The translations under genes and the position numbers were made by a program. A stretch of 64,000 bases of DNA from Vicinamibacteria bacterium (GTDB taxonomy: Bacteria; Acidobacteriota; Vicinamibacteria; Marinacidobacterales; Marinacidobacteraceae): positions 1,600,001 to 1,664,000 of the forward strand of contig CAXXLQ010000004.1 of NCBI GenBank assembly GCA_963668695.2. The letters are read 5' to 3'. The notes beneath the pieces were generated by a model. That model made no database searches. It had not been told where the DNA came from and saw only the letters and a list, made by a program, of their open reading frames with translations. Of the stretch, positions 1 to 64,000 are shown one piece after another. Within the stretch, counting starts at the first letter, position 1, and every line of letters starts with the position of its first letter.

Positions 1-1967
1 ACCCGATTGGTTCCCGGGTCCAGCGCGCTCAGGACCGCCCCGAGTTCGTCCACGGTGAAGTTCCGGTCGCCGTTCAGATCGTTCCACGCGTGCTTTCGGT
101 TCCGGTCGCCGGCGACGCTCGCCTGCTGCACCCGATCGAGCCAGAGAACCCAGTAGTAGCGGCCGTAGCTCGACTTGAGGAGCGTCCTCGCGTCGCCGGT
201 CAGGTCGAAGACCATCCCGAGGCGCGGCGAGATCGTGTTCCAGATGATCAGGTTGCCGGTCCCTTCCTGCGAGACGGAGTCGAGGTACTCGCTGTTCGGC
301 GCGGTGACCTGGTCGAGGGCGTTCGCCTGCCAGTCCCAACGGGCGCCGAGGTTCAGCCGGAGCTTGTTGTTGACCGCCCAGGAGTCCTGGAGGAAGGCGG
401 AGCGCTGCGGACCGGTCGCGGCGACCGCGCCGGAGGCCCAGAGGACGACCTCCGAAGGCTCGCCGTTGAAGAAGTGGAGGCGATGGTCGGCCGGATAGGT
501 GTTCCGGGCCACCCCGCCGCCCTGGTTGCCGAAGGCCCGGATCTGCCCGATCTCGAAGCCTGCCTTGAAGTCGTGGTCGCCTCCCCAGTCGCTCCGGTAC
601 CAGGAAACGGTGGTGGCCGCGTTCCGGAGGGTCTTGTGCACGCCGAGCTCGTTGGGCGGGGCGTCCGACCACTGGCCGGTGGCCAGGTCGAGCCGGGCGG
701 GAGTGTTCGCGACATCCACTTCGGGCTGGGCTCTCAGCTCGAAGCCCTGGTCCATGACGTTGGCCTTGAAGGCGACCAGCACGTTCGGACTCGGGGTCCA
801 GTCATCCCGGAAGGTGAAGAGCCGCGCGATGGGCGCGCCCTGCTGGTTCCAGGTGGTCGCCAACGGCCGCAGCGAACTGAGCGAGCGGTTGAACCGCTTC
901 TTCTGGGCCATGTTGAAGTAGACGGAGAAGTTGTGGTCCTGGTTGATCGCCCAGTTGATCTTTGCCGACGGGTACCAGAGCACCGTCTCGTCGATCGGGA
1001 AGCTCCCGTCCGGATTCTGGGTGCCGGTCACGAACTTCTGGACGACCTGGTGGCGATGGCCGGCCCACCACCAGAGCTTGTCCTCGATGATCGGACCGCC
1101 GACTTCGAAGCCCAGGTCGAGGTACTGGTTCAGGTTGCTCGCCCGGTCCACTCCGAGGCCCATCAGGTGGCTGTCCACGTTGTTGGACTGCATTCCCTCG
1201 TTCCCGAAGTAGAGACTGGTGGTCCCCCCGAGATTGTTCGATCCGGACTTCGGCACGATGTTCATCACCATGCCGGGCGTCTGCACTTCGGCGCTGTGGG
1301 AGCTGACCTCTACCTGCATCTCCTCGAAGGAGTCCACGTCGAAGTAGAACTGCGAACCGCCGTTCGACTGGTTGTCGGTGACGTTCGCCCCGTTCAGCAC
1401 GTAGATGTTTTGTCCGGGGAACACCCCGTGGCCCCGGAACGAGAGTTGGTTTCCGGTCTCGGTGCCCCCGACGTTGATCCGGTTCGTCGTCACCCCCGGG
1501 ACCTGGGAAATCATCGCCCACGGGTCCCGCGCGTTCGGAACGTTCTCCATCACCTCCTCGGTGAAGTTGAACGCCACGTCCGTCGCCTGGGTCTCGATGA
1601 CGGGCGCCGCGCCGGTCACCGTGACCGTCTCCTCGATGCTCGCGACGGTGAGCTCCGCGTTCAGGGTGAACGTGGTGTCCGTCGAGACCCGGACTCCTTC
1701 AAACACTTGCTCGCCGAAGCCGCTGAGCGCGAAGGAGATCTGGTACACCCCGGGCGGAATGTTCCCGAGGCGAAAGGAGCCGTTTCCGGTGGTCACCGCG
1801 GAACGGGAACCCCCGAGGATGTTGGGCCCGGCGATCGTCACCGCGACCCCCGGAAGGACGCCCGCCGAGGCGTCCGTCACCCGGCCCTGCAGGGCTCCCG
1901 TCTGTTCCTGGGCCAGAACTGAGGAAGAAAGGAGAACAAGGCCGATACCCAAGAACAAACGCCGCAT
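1..1967 (-). CDS. TonB-dependent receptor (Oar-like, N-terminal carboxypeptidase-regulatory-like domain), 3' end outside the window
   Basis: Hand translation from ATG 1967: MRRLFLGIGLVLLSSSVLAQEQTGALQGRVTDASAGVLPGVAVT...NVPNARDPWAMISQVPG...YVLNGANVTD...FDVDSFEEMQV. Signal peptide and plug motifs; paralogous to 41626-44463. Confidence 0.9.
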   Translation of the reverse strand, partial: MRRLFLGIGLVLLSSSVLAQEQTGALQGRVTDASAGVLPGVAVTIAGPNILGGSRSAVTTGNGSFRLGNIPPGVYQISFALSGFGEQVFEGVRVSTDTTFTLNAELTVASIEETVTVTGAAPVIETQATDVAFNFTEEVMENVPNARDPWAMISQVPGVTTNRINVGGTETGNQLSFRGHGVFPGQNIYVLNGANVTDNQSNGGSQFYFDVDSFEEMQVEVSSHSAEVQTPGMVMNIVPKSGSNNLGGTTSLYFGNEGMQSNNVDSHLMGLGVDRASNLNQYLDLGFEVGGPIIEDKLWWWAGHRHQVVQKFVTGTQNPDGSFPIDETVLWYPSAKINWAINQDHNFSVYFNMAQKKRFNRSLSSLRPLATTWNQQGAPIARLFTFRDDWTPSPNVLVAFKANVMDQGFELRAQPEVDVANTPARLDLATGQWSDAPPNELGVHKTLRNAATTVSWYRSDWGGDHDFKAGFEIGQIRAFGNQGGGVARNTYPADHRLHFFNGEPSEVVLWASGAVAATGPQRSAFLQDSWAVNNKLRLNLGARWDWQANALDQVTAPNSEYLDSVSQEGTGNLIIWNTISPRLGMVFDLTGDARTLLKSSYGRYYWVLWLDRVQQASVAGDRNRKHAWNDLNGDRNFTVDELGAVLSALDPGTNR

Positions 1968-2190
1968 GGAGAACCCCCGCACACTTCGGTGCCGAAACCG
2001 AGAGCCCAGTGGCCCCGGTGCTATCGCTCCGGACCTACGCACGCCGCGGCCACCCTTGGGTGGGCTGGCGGTGTTGCCGGAAACGCATGGATGGCGGGAG
2101 CCGCCAAGTCGGACTCCTTCGGTCGGGTATATCAGATCGGAAGGATGGGCTTCAAATGGGCAAACGTGGCAACCTGACATCTGAACGGGT

Positions 2191-2535
2191 TAGCAGCCTG
2201 TGGCAAAACCCACGCGGCCCAGTTCTCCCGGTGGGGGCTCGGCCGGCGATCCATCCCGGCCAAACAACCGGTGATGAAACCCACGCGGCCCAGTTCTCCC
2301 GGTGGGGGCTCGGCCGGCGATCCATCCCGGCTGACCGCGTCGCTGCGCGCCGCTCATCGTTGCGTTTCGGTCGAAATACACCCGGGCCAGTTCTCCCGGT
2401 GGGGGCTCCTCCCTCACGCGCCTTGTCAGCCGGGCCCCCACCGGGAGGACTGGCCCCACCGGGAGAACTGGGCCTCGCCCCCACCGGGAGAACTGGCCAA
2501 CCTCGGCGCTCACCCGGGTTTCACCACAGGCTGCA
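2191..2535. mobile_element. MITE-like repeat element, copy 1 (duplicated 71-bp terminus, six 18-bp inserts)
   Basis: Ends tagcagcctgtgg...ccacaggctgca are inverted repeats. Internal modules (atcccggctga, ttgcgtttcggtcgaaatacac, ctccctcacgcgccttgtcagccgg) recur in about 12 intergenic regions. Confidence 0.8.
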
Positions 2536-2594
2536 GGGAACCCGTTCAGCCGATCTCGCCCCCTCCCGAGGTGAATCGTTACGCTGTCTCGATT

Positions 2595-4034
2595 GTGGCT
2601 GACCCGGTGAGGAACATCGCGACGACTCAACCCGCTGCGGCCGACCCGGAGCCTCGCCTGGAGTTTTTCGGCGGATTGACCGGAGCCTTCCTCCCGCTTC
2701 TGCTCTTCGGAGTCGCGGTGGTGGCGGTGACCCTGACGGGGATGATCACCATTCAGGCGTACCTCGGGCCCCTGGTCGTCATCGTCGGGCTGGTCATCGT
2801 GCTCGCGAAAGATCGGTCCGCCGCGTGCGAAGCCATGATCGCCGGAGTGCGGGACCGCACGCTCATCGTGATGATCTTCGCGTTCTTCGGGGCGGGCGTT
2901 TTGGGCCAGTTGCTGGTCGCCTCCGGCCTGGTCGAGGCGCTGGTGTGGCTCGGGAATTTCGCGGGCGTTCAGGGAACACTCTTCGTTTTGCTCGTTTTCC
3001 TGATCACGGCACTCATCTCCACCGCCATCGGCACCTCGACCGGCACCGTCGTCACCGCCGTTCCCGTTCTCTTTCCGGTCGGGATCGTCCTCGGCGCCCA
3101 CCCGGCGCTGCTGCTGGGCGCCATTTACAGCGGGGCCCGGTTCGGAGACAACCTCTCGCCCATCTCGGACACGACCATCGCGTCGGCATTCACGCAGGGC
3201 GCCGAGGTCGGCGAAGTGGTCGCGAGCCGGGTCAAGTACGCGCTCGTCGCGGGAGGCTTCTCGCTCGCTCTGTATGCGATCGCCGGTGCCGGGCTCGGAA
3301 GCGGCAACTACCAGATCAGCGGCGCCCTGGCGGCGCCGGCCGCTGAGTTTGCGCAACCGAAGGCGCTCTGGATGCTCCTGGCTCCGGCGATGACGATCGT
3401 CCTCTGCGTTCGGGGACGGTCCCTCATCCACGCGCTCTGGTACGGGATTTTCGGCGCGATCCTGATCGGCCTTACCACCGGAACCTTGTCCTTGGCGGCG
3501 CTTTATTCGGTCACGCCGCCGCGAGGGGTCGGGGGGGCGATCACCGAGGGACTCGTCGGCATGCGGGACGTCATCTTCCTGACCATCCTGATCATGGCCA
3601 TATTGGGTGCGCTGCGGCGAGCCGGAGCACTGGAGGAAGCGACTCGCCGCATCTCGGCATTCGCGACCACGGCCCGGCGGGCGGAACTCTCCATTTTCGG
3701 ACTCGTGTCGGTGGCATGTCCGCTCTGCGCCTCGAACACCCCTGCCATGCTGTTCAGCGGTCCGGTGGTCCGAGAGATCGGGGAGCGTTTTCGCCTGCAC
3801 CGCACCCGACGCGCCAACCTGATGGATCTTGCCGGCAACGGCGTCACCGAGAACCTGCCCCACATCAACACCATGCTGGCCCTGGCCGGGGTGATGGTTG
3901 CCGCTCACGAAGCCACCGGCGCGCCGCTCGTGCCCCTCACGACCGTCGGGCTGCTCTCCTTTCACCCGCTGATGCTCTCTATCGTCGCGCTGGTGGCGAT
4001 CGGTACCGGATGGGGATCCAGGACCACCGCGTGA
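2595..4034 (+). CDS. Na+/H+ antiporter NhaC-family transporter (possible amino-acid uptake)
   Basis: Multi-pass hydrophobic protein with STAIGTSTGT and GARFGDNLSPISDTTIASA motifs. Start uncertain (GTG 2571, 2595 or 2607); the ORF extension to 2271 is repeat-derived. Confidence 0.85.
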   Translation: MADPVRNIATTQPAAADPEPRLEFFGGLTGAFLPLLLFGVAVVAVTLTGMITIQAYLGPLVVIVGLVIVLAKDRSAACEAMIAGVRDRTLIVMIFAFFGAGVLGQLLVASGLVEALVWLGNFAGVQGTLFVLLVFLITALISTAIGTSTGTVVTAVPVLFPVGIVLGAHPALLLGAIYSGARFGDNLSPISDTTIASAFTQGAEVGEVVASRVKYALVAGGFSLALYAIAGAGLGSGNYQISGALAAPAAEFAQPKALWMLLAPAMTIVLCVRGRSLIHALWYGIFGAILIGLTTGTLSLAALYSVTPPRGVGGAITEGLVGMRDVIFLTILIMAILGALRRAGALEEATRRISAFATTARRAELSIFGLVSVACPLCASNTPAMLFSGPVVREIGERFRLHRTRRANLMDLAGNGVTENLPHINTMLALAGVMVAAHEATGAPLVPLTTVGLLSFHPLMLSIVALVAIGTGWGSRTTA

Positions 4035-4053
4035 CGTGGTCCACCGGCCGTCA

Positions 4054-5379
4054 ATGACCGGGCGGCGCGGGCGAGAGCACCCGCAGCGGCCACCTCGGCC
4101 ACATCGGCCACATCGAACCGACGCGTTCGGCAACGTCATCGATCCCGTCGTCGGATACGCCCGCGGCGCCATCCTCTCGAGCTCCCACGAAGAGACGCTG
4201 AGGAACGAACGCGCACATGCGCTCATCCGGGCGCGGGTCGAGAAGCTCGGCCCGGAAAGCATCTACGTCTTCACCGGCATGGCCGGTGAGCTATCCCTGG
4301 CCGAGGAGGACCTGGCGACCCTCGCGCGAGAGTCCATCGGGCGGGTGCTCTTTGGCCGGGCGCTCAGGGAGCGGGCCCTTGCTCACTTGGGCGGCGCCGC
4401 GAACGACGGCGTGGCCGTCCTGAATCGAACCTCCGGCGGGATCATTGCCGCCGCCCTGGCGTTTTGCGCGCCTGGCGAGACGCTCATTTCTCTCGTTCCC
4501 GGCGCGATTTCCCACCCGAGCCTGACCCGGGGCGCGGAGCTGGCCGGCGCCTCGCTGCTCGAAGTGAGCGACTTGCGCGGCCTCCAGCGGGGCCTCGAGG
4601 AGACCGAGGGCCGGCTGGTGATCGTTACCGGCGTCACGAGCGAACAGGTCGTCATGCCGGAGGCCGACCTGGTGGAATCCCTGCGCTTGATACGGCGGGC
4701 CGGCCGTATATCTCTCGTGGACGATGCGTACGGCGCCAGGGTCAGAACCGTGCTGTTCGGCCAGCCGGCGGCGAGGTCCGCCGGGGCGGATCTGGCGATC
4801 ACCAGCAATCAGAAAGCCGGCCTGACCGGGCCGACCGCGGGCTTGCTGGTAGGGGATCCTTCCCTCGTGCGGAGGGTATTGTCGGTGGCCGCCCAGCACG
4901 GGCTGGAAGCCCGCGCCGCCATCGCGCTTGGCGTTTTGCGGTCCCTCGAGCGATATACGCCGGCGCGGCTGCTGGCCGACGCCGCGGTCGGCAAGGAATT
5001 GCACGCCGCGATGTCCGCGGCGTTCGGCGCGGATCGGGTTTCACTCACCGCCCTCGGACCCATCATCGAAGAGGACGACATCCTTGGCATTGCGCTCGCC
5101 CGAACCCGAGCCCCGGAGACGTCCGTGTCCATCGTGCCGTCCGAGGCCTCGGCCGGGCTCGGGATGCTGCTGCTGGAACACCACGGGATCCTCACCGTGA
5201 ACGCCGCGGGAACGCCCGGTTCGCGCGTATCCCTGCGGTTGAAGGCGTCGAGCGCTGAAATGGAGCGCGTCGGGAACCCCGGAGCGGTCGTCGCCGCCGT
5301 CCAGGACGCGTTCGAGCGAATCGCTCGGGTCGTTGCGGATGCGGACGCCATGCGGCGTCTCATCCTTCCCGCTGGTTAG
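4054..5379 (+). CDS. PLP-dependent enzyme, SelA-like / MJ0158 (TIGR03576)-like family
   Basis: Motifs NRTSGGIIA, SHPS, VDDAYGARVR and TSNQKAGLTGPTAGLLVG (candidate PLP lysine). Confidence 0.75.
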   Translation: MTGRRGREHPQRPPRPHRPHRTDAFGNVIDPVVGYARGAILSSSHEETLRNERAHALIRARVEKLGPESIYVFTGMAGELSLAEEDLATLARESIGRVLFGRALRERALAHLGGAANDGVAVLNRTSGGIIAAALAFCAPGETLISLVPGAISHPSLTRGAELAGASLLEVSDLRGLQRGLEETEGRLVIVTGVTSEQVVMPEADLVESLRLIRRAGRISLVDDAYGARVRTVLFGQPAARSAGADLAITSNQKAGLTGPTAGLLVGDPSLVRRVLSVAAQHGLEARAAIALGVLRSLERYTPARLLADAAVGKELHAAMSAAFGADRVSLTALGPIIEEDDILGIALARTRAPETSVSIVPSEASAGLGMLLLEHHGILTVNAAGTPGSRVSLRLKASSAEMERVGNPGAVVAAVQDAFERIARVVADADAMRRLILPAG

Positions 5380-6662
5380 CGCGGCCGCGGAAAGGCGGAC
5401 TGGAGCGTCAGTAAGAAACTCGGGGAAGGTGGGGCGCCGAACTTCTCGGCCGACTCCACGTGTGCCCAGGCGGCGGCGAACTCCCCCTCGGCCGCGAGCA
5501 CGATCGCCAGGTCCCGATGCACGGCGCCGTCCTGTGGACTGCGGTCGAGCACCGCCCGGTAGTGGCGGATGGCTCGGTCGTTGTCGCCCCGGTAGGCGAA
5601 GAGCCCGGCGAGGGTGCGGTGCGCGTCGGCGTCGGCCGGGGCGTGTTCCAGTGCGACCTCAAGCTGGGCTGAGGCCTCGTCCCGTCTCCCCAGCATGAGG
5701 AGCGCATTCCCGAGGTTCACGCGGGCTGCAACATGCCCGGGACGCGCCCCGATCGCCGCTTCATAACGCTCGACGGCCTCTTCGAATTGGCGCGTCCGCA
5801 CGTAGAGGTTGCCGGAGTTGTAGAGAAGGTCGGGATCCCCCGGACTGAGGGCCAGCAGGCGTTCGTATACCGCTTCGGCTTCGGTGATGTCCCCGGCCGC
5901 TTCGGCGCGGAGCGCCTGCTGTTCGTAGCCGCGGTTGGAGACCGCCTCGCTCCAGACCTCGGCGAGGAGCGGGTCGCCCGCCGGGACCGTACCTGGCAAC
6001 TCGCGGGCGGCCGCCGCCGCCCGCCGCGCCGCTTCATCGTCCCCCTGCCGGGTGTAGAGGCGCGCGAGCGCCGCCTGGACCGGCCCGGCCCGCGGTTCGA
6101 GCGCGGCGGCCCGCTCAAGATGTCCACGGGCCGCAGCAAGTTCGCCGCGCTGCGTGAGGAGTTGCCCGATTCCGAGCTCGGCGGCGGCCGAGTCCGGGGC
6201 GGCGTCGAGGGCTCGGCGGTAGCGGTCGAGAGCCAGGTCGGGGCTTCCGGAGCGTTCGAGGAGTTCGGCCGCCAGCAGATGGGCCGGCGGGTAGTCGGGA
6301 TGGAGATGCAGGACACGGTCAACTGCCTCCAGGGCATCGTCCGGACGAACGTTCTTCAGGGCGGTGGCGCGCAGGTACGGCCAGCGGAAGTCCGTCGGGT
6401 CGAGTTCTTCAGCCTGGGAGTAACTTGCCTCCGCCTCTTCTTCCAGGCCGTGCGCCTGAAACGTCTTCCCGAGGGAGCCCCAGGACTCCGCGGAGCCAGG
6501 ATCCTCCGCGACCAGCAGGCGATGCCGGGAGATCTTCTCCTGAACCTGTGGCTCCATGGCCGCGGTCTCCGGGTCCGGAATGCGGACCGGAGATGGCGGC
6601 TGGGCGAGCGCCCAGGAGGCCGCCAGGACGCTCAGGGCGGCGGCCGCAAGTCGGCTCTTCAG
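5376..6662 (-). CDS. Secreted tetratricopeptide-repeat protein
   Basis: Many TPR helices. A signal-peptide-like stretch lies in frame upstream of ATG 6557, back to a CTG at 6662 that overlaps the upstream stop. Confidence 0.85.
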   Translation of the reverse strand: MKSRLAAAALSVLAASWALAQPPSPVRIPDPETAAMEPQVQEKISRHRLLVAEDPGSAESWGSLGKTFQAHGLEEEAEASYSQAEELDPTDFRWPYLRATALKNVRPDDALEAVDRVLHLHPDYPPAHLLAAELLERSGSPDLALDRYRRALDAAPDSAAAELGIGQLLTQRGELAAARGHLERAAALEPRAGPVQAALARLYTRQGDDEAARRAAAAARELPGTVPAGDPLLAEVWSEAVSNRGYEQQALRAEAAGDITEAEAVYERLLALSPGDPDLLYNSGNLYVRTRQFEEAVERYEAAIGARPGHVAARVNLGNALLMLGRRDEASAQLEVALEHAPADADAHRTLAGLFAYRGDNDRAIRHYRAVLDRSPQDGAVHRDLAIVLAAEGEFAAAWAHVESAEKFGAPPSPSFLLTLQSAFPRPR

Positions 6663-8431
6663 CGCGGCGCGCCCCCGTCCGTCGAACCGATGGTGATCGT
6701 GCGCTGGTGCCGGCCGGCCCGTTTCGCCCAGGCGTCCACGGTGACCTCCATCAGGCCCTCTCCCCGGACCGTCCAGGAGATCGTCTTTCGGGATTCGTCG
6801 GCGCCCGATCCCCAGCGGCGGATGTAGGCGAGCTTGCCGAGGATGTGTCCGGCGTCCACCTTGGCCGGTCCGCTCGTCACCTCGCCGCCCTCCACCCGAA
6901 TCTCGGCGAGGATGGGGTAGTCGAGGCGGATTTCGAGCGCTTTCCGGGTGACGTAGGTGGACAGGTAGCCCTCGTTCTGCAGCACCGCGGTGACCCGGTG
7001 TTCGCCCGGAGAGACCTGTTCGGCGTCGAGTTCGATGATCCTGAGCAGCGGCGACCGGTCGGCGATTTGCATCAGATACTGGTAGTGGATCCCGCTTTCG
7101 AACTCGAGGCGGTCGTCAATTCCCTGGGGTAGTCCCCGGTAGCCGCCGATTTCGACTTCGCCGAGTTCGGGATGCTGGTAGGGGGTCCAGGGTGCGAAAT
7201 AGACGCCGTCCTTCTCCTCGTCCACCCAGCGCAGGATTTCGTACTGCGTCACATAGCCGTCCTGATCGTAGTCCCGGCCCGCCCCCGAGATTTCGGGCAG
7301 CAGGCTGTGGATTCCGACCTGCATGTAGGCCCAGTCGTTCGAAAACCCGTGCATCGTCTCGCCGTAGCGGCCGGCCTTCACCTCCTGGGCGTAGTAGTTG
7401 TTGTTCATCACCCCGCCCTGCGAAAGCCACGACCAGATGGCCCCCAGGCGGGTATAGAAGTCGTTGTCCTCCGGGGGCATGTATTCGAACGGATGGCTCA
7501 TCGGCGGGCGGACGATGTAGTTCCGCGCGCCGCCCCCGGAGTGGATCGTGTAGGTGAAGTAGATGTTGGGATGGGAAGTGACGAACTCGGCGACGGCGCG
7601 CACCTCGGGCAGGAAGAAGGGGTAGGGACCGGCGCCGGGCTCGTTCCGCTGCCATTCGGCGGACCAGTTCCGGTTGAAGTTGGGCTCCTCGCGCTCGTCG
7701 GTCACCTCCCGCGTAAGGCTTGCGCCTTCGCGGTACACCCGGTAGCGCCGCTCGGGCGGCGCAAGTCTCTCGAAGTCCTCGGGTTCTTCCAGTGCGGTCG
7801 GGACGAAGCTCCAGCGGCCTCCGGTGCGGTCTCGGACCTGGAGCATGAGCCGTTCATCGATCCCGCTCGGGTAGTGGGTCCCCTCGGGATCGCGGACCCG
7901 CATCTGGGTGAGGTAGCCGTCGCCGTCGAGATCCTTCCCGTTGTGCTCCTCCGGTTTGTGCTCCGGCCAGGTGGGATGCCGGGTGAGGGCGGCCTCCCCG
8001 CCGTCGGCATCGAAGATGGGCAGCACGTAGAAGGTGCGGGTATCCAGGAGGCGGGTGGCGATCGGATCCTTCCCGTAGCTCGCGATGGCCGCCTCTGCGA
8101 AGTACCACATCAACTGGCGGCCGGTGACTTCACCGGCGTGGATGTTCCCGTCGAGCCAGAGCGCCGGCTTCTCCTCGCCCGGGCCGGTCTCGATGTTCGT
8201 GATTTCGAGGACGACGAGATCCCGTCCCTGCCGGCTCTTGCCGATGACGTGGGTGCGGGCGAGGTTCGGGTACATCTCCGCCAGCTCGTGCAGCCGGTCC
8301 GACACCTCCTGGTGCAGGGGATACGGCCAACGCTCGAAGTCGAAGTCGACGTCTTCGGGGATGCTCGCGAACTGGCCCGCCTGGGCCGGTAGGGCAAGGA
8401 GCAGCAAGGCAGCGAAGAGAAGGTTGCGCAT
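6659..8431 (-). CDS. M14 family zinc carboxypeptidase
   Basis: Signal peptide MRNLLFAALLLLALPAQAG; motifs GNIHAGE (HxxE), NFNRNW, PEVRAV, TIHSGG. Confidence 0.9.
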   Translation of the reverse strand: MRNLLFAALLLLALPAQAGQFASIPEDVDFDFERWPYPLHQEVSDRLHELAEMYPNLARTHVIGKSRQGRDLVVLEITNIETGPGEEKPALWLDGNIHAGEVTGRQLMWYFAEAAIASYGKDPIATRLLDTRTFYVLPIFDADGGEAALTRHPTWPEHKPEEHNGKDLDGDGYLTQMRVRDPEGTHYPSGIDERLMLQVRDRTGGRWSFVPTALEEPEDFERLAPPERRYRVYREGASLTREVTDEREEPNFNRNWSAEWQRNEPGAGPYPFFLPEVRAVAEFVTSHPNIYFTYTIHSGGGARNYIVRPPMSHPFEYMPPEDNDFYTRLGAIWSWLSQGGVMNNNYYAQEVKAGRYGETMHGFSNDWAYMQVGIHSLLPEISGAGRDYDQDGYVTQYEILRWVDEEKDGVYFAPWTPYQHPELGEVEIGGYRGLPQGIDDRLEFESGIHYQYLMQIADRSPLLRIIELDAEQVSPGEHRVTAVLQNEGYLSTYVTRKALEIRLDYPILAEIRVEGGEVTSGPAKVDAGHILGKLAYIRRWGSGADESRKTISWTVRGEGLMEVTVDAWAKRAGRHQRTITIGSTDGGAPR

Positions 8432-8537
8432 GATCGTCCTCCTTGGAGAGGCTCTCGGGTCGTTCGGGTGTACCACACCGGCGCCTGGACCCGCGAATTG
8501 CAGACCCTGCTAGGATGCGAGCCGCCTCCGTTTCCCC

Positions 8538-9860
8538 GTGTCCGACCGCTTTCCGCCGCTGGCCAAGGCAGCGATCTGCTGCGTGACTGCCGGCCTCCTC
8601 GCCTCTTCGGCGGACGCCCAGTACGGCTACTTCCCGGATCAACCCGAGGCGGTTGAGGTGGCGGATCTTTCGCGGCGGCCCAGTTTCTTCCACGAAAAGG
8701 CGGTGCTCACCCGCGGCAAGCTGGGTTTTTCCTTCGGGATCGACCAGAGGGTGATGGTGCTCGAAGATCCGGAATTCCTCGCCGAGGAGATCCTGATCGC
8801 CCAGCCCTACATGAGCAGCAACGACCTCCCCTTCATGGGCGGTGGGGAAGTGGAGATCGAGGGGTGGTTCTTCGACACCAGCCAATTCCAATACATGCGT
8901 GTCGAAATGCATCCCATCCTTCGGAACTACCCGGTGGATCCTTCCTGGGGCGAGAACTCCATGGACATGCGGACCCGGGGTTTCCTCGCCATCGTTGCCG
9001 TGACCCCGATCCGCGCCACCGAGGATCTTTCATCGAAGCGCGAGCGGGAAGCGAAGGCGGAAATGGCGGTCGGCGATGCGATCAAGATCGAGGCCGGGAG
9101 CGTGGCCGCGGTCGATATCGCCGAACTGGTTGACGACCCGGATCCCTGGCTGAGCCGCCGCATCGAAGTGATCGGCAAATTCCGCGGCAACAACCTGTTC
9201 GGCGATCTCTCCATCAAGGACAAGAAGACGCCGCGCGACTTCGTGATCAAGACCGCGGAGGACGCGATCTGGATCACCGGGATGCGGCCGGCCGGCAATG
9301 GCTTCCGGTTCGATCCGAAACGCCGCCGCGACACCGGCAAATGGTTGCGCGTATACGGGAGGCCCTGGACCGACGACGGGATGGTCTATCTCCGCGCCGA
9401 ACGGATCGAACTCACCGATCCGCCGGATGACGAATCCCTCGAGCCGGTGGACATCCGAGTCGCCGAGAAGGAGGCCCGGGAGGCGGAGATCACGTCGCCG
9501 CGGGTCGTCTTTTCGCTGCCCCTTGACGGAGAACGGGAGATTCCGCTCGACAGCGAGTTCCGGGTGCAGTTCTCGAACCGGATGGCCGCGACCAGCTTCC
9601 ACGCCGCAGTGGACCTCCTCTACGCGGACGATCCCTACTACGACGATCCGTTTCCGGATCTCGAGTTGACCTACGACGACGGCAGCCGGACGCTGCTCGT
9701 CGTTCCTCACGCCAGCCTGGATCCGGGGCGCGAGGTCCACCTCATCCTCTATGGGGAGATCGCGGACGAGCACGGCCAGCATCTGGAGTCGCAGCCACTC
9801 GCCGCCGAGTGGGACGAGAACGCGGTCTGGGTGCTGTCCTTTCGCACTGCCTCCCCGTGA
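8538..9860 (+). CDS. Secreted protein with C-terminal Ig-like (Big_5-type) domain
   Basis: Signal peptide; C-terminal PRVVFSLPLDGEREIPLDSEFRVQFSNRM...LLVVPHASL pattern. Confidence 0.65.
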   Translation: MSDRFPPLAKAAICCVTAGLLASSADAQYGYFPDQPEAVEVADLSRRPSFFHEKAVLTRGKLGFSFGIDQRVMVLEDPEFLAEEILIAQPYMSSNDLPFMGGGEVEIEGWFFDTSQFQYMRVEMHPILRNYPVDPSWGENSMDMRTRGFLAIVAVTPIRATEDLSSKREREAKAEMAVGDAIKIEAGSVAAVDIAELVDDPDPWLSRRIEVIGKFRGNNLFGDLSIKDKKTPRDFVIKTAEDAIWITGMRPAGNGFRFDPKRRRDTGKWLRVYGRPWTDDGMVYLRAERIELTDPPDDESLEPVDIRVAEKEAREAEITSPRVVFSLPLDGEREIPLDSEFRVQFSNRMAATSFHAAVDLLYADDPYYDDPFPDLELTYDDGSRTLLVVPHASLDPGREVHLILYGEIADEHGQHLESQPLAAEWDENAVWVLSFRTASP

Positions 9861-10828
9861 GTGGCGCTCCCGCCCGGCGCGCTGACGACGCGCTGGCGGC
9901 GCCGGCGGTGGCCCTCACCATCGCCGGGTCGGATTCCGGGGGCGGCGCCGGCATCCAGGCCGACCTCAAGACCTTTGCGGCGCACGGGGTGTACGGCCTT
10001 TCCGCGATCACGGCGGTTACCGCCCAGAACACGGTGGCGGTGACCGGGGTCCAGGAAATCGAGCCCGCGATGGTCTCCGCCCAGATCGCGGCGGTCGTTT
10101 CCGATTTCCCGGTGGGCGCCGCGAAGACCGGGATGCTCTCCTCGGCGGCCATCATCCAGGCGGTGGCGAAGGCGGTGGATCGCCACGGTCTCCGGGTCGT
10201 CGTGGACCCGGTGATGGTCGCGAAGAGCGGCGACCGGCTCCTGCGGCCTGACGCCGTGGAGGCGCTCCGGGAAGAACTGTTGCCGCGGGGAGTGCTGCTC
10301 ACCCCGAACCTTCCCGAGGCGTCCGACCTCACCGGCCTTCCGGTAGCGGACGAAACGCAGATGCGCGCGGCCGGCGAAAAGCTGCTCGGCATGGGCGCGC
10401 GGGCGGTATTGATGAAGGGAGGCCACCTTCCGGGGGACGACATCGTGGACCTGTTCCTCGACGGCTGCCGTGTCGTTTCCTTCCGTGGACGACGGATCAG
10501 GACCCGCGCCACGCACGGAACCGGCTGCACCCTCTCGGCCGCGGTGGCGGCGAACCTCGCCCTCGGCCGGGAGATGCTCGAGGCAGTGAAGCGGGCGCGG
10601 GAATACCTGCGGACAGCGATGCTGCGGGCCGTTCCGCTCGGTTCGGGCCACGGGCCGCTCGGGCACCTTCCGGCTGCTGACGTGATGGAACGGTTCCGCA
10701 TTACCTCTCAGCCGGGGAACGCCGCCAGTTCTCCCGGCGGGGGCCTTCAGACCGGCATCGCCGTCTCCCTTGGTCGGAGCAGGCCGAACCCCAGCCTCGG
10801 AACCAATGGCCGGATTTCTCGCTCGTAG
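9857..10828 (+). CDS. thiD: Hydroxymethylpyrimidine/phosphomethylpyrimidine kinase
   Basis: Motifs ALTIAGSDSGGGAGIQADLKTF, VVDPVMVAKSG, THGTGCTLSAA, GSGHGP. The C-terminal tail runs into a REP-like repeat. Confidence 0.95.
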   Translation: MSGAPARRADDALAAPAVALTIAGSDSGGGAGIQADLKTFAAHGVYGLSAITAVTAQNTVAVTGVQEIEPAMVSAQIAAVVSDFPVGAAKTGMLSSAAIIQAVAKAVDRHGLRVVVDPVMVAKSGDRLLRPDAVEALREELLPRGVLLTPNLPEASDLTGLPVADETQMRAAGEKLLGMGARAVLMKGGHLPGDDIVDLFLDGCRVVSFRGRRIRTRATHGTGCTLSAAVAANLALGREMLEAVKRAREYLRTAMLRAVPLGSGHGPLGHLPAADVMERFRITSQPGNAASSPGGGLQTGIAVSLGRSRPNPSLGTNGRISRS

Positions 10829-10837
10829 GTTTCGCCT

Positions 10838-11275
10838 GTGATGAAGAGCCGGTTCCGCATCACCGCGGATCCACTGGATCACCAGGCCATAGCCCAAGGG
10901 CTCTCGACGGCCGACGACGGCGCGGTCGTCGTTTTTTCCGGGATCGTCCGCGCCCGCAACAAGGGGAGGAATGTGCTCCATCTCGAGTACGAGGCGTACG
11001 AGGCGATGGTGTACCCCGTGCTCGAGCGGGTGGCAGAGGACGTGCGGGAACGCTTCGGGGTGGAGCGGCTCCGGGTCCACCACCGGATCGGCCGGGTCGA
11101 GATCGGGGAGTCGAGCGTGCTGGTCGCCGCCGCCGCTCCGCACCGAGGCAGCGCCTTCGAGTCCGCGCGGCACGCCATGAACGAGATCAAGCGGATCGTG
11201 CCGATCTGGAAGCGCGAGTTCTTCGAAGACGGGGATGTCTGGGTGGAGGGGCCGAAGGAGCCGGTGACCGTGTGA
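10838..11275 (+). CDS. moaE: Molybdopterin synthase catalytic subunit
   Basis: Motifs GAVVVFSGIVR, LEYEAYEAM, HRIG, APHR, IKRIVPIWKRE. Confidence 0.95.
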   Translation: MMKSRFRITADPLDHQAIAQGLSTADDGAVVVFSGIVRARNKGRNVLHLEYEAYEAMVYPVLERVAEDVRERFGVERLRVHHRIGRVEIGESSVLVAAAAPHRGSAFESARHAMNEIKRIVPIWKREFFEDGDVWVEGPKEPVTV

Positions 11276-11529
11276 CCGAAGCCCCCGCCGTCACCGTGCT
11301 GCTGTTTGCCGCCGCCCGCGAAGCGGCCGGGCGCGGGCGCCTGGAGGTCCCTTACCGGGAAGGCCTCACCGCCGCCGGCGTCTGGGAGAGTCTCGTGAGC
11401 GCGAACCCCGCCCTCGCGCCCCTCGCCGCCTCGATCAGCGTCGCCCTGAACCACCGCTTCGTCCCGAAGGACACGGCCCTCACCGCCGGCGACGAACTGG
11501 CCTTCCTCCCTCCCGTCAGCGGCGGCTGA
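11272..11529 (+). CDS. moaD: Molybdopterin synthase sulfur carrier subunit
   Basis: VLLFAAARE...GDELAFLPPVSGG with C-terminal GG; overlaps moaE. Confidence 0.95.
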   Translation: MTEAPAVTVLLFAAAREAAGRGRLEVPYREGLTAAGVWESLVSANPALAPLAASISVALNHRFVPKDTALTAGDELAFLPPVSGG

Positions 11530-11559
11530 AGAATCGGAGCCCTCGGGCGCTGACCCGGG

Positions 11560-14190
11560 TCAGCGTCCGAACGAGACGGTCGCCGTCATCGAGATCGTCC
11601 GCGGCGCGCCGAGCCAGGCGGCGTTTTCGGTGATCGCGGAGAGGTAGGGCTTGTCGAACAGGTTGTTCGCCACGATCGAGAACTCCGTCGACTGGAGCAG
11701 CTCGCTCAGCGCTTCGCCCGAGAAACTGACGTAGGCGTCCGCCAGCCAGTAGGCGTCGGCGTACCAGTCCGCGGTGAGGCTGACGCGCCGCGCCGACGTG
11801 TATTTCGCCGTCAGCCCCACGCCGAGGGGGCCGCTCCGGTCCAGCGAGAGCACGAGCAGCCGGTCGGGAACGCCGGTCACGTCGGTCCCCGCGACGATTC
11901 CCTGGTTCGCGTCAACGAGCGGATCGCCGCTCCCGACGTAGGTCGAGTCGTTGAACGTCAACGCGGTATAGAAGGACGTCTGGCTCGGCAACTGCACGGT
12001 AGCGGAGAGCTCGATACCGCTCGTCTCGATCCCGCCCGCGTTGAAGTAGGCGCCCCCTCCGGGGATGAGGTAGTTGGGACCCGCGGGCGTCTGCGGCCCC
12101 AGGTAGAAGATCCGGTTCTCGAAATCAATGGCGTACCAGGTGGCTCCCAGCGCCACCCGGTCCCCGGTGTATTGCAGCCCGACATCGACGTTCGAGGCGG
12201 TCTCCGGCTCGAGGAGGTCGAGGCTCCGCCCCGGCACCTCGAGGAGCGTGCTGGGGATCGCCTTGAAATTCTCGGCATAGCCGGCGAAGAGACTCAGGCC
12301 GGTGACCGGCGTTTCGTAGGTGACGCCCCCGGAAAGAAGCAGATCCGAATCGGACTCGAACTCCAGGTTCGGGTCCGCTCCGAAGACATCCTCGCGTGAC
12401 ACGCCGACCAGGAACTGCTTCACGCCGCCGCTCAGGGCGAAGGGGCCGGCGTAGAGCGTCTCCTCCACGTACCACTTGAAGACGCGCTGCGGGAAGTCCC
12501 ACTCGTACTGGTGCCAATAGGCGCCCTCGTCCCACTTGAAGCTGAGCTTCGGATCCAGCATCCGGTGCCAGTCGCGGCCCAGGTCCCGCCGCGAGTCCTC
12601 GTACCAGATGCCGGCGCGCAGCGTGCTGCCGGCGCTGCCGATGGTGGTGAACCACTCCTCGTCGAGGGTCACGCCGACGCGGTCCTTCCCGTAGTGGCTG
12701 TGGCGGTAGGACTGCACCGCGGTGGCGCCCGGGTGGCACGCGGGGTCCACCGCCGCACCGCCCGACCCGTAGTAGTTGAAGATGTAGGTGGAGGCGCATC
12801 CGGGGGTCGGCCCGACCGCGACGCCGTTCCCGTTCACGAAGCGGATCACCCCGAGTTGCGCGCCGCCCCGCACTGCCGCGCCGCCCGTCAGCTCCGATTC
12901 CGGTCCGCCGGCGTCGTCGGTGATGTCCACGATGTAGGGGGGCAGCCAGTCGCCGCGTCCCCGGTTCCGGTGGAAGTAGGCGCCCACGCTCAACGTGGTC
13001 ACATCGCTGAGCGACCAGTCCGCCTTCAGGTAGGCGAACAGGTTGTTCCGCCGGGTCTGCCAGCCGGGCCGGTAGAACTGGTTCAGGTAGGGGACGCCGG
13101 GCCAGTCGCCGACCAGGCGGTCCCAGCGCGGGTTGGCCCGGAAGTCGGCATCGCTGTAGAGGCGCTGGTAGGTGTCCTCGTGGATGCTGTCGAATGAGAA
13201 GTAGCCGGTGAGATCAACGCTCTCGTGCGACGAAACCAGCTTGGCCGCGACGTGCTCCCGCTCGTTCCGCGCCGAACCCTGCACCCAGTCGGTCGCCTCC
13301 TGGCGGACCGCCGCGATCCAGGCGCGGGTCCCGCTGCCGAAGAGCGGCCCGGTGTCGAGCCGCATGTAGAAGCGCTTGCCGTCGTTCTCGCCGAGGGTGC
13401 TCGACGCGGTGTAGGTGCGTTCGGCCGCCGGATCGTCCGTCAGGTAGTTGAAGGTGCCGCCCAGCGCCTCGACGGATCGGGAAGCGATGTCGGCCGTCCC
13501 CTGGGACACTTCGACGCCGCCGAGGTTCATCGGGTCGATGAAACGGTTCGCCTTGGTGCCGCTCCAGTAGTCGGAGGTACCGTTCGGGAATCCGTCGATG
13601 GTCGTTCCGATCTGCGCCTCGTTGATGGTTACCTGGAAGCCGCGCACCGTGACGTTGCTCGACCAGTCGTCGAAACCGTAGGCGTCCCCCTCCTGGATGG
13701 ACACCCCGGGGAGGTTGTCCACCACCGAAGTTACGCTCGCGATGCTCGACTGCTGCCGCATCATCGGTTCGGCGACGATGTTGCGCGCGAAGGGCCGGGG
13801 CTCCTCGGCGACGACGCTGACCGTTTCGAGCAGCCGCGAGATCTGCAACTGGATCGGGACCGCTTCGGCGGCACCCGCCCCGACGGAAACAGGGATCTCG
13901 AAGGTCTCGAAACCCGGGAGCGTGGCGGTGACGACGTAGTCGCCCGGCGCCAGGCCGGCGGCTTGGTAGGCGCCGTCGGCGCCGGTGACATGTTCCTGGC
14001 GCACGCCGTCGCCGGTCACCGCAACCACGACGCCGGGCAACGGACTGCCGGTCACATCGACGACAACGCCTTCGATCGATCCGGCGGTCTGGGTGCCCGC
14101 CAGCGCCGCGGCCGCCGACGTAGCGGTTGGCAACGTCGCGGCCAGAACGGCGATGACGAACCACTTGGGAATGGAAAGGCTCGATCTCAT
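11560..14190 (-). CDS. TonB-dependent receptor
   Basis: ATG 14190 with SD aggggag; signal peptide, carboxypeptidase-regulatory-like domain, plug (RGFQ...TIDGFP), LEPETASNVDVG, NNLFDKPY...GAPRTISMTATVSF. Confidence 0.92.
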   Translation of the reverse strand: MRSSLSIPKWFVIAVLAATLPTATSAAAALAGTQTAGSIEGVVVDVTGSPLPGVVVAVTGDGVRQEHVTGADGAYQAAGLAPGDYVVTATLPGFETFEIPVSVGAGAAEAVPIQLQISRLLETVSVVAEEPRPFARNIVAEPMMRQQSSIASVTSVVDNLPGVSIQEGDAYGFDDWSSNVTVRGFQVTINEAQIGTTIDGFPNGTSDYWSGTKANRFIDPMNLGGVEVSQGTADIASRSVEALGGTFNYLTDDPAAERTYTASSTLGENDGKRFYMRLDTGPLFGSGTRAWIAAVRQEATDWVQGSARNEREHVAAKLVSSHESVDLTGYFSFDSIHEDTYQRLYSDADFRANPRWDRLVGDWPGVPYLNQFYRPGWQTRRNNLFAYLKADWSLSDVTTLSVGAYFHRNRGRGDWLPPYIVDITDDAGGPESELTGGAAVRGGAQLGVIRFVNGNGVAVGPTPGCASTYIFNYYGSGGAAVDPACHPGATAVQSYRHSHYGKDRVGVTLDEEWFTTIGSAGSTLRAGIWYEDSRRDLGRDWHRMLDPKLSFKWDEGAYWHQYEWDFPQRVFKWYVEETLYAGPFALSGGVKQFLVGVSREDVFGADPNLEFESDSDLLLSGGVTYETPVTGLSLFAGYAENFKAIPSTLLEVPGRSLDLLEPETASNVDVGLQYTGDRVALGATWYAIDFENRIFYLGPQTPAGPNYLIPGGGAYFNAGGIETSGIELSATVQLPSQTSFYTALTFNDSTYVGSGDPLVDANQGIVAGTDVTGVPDRLLVLSLDRSGPLGVGLTAKYTSARRVSLTADWYADAYWLADAYVSFSGEALSELLQSTEFSIVANNLFDKPYLSAITENAAWLGAPRTISMTATVSFGR

Positions 14191-14440
14191 AGTGACTCCC
14201 CTGAGGTAGCCGCGAAGGTCGGCCGAGCGGCCCACCACGGCGCCGACAGTAGTGGGACGGTACCGGAGAGGTCGGCTCCGGTCGGCGCACTTGGAGGAAA
14301 CGGGGGGTACCCCACCGCGTTCGACGGCAAGTGTTCGCCCTCTTGGACTCCTCTCAGGCACCAGGGAGTTGTCCGACCTTTGGGGGCAACTCCAGCCTCT
14401 TTCCGCCGTCGCCGGACAGAGGCGGTAGTGAAAGGCAAGC

Positions 14441-14680
14441 TTAGCAACCTGTGGTGAAACCCAGGCGGCGTTCGAGCGGCGATGCATCCCGGCTGAACCG
14501 CCCCCCCACCGGGAGAACTGGCGCTTTGCGGCGCTCGGCGTTGCGTTTCGGTCGAAATACACTCGGGCCAGTTCTCCCGGTGGGGGCTCCTCCCTCACGC
14601 GCCTTGTCAGCCGGACCCCCACCGGGAGAACTGGGCCTCGCCGCTCTCGGCGCTCACCCGGGTTCCACCACCGGCTGCTC
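14441..14680. mobile_element. MITE-like repeat element, copy 2
   Basis: ttagcaacctgtggtgaaacc...ccaccaccggctgct with the shared internal modules and three 18-bp inserts. Confidence 0.8.
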
Positions 14681-14725
14681 GGCCGCCGGCCCGGAAATGG
14701 GCCTTCGGCGGGATCCGCGGTAAGG

Positions 14726-14834
14726 CCCAGCGCTCCAGTCGCAGACCCTCGAACCTGCGGTAGTCGCTCCGGCTCAAGGTGACGAGAGTCAGGTCATTTG
14801 TCCGGGTGATAGCTGCGATCCACCCGCCGGCGAC
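14726..14834 (-). pseudogene. C-terminal fragment of a PIN/VapC toxin gene
   Basis: Hand translation VAGGWIAAITRTNDLTLVTLSRSDYRRFEGLRLERW resembles the VapC C-terminal pattern (D..IAA.A...L.LVT.N..DF..F.GL....W). No start codon or N-terminal half. Confidence 0.65.
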
Positions 14835-14879
14835 CCGTCATGTACGTTAATGGCCTGCCCTGCCGGGAAAAGGATCGCC

Positions 14880-16232
14880 ATGCCCCTTCATCGCCTTCTC
14901 GCCTTCTTCGCCGCTCTGGCCGTGGGCGCCACCGCCGCCGCTCAGCCGCTCCCCGCCGGGATCACTCCGGAACTCGTGGATCGCGCTCGGGAAATACTGC
15001 GGAGCGTCCCCTTCGCCGACGGGCATAACGACCTGCCGAGTTCGCTGCTGGATGTGGTCCGCGGTGACCTCGACGCGCCCGGCGCCGACCTGAACCGGGT
15101 CCAGCTCGAATTGCCCGCCGACATCCCGCGGCTCCGCGAGGGCGGGGTCGGAATGCAGTTCTGGTCGGCCTTTGTGGATACGGCCTTCATCGCGACCGGG
15201 GACTCTCTCCGGCAGGCGATCCGCGAGATCGACGTCATCCACCGGTTCGTGGATCGCTATGAGGACTTCGAGTTCGCCCGCACCGCGGACGACATCGAGC
15301 GCGCCCACGCCGCGGGGCGTATCGCGTCGATGATCGGTCTCGAGGGCGGCCACGCCATCGAAGGCTCCACCGCCACGCTGCGGATGCTCTACGAACTGGG
15401 TGTCCGCTACCTGACGCTGACCCACTTCCGCACCCACGACTGGGCGGACTCGGCGACCGACATCCCCCTCCACCGGGGACTTTCCCCGTTTGGGGAGGAG
15501 GTGGTCCGGGAGATGAACCGCCTGGGCATGTTCGTGGACCTCTCCCACGTCAGCGCGGAGACGATGCGTGACGCGCTCCGGATCAGCGAGGCGCCCGTGC
15601 TCTACTCCCATTCGGGCGCCCGCGGCGTGAACGCCCACCCGCGGAACGTGCCCGATGACGTGCTGCGGCTGCTGCCGGCGAACGGCGGCGTGGTGATGGT
15701 GGACTTCATTCCCGGCTACGTGGTTCCCACCCCGCGCGAGTGGCTCGCCCGCGAGGGCATCGAGGCGGAAGAGGACCGGGCGGCGATGGGGATGGGCTCC
15801 GCCGAGCCGGTCTGGGGAGCGATGCGGAACCGCGAACGCGAACGCCTCCGCGCCGAACTGGACGACGAGGATGAGGTCGCGCGACGCCTGGCCCGTTGGG
15901 AAGCCGACAACCCGATGCCGCGCGGCACGGTCTCGGACGTGGCCGCCCACATCGAGCACATCCGCGACGTGGCCGGGCTCGCTCACATCGGGATCGGCTC
16001 GGACTACTACGACCCCGGCGGTCCCTCGATGGTTGAAGGTCTCGAGCATGTGGACCGGTTCCCGGTGCTCTTCGCCGAACTCCTGCGCCGCGGTTGGTCC
16101 GAGGACGACCTCCGTCAGGTCGCCGCCGGCAACGTCCTCAGGGCGCTCCGCGAGGTCGAGCGGGTCGCGGCCGAGCTCCGGCAGACCCGACCGCCATCAA
16201 CGGCCGACCTGCGGGGCGTCGGGGCGCGGTAG
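14880..16232 (+). CDS. Membrane dipeptidase (peptidase M19)
   Basis: Motifs DGHNDLP, QFWSAF, GLEGGH, YLTLTH, VDLSHVS, SHSGAR, HPRNVPDD, HIGIGSDY. Confidence 0.95.
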   Translation: MPLHRLLAFFAALAVGATAAAQPLPAGITPELVDRAREILRSVPFADGHNDLPSSLLDVVRGDLDAPGADLNRVQLELPADIPRLREGGVGMQFWSAFVDTAFIATGDSLRQAIREIDVIHRFVDRYEDFEFARTADDIERAHAAGRIASMIGLEGGHAIEGSTATLRMLYELGVRYLTLTHFRTHDWADSATDIPLHRGLSPFGEEVVREMNRLGMFVDLSHVSAETMRDALRISEAPVLYSHSGARGVNAHPRNVPDDVLRLLPANGGVVMVDFIPGYVVPTPREWLAREGIEAEEDRAAMGMGSAEPVWGAMRNRERERLRAELDDEDEVARRLARWEADNPMPRGTVSDVAAHIEHIRDVAGLAHIGIGSDYYDPGGPSMVEGLEHVDRFPVLFAELLRRGWSEDDLRQVAAGNVLRALREVERVAAELRQTRPPSTADLRGVGAR

Positions 16233-16296
16233 GGCAGTGGGCTGCCAAACGGTTCCCACAGTCCGACGGATCACTCATGCACTAGGATGATGTAAG

Positions 16297-16560
16297 ATGA
16301 AGTCAATGACTTCGTCAGACATCAACCGATCGGCGAACCAGATCACTGCCCGCTTGCCGACTCCCGTCCTGGAACTACTGGACAACGCCGCCCGCCAGTT
16401 GAAGCGCAGCCGGGCGGAAATCGTCCGCCAGGCCATCGAGTACTACCTTGAAGACTTCGACGACCTCACGGTCGCGGTAGAGCGACTCCGCGACCCGGGA
16501 GATCCGGTGCTCGACTGGGACGAGGTAAAGCGTGATCTATTCGGTTCGGATCAAGCGTAG
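16297..16560 (+). CDS. Ribbon-helix-helix (CopG-like) antitoxin
   Basis: QITARLP...RSRAEIVRQAIEYYLED and C-terminal LDWDEVK; overlaps a RelE-type gene. Confidence 0.85.
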   Translation: MKSMTSSDINRSANQITARLPTPVLELLDNAARQLKRSRAEIVRQAIEYYLEDFDDLTVAVERLRDPGDPVLDWDEVKRDLFGSDQA

Positions 16561-16801
16561 CGCCGCCAGGGATCTGCAACGCGTCCCTGTTGCCGACCGG
16601 CGCAAGGTTGCGGCGGCGATTGACCACTTGGCCCAGCGGCCTCTGCAAGGCAGGATTCTGAAGGGAGGGCTACGTGGACTGCGCCGTGTGCGGGTCGGAC
16701 GCTATCGAGTCATCTACGAAGTACAGGACGAAGCGCTGATCGTTCTCGTGGTTCGGGTCGCTTCGCGGGATATGGCGTATCGCGGCCCGGTCACGGGCTG
16801 A
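16532..16801 (+). CDS. relE: RelE/ParE family toxin
   Basis: YSVRIKRSAARDL...LKG...RRVRVGRYRVIYEV...VVRVASR. Confidence 0.9.
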   Translation: MIYSVRIKRSAARDLQRVPVADRRKVAAAIDHLAQRPLQGRILKGGLRGLRRVRVGRYRVIYEVQDEALIVLVVRVASRDMAYRGPVTG

Positions 16802-16835
16802 TGGCCGGAGCCATCGCGCGATTCGCCCGCCCGGA

Positions 16836-18326
16836 TCAGCCCAGATTCCTCTGCAGTCGGGTGGCGCGTTTTTCGAGTTCCTTTCGGTAGCGTCCGGTCG
16901 TCTCCCGACCCATTTCCACCCGGGGGAGCCGTTCGAGGGCGTCCTCGACGTGTTCGAGGGCCCGCGCCGGATCCTTCCGCTGGTGCTCCTCGTGCTTGGC
17001 GAACCACACGAGTACGTCCAGCCGCTCCCGGGAATCCAGGGGGCTGACCTGGCGCCAAAGGTCGATCGCGCCCTCCCAGTCGCCGAGCTGCTTCCGCCGC
17101 TCCCCGAGATCGAGCAGGCACCGATCGCGGTTCTTGCCCGAGAGTCCGGCGGACAGGGCGCGTTCCAGCAGCGGGATGGCCACTTCGGACTCCCCGCGCC
17201 GCCAGAAGTGGTGTCCCGCTCCGTGAAGGTCCGCGGGATCGTCGCTGTACCAGTCGTCGGCCATCCGCTCGAGTGCACGCAGAGCGAGCGCCGCCAGGGT
17301 GACGATGTCGTAGCGGTTGTGCGCCAGCACCGACTCCATCGCGGGGTGGCGCCCGTGACGAAGGAAATCGAAGAAGACCTGTGGGATGCGGTCCCCCGGG
17401 ATGTCGTCGTCACGCTCGACTTCGAGGACTTCCCGTTCGAGGGTCGAGAGCCGGGCGTTTTCGTGCCGCGGCTTGAACAGCCGGCGCGCCGGGTGGAGAA
17501 GGTCCAGATGACGGCGGTCGCGGAAGGGGGAAGGAAGGCCGTTCAACGCGAAGCGGGTTTCGAGCAGGGGAAGGTCGAAGCTGCCCCCGTTGTAGGTGAC
17601 GAGATCGCGGCGGCCGGCTGCCAACACTGCCAGTTCCTCGAGCATGGCGGCTTCCCCCCGGGGGTCGCGCATGAGGAACTGCGTCACCCGGAAACGGTCT
17701 TCTTCCACGTAGCCGATCCCGATCAGAAAGGCGAAGGTGCCCGTGCCGCCCGCGAGTCCGCTCGTTTCGGTGTCGAGAAAAAGGGCGCGCGCGAGGTCCA
17801 CGCCGGCCTCTCCCGAACGGATCTGGAGACGCGCGGTCTCCTGCTCCGAGACCTCGGTGAGCCGGAGCAGGTCGGCGCCGCCGTAACGGGAGGCCAGCGG
17901 GAAGTCGTGGTCTTCCCGGGAAAAGGGCTCCTCCGCTTCGGAGGTCGCCGGCCCGTCTGGCGCTCCGACCAACGGTTGCTCCTCACCGGTCCAGGAAATG
18001 AGGGCCTCCGGGCTCCCGAGAGAGGCCGCCGGGGTTGCCAGCCGGGCCTCCCCCGCGGCGGTTTCGGCGGTTTCGGCCCCGGCTACCCGGAGCTCCTTCC
18101 AACCACGCTCGGTTCTCCGAATGAGCTCCCGGGCCCGCGCCAGCCGGGCCGCCTTTTGGTTCTGGGCGACTGGTTCCGGGGCGGCTGGTGGGCCGGGACG
18201 GGGCGCAGGATCTTCGGGGGGCGGCTCCGAGATTCGAGCGGGGTCCGGAGAGGCGGGAGGCGTGATGACCGTCCGGGCCCGGCTTCTGGCAATCCGCTCG
18301 GTGAGGGAGGTCCGACCGGACGTCAT
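16836..18326 (-). CDS. YprB/MrfB-type RNase H-like exonuclease with TPR C-terminus
   Basis: Motifs LFLDTETSGLAGGTGTFAFLIG, VTYNGGSFDLP, HLDLLHPARR, DIPG...HNRYD; directly downstream of a DUF1998 helicase. Confidence 0.9.
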   Translation of the reverse strand: MTSGRTSLTERIARSRARTVITPPASPDPARISEPPPEDPAPRPGPPAAPEPVAQNQKAARLARARELIRRTERGWKELRVAGAETAETAAGEARLATPAASLGSPEALISWTGEEQPLVGAPDGPATSEAEEPFSREDHDFPLASRYGGADLLRLTEVSEQETARLQIRSGEAGVDLARALFLDTETSGLAGGTGTFAFLIGIGYVEEDRFRVTQFLMRDPRGEAAMLEELAVLAAGRRDLVTYNGGSFDLPLLETRFALNGLPSPFRDRRHLDLLHPARRLFKPRHENARLSTLEREVLEVERDDDIPGDRIPQVFFDFLRHGRHPAMESVLAHNRYDIVTLAALALRALERMADDWYSDDPADLHGAGHHFWRRGESEVAIPLLERALSAGLSGKNRDRCLLDLGERRKQLGDWEGAIDLWRQVSPLDSRERLDVLVWFAKHEEHQRKDPARALEHVEDALERLPRVEMGRETTGRYRKELEKRATRLQRNLG

Positions 18327-18334
18327 GCGAGGCG

Positions 18335-20791
18335 TCAGGAAGCGGCGGCCCCGGCGGGCGCCGTCACCAGTTCTTCGCGGTTCCGGATTCCCCGGAGAAT
18401 CGCTACTGCGGCCGCCTTGCCGTGGCGTCCGATCTCTCCCACGGGCCCGACGCACGACGGGCATCCTGCCTGGCAGGGGCAGCGTTCGATCAATCCGAGC
18501 GTTTCTCGAAGCAGCGTGGCCCGGGACTCCCAGAGCGGTTCCGAGAAACCGATGCCGCCGGGATAGTTGTCGTAGATGAAGATCCGGGTCGTCGCATCCG
18601 CTTCTCCGGGGATCGCTTCGGCAAAAGTCCCGGGCGCTGCCCGAGGTCCCGCATCCTCAGCGGATGCGGTTCCGATGGCAGACCCGATGTCGTGGGACTC
18701 GCACATCAGGAAGGTGGTCGCCACCGCCCGCATCGCATTCCGGATTCCCCGGATCCCGTCTCGCCGGTCCTCGGGGCCGAAAGGAACCGTGCTCAGTACT
18801 TCGGGCGGCGCCTCCAGCCAGAACGCGGTGGTGTGCATCTCCACGGCCGGCATGTCGAGTTCACCGGAACCGACGTTCTCGTTCGTGAAGAACTTGATTT
18901 TCTTGAAGCCGACGACCTGTTTGACGACGTGAACCTCGCCGTGGGCGGCAGGAGAGGACGGCTCCGGCGCCGTCTCGAAGGTGTCGAGGACACTCACCTT
19001 CGTGTGGGTGACCGCGTCCGTGTAGTAGTCGCTTTCGATGGGACGGACCTCGGCGCGGCGCTCCCGGTGATCCAACTGCTCGACGTAGTAGGTGTCGCTC
19101 TCGAGCATGTAGATCGCCTTTTCGTGGAGGGTCGAGTGCGCGCTCACGAAGTCCACTTCCGCGATGACCCGTCCGCTCTCGCGGTCGTGCACCACGAAGT
19201 TGTCCGAGCTGATGGAGCGCAGGCTCACACTGTTGGCCGGATAGGAATCGGCGGTCCAGAACCACCGGTCGCCGGCCCGGTAGAGGATCCGTTCTTCCTC
19301 GAGCACTCCGAGTAGTTCCTCAAGGTCTTCGCCGCCGAAGCTCTCGCCTTTTCGGAAAGGCAGCTCGAAGGCGGCGCACTTGAGGTGTTCGATCAGGATG
19401 GAGAGGTTGTCCGGGTTGATCAAGCCGCGCTCCGGTGTCCCTTCGAAGAAATAGTCCGGGTGCTGGATGACGAACTGGTTGATCGGCGTCGAGTTCGCAA
19501 CCAGCACCGCGGCCGCGGTCCCGCCGCGGCGTCCGGCCCGGCCCGCCTGCTGCCAGGTGGACGCGATGGTCCCCGGATATCCGGAGATCACCGCGACATC
19601 GAGGCCGCCGATGTCGATTCCCAACTCCAGTGCGTTCGTGGAGACGACGCCGAGGACGCTCCCGTTCTTGATGCCGTCCTCGATCTCGCGGCGCTTCTTC
19701 GGCAGATACCCGCCGCGATATCCGCGGATCCGGTCGCTCCGGTCGGGACGGGTCTCGATGTCCCGCTTCAGGTACTTGACGAGCACCTCGGTCTGCGTCC
19801 GCGAGCGGGCGAACACGATCGTCTGCAGGTTGCCCTTCAGGAAACCGCCCGCGATCCGGCGCGTCTCGTCGAGCACCGAGCGGCGAATCCCGAGTTCCGG
19901 GTTTACCACCGGGGGGTTGTAGAACAGGAAGAACCGTTCCGGCCGCGGCGCGCCGCTCCGGTCCACCAGGGAGATCGGGCGTTCGGTGAGACCTTCCGCC
20001 AGCTCCCGGGGATTCGCGATGGTGGCGGAACTGAGAATGAACTGGGGATTCGCGCCGTAGTGACCGCACACGCGGCGGAGTCGCCGCAGCAGATTGGCCA
20101 GATGGCTGCCGAAAACGCCCCGGTAGGTGTGCATTTCGTCGATGACGACGAAGCGCAGGTTCTCGAACAGCTTGGCCCACTTCGTGTGGTGGGGCAGGAT
20201 GCCGGAATGGAGCATGTCCGGATTCGTGACGACGATGTGCGCCCGAGTCCGGATGCTGCGGCGGGCGTCGCCCGGCGTGTCCCCGTCGTAGACGTCGGCC
20301 CGAATGTCCTCACCGAGCAGATCCTTCTTCTTGACAAGCCTGAGCAGTTCCAGAACTTCCTTTTTCTGGTCCTGCGACAGAGCCTTGGTGGGGAACAGGT
20401 AGAGCGCGCGGGCGTCGGGTTCCCGGAGGATCCGGTTCAGGACCGGCGCGTTGTAGCAGACCGTCTTGCCGGACGCCGTCGGGGTGACTGCCGCGACGCT
20501 CTCGCCCGCTTCGACCCTGTCGAGCACCTCCCGCTGGTGCGAGTAGAGCTGTTCGACACCGCGGTGCCGGAAGGCATCGCGGAGGCGCTCGTCGATGTAA
20601 TTCGGAAAGTCCCGATAGTCGCCGGGCGCCGCCGGAAAGTGGCGAAGGGCGGTGACTCCCGGGAGTGCCGCGCTGGCGTCGAGTTCGGCCACCAGCGATC
20701 GGATGGCGGCGCGACGCTCCGGCGAGGTGAGCGCCGTCCCTGACGTACGGGCAACTCGCCCGGGGCCGTCCTGCAGTTCAGCCGGTTTCAT
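18335..20791 (-). CDS. YprA/MrfA (Hrq1-like) DEAH-box helicase with DUF1998
   Basis: Motifs TPTASGKT, PTKALSQDQ, DEMHTYRGVFGSH, SATIANP, TNALELGIDIG, QQAGRAGR, YDNYPGGIG and CPCQAGCPSC. Confidence 0.95.
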   Translation of the reverse strand: MKPAELQDGPGRVARTSGTALTSPERRAAIRSLVAELDASAALPGVTALRHFPAAPGDYRDFPNYIDERLRDAFRHRGVEQLYSHQREVLDRVEAGESVAAVTPTASGKTVCYNAPVLNRILREPDARALYLFPTKALSQDQKKEVLELLRLVKKKDLLGEDIRADVYDGDTPGDARRSIRTRAHIVVTNPDMLHSGILPHHTKWAKLFENLRFVVIDEMHTYRGVFGSHLANLLRRLRRVCGHYGANPQFILSSATIANPRELAEGLTERPISLVDRSGAPRPERFFLFYNPPVVNPELGIRRSVLDETRRIAGGFLKGNLQTIVFARSRTQTEVLVKYLKRDIETRPDRSDRIRGYRGGYLPKKRREIEDGIKNGSVLGVVSTNALELGIDIGGLDVAVISGYPGTIASTWQQAGRAGRRGGTAAAVLVANSTPINQFVIQHPDYFFEGTPERGLINPDNLSILIEHLKCAAFELPFRKGESFGGEDLEELLGVLEEERILYRAGDRWFWTADSYPANSVSLRSISSDNFVVHDRESGRVIAEVDFVSAHSTLHEKAIYMLESDTYYVEQLDHRERRAEVRPIESDYYTDAVTHTKVSVLDTFETAPEPSSPAAHGEVHVVKQVVGFKKIKFFTNENVGSGELDMPAVEMHTTAFWLEAPPEVLSTVPFGPEDRRDGIRGIRNAMRAVATTFLMCESHDIGSAIGTASAEDAGPRAAPGTFAEAIPGEADATTRIFIYDNYPGGIGFSEPLWESRATLLRETLGLIERCPCQAGCPSCVGPVGEIGRHGKAAAVAILRGIRNREELVTAPAGAAAS

Positions 20792-21040
20792 GGTCTGGGT
20801 TCGGGCGCCGGAGGAGTCTGATGAGTGGGGGAATCCCACGGCTGAAAGACACTGTATCCGGCCCCGGTGACAAATCACGCCACCTCTGGAGGGGTGGGTG
20901 GCGGAGGTCCACCCGGACCGAGGGTCAGAATCCCCGGGAGGACTTCCGCGAAACCGGCACGGTGCGTATTGCGCGTTTCGCTGCCGTCCGGGCAGCGGTG
21001 CCGGTCAGAGGCCCCACCGGGAGAACTGGCCGGCGCTCCT

Positions 21041-21138
21041 TGGCGGAAGCGTGTGGGAATCGAACCCACCATCCCGGGGACTAACCCGGAATCAACGGAT
21101 TTGAAGTCCGCGGAGGCCGCCAGACCCCATGCGCTTCC
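21041..21138 (-). tRNA. selC: tRNA-Sec (UCA)
   Basis: GGAAGCGC...GCGGAC-TTCAAA-TCCGT, long variable arm, GGTTCGATTCC, 8-bp acceptor stem, GCCA end; 98 nt. Confidence 0.93.
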
Positions 21139-21176
21139 CCTGAAGCGTTCCGGGTCGCCCCGGCGCGCTGAGACCC

Positions 21177-21252
21177 TGGTGGAGCTGACGGGGATCGAAC
21201 CCGTGACCTCGTGAATGCCATTCACGCGCGCTCCCAGTTGCGCCACAGCCCC
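21177..21252 (-). tRNA. tRNA-Ala (GGC)
   Basis: GGGGCTGTGGCGCAACTGGGAGCGCG...TGGCA...GGTTCGATCCCC...CTCCACCA. Confidence 0.97.
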
Positions 21253-21378
21253 AACTCAGGTCCAGAAAGGAAAAGATGCCGCTCTGCCCTCCCGAGGAGC
21301 GCCGATTTTAGCAGCCAACCCCGGTTCAGCCTCCGGCTCCGCCCGTCGGGCCGGCCGGCATACGCGGTTCGGGATACC

Positions 21379-21416
21379 TTGACACAAGTGTTACTGTATA
21401 GCTCTCTATCTACACA
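21379..21416 (+). promoter_or_regulatory. Putative promoter/operator of vapBC
   Basis: AT-rich patch with TTGACA and imperfect palindrome tgtatag-ctct-ctatctaca just upstream of the antitoxin. The -10 spacing is not canonical. Confidence 0.35.
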
Positions 21417-21428
21417 TCAGGAATCCTC

Positions 21429-21683
21429 ATGGCTCTGAACATCCGCAACCCCGAGGCGGAGCAGCTCGCCACCGAGCTTGCGCGGATTACCGGGGAGACG
21501 AAGACGGCGGCGGTGACGAAAGCCCTGCGAGACCGGCTGGGGCGAGTACGGCGCGACCGCGACACGAGGAGCCTCGCCGACCGGCTGGTGGCGATCGGAA
21601 GGGAGTGCGCCGCCCTCCCGATTCTGGATAAGCGTTCCGCCGATGAGATCCTGGGCTACGGTGAGGACGGGCTTCCGGACTGA
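21429..21683 (+). CDS. vapB: VapB-type antitoxin (Rv0623-like)
   Basis: MALNIRNPEAEQLATELARITGETKTAAVTKALRDRL...DEILGYGEDGLP. Confidence 0.9.
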   Translation: MALNIRNPEAEQLATELARITGETKTAAVTKALRDRLGRVRRDRDTRSLADRLVAIGRECAALPILDKRSADEILGYGEDGLPD

Positions 21684-22078
21684 TGGTTGTAGACGCTTCC
21701 GCGCTGCTCGCCATACTGCAGGCGGAACCGGAGGCCCGGCGCTTTGCCGAGGTAATCGAGGCGGCCTCGCGGCCAACGCTTTCCGTCGTTTCGTTCGTGG
21801 AAGCGTCCATGGTGCTGGATTCCCGTTACGGCCCTGCGGGAAGAGACCGATTGGACCGCCTGCTCCGAGAGAGCCGCATGGAGTTGGCGCCCGTGGACAT
21901 CGAGCAGGCCCAGATCGCCCGTGACGCGTTCCGGGACTTCGGAAGGGGCCGCCATGCGGCGCGTTTGAATTTCGGCGACTGTTTCTCGTACGCGCTGGCG
22001 AAACAGCGGAGCGAGGCGCTGCTCTTCAAGGGCGCCGACTTCGTCCACACGGACATCCGCCCGGCCGTCGCACCGTAG
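21683..22078 (+). CDS. vapC: VapC PIN-domain toxin
   Basis: MVVDASALLAIL..E, LNFGDCFSYALA, LLFKGADF..TD. Confidence 0.95.
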   Translation: MVVDASALLAILQAEPEARRFAEVIEAASRPTLSVVSFVEASMVLDSRYGPAGRDRLDRLLRESRMELAPVDIEQAQIARDAFRDFGRGRHAARLNFGDCFSYALAKQRSEALLFKGADFVHTDIRPAVAP

Positions 22079-22112
22079 GCCGTTTTGGGGCGATCTGTTC
22101 GCCCCCCCGGGG

Positions 22113-22352
22113 TTAGCAGCCTGTGGTGAAACCCAGGCGGCCCAGTTCTCCCGGTGGGGGCTCGAGCGGCGATCCATCCCGGCTGAACCACTCCGCTTCG
22201 CTCCGTTCTGCGTTGCGTTTCGGTCGAAATACACCCGGGCCAGTTCTCCCGGTGGGGGCTCCTCCCTCACGCGCCTTGTCAGCCGGGCGCCTCGCCCCCA
22301 CCGGGAGAACTGGCCGCTCTCGGCGCTCACCCGGGTTCCACCACAGGCTGTC
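22113..22352. mobile_element. MITE-like repeat element, copy 3
   Basis: ttagcagcctgtggtgaaacc...ccaccacaggctgt; the right end abuts the dctM stop codon. Confidence 0.8.
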
Positions 22353-23643
22353 AGGGTCCGGCTCTCCCAAGAACCAGGTCCGGAAGGAAGAGGGCCGCCT
22401 CCGGCCAGAAGGTGACGATTCCCAGCACCACCAGCAGCGCCGCGATGAAGAACACGTTGACCCGCATCACCGCCGATATCTCGGTCTTGGCGATCGAGCA
22501 GGTGGTGATGAGCACCGAGGCGACGGGCGGTGTCTGCTGCCCTACCGCGAGGCTCACGGTCACCATCATCCCGAAATGCACGGTGCCAATCCCCGCCGAT
22601 TCGGCGAGCGGCAGCAGGATGGGCACGAGGAGAACGATGGCCGCGGCGCTGTGCAGGATGGTTCCGGCGAGCAGCAGCACGCCGTTCAGGATCAGGGCGA
22701 CCGCCCAGGGGGAGTCCGCGAGTGAGAGCACCCACCCGGTCAGCCGCTCGGGCGCCTGCTGGTTCGCCAGGTACCAACCGAGGACCGCCGATCCCGCGAC
22801 CAGCAGCATGACGACCGCCGTCTGCCGGGCCGATTCCGTGAAGGCGTCGCGGATGGCCGTGAAACCAACGGTCCGGTACCCGGCGACTCCCATCAGCAGC
22901 GCGAGCAACACCGCGACTGCCGCCGCTTCGGTGGCGGTGAACCAGCCGAGGAAGATGCCGCCGAGGATCACGGCCGGGATGAGCAGCGGCCAGGCGGCGG
23001 CCCGGGCGGCGGTGACGGCCCGCGACCAGCGAAAGGGCTCCGAGTCCCCGAACCCGCCCCGGCGGGCGAGCATCCGGCTCACCACCATGATCAAGGCCCC
23101 GGCGAGCACCCCGGGAACTACTCCGGCGAGGAACAGGCGGGCGATCGAGGCCCCCGTCACGGCGCCGTAGAGGATCATCGGGATGGACGGAGGGATGAGG
23201 ATCGCAATGGTCGCCGAGGAGGAGAGCACCGCTGCGGCGAAAGCGGCGGGATAGCCGCGCTCCTTCATCGCGGGTATCAGCACGCTCCCGAGGGCGGCCG
23301 CGTCGGCCACCGCCGAGCCCGACATCTCGGAGAACAGCATGCTCGAGGCGGTGGTGGTCATCGCCAGTCCCCCGCGCATCCAGCCGACGATCGAGGAGGC
23401 AAAATCGGTGAGGCGACGGGAGATGCCCGCGTGGTTCATCAGCGAACCAGCGAGGATGAAGAGCGGAATCGCGACCAGCGGGAAGGAATCGGTCCCGTTG
23501 AACAGCCGAAGGGGAACGACCACCAGTGGAGTTGAGGTGGTAAGCCAGATGGCGAGAACGGATGCGGCGATCAGGACGTACCCGATCGGAATCCCGACCA
23601 GGATGAGCGCCGCCGCCGCGATCAGCGCGGTGAGGATCTCCAC
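22351..23643 (-). CDS. dctM: TRAP transporter large permease
   Basis: Motifs FPLVAIPLFILAGSLM, SGSAVADAAA, LIPPSIPMILYG, FTATEAAA, GQQTPPV. Confidence 0.95.
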   Translation of the reverse strand: MEILTALIAAAALILVGIPIGYVLIAASVLAIWLTTSTPLVVVPLRLFNGTDSFPLVAIPLFILAGSLMNHAGISRRLTDFASSIVGWMRGGLAMTTTASSMLFSEMSGSAVADAAALGSVLIPAMKERGYPAAFAAAVLSSSATIAILIPPSIPMILYGAVTGASIARLFLAGVVPGVLAGALIMVVSRMLARRGGFGDSEPFRWSRAVTAARAAAWPLLIPAVILGGIFLGWFTATEAAAVAVLLALLMGVAGYRTVGFTAIRDAFTESARQTAVVMLLVAGSAVLGWYLANQQAPERLTGWVLSLADSPWAVALILNGVLLLAGTILHSAAAIVLLVPILLPLAESAGIGTVHFGMMVTVSLAVGQQTPPVASVLITTCSIAKTEISAVMRVNVFFIAALLVVLGIVTFWPEAALFLPDLVLGRAGP

Positions 23644-23646
23644 TGT

Positions 23647-23907
23647 CTCAACAGCCGGTGGTGGAACCCGGGTGAGCGCCGAGCCCGGTGAGGCCCAGTT
23701 CTCCCGGTGGGGCCAGTTCTCCCGGTGGGGGCCCGGCTGACAAGGCGCGTGAGGGAGGAGCCCCCACCGGGAGAACTGGCCCGGGTGTATTTCGACCGAA
23801 ACGCAACGCAGAACGAAGCGAAGCAGAGTGGTTCATCCGGGATGGATCGCCGGGCGAGCTCCCACCGGGAGAACTGGACCGCTTGGGTTTCAGCACAGGC
23901 TGTTGAG
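23647..23907. mobile_element. MITE-like repeat element, copy 4 (inside the TRAP operon)
   Basis: ctcaacagccggtgg...cacaggctgttgag inverted ends; includes a tandem double 18-mer. Confidence 0.8.
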
Positions 23908-23913
23908 ATCGGC

Positions 23914-24381
23914 TCAGTCTTCCGGGTGGCGGAGGACCGCGACGAGGCGCCGGGTCTCGAGCACCGCGGTCAGCACTGCAAAGAGCGGCAGCACCAGATA
24001 AAAGGCTCCCATCGGAATCGGCATGGTGATGGCGCGCTCGGTCAGGAACCGCAGCACCAGCACCGTGCCGAACCAGGCGATGACGAGGTGGAGGGCGAGC
24101 ACCGCGGCGTGTTCCAGGATCCGGGCGATCCGCCGCGGGCGGGGCCCCAGACGGCTCACCAGGTCCCGGATCCCGATGTGGGCTCCGTCCCGCCGCGCGA
24201 GCACCGCCCCCAGGAAGGTGAGCCAGACGAGCGCGAACCCCGCCAGCTCGTCGTAAAAGCCGAGCCCGGCCCCGAAGCCGTAACGGAGTGTCACCTCGAC
24301 GAGGCAGAGCGCCGCGATGGCTCCCAGCAGGAGCGAACAGGCGACGGCCAGGGGGTCCCGCCGCCGCGGGGGCGTCGTCAG
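23914..24381 (-). CDS. dctQ: TRAP transporter small permease
   Basis: Four TM helices, VTLRY, DELAGFALVWLTFLGA, GAHIGI. Start probably the CTG overlapping the dctP stop, giving 155 aa. Confidence 0.88.
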   Translation of the reverse strand: MTTPPRRRDPLAVACSLLLGAIAALCLVEVTLRYGFGAGLGFYDELAGFALVWLTFLGAVLARRDGAHIGIRDLVSRLGPRPRRIARILEHAAVLALHLVIAWFGTVLVLRFLTERAITMPIPMGAFYLVLPLFAVLTAVLETRRLVAVLRHPED

Positions 24382-25364
24382 TGCGCCAGTCCCCGTGCCG
24401 TTTCGATCCACTCGCTGCCGAACCGCATCTCGTAGTGCTCGAAGACGGGCGCCGCCGCCGCGGCGAAGGCCGGGCGGTCCACCTCGTTCACCGCGAGCTG
24501 GTCTTCGAGAGTTGCGAGCAGGCGGGTGTCTTCCTCCGTCAGGAAGTCCCGGAGCCAATCGCCGGTCTCGCGCGCCGCTTGCCGGAGGCCGGCCTGCAGG
24601 TTCTCGGGAAGACTCTCGAACCAGGCGGTCCGCATGACCGGATAGGCCGGGGTGTAGACGTGGTTCGAGAGCGAAAGGTATTCCTGCACTTCGTGGAACC
24701 GCGCCGCCGTCAACTGCGCGAGCGGGTTCTCCTGTCCGTCCACCACCCCCTGGCGGAGCGCCGAAAACACCTCGCCGAAGCTCATGGAGGCGGGGTTCGC
24801 GCCGAGGGTCTGGAAGAGGCGAACGCGCTCGGGGTCCTTGGGCGTCCGGAGGCGGATGCCCTGAAGGTCGGCGGGGGTCACTATGGGGCGGACGTTGTTC
24901 GTGATCACCCGGAATCCGTTTTCCCAAAACGCGAGCAGCGTCAGGCCGTGATCCCGCTGGAGGGTCGCTTCGAGACTCTCGCCGATGGAGCTGGCCGCGA
25001 TCCTCTCGAAGTGGTCCCGGTCGGCGATGAGGAACGGGAGATCGAAGATCCCGAATTCGGGAGCGACCGAGTGCATGACCGAGGACGGAACGTGCATCTC
25101 GAGGGTGCCCAGGCGGAGCCCCTCGAGCATTTCCTTGTCCTCGCCGAGCTGGCCGGTGCCGAAGATCCGGATCTCGACCTCGCCCGGGAATCGGGCCTCG
25201 ACCAGCTCCTTGAAATGCCTCGCCCCGTGGTCGAAGGGGGAGCCGGGAAAGCCGATATGACCGAGCCGGATCACCCGGGGCCCGTCGGCGTCGCCTCTGC
25301 CCCCGCATCCCGCTGCGCCGGCGGCGAGTCCCGCGGCGAGGAGCGCGAGGAGCGGTCGGGTCAT
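24378..25364 (-). CDS. dctP: TRAP transporter substrate-binding lipoprotein
   Basis: Lipobox-like AAGC; motifs GQLG, FDLPFL, WENGFR, DLQGIRLR, GVVDGQENP, EVQEYLSLSNH. Confidence 0.95.
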   Translation of the reverse strand: MTRPLLALLAAGLAAGAAGCGGRGDADGPRVIRLGHIGFPGSPFDHGARHFKELVEARFPGEVEIRIFGTGQLGEDKEMLEGLRLGTLEMHVPSSVMHSVAPEFGIFDLPFLIADRDHFERIAASSIGESLEATLQRDHGLTLLAFWENGFRVITNNVRPIVTPADLQGIRLRTPKDPERVRLFQTLGANPASMSFGEVFSALRQGVVDGQENPLAQLTAARFHEVQEYLSLSNHVYTPAYPVMRTAWFESLPENLQAGLRQAARETGDWLRDFLTEEDTRLLATLEDQLAVNEVDRPAFAAAAAPVFEHYEMRFGSEWIETARGLAH

Positions 25365-25455
25365 CCGGGCTCGGGCGATTGAGCGCAGGCAGCCGCCGGG
25401 CGTCGCTCTGCCGTTCACGGTCTTCGCCTGGGTGCGGCTGCGGGAACCTGCGAGA

Positions 25456-27519
25456 TCAGGGTTGCGAATCGGTCGTCCCGGTTTCCCCGGTGACGTGCTC
25501 CCATAGCTCGAGGGCGTGACGGGTAAGGGCAGGCAGATCCTCACCGAGGAGATATCCGGCATCGATCAACTCGAGCGCCGCTTCGGTGAACCGCCCCAGG
25601 TAGTCCTCCCTGCTTGCGTAGCGGTCGCTGACGGACGCCCGCGGATCGCCGGCAGTTTGCGCCTCGGCGGCGGTCTTCGGGAACGGCACGAAAGAACCGA
25701 CCATGCTGGAGACCTCGTCCGGCGGGCCGGACTCGGCGTTGAAGAGGTTCCAGCCGGTGTAGGTTGCGAGGGGTACCGCAACTTCGGGCATCCGGATGCC
25801 GGCGACCTCGTTCCCGTCCTCGTCCACCGCGGACACCCGAATCGGGAAGCGCTTGCCGATGATTGGCGGCTCCTGGGTCACGACCCCCGTGGTCGCGAAA
25901 TCCGGGCCGTAGTCGGCGCGATAGGCGTAGTGGACCCGGTCCGAGGTCGCCACCCCGGGAATGTCCGGGAATCCGAGGTTCTCGGCGGCGACCGCCGTGC
26001 CCTCCTCGATGCTCGGATACCGGCTCGGTGGGGGAGAGTCACCGCCCCGGGTCCAACCGTCCATCGCCAGCAGCAGGGCGCGCTGTCCCCAGCGGAAGTT
26101 GTTGGGATTGGCGCGCTGCTGGCCGATGGTGACGCTGGGAGGGAAACCCGCGGGTCCGTGCTGGGAACTGGCGTACATGTAGACGCGCACATGGTCCGGG
26201 ATGCGGGCGTCTTCGGTGGCGTCCAACGTGGTGTGGATGAGGCTCGCGGCGCGACCCCAGTATTCGTAGGAGGAGTTCGTGTAGAAGACCCGGGGGTAGA
26301 ACGTCTCGCGCTGCCGGGTGAGGAGTCCCGCGGTCAATCCGGTTTCCGGATCGGTCTGTTCCACGTCGGTGAAGGGGAAGATGTCCGTGGGGTGGAACAT
26401 GTTCATGTAGGGGTGGGCATCCCTCGATGCCTGGGCGAAGCGGTGGTTGAAGCTGCCACGGCCGCCGCCCGCCACGTCGGCGATCACCGCGTCGAGCACC
26501 CGGCGCCCCTTCTCGTCTCCGTTGAACCCGTAGTACATGAACGTCCGCAGGAAGCGCCCGCTCTGTGAAACCCCGAAGCTGATGGCGCTCGTGATGTCGC
26601 CCGCGGCGATTCCGAGTTCTTCGGATCCGTCGTGCCGCAGCAGGGTGACGAAGTCACGGATGCCGGCGGGGCCGAGGCCCACCAGCGGCGGGTTGTGCGA
26701 GCGGTAGACGACCTCGTAGATGCGGTGCGGCTGGAAACCGCCCTTCAAGTACACCGCGCCGTCGTCGGGCACCACGGAGCCGTTGTCAACCCGACCGAAG
26801 CCCCACTGTTCAGGGGGAATGACTTCTCGTTCGTCTTCCACCCGGTGGCGTACCGTCAGGACGTTCACTGCGTCCTCCGGATCCTTCACCCGGTAGGGCC
26901 GGTGGTTGCGGTCGGCGAGCGTGTGGTGATCGGTGGCGCTTCGGACCACGAAGTCGGCCCGCACCAGACCCTCGATGGCGGAGCCGTCCGGGTTCGTCGC
27001 GATCGGTGGGTGCATCCGCATCCGGAGCGGGTCGTCGTCCGGTACGTCCCACTGCCAGCCGAGCCAGAGCAGCGTGAACCCGTGGCGCATCAGGAAGCCG
27101 TCGCCGAAGTGCGCTTCGGTCGTCGGCGCGAGGCTACCCTGCGCCATGTTGAAGTAACCGAGCATTCCCTTCCGCCCGCGGTTGTTCACCTCGTGCAGCA
27201 GGGTGCCCCGGCTTTTTTCCATCACCTTGGGGCGGACCAGGTGGAAATCGGCGGACATCTCCACCTTTCCATCGGCGTTTTGCGGAGCGAGCGCGATGTC
27301 GGTGATGATGCGGTTGGCGTCGTTTTCGGGATCGAAGGCGAAATGGACGACCCCGATGATCTGCTCGTAGGGACCTGCCAGGCCGAAGCTCTTGCCCCCG
27401 AGCACATCCGAACGCTCGCGGATTTCGAACCCCACGACCTCGGCGGTGGCGGGAACCGCAAGCGCGGTCAGCAGCAAACACAGGAAGGCGACTGCGGTTC
27501 GCCCGTTTCCTCTCGTCAT
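25456..27519 (-). CDS. Secreted alpha/beta-hydrolase-domain protein
   Basis: Signal peptide; motifs EVNNRG, GWQWD, nucleophile elbow GVSQSGRFLR, SYEYWGRAASL, VDEDGNEVAGIRMP. Confidence 0.8.
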   Translation of the reverse strand: MTRGNGRTAVAFLCLLLTALAVPATAEVVGFEIRERSDVLGGKSFGLAGPYEQIIGVVHFAFDPENDANRIITDIALAPQNADGKVEMSADFHLVRPKVMEKSRGTLLHEVNNRGRKGMLGYFNMAQGSLAPTTEAHFGDGFLMRHGFTLLWLGWQWDVPDDDPLRMRMHPPIATNPDGSAIEGLVRADFVVRSATDHHTLADRNHRPYRVKDPEDAVNVLTVRHRVEDEREVIPPEQWGFGRVDNGSVVPDDGAVYLKGGFQPHRIYEVVYRSHNPPLVGLGPAGIRDFVTLLRHDGSEELGIAAGDITSAISFGVSQSGRFLRTFMYYGFNGDEKGRRVLDAVIADVAGGGRGSFNHRFAQASRDAHPYMNMFHPTDIFPFTDVEQTDPETGLTAGLLTRQRETFYPRVFYTNSSYEYWGRAASLIHTTLDATEDARIPDHVRVYMYASSQHGPAGFPPSVTIGQQRANPNNFRWGQRALLLAMDGWTRGGDSPPPSRYPSIEEGTAVAAENLGFPDIPGVATSDRVHYAYRADYGPDFATTGVVTQEPPIIGKRFPIRVSAVDEDGNEVAGIRMPEVAVPLATYTGWNLFNAESGPPDEVSSMVGSFVPFPKTAAEAQTAGDPRASVSDRYASREDYLGRFTEAALELIDAGYLLGEDLPALTRHALELWEHVTGETGTTDSQP

Positions 27520-27566
27520 ACCTGAATCCTCCTAAGAGATTAAGGATGGCGAAGATACCGCAGGCC

Positions 27567-28113
27567 GGCAGCCGGTAGTGGAGCCCGGGTGAGCGCCGAG
27601 GCCGGCCAGTCCTCCCGGTGGGGGCGAGGCGCCCGGCTGACAAGGCGCGTGAGGGAGGAATACCGGGTGTATTTCGACCGAAACGCAACGATGAGCGGCG
27701 CGCAGCGACGCGGGTAACAGCCGGTGGTGGAACCCACGTGAGCGCCGAGGCCGGCGAGGCCCAGTTCTCCCGGTGGGGCCAGTTCTCCCGGTGGGGGCCC
27801 GGCTGACGAGGCGCGTGAGGGAGGAATACCGAGTGTATTTCGACCGAAGCGCAACGATGAGCGGCGCGCAGCGACGCGGTTCAACCGGGATGGATCGCCG
27901 GCCGAACGCCGCGCGGGTTTCATCACCGGCTGTTCAACCGGGATGGATCGCCGGCCGAACGCCGCGCGGGTTTCATCACCGGCTGTTTGGCCGGGATGGA
28001 TCGCCGGCCGAACGGCGCGCGGGTTTCATTACCGGCTGTTTGGCCGGGATGGATCGCCGGCCGAGCCCCCACCGGGAGAACTGGGCCGCGCGGGTTCCAC
28101 TACCGGCTGCTAG
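27567..28113. mobile_element. Nested MITE-like elements with a 4x 53-bp tandem terminus
   Basis: A second left end begins at about 27715. The terminal unit repeats at 27884, 27937, 27990 and 28043; only the last carries the 18-bp insert. Confidence 0.8.
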
Positions 28114-28134
28114 CCGGCCCCGGGTGGTCAGACC

Positions 28135-28728
28135 TCACAGGTAGCGCGCGAGCGAGGCGCGGCGCGAGCGGCGGTTGCTGCCGCCGAGTCGCTTGGAGAG
28201 ATACACCTTGGAATCGCCGTTGTAGATTGGATGCGGCTCGTACTTGACGACGTCGAAATGCAGGTGGGTGAGGGTGCTGCGCATCTCGTAGTAGCGGTTC
28301 TTGGTCTTCACCACGATTTCCCGGAATCCCTTCTCGATGGCCCACTCTTCCTGGAACTCGTCCAACGCGCGGAAATGGCCCTGGCCGCGCCAGTCGCTTC
28401 TCGTGCCTCCGAGCCAGGCATAGAGAACGCGCTGCCCCGAAAAGCGCACCGCCTGCCGGAGCCGTTCCACCAGATCCGCGAGTTCCGGATCCGTCTCCTC
28501 GCTCCGGATTTCGTGGGCTACCCGGTAGGACACCGGCGCGAACCGCGTCGGCTCCTCGGGAAGGCTCGCCTCCACCATGAAGATTCCGTGCTCCCGGCCT
28601 TCGAGACGTTCCTGGATCTGCGCCGCCGTCTTCTTGCGGTCGAACTCCCCAAAGAACTCCTCGATGAACTGGATTTCGAGCGAACCGATCTCCAGCGGGT
28701 ACTGCCGGATACGGAAGGGCTGGTCCAC
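28135..28728 (-). CDS. GNAT-family N-acetyltransferase
   Basis: LYAWLGGTRSDWRGQGHFRAL (motif A) and VKTKNRYYEM. Confidence 0.75.
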   Translation of the reverse strand: MDQPFRIRQYPLEIGSLEIQFIEEFFGEFDRKKTAAQIQERLEGREHGIFMVEASLPEEPTRFAPVSYRVAHEIRSEETDPELADLVERLRQAVRFSGQRVLYAWLGGTRSDWRGQGHFRALDEFQEEWAIEKGFREIVVKTKNRYYEMRSTLTHLHFDVVKYEPHPIYNGDSKVYLSKRLGGSNRRSRRASLARYL

Positions 28729-28729
28729 G

Positions 28730-29510
28730 CTAGCAGCCGGTGGGCAAGGTCACGTACGCACCGAGGCCCCCACCGGGAGAACTGGCGGTGAGGCGCCCGG
28801 CTGACAAGGCGCGCGAGGGAGGAGCCCCCACCGGGAGAACTGGCCCGAGTGTATTTCGACCGAAGCGCAACGACGAGCAACGCGAAGCGCCAGTTCTCCC
28901 GGTGGGGGGGCGGTTCAGCCGGGATGCATCGCCGGTCGCTTCCGGAGCGGGGCGGGAGCACCGCGGAGACCCCGGAGCGGAAGGGACGGGGGACGGGGAG
29001 ACCCGGCTCCGATCCCTCTTGGCTCGGGCTTCCGGAGCGGGGCGGGAGCACCGCGGAGACCCCGGAGCGGAAGGGACGGGGGGCGGGGCCACCCGGCTCC
29101 GATCCCTCTTGGCTCGGGCTTCCGGAGCGGGGCGGGAGCACCGCGGAGACCCCGGAGCGGAAGGGACGGGGGGCGGGGCCACCCGACCCCGATCCCTCTT
29201 GGCTCGGGCTTCCGGAGCGGGGCGGGAGCACCGCGGAGACCCCGGAGCGGAAGGGACGGGGGGCGGGGCCACCCGACCCCGATCCCTCTTGGCTCGGGCT
29301 TCCGGAGCGGGGCGGGAGCACCGCGGAGACCCCGGAGCGGAAGGGACGGGGGGCGGGGCCACCCGACCCCGATCCCTCTTGGCTCGGGCTTCCGGAGCGG
29401 GGCGGGAGCACCGCGGAGACCCCGGAGCGGAAGGGACGGGGGGCGGGGCCACCCGACCACCATCCCTTCTGGCTCGGGAATGCCTCGTGACTTTGTTCAC
29501 GGGCTGCTTC
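28730..29510. mobile_element. MITE-like element containing a 90-bp tandem array
   Basis: Ends ctagcagccggtgggcaaggtcacg...cgtgactttgttcacgggctgct. Confidence 0.75.
28938..29477. repeat. Tandem array, 6 x 90 bp
   Basis: Unit gcttccggagcggggcgggagcaccgcggagaccccggagcggaagggacgggg...gatccctcttggctcgg starts at 28938, 29028, 29118, 29208, 29298 and 29388. Confidence 0.97.
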
Positions 29511-29512
29511 CT

Positions 29513-30814
29513 TCAGGGAGCGGCGGGATGCGGCCACAGGCGTCCGCGGCCCCCGAGTTCTTCCTCGATCCGGAGGAGTTCGTTGTACTTGGCGACGCGC
29601 TCGCCGCGGCACGGCGCACCGGCCTTGATCTGGCCGGCGCCCGTTGCGACGACAAGGTGGGAAATCGCGGTGTCCGGAGTTTCACCGGACCGGTGGCTCA
29701 ACATCGCTCCGAGGCCCGCCCGGAGTGCGCCCTGGACGACCTGTACCGTCTCGGTCAGCGTGCCCACCTGATTGGGCTTGATCAGGATGGCGTTCGCGGC
29801 TCCTTCTGCGATGCCGCGCTGCAGTCGGCTGTCCTGGGTCACGAAAAGGTCGTCGCCCACCAGTTGGACGCGATCGCCCAGGGTCCGGGTCAACGCGGTC
29901 CAACCCTCCCAATCGTCTTCGGCAAGGCCGTCCTCAATGGAAACCAGCGCCGGAAAACGGTCGAGCCAACCCGCGTAGAGCTCGATCATCGCCTCGGCGG
30001 GGCTCGGCGGCGCGTCCGGGTGGAAGTGGTAGCCGTTCTCATCGCTGAATTCGTTCGCCGCGACGTCGAGGGCGAGCCCCATTTGCTCGCCGGGCGCAAA
30101 GCCGGCCCCCTCGATCGCTTCCACCAACAGGTCCAGCGCCTCACCCGCATCGGAGAGCGCGGGGGCGAACCCTCCTTCGTCTCCCACCGCGGTTGAGTGC
30201 CCGCGCTTCCCGAGCACGTCACGCAACTCGTGGTACACGCCAACTCCCGCCCGCAGTGCGTCCGAGAACCCGGAAAATCCGAGCGGAACCACCATGAACT
30301 CCTGTACCAGCAGGGCGTTGTCGGCGTGGGCGCCGCCGTTCAGCACGTTGAAATAGGGAACCGGAAGCGTGTCGGCGATCGCGCCGCCGAGCGCCCGGTA
30401 GAGCGGCAGTCCGGCGGCCTCGGCGGCGGCTCGGGCGCTCGCTAGCGAGACCGCGAGAATCGCATTCGCCCCCAGCCCGGAGCGATCCTCCGAACCGTCG
30501 AGTTCGATCATGAGCCGGTCGACCGTCGCCTGGTCGGCGGCGTCTTCGCCGGCGAGTTCGGGGCCGATCTGTTCCTCAATGGCCGTGATCGCTCCCAGCA
30601 CGCCGCGGCCGCGGTAGCGGTCCGGGTCCTGGTCTCGGCGCTCGACGGCTTCGTGACGGCCGGTGGAGGCTCCGGACGGCACCGCGGCGCGCCCCCGGGC
30701 GCCGCCCACGAGCCAGACCTCGGCTTCCACCGTCGGATTCCCTCGCGAATCGAGGATCTCCCGGGCCGCAATCCGATCGATCCAGGTGTCGCTCTCGTCC
30801 ATTCGCCGGGTCAT
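29513..30814 (-). CDS. eno: Enolase
   Basis: Motifs [55 protein letters not shown]. Confidence 0.98.
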
Positions 30815-30850
30815 GGGTCGTATTTCGACCGTCTCAGGCGGTTCCGCCGT

Positions 30851-31215
30851 CTAATAGCCTGTGGATAAGGTGGCGTGAGCGCCGAGACTGGCCAGTCCTC
30901 CCGGTGGGGGCGAGGCGCCCGGCTGACAAGGCGGGCGAGGGAGGAATACGGCGTTCGCCGAGCAACCCCATGACGCCGCCGAACCTTAGCAGCCTGTGGT
31001 GAAACCCATGCGGCGTTCGCCCGGCGATGCATCCCGGCTGAACCACTCCGCTTTGCTCCGTTCTGCGTTGCGTTTCGGTCGAAATACACCCGGTATTCCT
31101 CCCTCACGCGCCTTGTCAGCCGGGCGCCTCACCGGGCTCGGCGCTCACCTGGGTTCCACCACCGGCTACTAGCAGCCTATGGACAAGATGACGCGGCGTT
31201 CGACTGGCGCTCGGC
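30851..31215. mobile_element. Composite MITE-like elements
   Basis: Three left-end motifs (taatagcctgtgga, ttagcagcctgtgg, ctagcagcctatgga). The central copy lacks all 18-bp inserts, so it is an 'empty' form. Confidence 0.75.
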
Positions 31216-31321
31216 CTCCCATTGCCAACAGCGTAAGGCCCCCGGGTCAGTTCGTCTTTCGGGGCCGCTGACACCGGTTGCCGTTTGACAAAAAGGGGGT
31301 GGCGCGCTTGACTACCGGCAT

Positions 31322-33226
31322 ATGGGTTCCCGGAGTATCGGCGGAAATAACCGCCGGGCCGTGTACTTGGCGCTCGGGACGCTGCTGGTGGCCGGCCCCG
31401 GAGCCGCGGCCTCGGTTTCCTGGGAACCGCCGGTCGGCTGGGAGGCCAACGAGGGGGGCTCGGTGGGCGCCGTGTCCGCCGGTGTCGTGGTCCTTTCCCA
31501 GATTTCCGGAATGGTGGCGAGCGAGGCCGGAAACCCGCTGCCAGGCGCCCTGGTTTCGGTATTCGCTACCGACAGCGAAGACGGAGCCGCCCGCTTTGCG
31601 GTAACCGACGAGGAGGGCCGGTTCGAAGTCGGCGAGGCGTCCCCGGGGCTTTACAGCCTGCGCGCCTATCTGGCCGGATTCCTTCCCTCGCCGCGGGCGC
31701 AGGTGCTTGTTCGCAGTGGCGCCTCCCTCGCGGACACCCTGCTGATCCAGATGGCGGCCATCGGATCGGAACATGGGTCCGGCACGCTTTCGGAACTCCG
31801 CTGGCTGCTCCAGCGGGGACGGCGGAACGTGCTGAAGGATCGCCGCGCCGGGCTCGATTTCCAGAACATCTGGGAGGGGCCGTGGACGGGTGGACCTCGT
31901 TTCCCGGCACTGGCTTCGCTCGAGGGCGAGTTCGGTTTCTTCGCGGCGTCGGGTAGCTCGCTCGGGCTCCCGGAGAGCCGGGCCGTGGATTCGAGTATTG
32001 CCTACACCCGCTTCGAACTTCCCTCTACGGCCCGTGGAAACTGGGAGGCTGAGGCCCGCTTGATGGAGTCGGCCTTTGCCTCCTGGGCGGCGAATCTCTC
32101 GTACAACATGGAGGAATTCGACGGCCACCAGTTCGCTGCCGGGATTGCCTACCAGCGACACGTCTACGGCGATGCGCCGGCCTACCGGCCGCCGGCGGCG
32201 CCCATCCTGAACCCGGCTCTGCTCCAGGAACCGCAAGCCGAGTGGGATGGCGCGGCGTTCGTCGCCGATGACTTCACGCTCGGGCGCGCCAGTCTGAGCA
32301 CCGGTCTGACCTATCGACGCTTCTCCTATCTGACCGGGCACCGGGGCCTCGCGCCTCGCGCGGTCCTCGAAGTCAAGGCCGGACAAGACTGGACGTTGAT
32401 GGGCGGAATGGCGTCCCGGGTGGACGGCCCGATCGGAGAAGACGCGGCACTTCTTTCCCGGGTGGCGCACGGAGATCTGCTGGCGCTTGATCCCTCGTGG
32501 TTCGGTTCGGAGGCTGCTCAGCGGAACACCCGGTATCAGGCCGGAGTCCGATACGAGGCGTCCCCGAACCATGTCCTGGCAGCTCGGCTGTTCCGGGAAA
32601 TCACCACCGACCAGCTCCTCAGGACGTTCGAATCCGGACCGATTTCGGGGGGGCGTTTCGATGTCGTGAACGCTGGCAACTACTCCTCGACGGGTTTCGC
32701 TTTCGACTGGATCCGGGACATGGGACCGGTCACCCGGCGGCTTGATCTCGGGGGCCGGGTCTCGTGGCTGACGGCAGTCGTCCGGAATCCGGGCGGCGAG
32801 GCCGGGCTCGAAACGCCCCGGGACCCGATTGGCTTCGTGGGTCCAGGCGGTCCCGGGCTGGCAGATCCCACCCGTCTCCTGCTACCGGTCGGTGAGAGTG
32901 CCGTTGTTCACGACCTTTCGGCCGAAGTCATAGCGCGGCTCCGCCCCTCGGGAACCCGACTGAGCGCCGCGTACCGGGTGATCCGCCATCCCGGTCTCGC
33001 GCCGACGCATCCCGCGCTGGGAGCAGCAGACGAGCACACGGCCCGCTTCGACGTGGAGTTGGTCCAGCTCATTCCGTTTGCCGACTGGAGCGGAACCGAG
33101 TGGGAGCTTTCCCTGGCAGTTCGCGACCTCTTCTTCCGGGAGATGATCGGACGGTCCCTGCTGGACGAGATCGCGGTGGCCCACGCTCCCAAGCGCGTCG
33201 TGGGCGGACTCGCGGTCAGGTTCTGA
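31322..33226 (+). CDS. Outer-membrane beta-barrel / TonB-dependent-receptor-like protein with carboxypeptidase-regulatory-like domain
   Basis: Signal peptide, ISGMVASEAGNPLPGALV...TDEEGRF...PGLYSL, amphipathic strands, C-terminal F. Confidence 0.75.
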   Translation: MGSRSIGGNNRRAVYLALGTLLVAGPGAAASVSWEPPVGWEANEGGSVGAVSAGVVVLSQISGMVASEAGNPLPGALVSVFATDSEDGAARFAVTDEEGRFEVGEASPGLYSLRAYLAGFLPSPRAQVLVRSGASLADTLLIQMAAIGSEHGSGTLSELRWLLQRGRRNVLKDRRAGLDFQNIWEGPWTGGPRFPALASLEGEFGFFAASGSSLGLPESRAVDSSIAYTRFELPSTARGNWEAEARLMESAFASWAANLSYNMEEFDGHQFAAGIAYQRHVYGDAPAYRPPAAPILNPALLQEPQAEWDGAAFVADDFTLGRASLSTGLTYRRFSYLTGHRGLAPRAVLEVKAGQDWTLMGGMASRVDGPIGEDAALLSRVAHGDLLALDPSWFGSEAAQRNTRYQAGVRYEASPNHVLAARLFREITTDQLLRTFESGPISGGRFDVVNAGNYSSTGFAFDWIRDMGPVTRRLDLGGRVSWLTAVVRNPGGEAGLETPRDPIGFVGPGGPGLADPTRLLLPVGESAVVHDLSAEVIARLRPSGTRLSAAYRVIRHPGLAPTHPALGAADEHTARFDVELVQLIPFADWSGTEWELSLAVRDLFFREMIGRSLLDEIAVAHAPKRVVGGLAVRF

Positions 33227-33550
33227 GGAGCGCCGGCCGGTTCTCCCGGTAGGGGCCTTCAGACCGGCATCGCGGCCGAAGGCCGCGAAACTCACGTCCT
33301 ATTCACCCCTATTGCACTGACCTGGTCGGGGACGGCGAAACCCACGGCTGGCCATCCCCCGCAGGGGAGCGAAAGCCTCGCCATCGAGCCTCACGGTTAG
33401 CGACAGCGGAAGCGCGCAGTCCCACCACCCTCACGTTGCCGGGCGGGCCGACGCCCGCTTCTCTCTATCCAATTTGTTGAATCTTCCCGACGCCGATCCG
33501 TCACATTGGATAAGATGGTGGATCCCGTTGGTGCTCGCGCCGACCGGGAT

Positions 33551-34564
33551 CAACCAGCCCGTGAACAAAGTGAACCGGCATTCCCGAGCCAAGAGGGAGA
33601 GGGGCCGGGTGTCCCCGTCCCCGATCCCTCTCGCTCCGGGGTCTGCGCGGTGCTGGCGCCCCGCTCCGGAAGCCCGAGCCAGAAGGGATGGGGGTCGGCT
33701 TGCCCCGCCCCCCGTCCCTCTCGCTCCGGGGTCTGCGCGGTGCTGGCGCCCCGCTCCGGAAGCCCGAGTCAAGAGGGAGAGGGGCCGGGTGTCCCCGTCC
33801 TCCATCCCTCGTGCTCCGGGGTCTGCGCGGTGCTGGCGCCCCGCTCCGGAAGCCCGAGCCAGAAGGGATGGGGGTCGGCTATCGCCGCTCTCCATCCCTC
33901 GTGCTCCGGGGTCTGCGCGGTGCTGGCGCCCCGCTCCGGAAGCCCGAGCCAGAAGGGATGGGGGTCGGCTATCGCCGCTCTCCATCCCTCGTGCTCCGGG
34001 GTCTGCGCGGTGCTGGCGCCCCGCTCCGGAAGCCCGAGTCAAGAGGGAGAGGGGCCGGGTGTCCCCGTCCCCGATCCCTCTCGCTCCGGGGTCTGCGCGG
34101 TGCTGGCGCCCCGCTCCGGAAGCCCGAGCCAGAAGGGAGAGGGGCCGGGTGTCCCCGTCCCCGATCCCTCTCGCTCCGGGGTCTGCGCGGTGCTGGCGCC
34201 CCGCTCCGGAAGCCCGAGCCAAGAGGGAGAGGGGCCGGGTGTCCCCGTCCCCGATCCCTCTCGCTCCGGGGTCTGCGCGGTGCTGGCGCCCCGCTCCGGA
34301 AGCCCGAGCCAGAAGGGATGGGGGTCGGCTTGCCCCGCCCCCCGTCCCTTCCGCTCCGGGGTCTCCGCGGTGCTGGCGCCCCGCTCCGGAAGCGAGCGGC
34401 GATGCATCCCGGCTGAACCGCTCTGCTTCGCATCGCTCATCGTTGCGCTTCGGTCGAAATACGTCCGGGCCAGTTCTCCCGGTGGGGGCTCCTCCCTCAC
34501 GCGCCTTGTCAGCCGGGCGCCTCACCGCTCTCGGTGCTCGCCCCACCTTGTCCACGGACTGGTG
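33551..34564. mobile_element. MITE-like element containing a 90-bp tandem array (opposite orientation to 28730-29510)
   Basis: Ends caaccagcccgtgaacaaag...ccttgtccacggactggtg, with shared MITE modules at 34393-34545. Confidence 0.75.
33583..34392. repeat. Tandem array, 9 x 90 bp, with a variable hairpin segment
   Basis: Units start every 90 bp from 33583. The segment gctccggggtctgcgcggtgctggcgccccgctccggaagcccgag is near-constant; about 40 nt vary. Confidence 0.97.
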
Positions 34565-34569
34565 ACGGC

Positions 34570-37500
34570 ATGCCTCCTCTCCTCCGCGGCGTCACCCGCT
34601 CCACCCTCGCAGTAGCCGCCACCGCGTTGCTGCTTGCGCTGGCTGCGACGAATGTCGCCCGTCAGGTGGTTTCCGGGGTCATGGACGACGGCGTTCTCTG
34701 GGGCGACGAACTCGGCCGGGTGGTCGCCATGCGGGTGGAAGAAGGCGGGGCGGGGGACCAGGCCGGAATCGAAGTGGGCGACTCTCTGCAGGTCATCACC
34801 GACCGGACCAGCGGGGCGACGATCGAGGTGGACAGCGCTACCGACGTGCGGACGGTGCTCGATGCCGCTTCGCCGGGCTCGCGGCTCCGCTACGTGCTGA
34901 TTCGGGAGGGAGAGCGTCGAGGCATGACTCTCTCCGTCGTTCCTCTCCCGACGGGCAACGTTTCTCTCTATCTGTTCCTGGCGGCGGTGGGCATCTTCGC
35001 CGGCGGAGTCGGCACGTTCGTGTACGCCTTCCGCCGCGGCGCCTCGGCCTCCGCCCACTTCTACGGGCTCTGTCTCCTCTGGCTGCTCGCCTTCTCTTTC
35101 TCGTTCACCGGCGAATTGGATCTATTCGACCACCTCTACTTCTGGCTGGACCGGATCGGGGTGTTGTTCTTCCCGCCGGTCTTCCTTCACTTCGCGCTCA
35201 CCTTCCCGGGCCGCAGCCGGTTCCTCGAGAAGTGGCCCAAAGTGCTGCATTGGGCCTACGCGCCGTCCTTCGCCCTGATGGGGCTGTCGGTGGGCTCCCG
35301 CATCCTCTATTTCTCCCCGTTCAGTCCGGGTGGCTCCGCTATCACCGGCAGCGAGTTTGTCGTCGACCGGCTCGAACCGGTCCTCTGGGCCGTGTACTCC
35401 CTCGCCGCGTTCGTGGCCTTCGTGGACGCCTATCGCAACGCCGAAAGCGTCACCGTCTCGAAGCAACTCAAGTGGATCGTTTGGGGCACCGGGGTCGGAA
35501 TGCTGCCCTTTGCGCTGATCTATGCGGTTCCCTACCTGGGCGGTCTTCCCACGACCCCGGAAATGGAACTCTCTCTCGTCCCGGTGGTCCTGGTGCCGCT
35601 GTCCTTCGCGTACGCCATCGTCAAGTACCGGCTCATGGACGTGGAGGTCCTGTTCAAGCGCGGAATCCTGCTCGCCTCGCTGATGGTCGGTGTCGCCGCC
35701 ATCTTTCTCGCGGCCTTTCTGGTGGGAACCTCCTGGTTCGGGGGCGACGAGCACTCGCTGGTCATCGCCGTCCTGTCGGCCATCGTTGCGGCTCTTGCGG
35801 TTCCCGCCTTCCGCTCCCGGACCGAGCGTTTCATCGACCGGCTGTTCTACCGCGAGCACTACGACTTCCGGCGCGCGCTGGCCCGGCTGGCCGGCGAGAT
35901 GAATTCCCAACTCGACCTGGTGCCGCTGGCGAACCGGCTCGTGGAGCGCATCAGCGAAACCTTCCGGATGCAGCGGGTCGCGCTGCTTACCGCGGTGCAG
36001 GACACCACCGTTCCGGAACTGAAGGTCGTCGCCGCGCACGGCCTCGACGATTCGGAAATGGAGGCTGCGGAGAGGTTCATCAGTTCGGCATCGGTGAGAA
36101 AGCGCCTGAGCGCGGGCGCCATTGCGCGTGCCAGCCACATGCCGGCCCCGGTTCGCGAGGGAGTGTGGGTGCTGAACGCCGTTCCCTGCTTTGCCCGGGG
36201 TGAGGTAGTTGGCGCCTTCCTTCTTGGGGCCACGGTCGACGGCGAGGATCTGTCCTCCGAGGACCTGGACCTGCTACGCACCGTGGCGGCGCAGGCAGCC
36301 ACCGCTCTCGTAAACGCTCGCCTCTACAGCTCGCTCCAGGCCAAGCACGAAGAGGTGGTCGCGCTCCGGGAACAGAGCGAGGACACGATCGAATCGCTCG
36401 CCGCCGGCGTCGTGGTGTTCGACCTCAAGGGCCGCGTCGTCCGCTGGAACCGGTCCATGGAGATCATCTATGGGCGGAGCCGCCACGAGGTTGCTCATTC
36501 CTCTTACGCGGCCGTCTTCCCCAAGAGCCTCCGGCACGCACTCGACGCCGGCCTCGGCGAGGGTTGGCTGGTGCGCAACGAGGGCGGCGGGATCTCACGC
36601 CTCAACCTGAGGGCCGCCGACGGGCGGGACCGGGTAGTGAACGTCAAGGCCGCGCCGTTCATGTCGGGAGGAGGCCAGCGCCACGGAGCGCTCCTCATCT
36701 TTGAGGACATCACCGAGCGGGTGGGGATGGAAAACGAGATGCAGCTCCGGGAGAAGATGAGTTCTCTCGGAGTCTTGGCGGCCGGTGTTGCCCATGAGGT
36801 CAACACGCCGCTCACCGGCATCTCCAGCTTCACGCAGATGCTCCAGGATCAGACCGACCCGAACGACCCCCGGCAGCCGCTCCTCGACAAGATCGAAAAA
36901 CAGACGGAGCGCGCTTCAAAGATCGTGAATGGTTTGCTCAACTTCGCGCGCCATAGCCAAACGAACTTTCAGATCGTGAATCTCAACCGCGTTCTCGGCG
37001 ACGTGCTGTCACTCCTGGACCACCAGTTGAAGAGTTCGCACATCCGGATCCGCAAGGAGTTTGATCCGGCGCTTCCGCCGCTCCGAGGCGACGAAAACAA
37101 GCTGCAACAGGTTTTCGTGAACCTGGCGGTGAACGCCTTTGACGCCATGCCGGCGGGAGGCTGGCTGACGATCACCACCCGGAGCGAGGGAGAGCAGGTG
37201 GTTGCCGAAGTGGCCGACACCGGCGAAGGAATCGCCCCCGAAGACATCCGGCGGATCTACGACCCGTTCTTTTCGACCAGGAAAAAAAGCGGCGGGAATG
37301 GCCTGGGCCTTTCGATCAGCTACGGAATCGTCCAGGAGCACGGCGGCGCCATGGAGGTTGAGAGCGATGTCAGCAGCGGCACCCGCTTCCTGATCCGCTT
37401 CCCCGCGGCGGCCTCCGCGTCTGAACGTCCCGCCGGGGAGGATTCTTCCACGCTGGTTCCGAGAGCTACCGGTTCGCGCGGAGCGGAGATCGGACGATGA
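34570..37500 (+). CDS. Sensor histidine kinase (PDZ, multi-TM, GAF, PAS, HisKA/HATPase)
   Basis: PDZ-like AGIEVGD, GVAHEVNTPL (H box), QQVFVNLAVNAFDAM, DTGEGI, GNGLGLSISYGIV. Confidence 0.95.
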   Translation: MPPLLRGVTRSTLAVAATALLLALAATNVARQVVSGVMDDGVLWGDELGRVVAMRVEEGGAGDQAGIEVGDSLQVITDRTSGATIEVDSATDVRTVLDAASPGSRLRYVLIREGERRGMTLSVVPLPTGNVSLYLFLAAVGIFAGGVGTFVYAFRRGASASAHFYGLCLLWLLAFSFSFTGELDLFDHLYFWLDRIGVLFFPPVFLHFALTFPGRSRFLEKWPKVLHWAYAPSFALMGLSVGSRILYFSPFSPGGSAITGSEFVVDRLEPVLWAVYSLAAFVAFVDAYRNAESVTVSKQLKWIVWGTGVGMLPFALIYAVPYLGGLPTTPEMELSLVPVVLVPLSFAYAIVKYRLMDVEVLFKRGILLASLMVGVAAIFLAAFLVGTSWFGGDEHSLVIAVLSAIVAALAVPAFRSRTERFIDRLFYREHYDFRRALARLAGEMNSQLDLVPLANRLVERISETFRMQRVALLTAVQDTTVPELKVVAAHGLDDSEMEAAERFISSASVRKRLSAGAIARASHMPAPVREGVWVLNAVPCFARGEVVGAFLLGATVDGEDLSSEDLDLLRTVAAQAATALVNARLYSSLQAKHEEVVALREQSEDTIESLAAGVVVFDLKGRVVRWNRSMEIIYGRSRHEVAHSSYAAVFPKSLRHALDAGLGEGWLVRNEGGGISRLNLRAADGRDRVVNVKAAPFMSGGGQRHGALLIFEDITERVGMENEMQLREKMSSLGVLAAGVAHEVNTPLTGISSFTQMLQDQTDPNDPRQPLLDKIEKQTERASKIVNGLLNFARHSQTNFQIVNLNRVLGDVLSLLDHQLKSSHIRIRKEFDPALPPLRGDENKLQQVFVNLAVNAFDAMPAGGWLTITTRSEGEQVVAEVADTGEGIAPEDIRRIYDPFFSTRKKSGGNGLGLSISYGIVQEHGGAMEVESDVSSGTRFLIRFPAAASASERPAGEDSSTLVPRATGSRGAEIGR

Positions 37501-38924
37501 GCCGAAACCGCGGGACCGTCCTCGTGGTGGACGACGAGCAGGTGATGCGGGAAATCCTCGAGGCGCTCCTTCGCCAGGCCGGATACTCGGTGCGCCTGGC
37601 GGAAACCGGCGAAGAGGGGATCCGGATTGTGGACCGCGAGCCCATCGATCTGGCAGTCGTGGATGTGATGCTGCCGGACATCTCCGGGCTGAAGGTGCTC
37701 GAACGGCTCCGGGAGATCGATCCGGAGATCAGCGTAGTGATGCTCACCGCCTTCGCCTCGGTGGAAACCGCCGTGACCGCAATCAAGTGCGGGGCCTTCG
37801 ACTACCTGACGAAGCCGTTCAAGAACGACGAAGTTCTCAACCTCGTCGGCAACGGAGTAAGGCAGCGGCGTCTTGCGCGCGAGAACCGTTCCCTCCGGGA
37901 GCAACTGGTTCGCCGCGAACGCTTCGAGGAGCTGATCGGAAAGTCGCCATGCATGCAGGAGGTGTACGCCCTCATCGAGCAGGTCGCCGGATCCCGAGCC
38001 AACATTCTGGTTACCGGCGAGAGCGGCACCGGCAAGGAACTCGTCGCGAAGGCGATCCATCGCCTCAGTCCGCGCAAGAAGCGGCCGTTCGTCACCGTCC
38101 ATTCCGGGAGCCTCCCGCCCGAACTTCTCGAGAGCAACCTCTTCGGCCATCTCAAGGGCGCGTTCACCGGTGCGGTGGCGCCCAAGAAGGGTCTTTTCGA
38201 GATTGCCGATGGCGGCAGCATCTTCTTCGACGAGATCGGCACCGTGCATGTGGATACCCAGGCGAAGTTGCTGCGGGTGATCCAGGAAAAGGAGTTCATG
38301 AATCTGGGAGGGGTGGAGACCATCAGGGTGGACGTCCGGGTCATCGCCGCCACCAACACGGACCTGAAACGGCTCGCCGAACAGGGCAAGTTCCGTGAGG
38401 ATCTCTACTTCCGGCTCGACGTCATCAACATTCACATCCCGCCGCTTCGGGATCGCCGCGAGGACATCCCGGCGCTCGCCAATCACTTCCTTCGCAAGTA
38501 CGGGGGAGAAAACGGGAAGACCCAGCTTGCGTTCTCGTCCGACGCCATGCAGGTGTTTCTCGACTGCCCGTGGCCGGGGAATGTGAGGCAGCTCGAGAAC
38601 GCCGTGGAGCGCGCGGTGGTGCTGACGCCCGGCAACGATATCGACGCTTCACTCCTGCCGGACGCCGTGAGGACCCGGGTTTCCCGGGCTTCGGTCTCTT
38701 CGGTCCCGCCGCTCGAGGACGGGGTGACCCTCCGCGAGTACATTTCCGAGGTGGAACGGCAGTTGCTCCTCCAAACCCTCGACCGGGTCGGCGGGATTCA
38801 GAAGCGCGCCGCCGAGGTTCTGGGTCTGAAGCCAACCACGCTCAACGAGATGCTCAAGCGCCACGGCATTCGGTTCAGCCGGCGCGCTCCGGAGACCCAC
38901 GGGTCCGTTCTTCGGCAGGTCTAG
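37497..38924 (+). CDS. Sigma-54-dependent NtrC-family response regulator
   Basis: Receiver VLVVDD...D...KPF; GESGTGKE, GAFTGA, WPGNVRQLEN; Fis-type HTH. Confidence 0.96.
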   Translation: MSRNRGTVLVVDDEQVMREILEALLRQAGYSVRLAETGEEGIRIVDREPIDLAVVDVMLPDISGLKVLERLREIDPEISVVMLTAFASVETAVTAIKCGAFDYLTKPFKNDEVLNLVGNGVRQRRLARENRSLREQLVRRERFEELIGKSPCMQEVYALIEQVAGSRANILVTGESGTGKELVAKAIHRLSPRKKRPFVTVHSGSLPPELLESNLFGHLKGAFTGAVAPKKGLFEIADGGSIFFDEIGTVHVDTQAKLLRVIQEKEFMNLGGVETIRVDVRVIAATNTDLKRLAEQGKFREDLYFRLDVINIHIPPLRDRREDIPALANHFLRKYGGENGKTQLAFSSDAMQVFLDCPWPGNVRQLENAVERAVVLTPGNDIDASLLPDAVRTRVSRASVSSVPPLEDGVTLREYISEVERQLLLQTLDRVGGIQKRAAEVLGLKPTTLNEMLKRHGIRFSRRAPETHGSVLRQV

Positions 38925-39161
38925 CAGCCTGTGGACAAAGTCACGCGGCCCAGTTCTCCCGGTGGGGGCTCGACCGGCGATGCATCCCGGCTGAACCGCG
39001 CCGCTTCGCGACGCTCTGCGTTGCACGTCGGTCGGAATACACTCGGGCCAGTTCTCCCGGTGGGGGCTCCTCCCTCGCGCGCCTTGTCAGCCGGGCGCCT
39101 CACCGCCAGTTCTCCCGGTGGGGGCCTCGGCGCTCACGTCACTTCATCCACAGGCTACTAA
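38921..39161. mobile_element. MITE-like repeat element overlapping the regulator stop codon
   Basis: ctagcagcctgtggacaaagtcacg...cgtcacttcatccacaggctacta. Confidence 0.8.
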
Positions 39162-39350
39162 CCCATGTTCCCGACCGCAAGAAGGACTGCCGCGGCCCTA
39201 ACAGCCTGTGGAGAAGGTCTGTCCGTGTCCGTCCGCGGCGCAGAGCGCCGCGGGGGAGGGGCGTGGGGAGGGGTTTCCCCTCCCCACCGAAAACGATGGC
39301 GCGGGCCCCCACCGGGAGAACTGGCGCGGAGCGATCCGGGACATCACCCC

Positions 39351-41549
39351 GTGGGGAAAGCGCCCCGCACGCACGAGAACCGGCAGATTCGGCGCGCCTC
39401 TCGCCTTGGACACCGTGCGGGGTGCTTTTTCTGCGGGCTGCTGCTGCTGGCGAGCCTGCCGGTGATGGCCAGGGCCGCGCAGGAGGAACTCAGCCGCAAC
39501 GAGCAGATCGAACGTCTGCGGGAAGACCACCGCAAGTGGCTCGAACAAGACGTGGCGTACATCATCACCGACCGCGAGGAGGACGTATTCCTCAGCCTCG
39601 AGACCCTCGAAGAGCGGACTCGATTCATCGAGGTCTTCTGGGAAAAACGCGATCCTTACCCGGCGACCCCCGAGAACGAGTTCAAGGACGAGCACTACAG
39701 CCGGATCGAATACGCAAACAAGTACCTCGGCAGGGACACCTTCCGCGAAGGCTGGCGGACGGACCGGGGCCGCTACTACATCCTGCTCGGCGAGCCCCGC
39801 GAGCGGCATGCCTTCGACGGCTACAACGAAGTGGTCTCGAGCGAACTCTGGTTCTACCAGGGCGACGTGTCGAAAGGATTGCCGTCCTTTTTCTATCTCG
39901 TCTTCTTCAAGCGCCACGACATCGGGGAGTACCGCCTCTATCACCCGGTGGTGGACGGGCCGCAGTCGCTGGTTCGAGGCCAGTACACCCAGGGAGGCGG
40001 GCCGCAGGGCAATGTCCAGGCCTACAAGACCCTGCAACGGATTGACGCCGAACTCGCGAACGCCTCCCTCTCCCTGGATCCTTCGGAACCGGGGGACTGG
40101 ACGAGCGGCAGGGCCTCGCTGGCGAGCGACCTGCTGATCGCGCGGGTCGAAGATTCGCCCCGGCGCGCCATCCGCACCGACTACGCGGACGCGTGGCTCC
40201 GTTACCGCGATCGGGTCTCGGCCGACTATTCGTTCAACTTTGTCCCAAGTCGCGGGGTGTTCGGAATCACCGGGGGACCTCTCGGTACTCCCTTTGTTCA
40301 CTACAGCGTCGAGATCGATCCTCAGAACTTCACTCTCGAGACCGACGAGGACCGGACGAAGTTCTACACGACCCTCGATATTTCGGTCGAAGCGGTGAAC
40401 GAGGACGATGTGACGGTGCTGGCGATCGACCGCCCGGCCTATCTGGAGCTCACCAGGACTCAGGTCGAAGGCATTCAGGGTTCGCCGTTCGCGTACCAGG
40501 ACAGCGTGCCGCTACTACCCGGCACGTACGACCTGAGTGTGATCGTTCGAAACCGCGCCGCGGCCCAGTTCACGGTTGCCGAGACCACGATTGACACCAC
40601 GCGTCTGGGCGCCGCGGCTGGTTCGTCCCGAATTGCCGGCATCATCGCCGGGTTCGACGGCACCGATCTGGTGCAGGCGCCGAGCCCCGAAGCGATTCGC
40701 ACGTTTCAGGTCGGAAACGTCCGGATTCAGCCGGCCGCGGACGGCCTCTTCGCCCTCGGGAACACCCTCTACGCCTTCGCGCACGTGATGGAAGCCGGGG
40801 ACGGTCAGCAAATGCGCTTCCAGGTGCTTGCCGATCTCTCCGGAAGTCCGGACGGAGAACCCCTCACCGAGCTGGTGGTGGCGGTTCCCGGCCCGGGAGC
40901 CGTCCTCGGCCGTTTGCCGCTGGATCTTGGGGTCGGCGGAAGCTACTGGCTGCGCGGGCGGCTCGAGGATGAAGCGGGGACCCTGCTCGATCAGCATGAT
41001 CGGCGGATCCAGGTTTCCCCCCGGGCGGGTGTCCCGCGCGCCGGCTTCGTTTTGCGGCGCGGTTTCAACCCGGAAACACCAGGGCTGCTGGCGCTCGTTC
41101 GCGGCGATCAGTACCTGACGCTTTCCCGCTTCGAGGAGGCGCTCCGCGAGTACGAACTCGCGGTGGCCTCCGGGAATCCGCAGTTGCCGGCCGCCCGTTG
41201 GAAGCTCGCCCACGGCTACGTGCGAACCAGTCGGGTGGCCGAAGCAGCAGCCCTGCTCGAGCCTATGGTGGACCAGTTCCCCGAGGTCTTCGAGGTAGCC
41301 AGCGGGATGGGTTTCGTTCGCTACTTCCAGGGCCGCTACGAGGAGAGCGTGGCTCATCTGGAGCACGCCCTCGCACTGCGCACCCCGGGATTCGGGTTGT
41401 TGAACGTCCTCGGAGACGCCTACGCTGAGGTCGGACGGCTCGAGGAGGCGCGCGCCACCTTCGGGCGCTCTCTGGAGTTGAATCCGGAGCAGCCGTTCCT
41501 TCGGGAGCGCCTCGCCGAGATCAGCGCGCCGTCTCCACCTGGCGAGTAG
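39351..41549 (+). CDS. GWxTD-domain protein with C-terminal TPRs
   Basis: KWLEQDVAYII, FWEKRDP.P.TPENEF..EHY.RI.YAN, GWRTDRGRYYILLGEP. Start uncertain (between 39165 and 39464). Confidence 0.9.
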   Translation: MGKAPRTHENRQIRRASRLGHRAGCFFCGLLLLASLPVMARAAQEELSRNEQIERLREDHRKWLEQDVAYIITDREEDVFLSLETLEERTRFIEVFWEKRDPYPATPENEFKDEHYSRIEYANKYLGRDTFREGWRTDRGRYYILLGEPRERHAFDGYNEVVSSELWFYQGDVSKGLPSFFYLVFFKRHDIGEYRLYHPVVDGPQSLVRGQYTQGGGPQGNVQAYKTLQRIDAELANASLSLDPSEPGDWTSGRASLASDLLIARVEDSPRRAIRTDYADAWLRYRDRVSADYSFNFVPSRGVFGITGGPLGTPFVHYSVEIDPQNFTLETDEDRTKFYTTLDISVEAVNEDDVTVLAIDRPAYLELTRTQVEGIQGSPFAYQDSVPLLPGTYDLSVIVRNRAAAQFTVAETTIDTTRLGAAAGSSRIAGIIAGFDGTDLVQAPSPEAIRTFQVGNVRIQPAADGLFALGNTLYAFAHVMEAGDGQQMRFQVLADLSGSPDGEPLTELVVAVPGPGAVLGRLPLDLGVGGSYWLRGRLEDEAGTLLDQHDRRIQVSPRAGVPRAGFVLRRGFNPETPGLLALVRGDQYLTLSRFEEALREYELAVASGNPQLPAARWKLAHGYVRTSRVAEAAALLEPMVDQFPEVFEVASGMGFVRYFQGRYEESVAHLEHALALRTPGFGLLNVLGDAYAEVGRLEEARATFGRSLELNPEQPFLRERLAEISAPSPPGE

Positions 41550-41625
41550 CGGATAGTTCGCGTCACCGCCTCCCGCCCTTCCGGCGGGTCACGTCATTCG
41601 TCCGCTGGCGGCATCCGCGGCTGCA

Positions 41626-44463
41626 TCAGAACCGCAGCCTCACCCCCACCCGCGCCACCCGCGGGGGAAGAATCCCGACCACCGCGCCGAAGGAATCGTC
41701 GCGGGATCCCTCGCCCACCACGTTGTTCAGGTTCAGCGCGTTGAACACATCGAGATACGTCGAGAACTCGGCCGCTCCCGGCAGGTCCAGGCGGTGGTCC
41801 AGGCGGAGATCCAGCAGCGGCACTGCCGGCGACCGGGCGGTACCTGGGGGTTCGACGATGACCTCGGTGCTGCCCTGGGGAAGCGGTTCTCCCTCCAGCG
41901 TTTCGGTGAAGATCACCGACCGGTAGTTGGGCCAGCCCGAGTGCGCCCGGAAGGAACCCGCTACCGCGAAGCCCCAGGGAAGTCGGTAGCTGCCGGATAT
42001 CCGGGCGATGAAAGGGCGATCCCAAAAGGTGCGGCCTTCGTGCAGGTCGCCGTGGTTGGGGTTGTTGAGGAGCGAACCGGGGAATCCGGTGCCCTCGTCG
42101 ATCTGGTCGCCGGGCCCCGGCAGCCAGCCGATCGAGCGGCTTACGGTGACGGAGGCGAGAAGTTGCCAACCCGCAGCGTAGCGCTTCCGGGCCTCCAGGA
42201 TGAGCCCCCGATAGCTGGACCCGATGCCCGGGTTGTACAACCGGAAGCGGCTCTGCCCGAGGGTGGCGGGATCCTGGAGCCAGAGGTTGATCGGGACGTC
42301 ATCGCCGCTACCCCGGACGAAATCGCGGCCCGGATCGAGGTGGGGAATCGGATGCCAGGCGCTCTCCGGGACGCCGATGTCGGTGTCTTCGATGAGGTCG
42401 CGCTCACGGCGCAGGATGCCGGTGAGGCCAAGGGTGATCTCGTAGGGAATCTCGCGATGGATCCCCAGGGTCAGTTCGTCGGTGACGGGTTGTCGGAGGT
42501 CGGGATCGACTTCGTTCCGCACGGGGATGAAGACGCTGAGGGGTCGGGTGAAGTCCACCTCGCCTTCGTCCACCAGGGCATTGAAGTTCCGGTCGTTGAA
42601 GCGGAATTTCGCGGACGCCCGAGCGTTGGGGTTTCCGTACGCAGGAACGCTCAGACCCAGTTGGTGAAGGTAACGCCCGGCGCTCAGCCGGATCTGAGTG
42701 CGGCCGTCGTCGGTGAGCTGGTAGTTGACGCCGAAGCGCGGAGCTACCCCCACCCATGAGACGAGGGACGATTCGCCGGTCGTCTGCCGGGGGATCCCGA
42801 AGTTTCGGAAGGCCTCGCTCCACGGTCCCGGTTCGTTCTCCTGGTCCGGGTATCCGGCCCCCCACCAGTCGGCGCGCAGTCCGAACTCCAGGACCATTCG
42901 TCCGCGGACGAGGCTGTCCTGGGCGAAGAGTCCGACGTTCCGGGTGAAGTTCCGGACGGCCACCGGATCGCTGTAGAGCGTGACCTCGATGGGCCGCACG
43001 CGGTCGTGGATATAGACGATCCCGCCGTGCAGGTCATGGGTGGTGCGTCCCGGGTTCACGGTGGTCTCGAAGCCCACCTTGAACTCGTTGGTGCCGCCGA
43101 AGAGGCCGTCCCGGAAGAGGGTGGCGGTAGCGCTCCCCTGCCACCGGTCGCGTTCGTAGATGGTGTTGGTGCCCGAACCTCCGTACCAGATGCCGGTGTT
43201 CAACTCCCAGCGTGAGACTTCGGGTTCCCGGTCGGGCTGCTGTCCGTACGGGAAGTAGAGATCCAGGCGGCTGGCGCGGGCCTCCACGAGCAGCGATTCG
43301 CCGAATACGCCGGACCAGGAGATCTGTCCCAGTGCGGTGACCGAGTCCTGGTGGAATGTTGTTTGCGGTCGGGGACGGAAAAGACTCGCCCCCCGGTAGG
43401 GCCGGTACTTTCCGTTTCGGTAGAAGAAAACCCCGATCTCGTGTCCCTCGGCCACCCGCACGCTGCCCCTGGCCAGCAGGTTGTCGAGTTCCGTGAGGTC
43501 CACACCAGGTTCCCCATCCTCGAAGAAGAACCCCGGGAGGAAGGGTTCCACCCGGAACCGGGAATAGTTGAAGTAGAACCAGGCGCGGTCACGCCGCAGG
43601 GGACCGCCGAGTTCCGCGCTCCCGTCGAAGAGCGCCTTGAGGCGGTTGGCCTGTCCGACCCCCCGGGCGCGGAGCGCGTCGTCGAGGTTCTGCGCCTGGA
43701 AGCGTTCGTGCTCATAGAAGAAGCTGCCGCTACCGGCGAACCGGTTGGTGCCTCTCCGGGTGACGATGTTCAAGAACACGCCCGGGGTCTGGATTTCGGC
43801 GCGGTGCCCCGCCGTCGAAACCTCTACTTCTTCGAAGCTGTCGAAGGAGTAGTAGGCGATGCTCGCTCCCATCGCCGCGGGGTCTGTCACGTTGACGCCG
43901 TTCAGGTAGTACTGGTTCTGCGTCCATGCCGAGCCCGCCGCCGAAAAGAGGGACTGCTGGCCGCTCTCGGCTCCCCCCACGTTGATCTTGGACATCATGA
44001 TGCCCGGGGTCTGTTCCAGAACGCTCCAGATGTCTCTGGTGTTGGGCAGATCCTCGAGCACTGGCCGGTCGACCGTTTCCCGGACTCCGCTGCCGCGACG
44101 GTCGAGGGGCCGCCGGGAGACCGCCGCGACGCGCTCGGTGATGCCGGCGAGCCCCAGTTGGAGTCGGACCTCGATGATGGAACCGGCGTCCACCACCACT
44201 TCGGCGGGTGGCGAGTCCTCGAATCCGGGGTGCCTCGCCGTGATGCTCCAGGCGCCGGGTTGGAGGCCGGCGAAGCCGAACCGCCCCGATGGCCCCGCGG
44301 CCTGTTCGCGCCGTATCCCACGTCCGACGAGTACCAGCGATACCCGGGCGCCGGGCAGGACACCTCCGGTAGCGTCGAGCACGACGCCGTCCACTCCGCC
44401 GGTCGGTTGCGCGACACCGGGCGCGGGAAAGGCCACGAGCAACGCGCTGAGGGCAGCCGCCAA
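41626..44463 (-). CDS. TonB-dependent receptor (Oar-like)
   Basis: GVVLDATGGVLPGA, LPNTRDIW, YYLNGVNVTD, FDSFEEV, DVFNALN...PPRVARVGVRLRF. Start uncertain; nearest is TTG 44463, just downstream of tRNA-Ser. Confidence 0.9.
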   Translation of the reverse strand: MAAALSALLVAFPAPGVAQPTGGVDGVVLDATGGVLPGARVSLVLVGRGIRREQAAGPSGRFGFAGLQPGAWSITARHPGFEDSPPAEVVVDAGSIIEVRLQLGLAGITERVAAVSRRPLDRRGSGVRETVDRPVLEDLPNTRDIWSVLEQTPGIMMSKINVGGAESGQQSLFSAAGSAWTQNQYYLNGVNVTDPAAMGASIAYYSFDSFEEVEVSTAGHRAEIQTPGVFLNIVTRRGTNRFAGSGSFFYEHERFQAQNLDDALRARGVGQANRLKALFDGSAELGGPLRRDRAWFYFNYSRFRVEPFLPGFFFEDGEPGVDLTELDNLLARGSVRVAEGHEIGVFFYRNGKYRPYRGASLFRPRPQTTFHQDSVTALGQISWSGVFGESLLVEARASRLDLYFPYGQQPDREPEVSRWELNTGIWYGGSGTNTIYERDRWQGSATATLFRDGLFGGTNEFKVGFETTVNPGRTTHDLHGGIVYIHDRVRPIEVTLYSDPVAVRNFTRNVGLFAQDSLVRGRMVLEFGLRADWWGAGYPDQENEPGPWSEAFRNFGIPRQTTGESSLVSWVGVAPRFGVNYQLTDDGRTQIRLSAGRYLHQLGLSVPAYGNPNARASAKFRFNDRNFNALVDEGEVDFTRPLSVFIPVRNEVDPDLRQPVTDELTLGIHREIPYEITLGLTGILRRERDLIEDTDIGVPESAWHPIPHLDPGRDFVRGSGDDVPINLWLQDPATLGQSRFRLYNPGIGSSYRGLILEARKRYAAGWQLLASVTVSRSIGWLPGPGDQIDEGTGFPGSLLNNPNHGDLHEGRTFWDRPFIARISGSYRLPWGFAVAGSFRAHSGWPNYRSVIFTETLEGEPLPQGSTEVIVEPPGTARSPAVPLLDLRLDHRLDLPGAAEFSTYLDVFNALNLNNVVGEGSRDDSFGAVVGILPPRVARVGVRLRF

Positions 44464-44492
44464 AAAATGGATGCGCCAGGCCGGCGGCGCGG

Positions 44493-44579
44493 CGGAGAGA
44501 GAGGGATTCGAACCCTCGGCGCGGTATCCCGCGCAACTGCTTAGCAGGCAGCCCTGTTCAGCCACTCCAGCACCTCTCC
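44493..44579 (-). tRNA. tRNA-Ser (GCT)
   Basis: GGAGAGGTGCTGGAGTGGCTGAACAG-GCTGC-ctGCTaa-GCAGT, variable arm, GGTTCGAATCC, CTCTCCG. Confidence 0.96.
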
Positions 44580-44701
44580 AGCGCCCTCCCAAGGCGAAGG
44601 TTTCACCGCCGGGACAGGGATGGTACACCGGAGCTGTGGCGCGCGCGCCACAGCGGCGTACGGCCCCGAATCCTGCTATCCTCATGCATTCCCGCGACCA
44701 C

Positions 44702-44775
44702 TGGGAAGTCGTCCAATGGCAGGACACACGGCTCTGGACCGTGGAATCGGGGTTCGAGTCCCTGCTTCCCAGCCA
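44702..44775 (+). tRNA. tRNA-Gln (CTG)
   Basis: TGGGAAGTCGTCCAATGGCAGGAC-CACGG-ctCTGga-CCGTG...GGTTCGAGTCC...CTTCCCAGCCA. Confidence 0.96.
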
Positions 44776-44843
44776 GCCGGGTGTGGGCGGACGGGGCGCT
44801 GGCTCGAAGGGGGCCTCAAGCCCACAGGCGAAGGAGATCTCCC

Positions 44844-45770
44844 ATGAGAAACAACACCACTCGCAAGGCCGGACTCGTTGCGCTCGGCCTGCTGTTCGTC
44901 GCGCAAACGGCAATGGCTCAGATGGGTACCGGTCGTGTCTCCGGGACCGTGAAGGATCAGGACGAAAACCCGATCGAGGGAGCCACCGTCACTGCGAATG
45001 CCGGCGATTCGGCGCGGCTCCTCGAAGCCACCACGGATGCGCGCGGCCGCTGGGCAATCCTCGGTTTCCGGTCCCGGGCCTACGATTTCTCGGTCCAGGC
45101 GCCGGGGTTCATGCCCTACAACTATCAGGTGCCGATGAAGCAGGCGGGCAAGAACCCCGACATGGACCTCGTCCTCGAGCGAGCCCAGATGGGCCGGTCA
45201 GCGGGAACGGGTGGGGGCCTTATTGCGGAGGCTCAGGAACTCCACCAAGCCGGGCGGTACGACGAAGCGCTCGCGATGTACGACGAGGTGCTCAGCGCCG
45301 ATCCGACGGTGTACCAGATCAACCTGAACCGGGCCGCAGTGCTCCGCGAGCTGGACCGTCCAGACGAAGCCAGGGCGGCATACCAGGCCGTGTTGGAACA
45401 GGATGCCCAGAACGCGGCGGCGCTCGTGTCGCTAGGCGAAATGGAGATGGCCGATGACGACATGAATGGGGCGCTCGAGTACTGGGAAGCCGCCGTGGAC
45501 TCCACCGCGGATGAGGTCATCCCTTACAACGTGGCGCAGATCTCCTTCCAGAACGGTGAGACGGACAAGGCGATCGAGTACTACATGATCGCCGCCGACC
45601 GCCGGGCGGACTGGGCGGAGCCGTTTGTCCAGATGGGCATCGTCTATCTGAACAAGGGTGATTTCCCCGCGGCCTCCGAACAGTTCGAGATGGCGATCGA
45701 GGTAGAGCCGGACAGCGCCGCTGCCGCGCAGGCGCAGGCGATGCTGGACGCCCTGCCGAAACCGGAGTAA
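44844..45770 (+). CDS. Secreted carboxypeptidase-regulatory-like domain + TPR protein
   Basis: SD aaggag; signal peptide; [20 protein letters not shown]...TDARGRW; TPR repeats. Confidence 0.88.
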
Positions 45771-45817
45771 CAGCGCGCCCCAAGCGGGGCGTGGTCCGGC
45801 GGCACGATCCCGTCCAC

Positions 45818-45902
45818 GGAGGGATGGCCGAGCGGCTTAAGGCGGTGGTCTTGAAAACCACTGACCCGAAAGGGTCCGGGGGTTCGAATCCCTCTCCCTC
45901 CG
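45818..45902 (+). tRNA. tRNA-Ser (TGA)
   Basis: GGAGGGATGGCCGAGCGGCTTAAGGC-GTGGT-ctTGAaa-ACCAC, variable arm, GGTTCGAATCC, CCCTCCG; CCA not encoded. Confidence 0.96.
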
Positions 45903-46429
45903 CTCGGTCGAGGGGTCCGCTGACGGGGCCTCCAACCGGCACTACGTCGCACCGTGGGTTTCATTTGTGGCATGAGGCCCCGTTAGCGGACCCCCCGGCG
46001 CTTCGCGCCGGAATCGCAAATCCCTCCGGGATTTGCGATTCGAGCTGTCTTTTTGTGAAAGGGGGGGTGCCCCCCTTTCACACTTTCCCCCCGGTCAGGC
46101 GGGCAGCGAACGGAGTTCGCTGCCATCTGTTTCTTCGCGTTTGGCAGTACGCGTGTGATGACGCAAAGGCAAGGGAACGCCGACCTCCTGGTCGGCACAG
46201 CCCGCCGAAGGCGGGCGGGAGCGCGTACGGCTGATCAGGCAGATGGCGCGTAGACGGGGAAGAACGCGTAGTGCCGATCGGGAAAAAGCGCGGGGACGGC
46301 TTGGAACGCCGACCTCCGGGCAGTTCTCCCGGTGGGGCCCGGCATCGCGCGGGAGCGCGAAACCAGCGCGGATTACGCGGCGCTCTACCGACGTGAGCGT
46401 CGCACCCTCTCACAATCCCGAATAGTGCG

Positions 46430-47110
46430 ACCGCTCACCGCCTTCAACAGAGGATCTACGCCGTGCTGTGGTTGTGCTGGGCGCACGCCTCCGTTGAGCA
46501 GAACGTGGCCGGGGAAGGAATCGAGGGCGCGCTGCCGGCCATGCCGGCCGTCAAGGCGCACTTCCGGGCGCTGCCGTACCAGGAAGTAGCGGCGGCGCTT
46601 GAAACCGTGGATGGGTCGAAGGCGAGCAAAGCGGCCAAGCTTTGCCTCCGGTTCCTGATCCTGACGGCGGCGCGATCCGGCGAGGCGCGGGAATGGCGTA
46701 TCCCCGGCGAGCGCATGAAGGGAGGTGCGGGTCATCGCGTCCCGCTGAGCGATGCGGCGCTGGTCGTTCTTGAGCGGGCGCGGGCACTGGACGACGGGAG
46801 CGGACTGATCTTCCCGTCGCCGCTGAGGCCGGGCCGGCCCCTCTCCCCGATGACCCTGACGAAGATCCTCCGGGACCGGGGACTCGCCGAGTGGGCAACG
46901 GTTCACGGCTTCCGGAGCGCGTTTCGGGACTGGTGCGCCGAAACTGGGAAGCCGCGGGAGGTTGCGGAGGCCGCGTTGGCTCACACCGTGGCCGGGATTG
47001 AGGGGGCCTACTTCCGGAGTGACCTATTCGCCCGCCGGCGCGCGCTCATGGACCAGTGGGCCGCGTTCCTCGCGGGAACCGATGCGAACGTGGTAAGGCT
47101 GTATGGATAG
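46430..47110 (+). pseudogene. P4-like tyrosine integrase, N-terminally truncated with an internal deletion
   Basis: Motifs LTAARSGE, RMK...HRVPLS, TVHGFRSAFRDW, LAH...AYFRSDLF..RR.LM.QW. The arm-binding domain is absent, and the usual 'W.EID' segment between SGEAR and EWRIP is missing. Confidence 0.85.
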
Positions 47111-47194
47111 TCAACGCGAGGCCGCATGGAAAGCGGCGATCGCTACATCCGTTCGGGGCGAACATGTGTCTTCGGAGGAACACAAAGCCCTGCA

Positions 47195-48045
47195 CGCGGG
47201 CGCTGCGGCCGTCAGTGCTGCGGACCATCGGCCGGGAGCTGATTCGCCGGGGCGAGTGCCTGTTCGTGATCGAGGTTGCAGACAACGGGCTCCGGCTACT
47301 CCCGGCCGGGACGTGGAACGTGACGGGCTCGGCTGCGTCCTGGCGCTACCAGGTGTCCCTTGCCGGGCCATCGACCACGGCCACGCGCGAGCTGGCGGCG
47401 AGTTCCATTCTCCACTTCCGGTACGCGGTGGATCCGGCGCGGCCGTGGCACGGGCTAGGTCCGATTCAGTTCGCCAGCATCGCCGGCCGGCTGAACGCGG
47501 AGACGGACAACACGCTCGCAAGCGAGTCGGGCGGGCCGATGGCGAACCTGCTACCGATCCCGGTGGACGGGCAGGATCCGACCGTTACAGCACTCCGGGA
47601 GGACATCGCGAAGGCGAAGGGGAAGGCGCTCACGGTGGAGAGCACTACGGGCGATTGGAACGACCCGAAGGGCGGGCGGAGTGCGGTCCGCTTCGACTGG
47701 CGGGCGGAACGTCTCGGCGCGGCTCCCCCGGCTGCGCTGGTAGAGCTGGCGCGCAATGCGGAGCGGAGCGTCCTGGCGACGTGCGGCGTCCCGGTAGAGC
47801 TGGCGGAGGCTGGCGACGGGACGGGCCAGCGCGAGGCGTGGCGGCGGTTCCTGTTCGGCTCCGTGGCTCCCCTGGCGAAGATCGTCACCGAGGAGCTGGC
47901 GGCGAAACTTTCTCCCGAAATCGGGATGGACTTCGAGGAGCTGCGGGCCTCCGACCTGGCGGGCCGGGCGCGGGCCTACAAGCAGCTCACGGAGGCGGGG
48001 ATGGACGCGGGCGCTGCGGCGCGGATCGCGGGCTTCGAGTCCTGA
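47195..48045 (+). pseudogene. Phage portal-like protein, N-terminally truncated
   Basis: IGRELIRRGECLFVI, ILHFRY...PWHGLGPI, ATCGVPVEL, FLFGSVAPLAKIVTEELAAKL, DL..RARAYKQL..AG resemble HK97-type portals. No credible start. Confidence 0.65.
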
Positions 48046-48167
48046 GTGGGCCGGCGCGACCCGGGCGGCGCGGCTGCGGGAAGCGCGCCGCCGGGTCGGC
48101 CGACTGGTTTCGGCAGAGGTTTGGAATCGCTAGCTGAGGGGGCCGTTCCGGGATAGAGTCACCCGGC

Positions 48168-48440
48168 ATGGAGCGCGAAAGAAAAGCACTCGTGGCGGCG
48201 GGTCCCGCAGCTGCGACGGTGCTCACCGTCCTAGGGGCGGTAGCCGAGGCCAAGCAGCTCCCCGATGATCTGGAGCGAGCGGTTCAAGTCCCATGCCAAT
48301 ACAACCTGACGGACGGCTCGCAGGAGCCGCCAGACGAGGATAGTGCGCCGCCGCGAGACCACCGGGTGAATGCTGGCCCCGCTCGCTGGTCGTTCACGAC
48401 TTCGCAGCCGTCCGTAACACTGACACCGGCTCGCGCCTAA
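48168..48440 (+). CDS. Small hypothetical protein
   Basis: ATG-initiated 90-aa ORF with a hydrophobic N-terminus inside the island; no recognised motif. Confidence 0.3.
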   Translation: MERERKALVAAGPAAATVLTVLGAVAEAKQLPDDLERAVQVPCQYNLTDGSQEPPDEDSAPPRDHRVNAGPARWSFTTSQPSVTLTPARA

Positions 48441-48656
48441 CGAGAGGCGTGGGGAAGGATGTGGGGTAACATCCGGTTTCCGATCCCGGTCAGTTCCTAA
48501 AACCAAGGAGTTAGGGGGTCCGTTCTACTCCCCCTCCCTCCGCGTTCCAGGGGTGGCGGTAATGTTCCTTCCTATTCGCTAGGAACCGTTGTAAAACGTT
48601 GTATGACAACGTCTTGCAGTCTTGACACGTTCCAATCCATTGCCCTGGGATGCCGT

Positions 48657-48952
48657 GAGCCTGTCAGATATTCCGTGCGTAGGACGTGCGTAAGGCGGCG
48701 CACTTTGTGATCGGGGTGATCCCTCTTGGTCGGAAGGAGATCTTGGGGATGTGGACGGCGTCGCAGTAGGGGGCGAAAGCTCTGGCTTGGGGTGATGAAC
48801 GAGTTGAAGGCGCGGGGGGTAGGGGACGTTCTGATCGTGGTCGTGGACGGGCTGAAGGGGCTTCCCGAAGCCATCACGACGGTGTTTCCCGGCTGTGTGG
48901 TGTAAAACCTGCCTCGTTTATCTCATGCGCTACTCGCTGCAGTTCGCCTCAA
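48657..48952 (+). pseudogene. IS256-family transposase relic
   Basis: Translates with stops and frameshifts as KAAHFVIGVIPLGRKEILGMW..*GAK/LWLGVMNELKARGVGDVLIVVVDGLKGLPEAITTVFP../TCLVYLMRYSL. Preceded by an IR-like gagcctgtcagatattccgtg. Confidence 0.85.
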
Positions 48953-49007
48953 GAACGGCTCAGCACGCGAAATTGCTTGAGGCCCCGAGACGGGGCCCGT
49001 GCCTTGG

Positions 49008-50390
49008 CTACCTTCTTACGAGGGCCAAGTTGTACGGATCGTTTCCTACGCCGGTCACCGTGCCCACGACGCTGCGCGATCGAAGATCGATCACATATAC
49101 GTGACCGGGCTCCTCGGAGAACGGCTCCGCCGCTGCGCCCCCGCTGATCACCGCGTAGCGGCCATCGGAAGTGACCGCCGAGCCCTTCGGGCGGGCGGGC
49201 CGTCCATCCGCCCTAGCCAGCGGAATGCGCGCGACTTCGGCGTCGGGATCGCCGGCCAGCGCCAGATCGAGGTTCACGATCGACACGTTGTCGGCACGAT
49301 AATTCGGGACGATCACCTCCCTCCCATCCGGGGTGACGGACGGTATGAACGGATGTGTCTGCTCCTGGGGATCATTTGTCCCTACCAGGACGCGCGCGAC
49401 TTCGGCGTCTCCGACGCCAGCGCTCGCCCGGTCGACATCGATAATTGAAATCACGTTACCCGTCAGGTTCTCCCGTTGACTTCTTCCGTTGGCTACGATG
49501 ATGTGGCGCCCGTCGCGGGTGGCCGTGATGCCCCAAGGGCCGACCTGCGTCGGGACCCGGCCGATCTCCGCAAGCCGATCCCCTTCGAGAGCACGGGTGA
49601 GGGAAATCACCGACACATCGTTCGTGCCGCCATTGGCGGAAAACACGTACGCGCTTCCATCGCTGGAACGACCCAGCGCCAACCCGTTCGGGTCGGGGAA
49701 ACATCCCCAGCCGGGATCCGGGGAGAGTACGGCCAGATGCCTGGGCGGCCCATAGGGGGAGACGTGGGGTACCGGGTACTCCGCGCAGGCGAACCCGGGC
49801 GAGCCGAGCGCCAACTCCACCGTACCGCGCAGACTTCCAGTCCGTCGATCAATGAACGTGATGCGATTGCCGCCGTCTTCGGTCAGATGGTTCTCGGCGT
49901 TGGCAACGATGAGTATGTCCGGCAGCAGTAGTACGCCGAGCGCCCCGAAGGCGCCGGAGTCCAAGTGCCGCCGGAGTGCGTTGGCCGTTGTGTCGTTCCC
50001 TGGATCGAGGACATCGTCCACGTCCAGGACCGCGATCTGTCCGCGGCCACCGTGTTGTCTGAACTCCGCGTTATCGATGGCGCCGTGGTGATTGACCACA
50101 TAGACAGTGCCACCATCCTCACTCACGATCAGATTGGCAGGATCACCGAGTAGCTGACCGTCCAGTCGGTCCAACGCCACTTTGGCGCGACTGACGATCG
50201 CATTCGGTGTGTTGTTGTTCGCCGGAGCGACGGCGCCATCAAGAGAAATGGCGTACAAGTACGGCAGTCGCCGCCCCGTCACGAGGATGTACGTGCTCTG
50301 ACTGACGGCTTCGTGGGTACCGCACACTGTCGCCAAGAGGACGGCAATCACGAGCGTCATACGGGGGAGCAACGATGTTGAGGCAGCCAC
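49008..50390 (-). CDS. Secreted YncE/YVTN-type beta-propeller protein
   Basis: Repeats such as P.GLAL...YVFSANGGTNDVSVI, GPWGITATRDGRHIIVAN, VGNDPYNLAL; SD aaggag. Confidence 0.85.
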   Translation of the reverse strand: MAASTSLLPRMTLVIAVLLATVCGTHEAVSQSTYILVTGRRLPYLYAISLDGAVAPANNNTPNAIVSRAKVALDRLDGQLLGDPANLIVSEDGGTVYVVNHHGAIDNAEFRQHGGRGQIAVLDVDDVLDPGNDTTANALRRHLDSGAFGALGVLLLPDILIVANAENHLTEDGGNRITFIDRRTGSLRGTVELALGSPGFACAEYPVPHVSPYGPPRHLAVLSPDPGWGCFPDPNGLALGRSSDGSAYVFSANGGTNDVSVISLTRALEGDRLAEIGRVPTQVGPWGITATRDGRHIIVANGRSQRENLTGNVISIIDVDRASAGVGDAEVARVLVGTNDPQEQTHPFIPSVTPDGREVIVPNYRADNVSIVNLDLALAGDPDAEVARIPLARADGRPARPKGSAVTSDGRYAVISGGAAAEPFSEEPGHVYVIDLRSRSVVGTVTGVGNDPYNLALVRR

Positions 50391-50728
50391 GCCACTAGCT
50401 CCTTATGGGGTAATGGGTATGCGGAGGTCGAATCACCGGCGCTTAGCGTACCCAGGCGTCGATCGAGCCGGCAAAGAGGTGAGCGGCGCGTACTGCCCAG
50501 GTTCAAGTGGTCGTCGCAACACTACTCTCGGGGCTGACGCGATGCGATGGCTGCCTCTAGGGCCACCACCGCGAGCCGCGTATCGATCGAGCGACTGATG
50601 GCCCCACCCACGATACGCCGCGACCGGGCGTCTCACATCCCTTGGCGACGGACATGCCGAGGGGCCGCCGCTGGCCGATCAGATCAATCCGCCCGCGGGG
50701 GACAGCAGTCGGGCAATGAGAAACACGG

Positions 50729-51850
50729 TCATTCGCAGGCGTGGCCGTCCCCGTCGCCGTCCCGGGCCGTGTTCAGCGCGTACGTCTGTCGCTCCGCTTC
50801 GTCCCACGCATCCGGGTAGGTGCCACCATCGCGGTTCACGCCGCGGATCCAGCCTGCTTCGCGCATGGCGTTGCAGTTGGGAAATGTCCGGACCGGTGGA
50901 GGCTCTGTCGCTGGGGGAGGCCTTGTGAGGTCGCAGGAGATCGCCGTTGACTGGCAGCTGGCGAGGATCCGGTCGAGCGAATCGGCCTCGGCTTGATCAA
51001 TGGTCAAGCCATATCGCAGACGAACGCCCACGATGGTTTGGGCGAACCAGCACCGGTTCTGGTCCGGTAGCCATTCCGTCGCGTCACGGTCACTCTTTTG
51101 CGAGCGGTTCAGGGCAGGTGACGCCAACGTCAGATTGAGCAGGTCCCGCGCGAATCGGGTTCGGGTGTCGGCGTCGGCCGCGCACAGACCCGAATCGTGC
51201 GCCTCGGATCGCGCCACGATGTGTTCGATGTCGGTTTCCCGGATCGAGTCGAAGCTCTCGCAGGTGTACGGGCTGTAGACACCCCCCAACTCGCGCACGA
51301 TGTCGTTCTCGACGGACTGCGGGTAGCGGTAGTCGTCAGCGTCGTACCGCGAACAACGTTCCTCTGGTGCGACCGTCAGCCCTCGCCAAGTCTCTGTGGG
51401 CGCCGGAGGCGTTGGCTCGGGGGCAGGCGTCATCCCGTTCACGGGCGTGGACCACGCGCTATGGATCAAGTCTTCGCCCATCCCGCTGGAGGATCGGACG
51501 CGCAGGTAGGCGGTCGTCTCGGCAGGAATGTCCTCCCGGCGATATGAGGTCTCGTCCGCGGTTCGGCCAATCAGCTCATCGCCTTCAGTGAACGCGTCGT
51601 CCAGGCGGTACTGGACTTGGTAACCGCTCACCTCCGATAGGAGGTTCCAACTCCATTCAATGAAATCAGCGCCTGTTGCCGAGACGCGAAGTCCGGCGGG
51701 TGTCTCGGGAGGTTCCGGAGCAGGTGGCGGTGTTGGTGGAGGCGGCGTCGTCGGCGTTGGTGTCGGAGGTGGCGGAGCGGCGGGTGCACCATCGCCGCCA
51801 CAGCCAGCGAGAGCGCAAAGGCAGATCAATACGACCGCAATTCGGCTCAT
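50729..51850 (-). CDS. Lipoprotein: fibronectin type III + DUF1524-like HNH nuclease + excalibur Ca-binding domain
   Basis: Lipobox LAGC, Pro-rich linker, FN3-like segment (IEWSW..GYQVQY..YLRVRS), DIEHIVARSEAHDSG...NL......N...K, FPNCNAMR...RDGDGDGHACE. Confidence 0.85.
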   Translation of the reverse strand: MSRIAVVLICLCALAGCGGDGAPAAPPPPTPTPTTPPPPTPPPAPEPPETPAGLRVSATGADFIEWSWNLLSEVSGYQVQYRLDDAFTEGDELIGRTADETSYRREDIPAETTAYLRVRSSSGMGEDLIHSAWSTPVNGMTPAPEPTPPAPTETWRGLTVAPEERCSRYDADDYRYPQSVENDIVRELGGVYSPYTCESFDSIRETDIEHIVARSEAHDSGLCAADADTRTRFARDLLNLTLASPALNRSQKSDRDATEWLPDQNRCWFAQTIVGVRLRYGLTIDQAEADSLDRILASCQSTAISCDLTRPPPATEPPPVRTFPNCNAMREAGWIRGVNRDGGTYPDAWDEAERQTYALNTARDGDGDGHACE

Positions 51851-52220
51851 TGTCGAAGCTCTCCCTCCTGAGTGCGGCCAGTTCCGGGAGGAAGCGCCAG
51901 TCGCGAAGATCCTGTTTCTCAGGTGTCAATTACACGAGATTACACCCCGAAAGGGCGAATTTGGCCCGAGTCGCCGGGATCCCGGTCGCTGCGGAAATCG
52001 GGATCGCTGAGGAGCGCGCGGAAGGGAGAGGGCCGACCTGTCTGGCGCCCTCTGGAATCGCGACGCGTTAGTGGGGCCGTGCAGCGGCGCTCACGAGGGT
52101 GGCCGCGAGCCTCTCCCCCATCCGGCTCGGGAGGTCGCTCACCGGGTCGGCTGATACCGTCCCGCGCATCTCACTCTTGTCTGCCCGGCATGGCGCGGCG
52201 CTTCCTGCGGAGGGAGTGGG

Positions 52221-53753
52221 ATGAGTCGATCGCGGCACACCGCCGGGCGAGGAAACATCCGGCGGTTCGGACTCGACATCAACGGGCCGGTCTTCCTGAG
52301 TTCGGCCGCGGTGATCGTCCTGTTTGTCGCCGGCGCGCTGGCGTTTAGGGAACAGGCGGGGGCTGCGTTCGGGGATCTTCACGCCTATGTCACCGCCAGT
52401 TTCGACTGGCTTTTCTTCGGGAGCGCCAACTTCGCGCTTCTGATCTGCCTGTTCCTCATCGTCTCGCCGCTCGGGCGGGTGCGGATCGGTGGACCAGACG
52501 CCCGGCCCTCGTACTCGCGGCTCACCTGGGGCGCGATGCTCTTCTCGGCCGGCATCGGGATCGGCCTCCTCTTCTTCGGGGTGGCCGAACCGGTGCAGCA
52601 CTTCCTCCATCCTCCGCTCGGCATCGAGCCCCCGAGCGCCGCGGTCGCCATTGCGGCCACCACCTTCCACTGGGGGCTACACGGCTGGGCGACCTACGGG
52701 ATCGCGGCGGTCGCCCTCGCGTTCTTCACCTACAACCGAGGCTTCCCCCTGGCGCTCCGTTCCGCGTTCCACCCGCTGCTGGGAGACCGGGTGTGGGGCT
52801 TCCCCGGCCACGTCATCGACTTCCTGACGGTCTTCGCCACCATTTTCGGACTGGCTACGTCCCTCGGGCTCGGCGCCCGGCAGATCTCCGCCGGCCTGGA
52901 ATACCTGTTCGGAATCCCCGCCACCGACCTCACCGGCACCCTCATCGTCTCGGTGATCACGCTCATCGCGCTGGCGTCGGTGGTGTCCGGACTCGATGTC
53001 GGGGTGCGCCGCCTGAGTGAACTGAACATCCTGCTGGCCCTGGCTCTGATGCTTGCGGTGGTAATCGTGGGTCCGGCCGGCGCGGTAGCCGGAGCCTTCC
53101 TCCGCGGCCTCGGCGCCTACGCTGTGCACATTGCGCCGCTGAGCAACTGGGTGGGCCGGAGCGACACTGCCTTCCTTCAGGACTGGAGCACCTTCTATTT
53201 CGCTTGGTGGTTTGCGTGGACCCCGGTGATCGGGATCTTCATCGCCCGCATCTCGCGCGGGCGCACCGTCCGGGAGATGCTCAGCTTCCTCCTCGTCGTG
53301 CCAACCCTGTTCACCCTCGTCTGGATGAGCGTCTTCGGCGGCGTTGCGCTCCATCAGCTCGCGGTCGACGGCTATACCGGGGCGGCGGATGCGGTGCGGG
53401 CGCTCCAGCCGGAACTGGCCCTCTTCCGCATGTTCGAAGCGCTCCCGCTCGCCGTCCCGCTGGCGAGCGTCGCCATCGTTCTCACCGTCATTTTCTTCGT
53501 CACCTCGTCCGACTCCGGATCGCTGGTCGTGGACTCCATCACCGCCGGCGGCAAGCTGGACGCACCGGTGGTCCAACGCGTCTTCTGGTGCCTGGTCGAG
53601 GGGTTGATCGCGGTAGTTCTCCTCCTCGGCGGCAGCCTCGAATCCCTGCAGGCGGCGGCGGTGACGACCGGCCTCCCGATCGCTGTCGCGGTAGCCGTGA
53701 TCGGTATCGGCCTGTGCTTCGAACTCCGCCGCGAGTCCCGGCGATCGCCGTAA
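52221..53753 (+). CDS. BCCT family transporter
   Basis: Motifs MLFSAGIGIGL, FHWGLHGW, ATSLGLG, AWWFAWTP...FIARISRGRTVRE, FFVTSSDSG. Confidence 0.95.
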   Translation: MSRSRHTAGRGNIRRFGLDINGPVFLSSAAVIVLFVAGALAFREQAGAAFGDLHAYVTASFDWLFFGSANFALLICLFLIVSPLGRVRIGGPDARPSYSRLTWGAMLFSAGIGIGLLFFGVAEPVQHFLHPPLGIEPPSAAVAIAATTFHWGLHGWATYGIAAVALAFFTYNRGFPLALRSAFHPLLGDRVWGFPGHVIDFLTVFATIFGLATSLGLGARQISAGLEYLFGIPATDLTGTLIVSVITLIALASVVSGLDVGVRRLSELNILLALALMLAVVIVGPAGAVAGAFLRGLGAYAVHIAPLSNWVGRSDTAFLQDWSTFYFAWWFAWTPVIGIFIARISRGRTVREMLSFLLVVPTLFTLVWMSVFGGVALHQLAVDGYTGAADAVRALQPELALFRMFEALPLAVPLASVAIVLTVIFFVTSSDSGSLVVDSITAGGKLDAPVVQRVFWCLVEGLIAVVLLLGGSLESLQAAAVTTGLPIAVAVAVIGIGLCFELRRESRRSP

Positions 53754-53794
53754 TCGAGCGCGACCCTGGCCGCAAACGGTCAGGGAAACCCTGT

Positions 53795-53998
53795 TGGCAG
53801 CCGGTGGTGGAACCCGGGTGAGCGCCGAGGCCGGCGAGGCGCCCGGCTGACAAGGCGCGTGAGGGAGGAGCCCCCACCGGGAGGACTGGCCCGGGTGTAT
53901 TTCGACCGAAACGCAACGAAGAGCGGAGCGAAGCGGAGTGGTTCAGCCGGGATGGATCGCCGGTCGAACGCCGCCTGGGTTTCACCACCGGCTGCTAA
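53795..53998. mobile_element. MITE-like repeat element
   Basis: ggcagccggtggtggaacc...ggtttcaccaccggctgcta. Confidence 0.8.
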
Positions 53999-54025
53999 GG
54001 TTGGCCGGTTGCTCGGACGGAGGCG

Positions 54026-55189
54026 ATGATGGACAGACGGACGCTGCTGAGAGTGGGCGGAGGGGGTCTGCTCGGGATGGGCCTCGGGGGCTGTTCGGCC
54101 CGATCCGACATCCTGCCGCAGCCACCGTTTCGCTTGCCCATCGTGAACGTGGCGTGGAACCGGATCATCCGGACCACCGTGGGGCTCCGGCCGCATCGCC
54201 CGTCGGGGTTCGTCCTGCGTGCCGATCGGCTCGACCGCACCACGGTGCTTCACAACTACGGCCACGGGGGCTCGGGTATCTCCCTTTCCTGGGGTACGGG
54301 GCGCAAGGTGGCCGAGATGGCGCTCGAGCACCAGAGTCGGCAAGTCGCCGTGCTTGGCTGTGGAGCGGTCGGACTCGCCACCGCGCGCCAGCTCCAGCGC
54401 CGTGGATTCGAGGTCACCATCTACGCCATGTCGGTGCCCCCGAACACGACTTCGAACATGGCTTGGGCCGGGTTCACCCCGGCCTCCTGGCTGGTGGACG
54501 ACAACCTCCGGACCCCCGAGTTTGACGCGCAGTTCCGGGACGCCGTCGAAACCTCCTTTCGTGAGTTCCAGTGGCTGGTTGGCAGGGGGTACGGGGTGGA
54601 CTGGCTCGACCGCTACACGGCCACCGACATCGAACCGCGTGATCCCGCGGCCAGCCGGAGACCCGGGCGGCGCGAGCCGCTACTCCCTGACCATCTGATT
54701 AGCGGCCGGTTCCGCCTGGGCCCCGGGGAGCACCCCTTCCCCACCCGATACGCAACCCGGCGCAGCTACATGCGCATTGAGCCGGCCACCTACCTGGACG
54801 CGCTGGTGCGGGACTTTCGGGACTTCGGTGGGCAGATCGTGATCCGCAAGTTCGCGGATGCCCAGGAACTTGTCGCACTCGATGAGTCGCTCGTGGTCAA
54901 CTGCACCGGACTCGGATCTGGCGAGCTGTTTCCCGATCCGGAACTGATGCCGCTCAAGGGACAGCTCACGGTGCTCATTCCGCAGCGCGAAGTGAACTAT
55001 GCGGTGTCCGGGAATGCTCCCGGAGCACCCCCCGGAGTGGGCGGCTTCAGCATGCAGCCGCGGAGCTCAGGCATCATCCTCGGGGGCACCGCGGAAAAGG
55101 GCGAATCGTCGCTCGAGCCGAATGCCGCGGCCCGGGAGTACCTCGTGAACTCGAACATGAAGTTCTTTGCGGCGATGCGCCGCGTCTGA
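54026..55189 (+). CDS. Tat-exported D-amino-acid-oxidase-like FAD oxidoreductase (permuted motif order)
   Basis: DRRTLL Tat-like signal; motifs VGLRP.R, HNYGHGGSG, VLGCGAVG, TSNMA, VNCTGLG, KGQ. Confidence 0.85.
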   Translation: MMDRRTLLRVGGGGLLGMGLGGCSARSDILPQPPFRLPIVNVAWNRIIRTTVGLRPHRPSGFVLRADRLDRTTVLHNYGHGGSGISLSWGTGRKVAEMALEHQSRQVAVLGCGAVGLATARQLQRRGFEVTIYAMSVPPNTTSNMAWAGFTPASWLVDDNLRTPEFDAQFRDAVETSFREFQWLVGRGYGVDWLDRYTATDIEPRDPAASRRPGRREPLLPDHLISGRFRLGPGEHPFPTRYATRRSYMRIEPATYLDALVRDFRDFGGQIVIRKFADAQELVALDESLVVNCTGLGSGELFPDPELMPLKGQLTVLIPQREVNYAVSGNAPGAPPGVGGFSMQPRSSGIILGGTAEKGESSLEPNAAAREYLVNSNMKFFAAMRRV

Positions 55190-55481
55190 GGCATTCTCCA
55201 CCCGCTCGCGGTGGCGGCGCACTCGCCTGGCGCGGGCTAGACGCGCAAATTGTCGTCGCGGACACCAATTCTCCCGTCAAATCGACGGGAGCACCATAAA
55301 TTCTCCTCTGGCCGAGGAATCACCCCTCGGGGTTGGAAGGGCGCGCGGCCCTCACGTCGGCAGATCGCAGCGTCGTCGACGCTGGTTTCGCGCTCCCGCG
55401 CGTGCCGGCCCCCACCGGGAGAACTGGCCAGAGGTCTGGCGTTCCCTTGCCTGCGCGCCATTCCGGCGGCGCGCGCCCGGC

Positions 55482-57065
<1,584 letters not shown>

Positions 57066-57133
57066 GGTAATCCGATCCCCACCCCGACCGGGAGAATGAG
57101 GGCTCGCCGGGGGCGGGGTTCCGGTTCCGATCC

Positions 57134-58174
57134 ATGCCAGAAACCCTTCCGATTCCTGATTTCTTCGACTCCGAGCGCGTGAGCCAGCTCTATCGGGTTC
57201 CTTACGAGACCCGCGCCACCGAGGCTCGGGAATGGGCCCGGCGTCACGACCTGAGCCCGGCGGCCGGCGATGCGCCACGCGTCGGTCTGCTGCTCGTGGA
57301 CTGCCAGAACACCTTCTGTCTGCCGGGGGGCGAACTCTTCGTCGCGGGCCGCTCAGGACTCGGCGCGGTGAAGGACTCCTGGCGGGTCTGTCAGTTTCTG
57401 TACAAACATCTGGACCGGATCAGCGAAGTCGTCCTGACTCTCGATACCCACACCGCCATCCAGGTGTTCCACGCGCATTTCTTCCTGGACGAAAACGGGA
57501 GTCCTCCCGCCGCGTACACCCAGATCACCTCCGAGGATCTTGAAACGGGCCGTTACCGCGTGAATCCGGACGCGGCCGCGGGGGCCGGTCTCGACCAGGA
57601 GGAACTCTCCCGCCACGCGCTCCATTACTGCCGCCGGCTCGAAGCGCAGGGAAAGTACGTGCTCGTCATCTGGCCCTACCACGCCATGCTCGGAGGGGCC
57701 GGGCACGCGCTGGTTCCGGCGATCGAAGAAGCCGTGTTCTTTCATTCGATCGCGCGTTCCGCGCAGCCGGTATTCGAGTCCAAGGGCCGGAATCCGCTCA
57801 CCGAGAACTACTCGGTCCTGCGCCCCGAGGTGCTCGAAGACGCCGATGGAAACCCGATCGCGGAACCGAACCGGCAGTTGCTCGACCGCTTGCTCGAATA
57901 TGACGCCCTGATAGTCGCCGGGCAGGCCAAGAGCCACTGTGTGGCCTGGACGGTCTCCGACCTGCGGGACGAAATCAAACGGCGCGATCCGGATGGATCG
58001 CAAGGCCTCGCGCGCCGGGTTTTCCTGTTGGAAGACGCCACCTCGCCGGTAGTGGTCCCGGGCGCCGATTTCACCGACGCCGCCGCCGCGGCCTATGCCG
58101 ATTTCGAGCGCGCGGGAATGGTCCGGGTGCAGAGCACCGACCCGCTTGAGGAGTGGCCCGGCTTTCCGACCTGA
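57134..58174 (+). CDS. pncA: Nicotinamidase (isochorismatase family, long type)
   Basis: LLVDCQNTFC, TLDTH, IWPYH, SKG, GQAKSHCV catalytic motifs; coupled to pncB. Confidence 0.8.
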   Translation: MPETLPIPDFFDSERVSQLYRVPYETRATEAREWARRHDLSPAAGDAPRVGLLLVDCQNTFCLPGGELFVAGRSGLGAVKDSWRVCQFLYKHLDRISEVVLTLDTHTAIQVFHAHFFLDENGSPPAAYTQITSEDLETGRYRVNPDAAAGAGLDQEELSRHALHYCRRLEAQGKYVLVIWPYHAMLGGAGHALVPAIEEAVFFHSIARSAQPVFESKGRNPLTENYSVLRPEVLEDADGNPIAEPNRQLLDRLLEYDALIVAGQAKSHCVAWTVSDLRDEIKRRDPDGSQGLARRVFLLEDATSPVVVPGADFTDAAAAAYADFERAGMVRVQSTDPLEEWPGFPT

Positions 58175-59403
58175 CGGCCGCTCCTCCGGTCGCCTCGCTC
58201 CTCGACGTGGACTTCTACAAGTTCACGATGGGTCAGTTTGTCTTCCGGCTGCACCGTGAGGTTCGCGTCCGCTACCGGCTTCTCTGCCGGACGCCGAATG
58301 TCCGTCTCGCGGATCTGGTTCCGGAGGACGTTCTGCGGGATGTCCTCGATTCCATTCGCGAGCTGTCGTTTACTCCCGCCGAGATTGCCTACCTCCGGGG
58401 TCTCGAGCCGCGGGGGCTCTTCGGCGACGACTACCTGGACTTCCTCGGACAACTCCGCCTGCCGCCGGTCGAACTCGAAGTCAGGGGCGGTGATTTCCGG
58501 ATAGAGGTTGAATCCTCCTGGTCCGGGATGATCCTGTGGGAAACGCTCATCCTGTCCGCGTTAAGCGAACTCCTCTCGCGGGCTGCGATTGCCGCGGGAG
58601 GTGCGGGGGCCGGGAAAGCAGCCGCAGAAGCCGGCCGGGAGCGGCTCGAGGAGAAGATCGCCAGGCTTCGGGAACACCCCGGACTCCGCTTCGCTTCATT
58701 CGGGACCCGTCGCCGGTTTTCACGCGTCTGGCAGTTCGAGTTGGAAGAACGCCTCGCCCGGGCACTGCCGGACCAGTTCGTCGGCACCTCGTGCGTCGCA
58801 TCGGCCTACCAGCACGGGTTGGTTCCCGTGGGGACGATCGCCCACGAGATCTTCATGGTCGGCGCCGCGTTGGGGAACGGGTCCGACGGGTCAATCCGTG
58901 GGTCTCAGTGCCGGATGCTGGACTCATGGTGGGCCATGTACGACGAGCCTCTCTCGCTTTTTCTCACGGATACCTGGGGTTCCGAGTTCTACTTCGGCGA
59001 TGTCGACGAAGCGCGGGCCCGGGAGTACCGAGGAGTCCGGCAGGACTCCGGCGATCCGGCCGCGTTCGGGGAGCGGTTGGTCCGTTGGTACGAGGATTTC
59101 GGTGTGGATCCCCGGCAAAAGTCACTCGTGTTCAGCGACGGGCTGGAACTCCCCGAGATCCTCGATCTCGAATCGCGTTTCGCCGGAAGGATCGCGGTGT
59201 CCTACGGCTGGGGCACGAACCTGACGAACGACTGCGGATTTCCCAACTATTCGCTCGTGGTGAAGCCGGTCGCCGCAAATGGCCGGCCGCTCGTCAAGCT
59301 CAGTGACAATCCGGCAAAGAGCACGGGAATTCCGTCGGAGATTTCCCGGTACCGGCGGATATTCGACGCCCCGGCGGGGCCCTTGCGGATACCGCGCTAC
59401 TGA
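58153..59403 (+). CDS. pncB: Nicotinate phosphoribosyltransferase
   Basis: Motifs SLLDVDFYKFTM, FGTRRRFS, GTIAHE, GVRQDSGDP, VFSDGL, GWGTNLTND, VKLSDNPAK. Confidence 0.95.
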   Translation: MARLSDLTAAPPVASLLDVDFYKFTMGQFVFRLHREVRVRYRLLCRTPNVRLADLVPEDVLRDVLDSIRELSFTPAEIAYLRGLEPRGLFGDDYLDFLGQLRLPPVELEVRGGDFRIEVESSWSGMILWETLILSALSELLSRAAIAAGGAGAGKAAAEAGRERLEEKIARLREHPGLRFASFGTRRRFSRVWQFELEERLARALPDQFVGTSCVASAYQHGLVPVGTIAHEIFMVGAALGNGSDGSIRGSQCRMLDSWWAMYDEPLSLFLTDTWGSEFYFGDVDEARAREYRGVRQDSGDPAAFGERLVRWYEDFGVDPRQKSLVFSDGLELPEILDLESRFAGRIAVSYGWGTNLTNDCGFPNYSLVVKPVAANGRPLVKLSDNPAKSTGIPSEISRYRRIFDAPAGPLRIPRY

Positions 59404-59431
59404 TCGGTAGCCGCCGACTCTTCGGCGGACC

Positions 59432-59510
59432 GGGGAATTTCTGGCGGGGGAATCTGGCGGGGGAGTTTCTGACGGGGGCGGCTGACGGGGGGGGTGACGG
59501 GGGGTGACGC
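59432..59510 (+). repeat. Degenerate G-run short tandem repeat
   Basis: ggggaatttctggc-gggggaatctggc-gggggagtttctgac-gggggcggctgac-gggggggtgac-ggggggtgac. Confidence 0.8.
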
Positions 59511-59537
59511 GTAACCGCTCGCGCACTGAGCCGCGCT

Positions 59538-60518
59538 TCAGCCGGCTTCTTTGGGAGCGTTCGTTCCCCGTGGGTGGGTCTTTGAATACACCTCGAAGAT
59601 CTTCGCCGTCGAGACGTGTGTGTACTTCTGGGTGGTGGCCAGACTCGCGTGACCCAGCAGCTCCTGGATGGAACGCAAGTCGGCTCCCCGGTCGAGCAGA
59701 TGGGTCGCGAATGCGTGGCGCAGGGTGTGCGGTGAAACCGCCCCGGCGAGCCGTACCAGACCGGCTTCTCCCAGGTAGCGCTGCACTACGGTGCGCACGG
59801 ACCGGTCGGAAAGGCGTCCACCCCGGGAGTTCAGGAAAACGGCCTCCGCGTCCCCGTCGGTCCCCTGGATGCCGGCCCGGACCCGGAGCCAGGGGCCCAG
59901 CGCGTCGGCTGCGACCTCACCGAAAGGGACCACCCGCTCCTTGCGACCCTTTCCGAGGACCCGGAGGATCCGGTGGTTCGGGTTGAGGTCGGCGAGGTTG
60001 AGACTGACCAGTTCCGACACCCGCAGTCCCGTTCCGTACAGGAGTTCGAGAATGGCGAGATCGCGGCAGCCGAGCGCCGTGGTTGGATCCGGGGCGTTCA
60101 GCAAGGCCTCGACCTCGTCCATTTCCATGCGCGTCGGAATCCTCCCGGGAATCCGTGGCGCCTTGAGGGCCCGCGCCGGGTCCGTTTCCACCGCTCCCGA
60201 ACGGATGAGATACCGGTAGAGGGAACGCAGAGCCGCCAGCTTCCGCGCTACCGTCGTGCTGGACAGACCGCGCTCGTGAAGCGAGCCGAGGTAGGCGCGC
60301 AGCAAACCGGTGTCAACCTGTGACGCACCGGGGGTTCTATCCCCCGATCCGCGTTCCGCTTCGAGAAACTCGGTGAAGTGGGCGAGATCGCTTCCGTAGC
60401 TCCTGACCGTGTTGGGAGAGGCGCCGCGGCGCTCCTCCAGATCTTCCAGAAAATCCTGAATCAGCGCCCGCAGCGGAGCCGGCGACGACGCCGTGGGCTC
60501 TTCCGATCCGGGACTCAC
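59538..60518 (-). CDS. xerC: Tyrosine recombinase XerC
   Basis: ELLYGTGLRVSEL, GKGRKER.VP, SPHTLRHAFATHLL, LGH...TTQKYTHV; dprA-topA-xerC context. Confidence 0.93.
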   Translation of the reverse strand: MSPGSEEPTASSPAPLRALIQDFLEDLEERRGASPNTVRSYGSDLAHFTEFLEAERGSGDRTPGASQVDTGLLRAYLGSLHERGLSSTTVARKLAALRSLYRYLIRSGAVETDPARALKAPRIPGRIPTRMEMDEVEALLNAPDPTTALGCRDLAILELLYGTGLRVSELVSLNLADLNPNHRILRVLGKGRKERVVPFGEVAADALGPWLRVRAGIQGTDGDAEAVFLNSRGGRLSDRSVRTVVQRYLGEAGLVRLAGAVSPHTLRHAFATHLLDRGADLRSIQELLGHASLATTQKYTHVSTAKIFEVYSKTHPRGTNAPKEAG

Positions 60519-62797
60519 GAACTAGCGACTCGCGAGCGGGTGCCGCGTTTTGCCGCGGTCTTGCGGGACGTCGCTCTTTTGCCTTTCTTCGAGGGATCGG
60601 GCTGAATGTAGCGGCATTTCGGAAAACTGCTGCAGCCGACAAAGGGGCCGCGGCGGCTCTGCCTCTGGACGAGCTGTTCCCCGCACTCCGGACACGTCCC
60701 CTCCACCGGCACGGGCGCCGCGCGGGCGACGAGTCTGCCATTGCGGATCTGGATGATCTTCGTGCATTCGGGGTAGCGGGTGCAGCCGAGGAAAGCCCCG
60801 AAGCGTCCGCGCTTTTCGGACATGGGAGCCCCGCATTCCGGGCATACGGGCGCCTCTTCGTCGCTCGCTTCATCCCCTGGGTCCGTCAGCGACCGGCTGC
60901 CCCGGCAATCCGGGAAGCCTTCGCATCCGAGGAACTTCTCGCCGCCCGACCAGCGGAGAACAAGCGGACGTCCGCAGCGATCGCAAGGTTCGGCGGTCGG
61001 CAACCCCTTCACCCGTGGCATCTCGACGATGGCCTTTTCGAGGTCGCGGGAGAAATCTGCGTAAAACGCCTCCAGGGTGCCCTCGAAGCCGGCCTCTCCC
61101 TGCTCGATGCGGTCGAGGTTTTCCTCCATGTCCGCCGTGTAGCGGACGTTGAACAGGTTGTCGAAGCTCCCGGCAAGCAACTCGCTCACCAGCATGCCCA
61201 CCTCGGTGGGAACGAAGACCCGCTGCCTGGTCCGCACGTACTCCCGATCCTTGATCTTGCGCAGGGTCGGCACGTAGGTGCTGGGCCTCCCGATCCCGTT
61301 TTGCTCGAGCTTGCGGATCAGGCTCGCCTCGCTGTACCGCTTGGGCGGCGCCGTGAAGTGCTGGATCGGAAGAATCTGGTCAAGAGTGAGCGGCTGTCCG
61401 GCCCGCAGGGGCGGGATCACCGCTTTTCCCTCGGATTCCGCGGACGGCCCCGGGTCTTCCACTGCCTCGCGATAGAGCACCCGATACCCGCGTTCGATCA
61501 GCACGGACCCGGTCGCCACGAGTCGCTCCGGAGCCTGGCCGAAGCCGGGGATCTCGGGCATACCGCCGCCGCCCGGGGGTTCGGCGAGGATCGTGGCCTT
61601 GGTGTCATGCCATACGGCCGGGGTCATCTGGGAGGCGATGAACCGCTCCCAGATCATCCGATACAGCTTCCGCTGGTCCTCGCTGAGAAAGGCTGCCACC
61701 TGATCGGGGGACCGCTCGATCGAGGTAGGCCGGATGGCTTCGTGAGCGTCCTGCGCTCCCTTCAGTTTCCGGAAGTAGTTGGGCCGCTCCGGAAGGAAGT
61801 CACCGCCGAATCGCTGCCCGATGAACCTGCGCACATCCTGAAGCGCCTGATCCGAGACTCGGGTCGAATCCGTCCGCAGGTAGGTGATCAATCCCACTCG
61901 ATCGCCCGACCCGAGATCCACGCCCTCGTAGAGCCCCTGAGCGGCGCGCATCGTTCGGGCGGCAGGGAAGCGGAACAGGGAGGCCGCCTGCCGCTGCATG
62001 GTGCTCGTGATGAACGGGGGAGGCGCCTTCTCGTGACGATCCTTGGCCTCGACATCGCTCACCCGGAATTGGCACTGCCCGAGCGCATGCTGGATCTGGC
62101 GCGCTGTGGCCTCCTCCCGAACCGCCGGCTCCCGGGGGAGGCTCTTCGGCACTTCGGCGGTCGCACGGAGCGACGCCCCGTCGCTGGTGGCCAATTGGGC
62201 GTCGATCGTCCAGTACTCCTCGATGTTGAAAGCCCGAATCTCGCGTTCCCGGGTGCAGATGAGGCGCAGCGCGACCGACTGCACGCGGCCGGCGGAAAGA
62301 CGCGGAGCAACTTTCCGGGAAAGGAGGGGCGAGATCTTGTAGCCGACGATCCGGTCCAACACCCGCCGCGTCTGCTGGGCCTTCACCTTGTTCGCATCCA
62401 CCTCACCAGCCTGCTCGAGCGCTCTCCGGACCGCCGGCGGGGTGATCTCGTGGAAGGTGATCCGCTGGATTGGAACCCGGTGGCCGGGCCCCAGCGCGTC
62501 GAGAAACTCCTCCGCGAGGTCGTGGCTGATCGCTTCCCCTTCCCGGTCGGGGTCCGTTGCGAGATAGATGTGGGACGCCTTGCGGGCGGCGCGCTTCAGG
62601 CTGTCGAGGATCTTGGCCCGGTCCGGAACGACCTCGAATTGCGGGCGAAATCCGTTGGCTATGTCCACCGAAAGGCCGCGCTGCGGCAGGTCCCGAACGT
62701 GCCCGCCGGAGGCCATCACCCGGAAGGAGCCCCCCAGAAATCGCTCGATGGTTTTGGCCTTGGCGGCAGATTCGACGACGACGAGTGCGTTCCCCAT
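60515..62797 (-). CDS. topA: DNA topoisomerase I
   Basis: VVVESAAKAK, ATDPDREGEAI, SAGRVQS, LITYLRTDS, DAHEAIRPT, GIGRPSTY, three C-terminal zinc ribbons. Confidence 0.98.
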   Translation of the reverse strand: MGNALVVVESAAKAKTIERFLGGSFRVMASGGHVRDLPQRGLSVDIANGFRPQFEVVPDRAKILDSLKRAARKASHIYLATDPDREGEAISHDLAEEFLDALGPGHRVPIQRITFHEITPPAVRRALEQAGEVDANKVKAQQTRRVLDRIVGYKISPLLSRKVAPRLSAGRVQSVALRLICTREREIRAFNIEEYWTIDAQLATSDGASLRATAEVPKSLPREPAVREEATARQIQHALGQCQFRVSDVEAKDRHEKAPPPFITSTMQRQAASLFRFPAARTMRAAQGLYEGVDLGSGDRVGLITYLRTDSTRVSDQALQDVRRFIGQRFGGDFLPERPNYFRKLKGAQDAHEAIRPTSIERSPDQVAAFLSEDQRKLYRMIWERFIASQMTPAVWHDTKATILAEPPGGGGMPEIPGFGQAPERLVATGSVLIERGYRVLYREAVEDPGPSAESEGKAVIPPLRAGQPLTLDQILPIQHFTAPPKRYSEASLIRKLEQNGIGRPSTYVPTLRKIKDREYVRTRQRVFVPTEVGMLVSELLAGSFDNLFNVRYTADMEENLDRIEQGEAGFEGTLEAFYADFSRDLEKAIVEMPRVKGLPTAEPCDRCGRPLVLRWSGGEKFLGCEGFPDCRGSRSLTDPGDEASDEEAPVCPECGAPMSEKRGRFGAFLGCTRYPECTKIIQIRNGRLVARAAPVPVEGTCPECGEQLVQRQSRRGPFVGCSSFPKCRYIQPDPSKKGKRATSRKTAAKRGTRSRVASS

Positions 62798-62825
62798 GGT
62801 TCGCGTTCAGTGTAACGACAGCCTC

Positions 62826-63100
62826 TTGGCGATCATTCGGCTGCCTAACAGCCGGTGGCGAAACCCGGGCGGCGTTCGCCCGGCGATCCATCCCGGCAAA
62901 ACAGCCTGTAGTGGAACCCGCACGGCGTTCGGCCGGCGATCCATCCCGGCTGAACCGCGTCGCTTCGCGCCGCTCATCGTTACGTTTCGGTCGAAATACA
63001 CGCGGGCCAGTTCTCCCGGTGGGGGCTCCTCCCTCACGCGCCTTGTCAGCCGGGCGCCTCACCGGGCTCGGCGCTCACCCGGGTTCCACCACAGGCTATT
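62826..63100. mobile_element. MITE-like element with a duplicated 53-bp terminus, overlapping the dprA 3' end
   Basis: taacagccggtgg...ccacaggctatta. Confidence 0.8.
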
Positions 63101-64000
63101 AAGAAATCGCCGAGGAACCGGCGTACCAGGCCCCGCCGCTCCAGCTCCGAAACGGCGGCCAGCGCCGCTGGCACCGACAGGTTCGCGGAGTCGAGGAGCG
63201 TGTCCAGATCCATCCCCGAAGGCCGCCGCCGCAGCATGTCCAGCAGGTGGGCCGCGTCGGTTCCGGAGGCCGGTCCAGCGGTTTTGCCGCCGCTTCCGGA
63301 TTCCTCGAGGGTGGCGGTGTCCGGGCACGGCGCGGCGATTCGTAGGGCGAGCCCGAGTTCTTCCAAAATCTCCGGCACCGAGGTCGTCAGGGTGGCCCCC
63401 TGCCGGATCAGAGCGTGGCAGCCCACGCTGGTTTCCGACCCGATCGGACCCGGTACCGCGAAGACTTCGCGTCCGGAGTCCACCGCGTGACGCGCGGTAG
63501 CCAGGGAGCCGCTCCGCTCCGCGGCTTCCACCACCAGCGTCCCCAACGTGAGGCCGGCGATTACCCGGTTCCGACGGGGGAAGTGGTGCGGAAGCGGACG
63601 CGTCCCGGGGGGAAACTCGGTCAGCACCGCGCCGGAGGCGCTGCAGGCCCGGCTCAGTTCGCGGTGCTCAGGGGGATACAGGCAGTCATGCGCGGAGCCG
63701 AGGACGGCGACGGTTCTCCCGCCGGCCCGGAGCGCGGCCCGGTGGGCGGCCGCATCCACCCCGCGGGCAAGCCCGCTGACGACAGTGAGCCCGGCTTCGG
63801 CCAACCCGGCCGCGAATCGTTCCGCGACGGCGATCCCGTAGGGGCTAGCTCGCCTGGACCCCACAACCGCTACCGACGGTGCGGCAAGGTCAGTCTCGCC
63901 CGCTGCCTCAAGGGCGATAGGGGGCACCGCGAGTTCGGCGAGCCGCGCCGGATAGCCCGGCTGCCCCAGGATCAGCAAGCGTCGTCCGGCGGCCGCGGCC
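63046..64000 (-). CDS. dprA: DNA-processing protein DprA (5' end outside the window)
   Basis: VAVVGSR, VVSGLARGVDAAAH, HFPRRNRVIAGL, VVEAAERSGSL, GREVFAVPG, winged-helix C-terminus. Confidence 0.96.
   Translation of the reverse strand, partial: AAAAGRRLLILGQPGYPARLAELAVPPIALEAAGETDLAAPSVAVVGSRRASPYGIAVAERFAAGLAEAGLTVVSGLARGVDAAAHRAALRAGGRTVAVLGSAHDCLYPPEHRELSRACSASGAVLTEFPPGTRPLPHHFPRRNRVIAGLTLGTLVVEAAERSGSLATARHAVDSGREVFAVPGPIGSETSVGCHALIRQGATLTTSVPEILEELGLALRIAAPCPDTATLEESGSGGKTAGPASGTDAAHLLDMLRRRPSGMDLDTLLDSANLSVPAALAAVSELERRGLVRRFLGDFLIACGGTRVSAEPGEAPG

Follow-up and report, generated by a model that had tools for sequence, protein, structure and literature searches.

The window analysed here, a 64,000-nucleotide stretch of the genome designated G000, carries 37 copies of one 18-bp sequence, of which 29 are exact, seven have one mismatch and one has two. 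The copies lie on both strands, in agreement with the approximately 37 copies in both orientations that the original prediction had counted. The chance expectation, estimated from 100 dinucleotide-preserving shuffles of the window, is a mean of 0.01 copies and a maximum of one. An Rfam search of the window returned tRNAs only. The features of the window are as follows, with sites in the host MITE family named by their position.

2219..2236, minus: exact 18-mer at MITE site 26, within an additional 53-bp end module
2290..2307, minus: exact 18-mer at MITE site 26
2387..2404, minus: exact 18-mer at MITE site 106
2436..2471, plus: head-to-tail double at MITE site 137, with the GAGGA variant as its leading copy
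2479..2496, plus: exact 18-mer at MITE site 143
10725..10742, minus: 18-mer with one mismatch in a REP-like hairpin repeat (family 2)
14504..14521, plus: exact 18-mer at MITE site 60
14568..14585, minus: exact 18-mer at MITE site 106
14617..14634, plus: single 18-mer at MITE site 137, with a ggac left flank
21012..21029, plus: 18-mer in a REP-like hairpin repeat, 15 bp from a tRNA-Sec gene; the repeat is absent there in the close relative G041
22142..22159, minus: exact 18-mer at MITE site 26
22240..22257, minus: exact 18-mer at MITE site 106
22296..22313, plus: exact 18-mer at MITE site 143
23695..23730, minus: head-to-tail double at MITE site 137 (MITE reversed); the whole MITE is absent in G041
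23762..23779, plus: exact 18-mer at MITE site 106 (MITE reversed)
23860..23877, plus: 18-mer with one mismatch at MITE site 26 (MITE reversed)
27606..27623, minus: GAGGA variant of the 18-mer at MITE site 143 (MITE reversed)
27761..27796, minus: head-to-tail double at MITE site 137 (MITE reversed)
27884..28113, plus: four tandem MITE end modules of about 53 bp, with site 26 empty in three and filled in the fourth (28067-28084)
28768..28785, plus: exact 18-mer at MITE site 146 (MITE reversed)
28826..28843, plus: exact 18-mer at MITE site 106 (MITE reversed)
28890..28907, minus: exact 18-mer at MITE site 60 (MITE reversed)
30892..30909, minus: GAGGA variant of the 18-mer at MITE site 143, in a truncated MITE
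33237..33254, minus: variant with two mismatches (CCCTACC...AACCGG type) in a REP-like hairpin repeat, recurring in other genera
34470..34487, minus: exact 18-mer at MITE site 106
38950..38967, minus: exact 18-mer at MITE site 26
39048..39065, minus: exact 18-mer at MITE site 106
39106..39123, minus: exact 18-mer at MITE site 146
39307..39324, plus: 18-mer in a non-MITE intergenic context that has two copies genome-wide
46320..46337, minus: 18-mer with one mismatch in a REP-like hairpin repeat
53872..53889, plus: GAGGA variant of the 18-mer at MITE site 106 (MITE reversed)
55410..55427, plus: exact 18-mer in a REP-like hairpin repeat
56924..56941, plus: exact 18-mer at MITE site 60; site 106 of that MITE is empty
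63007..63024, minus: exact 18-mer at MITE site 106; after removal of the 18-mer this MITE is the 181-bp reference

Copy number and form of the 18-mer

Across the whole 4.1-Mb genome 1631 copies of the 18-mer were found. A logo of 1630 of them has sharp ends, with about 1.9 bits inside positions -2 to +20 and less than 1 bit outside, and the consensus of the inserted unit is G-C-[CCCCACCGGGAGAACTGG]-C/G, that is, a core of 18 nt that reaches about 20-21 nt with its flanks. The 18-mer is not palindromic, and direct reading of its sequence revealed that it has no terminal inverted repeats, that its length is divisible by three and that none of its six reading frames contains a stop codon. Its principal variants are few and the same ones recur in several genera; the two that are named here are the GAGGA variant and the CCCTACC...AACCGG type, which has two mismatches and also occurs in other genera. 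Tandem copies make up 151 adjacent pairs with a period of exactly 18, and there are up to five copies at one site; the head-to-tail doubles reported in the window at 2436/2454, 23695/23713 and 27761/27779 are all present. The earlier proposal that the core can fold (as CCGG-GAGAA-CTGG) was not borne out as an energetically distinctive property: as single-stranded DNA with the usual flanks the 18-mer gave folding energies of -1.9 and -2.3 kcal/mol, no better than those of shuffled sequences (z of 0.78 and 0.41, with 158/200 and 127/200 shuffles folding at least as well). Orientation in G000 is balanced per 200-kb bin for all copies, for non-MITE copies and for the MITE itself, and a replication-strand bias was rejected from these bins and from the totals in a second genome, G018 (108 plus versus 112 minus).

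Filled and empty sites in the host repeats

Eighty percent of the copies (1298 of 1631) reside inside one family of TA-inserting MITEs of about 181 bp, which upholds the earlier claim that many copies were multiplied passively with the MITE. They occupy about six fixed positions and map to 20 position-and-strand classes, seven of which dominate (26-, 60+, 106-, 137+, 143+, 144+ and 54+). Among 367 near-full MITEs there are 42 occupancy patterns. The empty MITE consensus is predicted to form a long hairpin (-46.3 kcal/mol as DNA), and no clear rule emerged for the positions of the 18-mer sites on this fold. The 333 copies remaining outside the MITE reference, whose flanks were clustered as had been recommended, fell into 31 clusters with many unrelated contexts; 176 of them are in REP-like hairpins, 92 are in MITE tandem end modules that alignment to the MITE reference missed, and 19 are singletons. 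In other genera the 18-mer occupies different sites in different hosts (15 of 20 sampled copies in G018 lie outside the MITE), and at least a dozen unrelated flank contexts were found over several genera.

Filled and empty alleles occur together at the locus at 27884-28113, which is as described previously: of its four units of about 53 bp, three are empty (ggccga-ac-gc/gg) and the fourth reads ggccga-gc-(18-mer)-gccgcg. The further pairs that had been listed (27651 versus 23751, 62950 versus 56913, and 63057 versus 39098) were also seen. Genome-wide, the interval between anchors outside the 18-mer at site 106 was 14 nt in 297 and 32 nt in 299 of the 622 MITE copies examined, and of 521 copies at site 26, 235 had an interval of 15 nt and 266 one of 33 nt. 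The difference between filled and empty states is usually 18 bp net, with 1-5 flanking target bases replaced, and net gains of +19 or +17 occur at site 143 and in several REP-like contexts. Target duplication was absent at all sites compared, both in the MITE and in the gene insertions described below, as the original prediction had stated, and in the listed pairs flanking bases are replaced instead. This "co-conversion" of flanks proved to be real and general, being found at every MITE site and at all three gene insertions.

Occupancy is only loosely tied to the backbone of the host copies. When 200 MITE copies were compared with a nearest neighbour differing at no more than 1 of 70 backbone columns, 66-91 were discordant at each of sites 26, 106, 137 and 143, and 17 at the rarer site 60. 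Nearest-neighbour concordance was 0.548 versus 0.504 expected at site 106 and 0.559 versus 0.536 at site 137, and only at sites 26 and 60 did it clearly exceed every one of 500 permutations; backbone similarity as a predictor of occupancy was rejected, being barely above chance at sites 106 and 137. Presence and absence of the 18-mer are exchanged between host copies with hardly any link to the remaining host sequence, and very short-patch exchange between MITE copies, as opposed to fresh insertion, may account for much of the variation between filled and empty states among them. At site 137 the ggac flank belongs to single copies in 83 of 88 cases, and the gggc flank accompanies 136 doubles and 364 empty sites. 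These flank haplotypes suggest few founding events that were spread by MITE copying, and therefore fewer truly independent insertions.

Gene insertions, turnover and distribution

In-frame additions of six residues to conserved proteins, which the original prediction had proposed as a check, were found in three single-copy conserved genes, and no MITE sequence surrounds the 18-mer in any of them. An AcrB-type/RND pump gene has the additional residues PHRENW in G000 and G001 only; the insert is absent from 19 of 21 aligned orthologues drawn from the genus, family and order, outgroup families included, and in G000 it is present as two copies, on contigs C4 and C1. Mfd of G012 has six extra residues that are absent from 13 of 15 orthologues, with a shortened form at the same place in G010, and CoaBC of G010 has six that are absent from 13 of 14. 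The three genes read the 18-mer in three different frames, and in each of them the nearest empty allele differs at 2-4 bases adjoining the insert. Judged from the aligned orthologues, the empty state is ancestral at the three genes and the events are insertions, not deletions. Since these in-frame copies have ancestral empty orthologues, the 18-mer inserts independently of host repeats; together with the many unrelated contexts they substantiate the earlier view of the 18-mer as a discrete, independently inserted unit, and contradict the alternative that all copies share a single flank context. The 18-mer is written de novo into many unrelated places without target duplication, and is then multiplied passively by its hosts, the active TA-inserting MITE and the REP-like hairpin repeats.

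Differences in occupancy within closely related sequence, another point raised at the outset, were found inside the assembly itself. Contigs C3 and C1 match stretches of C4 at 97.6-99.9% identity, and they differ from it in occupancy at site 106 (twice) and at site 137, the aligned blocks containing 13 versus 16 and 50 versus 51 copies. The C3/C4 difference at site 137 is accompanied by a nearby base change, which would fit a conversion tract from another MITE copy. In addition, copies in the same orientation recombine, deleting the intervening DNA.

Among 151 genomes of the class, 22 contain the exact motif, and these belong to a single family, where it is present in 21 of the 27 other genomes and conserved exactly across five genera. 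Copy number among relatives ranges from 1 to 1566, a comparison that assembly quality confounds. In four public runs from four studies, contigs lie on the MITE stretches and break at the MITEs, and loose contig ends with part of the 18-mer occur in two of them (X10 and X1). Some contig joints in the public runs skip 27761-27796 and are not assignable to that locus. A viral contig collection contained one exact match overall, which is probably near chance level. A literature search for the motif returned no paper, apart from a 15-mer match in a zebrafish paper, and no papers were found on repeats of this lineage.

Mechanism, precedents and significance

The agents suggested in the original prediction did not materialize in the genome, for which marker-gene completeness is 91.7%. 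Its 4.1 Mb gave no matches to reverse transcriptase (RVT_1, PF00078) or to RAYT/HUH transposase (Y1_Tnp, PF01797), with hits in 3 and 6 of the 14 control genomes, respectively, and neither a donor locus for the 18-mer nor a template molecule was found. Several other candidates were rejected. The single IS110 gene belongs to an element inserted in a REP-like hairpin and has no tie to the ends of the 18-mer, and the single Cas1 match adjoins a CRISPR array (43 repeats, C4:3280875-3283511, the only array found in a crude k-mer scan) whose repeat is unrelated to it. An origin from a stable RNA was likewise discarded, the best matches having six mismatches in 16S rRNA, 23S rRNA and RNase P RNA (tRNA and tmRNA were also compared). 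A match with three mismatches in a 98-nt "tRNA-Val" lies in an ARAGORN false positive inside an apparent enoyl-CoA hydratase gene, with no Rfam match.

Our preferred reading, which we consider probable if not strongly so, is that the 18-mer is a discrete insertion module of about 20-21 nt, spread by short-patch templated copying at hairpin tips. The insertion step would be template-directed and would take place on, or immediately next to, the tip of a short GC-rich hairpin or palindrome, presumably with another copy of the 18-mer as the template, in the way that repair or template switching proceeds at hairpin tips; neither reverse transcription nor a HUH/RAYT transposase would be involved. 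The RNA or single-stranded-DNA templating put forward in the original prediction is likewise conjectural. Weakly consistent with the preferred reading, a perfect stem of at least 4 bp whose loop overlaps the replaced bases was found at 10 of the 12 empty target sites, compared with 39.5% of 5000 positions drawn at random; the test was post hoc, half of its sites are in hairpin-rich repeats, and the other two sites lack this arrangement. The RND insertion lies exactly at the centre of a 10-bp palindrome, and MITE site 137 is the centre of GGCGCC.

Copying driven by microhomology should carry variable donor flank, but only G-C plus one base is seen in unrelated targets, so a unit of defined length fits better. 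Passive copying also does not explain why the 18-mer is exact throughout the family when host MITE homologues are only 75-79% identical between genera, and this conservation, left unexplained by a repair model, points to a sequence-specific factor.

A rival explanation is a dedicated, sequence-specific enzyme encoded elsewhere (an unrecognised transposase, recombinase or nuclease-ligase, perhaps with a small guide RNA) that would recognise the ends of the 18-mer and move or copy it as a fixed-length unit, the MITE and REP-like hairpins being its preferred targets. This we regard as possible but doubtful. The sharp ends and fixed length argue for it, as do the three flanking bases (2+1) that alone enter unrelated targets, the exact tandem period in 151 pairs and arrays of up to five copies without flanking microhomology that would give that period, and an identical 18-mer over five genera with diverging hosts. 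However, these targeted searches of the genome brought up no candidate gene: RVT_1 and Y1_Tnp gave no matches where controls were hit, the IS110 gene shows no tie to the 18-mer ends, and the CRISPR repeat beside Cas1 is unrelated; moreover, terminal inverted repeats are lacking in the 18-mer, and it folds no better than shuffled sequence. A related suggestion, which we offer tentatively and at no greater strength, is that some sequence-specific system (a protein, possibly RNA-guided, and conserved in the family) writes a fixed patch of about 20 nt into hairpin tips, with no target duplication, reverse transcriptase or HUH transposase. If true, it would constitute a new class of mobile DNA, with a unit below the size of every element that a transposase is known to recognise, and its mechanism might be shared with the cyanobacterial SDR elements.

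The other explanations account for less. That the 18-mer is an immobile module of the MITE and REP repeats, its states arising by deletion, recombination or gene conversion only, would suit the 80% of copies in one MITE, the few founders at site 137, the conversion-like C3/C4 difference and the deletions between copies. It is nevertheless very improbable given the insertions in three single-copy genes without MITE (empty in 19, 13 and 13 orthologues) and at least a dozen unrelated contexts in several genera, and it is silent on how the 18-mer first arrived at six or more MITE positions in both orientations. Slightly less improbable, although still unlikely, is a selected functional motif (a protein-binding site, uptake signal or RNA signal) that owes its abundance to selection and not to insertion. 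Exact family-wide conservation, freedom from stops in six frames with a length that is a multiple of three and three frames used in three genes, and the few main variants recurring across genera are what such a motif should display, but the copies arise as +18-bp insertions and not as point changes, the hand check of 14 non-MITE copies in G000 for spanning open frames gave a gene only for the RND insertion (C4 and C1), orientation is unbiased along the chromosome, and a copy number of 1 to 1566 among relatives, even with assembly quality as a confounder, is hard to reconcile with an essential signal. Function alongside mobility could explain the conservation. An adapter or assembly artefact, which the original prediction had named as a concern, is extremely improbable, as the motif is in 21 of 27 other family genomes from many independent assemblies, lies in frame in conserved genes, and is accompanied by coverage of MITE stretches in four public runs and by the partial copies at loose ends in X10 and X1.

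The closest precedent for the 18-mer is the SDR elements of Nostoc, which are of the same general kind. The small dispersed repeats SDR1-8, which Elhai et al. (2008, Genome Res 18:1484) are said to have described, occur in Nostoc punctiforme and in further Nostocaceae. The SDR unit measures 21-27 nt; at 18 bp our element is just outside that range, and it resembles SDRs in its size of about 20 nt with flanks, its high copy number and its nesting in hosts with filled and empty versions. Both are very short, high-copy, dispersed, nested in other repeats, lineage-restricted and, apparently, precisely inserted. They differ in that SDRs belong to Nostocaceae and the 18-mer to the class Vicinamibacteria of the Acidobacteriota, and in that the 18-mer has no significant hairpin, replaces 1-5 target bases and provides three polarised in-frame gene insertions. 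Passages of one paper describe SDR5 as inserting precisely between the third and fourth bases of the HIP1 palindrome and treat this precision as only partly explained (PMC4390886), and extracts of two others state that no SDR was found outside Nostocaceae (PMC5861425) and that such small repeats can occur in tandem (PMC2884548). With its tandem arrays and its palindrome-centred targets at the RND site and site 137, the 18-mer agrees with these passages (PMC4390886, PMC2884548). REP/REPIN elements, which an extract of Bertels and Rainey (2011, PMC3116915) describes as mobilised by RAYT (Y1/HUH) transposases, resemble the 18-mer, as far as that extract describes them, in being short and extragenic, present in hundreds to thousands of copies, associated with hairpin DNA and often clustered. 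In contrast, the 18-mer is not palindromic, does not form characteristic inverted doublets as a unit and occurs in a genome in which no Y1_Tnp gene was found; REP-like hairpins act here as its hosts and are distinct from the 18-mer itself. MITEs, here the IS630-type family, share with it a non-coding nature, high copy number and a presence that varies between close relatives, whereas the 18-mer lacks terminal inverted repeats and target duplication, is ten times smaller and is carried inside the MITE.

The process most resembled by the preferred templated-patch mechanism is short-patch double illegitimate recombination (SPDIR), in which, as reportedly described by Harms et al. in 2016 (PNAS), a short ectopic sequence replaces a few target bases at microhomologies with no dedicated mobile-element enzyme. 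Patches made by SPDIR are infrequent and differ from one another in sequence and length, whereas the 18-mer is fixed, has fixed ends, recurs and is conserved across genera. HIP1 of cyanobacteria and the DNA uptake sequences of Neisseria and Haemophilus, over-represented short motifs that biased processes maintain, originate through substitution and are frequent within genes. They share with the 18-mer a short and exact sequence, an abundance of about a thousand copies per genome on the two strands and restriction to a lineage, but the 18-mer arises as an 18-bp insertion, and only one gene (in two copies) was hit among the hand-checked copies.

The 18-mer is among the smallest mobile-looking DNA units known, and its hosts are sponge-associated Acidobacteria. 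Our literature search found mobile-looking repeats of about 20 nt otherwise detailed only for Nostocaceae, making this a second, independent case in a distant phylum. The lineage offers good study material in the form of several assemblies of related species in one to three contigs and near-identical contigs that differ in occupancy, and the three polarised gene insertions, together with the regularities of the 2+18+1 patch, base replacement and putative hairpin-tip targets, make the mechanism testable by comparative genomics. For the bacteria themselves, the element drives deletions inside host repeats and adds six residues to proteins without breaking them, and it contributes to the load of repeats by which short-read assemblies of these sponge symbionts become fragmented.

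The 18-mer and its host repeats

Pattern search of the window recovered 37 copies of CCCCACCGGGAGAACTGG on both strands (29 exact, seven with one mismatch and one with two), as counted in the original prediction, against a mean of 0.01 matches in shuffled versions of the window. In the assembly of the source genome (G000; 4.10 Mb in four contigs, 67% G+C) there were 1631 copies with at most two mismatches, of which 1288 are exact, 278 differ at one base and 65 at two, and the 18-mer read backwards had zero matches at the same tolerance. A logo of 1630 copies showed ~2 bits across the 18 positions, with the exception of position 13 (A/G 88/11); on the left only the adjoining G and C were conserved (88% and 86%), on the right C/G and then C, and the signal decayed further out. 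Conservation therefore ends just outside the 18 positions, giving a unit of ~20–21 nt with sharp ends. Direct reading of the 18-mer found stop codons in none of its six frames. The earlier claim that its core can fold did not hold up, in that the 18-mer with its usual flanks folded no better than shuffled sequence, and the same result ruled it out as a REP-type palindrome. In the relative G018 (loci L154, L156, L162 and L171) the 18-mer is often followed directly by a partial second copy, ccgggagaaccgg, which suggests that its inner 13 bases can repeat by themselves.

The principal host is the TA-inserting hairpin MITE. With one 181-bp copy (window 62.9 kb, its own 18-mer cut out) as reference, and all 18-mers excised from the genome beforehand, ~650–700 MITE copies were found in G000. 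The collection and clustering of all genomic copies placed 1298 of the 1631 18-mers inside the MITE, at few fixed positions with one orientation each, as follows:

Copies of the 18-mer by position (strand) in the 181-bp empty MITE reference
Position 26 (-): 273 copies
Position 54 (+): 9 copies
Position 60 (+): 64 copies
Position 106 (-): 321 copies
Position 137 (+): 387 copies
Position 143/144 (+): 210 copies
Position 146/147 (-): 12 copies
Other positions: a few copies

The other 333 formed 31 flank clusters, the largest being a family of REP-like hairpins (176) and the second a tandem 53-bp MITE end module (92), with 19 singletons. Given the 1298 copies that map into the MITE, most copies are the result of passive multiplication, as had been proposed. 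A tRNA-Sec gene at window 21045-21138 (Rfam 69.7 bits) adjoins a hairpin repeat with an 18-mer.

The MITE is recently active. In the relative G041, which is 93–97% identical across the window, most of the window's MITE loci are empty or different, and MITEs occur at places that are MITE-free in the window. At window 2188-2537, 14439-14679, 23649-23906 and 38925-39445, and at the G041 place matching window 5380, one genome has a whole MITE that the other lacks, with TA/TTA-type junctions. Long arrays whose tandem units measure ~100 bp (gggcttccggagcggggcgggagcaccgcggagacc...), joined to truncated MITE ends, occupy window 28950-29480 and 33560-34400, and both are missing at the matching G041 places. 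At window 41531-41626, 94 bp correspond to 1273 bp in G041, where the extra DNA resembles a coding gene.

Insertion with replacement of flanking bases

The four ~53-bp units at window 27884-28113 had been read as three empty and one filled, and this was confirmed: the fourth carries the 18-mer at 28067-28084, with gc rather than ac as the two adjacent bases. The other filled and empty pairs described earlier, and the three head-to-tail doubles, were likewise all found in the window. Intervals measured between anchors outside the 18-mer differed by 18 nt at the two MITE sites listed below:

Interval lengths at two MITE sites
Site 26: 521 copies examined; empty, 15 nt in 235; filled, 33 nt in 266; other lengths, 20
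Site 106: 622 copies examined; empty, 14 nt in 297; filled, 32 nt in 299; other lengths, 26

At every MITE site the bases beside the insert differed between filled and empty forms, for example gttcg versus [18]gctcg at site 26 and ggt-att versus ggg[18]gct at site 106. Read along the strand of the 18-mer, a patch G-C-[18]-C/G stands in place of 1–3 target bases, and the net gain is thus 18. Site 143 and several REP-like contexts deviate with +19 or +17, and in other species flanks of the C-C...T type mark a minority of contexts.

The search of relatives for empty alleles, including in-frame additions of six amino acids, found the 18-mer in three conserved genes, identified by Pfam matches:

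G000:C4:394435, with a duplicate on contig C1: AcrB/RND transporter (PF00873, E 7e-241); insert in G000 and its closest relative G001; adds PHRENW
G012: Mfd (CarD_TRCF_RID and UvrB_inter domains); adds PPPGEL, in a frame unlike that of the RND insert
G010: CoaBC (Flavoprotein and DFP domains); 18-mer read from the opposite strand

With the G033 locus left out of all alignments, the insert was absent from 19 of 21 aligned RND orthologues (drawn from the same genus, from further genera in the family and from two outside families), from 13 of 15 Mfd orthologues and from 13 of 14 CoaBC orthologues. The nearest empty and filled alleles read gagccc-gcg-cgggat and gagccc-ggc-[18]-cgggat in the RND gene, where the two bases replaced form the midpoint of a 10-bp palindrome, CCCGCGCGGG; in CoaBC gac became a-[18]-gg, and in Mfd four bases beside the insert differ. 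These three events are insertions, not deletions. As they have no surrounding MITE sequence, a clear direction and the same flank replacement as elsewhere, the patch belongs to the insertion process and not to MITE subfamilies. In Mfd, G010 (L208) has a shortened, mutated 18-mer of 16 nt exactly where G012 (L206) has the full insert, and G007, nearer to G012 over this segment (92% versus 88% identity), is without one; either the target was struck twice or the insertion is older than it appears.

Occupancy and its recent change

Among 367 near-full MITEs, 95 had no insert and 42 occupancy patterns were seen, including nearly every combination of the five main sites. When 200 MITEs were compared with nearest neighbours differing at no more than 1 of 70 backbone columns, 66–91 had a state other than their neighbour's at sites 26, 106, 137 and 143 individually, as did 17 at site 60, which is rarer. 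There is almost no linkage between occupancy and the remaining MITE sequence. The immediate flanks, unlike the backbone, are tightly tied to the filled or empty state: at site 137, the only site of tandem 18-mer arrays in near-full MITEs, 83 of 88 copies flanked by ggac hold exactly one 18-mer, and those flanked by gggc hold none (364), two (136), one (6), three (2) or five (1). In our reading, each site was founded by few insertions, which then spread as MITEs transposed and as copies exchanged very short patches; a possible alternative is recurrent fresh insertion whose outcome is deterministic. The truly independent insertion events number a dozen or two, not hundreds.

The smaller contigs probably represent strain variants that were assembled together with the chromosome (contamination figure of the assembly, 9.3%), and they allow strain-level comparisons within one assembly. 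Contig C1 (144 kb) is 99.3–99.9% identical to C4:304-421 kb and contig C3 (31 kb) 97.6–99.7% identical to C4:3.505-3.538 Mb, and these two were taken as strain variants or duplicates; contig C2 is 80–92% identical to C4:3.409-3.414 Mb. Aligned blocks held 13 versus 16 18-mers in the C3/C4 comparison and 50 versus 51 in the C1/C4 comparison. Both units of a tandem MITE pair at C3:19.5 kb are empty at site 106, and both are filled at the matching place in C4. Both alleles carry a rare variant 12 nt to the right, so that any conversion from an ordinary MITE would have had a very short tract on that side. At site 137, C4 has one extra 18-mer relative to C3 within the same MITE (flank ggac, with a second base change nearby) and a double where C1 has a single. 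One deletion in C1 relative to C4 spans from one 18-mer to another in the same orientation. The contigs of public sequencing runs end at these repeats.

Candidate mechanisms, distribution and SDR elements

No counterpart of the reverse transcriptase or HUH/RAYT enzyme proposed earlier was found in G000, where RVT_1 and Y1_Tnp gave zero matches, both having matched in control genomes. The sole IS110-family gene was rejected as the mover; its element (G000:C4:482399-483700, L203) itself sits inside a REP-like hairpin (gccgaccggaggtc / ggcgttccc) and has no tie to the 18-mer ends. Members of this family are reported to use such targets. Also rejected as a source was the sole Cas1/CRISPR locus (G000:C4:3280875-3284739), whose adjoining array of ~43 repeats has an unrelated repeat that includes GGTCCATCCCCGCGCGTGCGGGG. 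The 18-mer had no match in rRNA, RNase P RNA, tRNA or tmRNA; a 98-nt tRNA-Val called by ARAGORN (G000:C4:2525348-2525445; L236 248-345) was a false positive, lying within a stretch that reads as an enoyl-CoA hydratase gene and to which Rfam assigned nothing. Orientation had no relation to chromosome position in G000. An apparent strand bias along the chromosome among the matches listed by pattern searches, where reverse-strand entries end before forward-strand ones, was absent from the total counts.

Because none of these leads held, we prefer a process without a dedicated enzyme, in which an existing 18-mer would be the source of a short patch copied into a hairpin tip that is broken or has stalled. 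Among described processes, short-patch double illegitimate recombination comes nearest. At 10 of 12 sites with a known empty allele, there is overlap between the replaced bases and the loop or first 3'-arm bases of a hairpin, against 39.5% of 5000 random genome positions; this test (perfect stem of at least 4 bp) was post hoc and hairpin-rich repeats account for half of the sites, and hairpin-tip targeting is accordingly a lead, not a result. Insertion by a sequence-specific factor, which we regard as rather unlikely, would better fit three features, namely ends that do not vary, tandem arrays with an 18-bp period and conservation throughout the family.

Allowing one mismatch, the 18-mer was present in 21 of the 41 genomes searched. 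Of the 24 family members among them 20 had it, and of 16 genomes representing two further families of the order none did; copies per genome ranged from 1 to 1566, counts that are confounded by assembly quality. In a sample of 151 genomes of the class, exact copies occurred in 22, every one in the single family (21 of 27 besides G000), and in 0 of 123 genomes from 18 other families. The host is among the sponge- and coral-associated Vicinamibacteria, and the records of relatives name Candidatus Marinacidobacterium. In G019 the 18-mer lies mostly at a MITE position rare in G000; in G018, 15 of 20 sampled copies are outside the MITE in other hairpin repeats, and one MITE site shows tt replaced by gc-[18]. 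The MITE homologues of these two genera are only 75–79% identical to the G000 consensus, and approximately half of the G019 copies of the 18-mer are exact, judging from exact versus one-mismatch counts. Conservation of the 18-mer against a diverged MITE is the feature least explained by the preferred repair-type mechanism.

In the literature collection searched, no paper was found that contains the motif or deals with repeats of this lineage. The closest known things are the SDR elements of Nostocaceae. The overlap of 18-mer sites with hairpins agrees with the insertion of SDR5 within the HIP1 palindrome, as described by Elhai (PMC4390886). Going by papers that cite the original SDR description, the two are alike in being small, nested in other repeats, confined to one lineage and found in tandem, and they may also share precise insertion close to palindromes. 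Relative to the SDR elements as those papers portray them, the 18-mer belongs to another phylum, is shorter and not palindromic, and is set apart by its replacement of target bases, its polarised gene insertions and its strain-level polymorphism.
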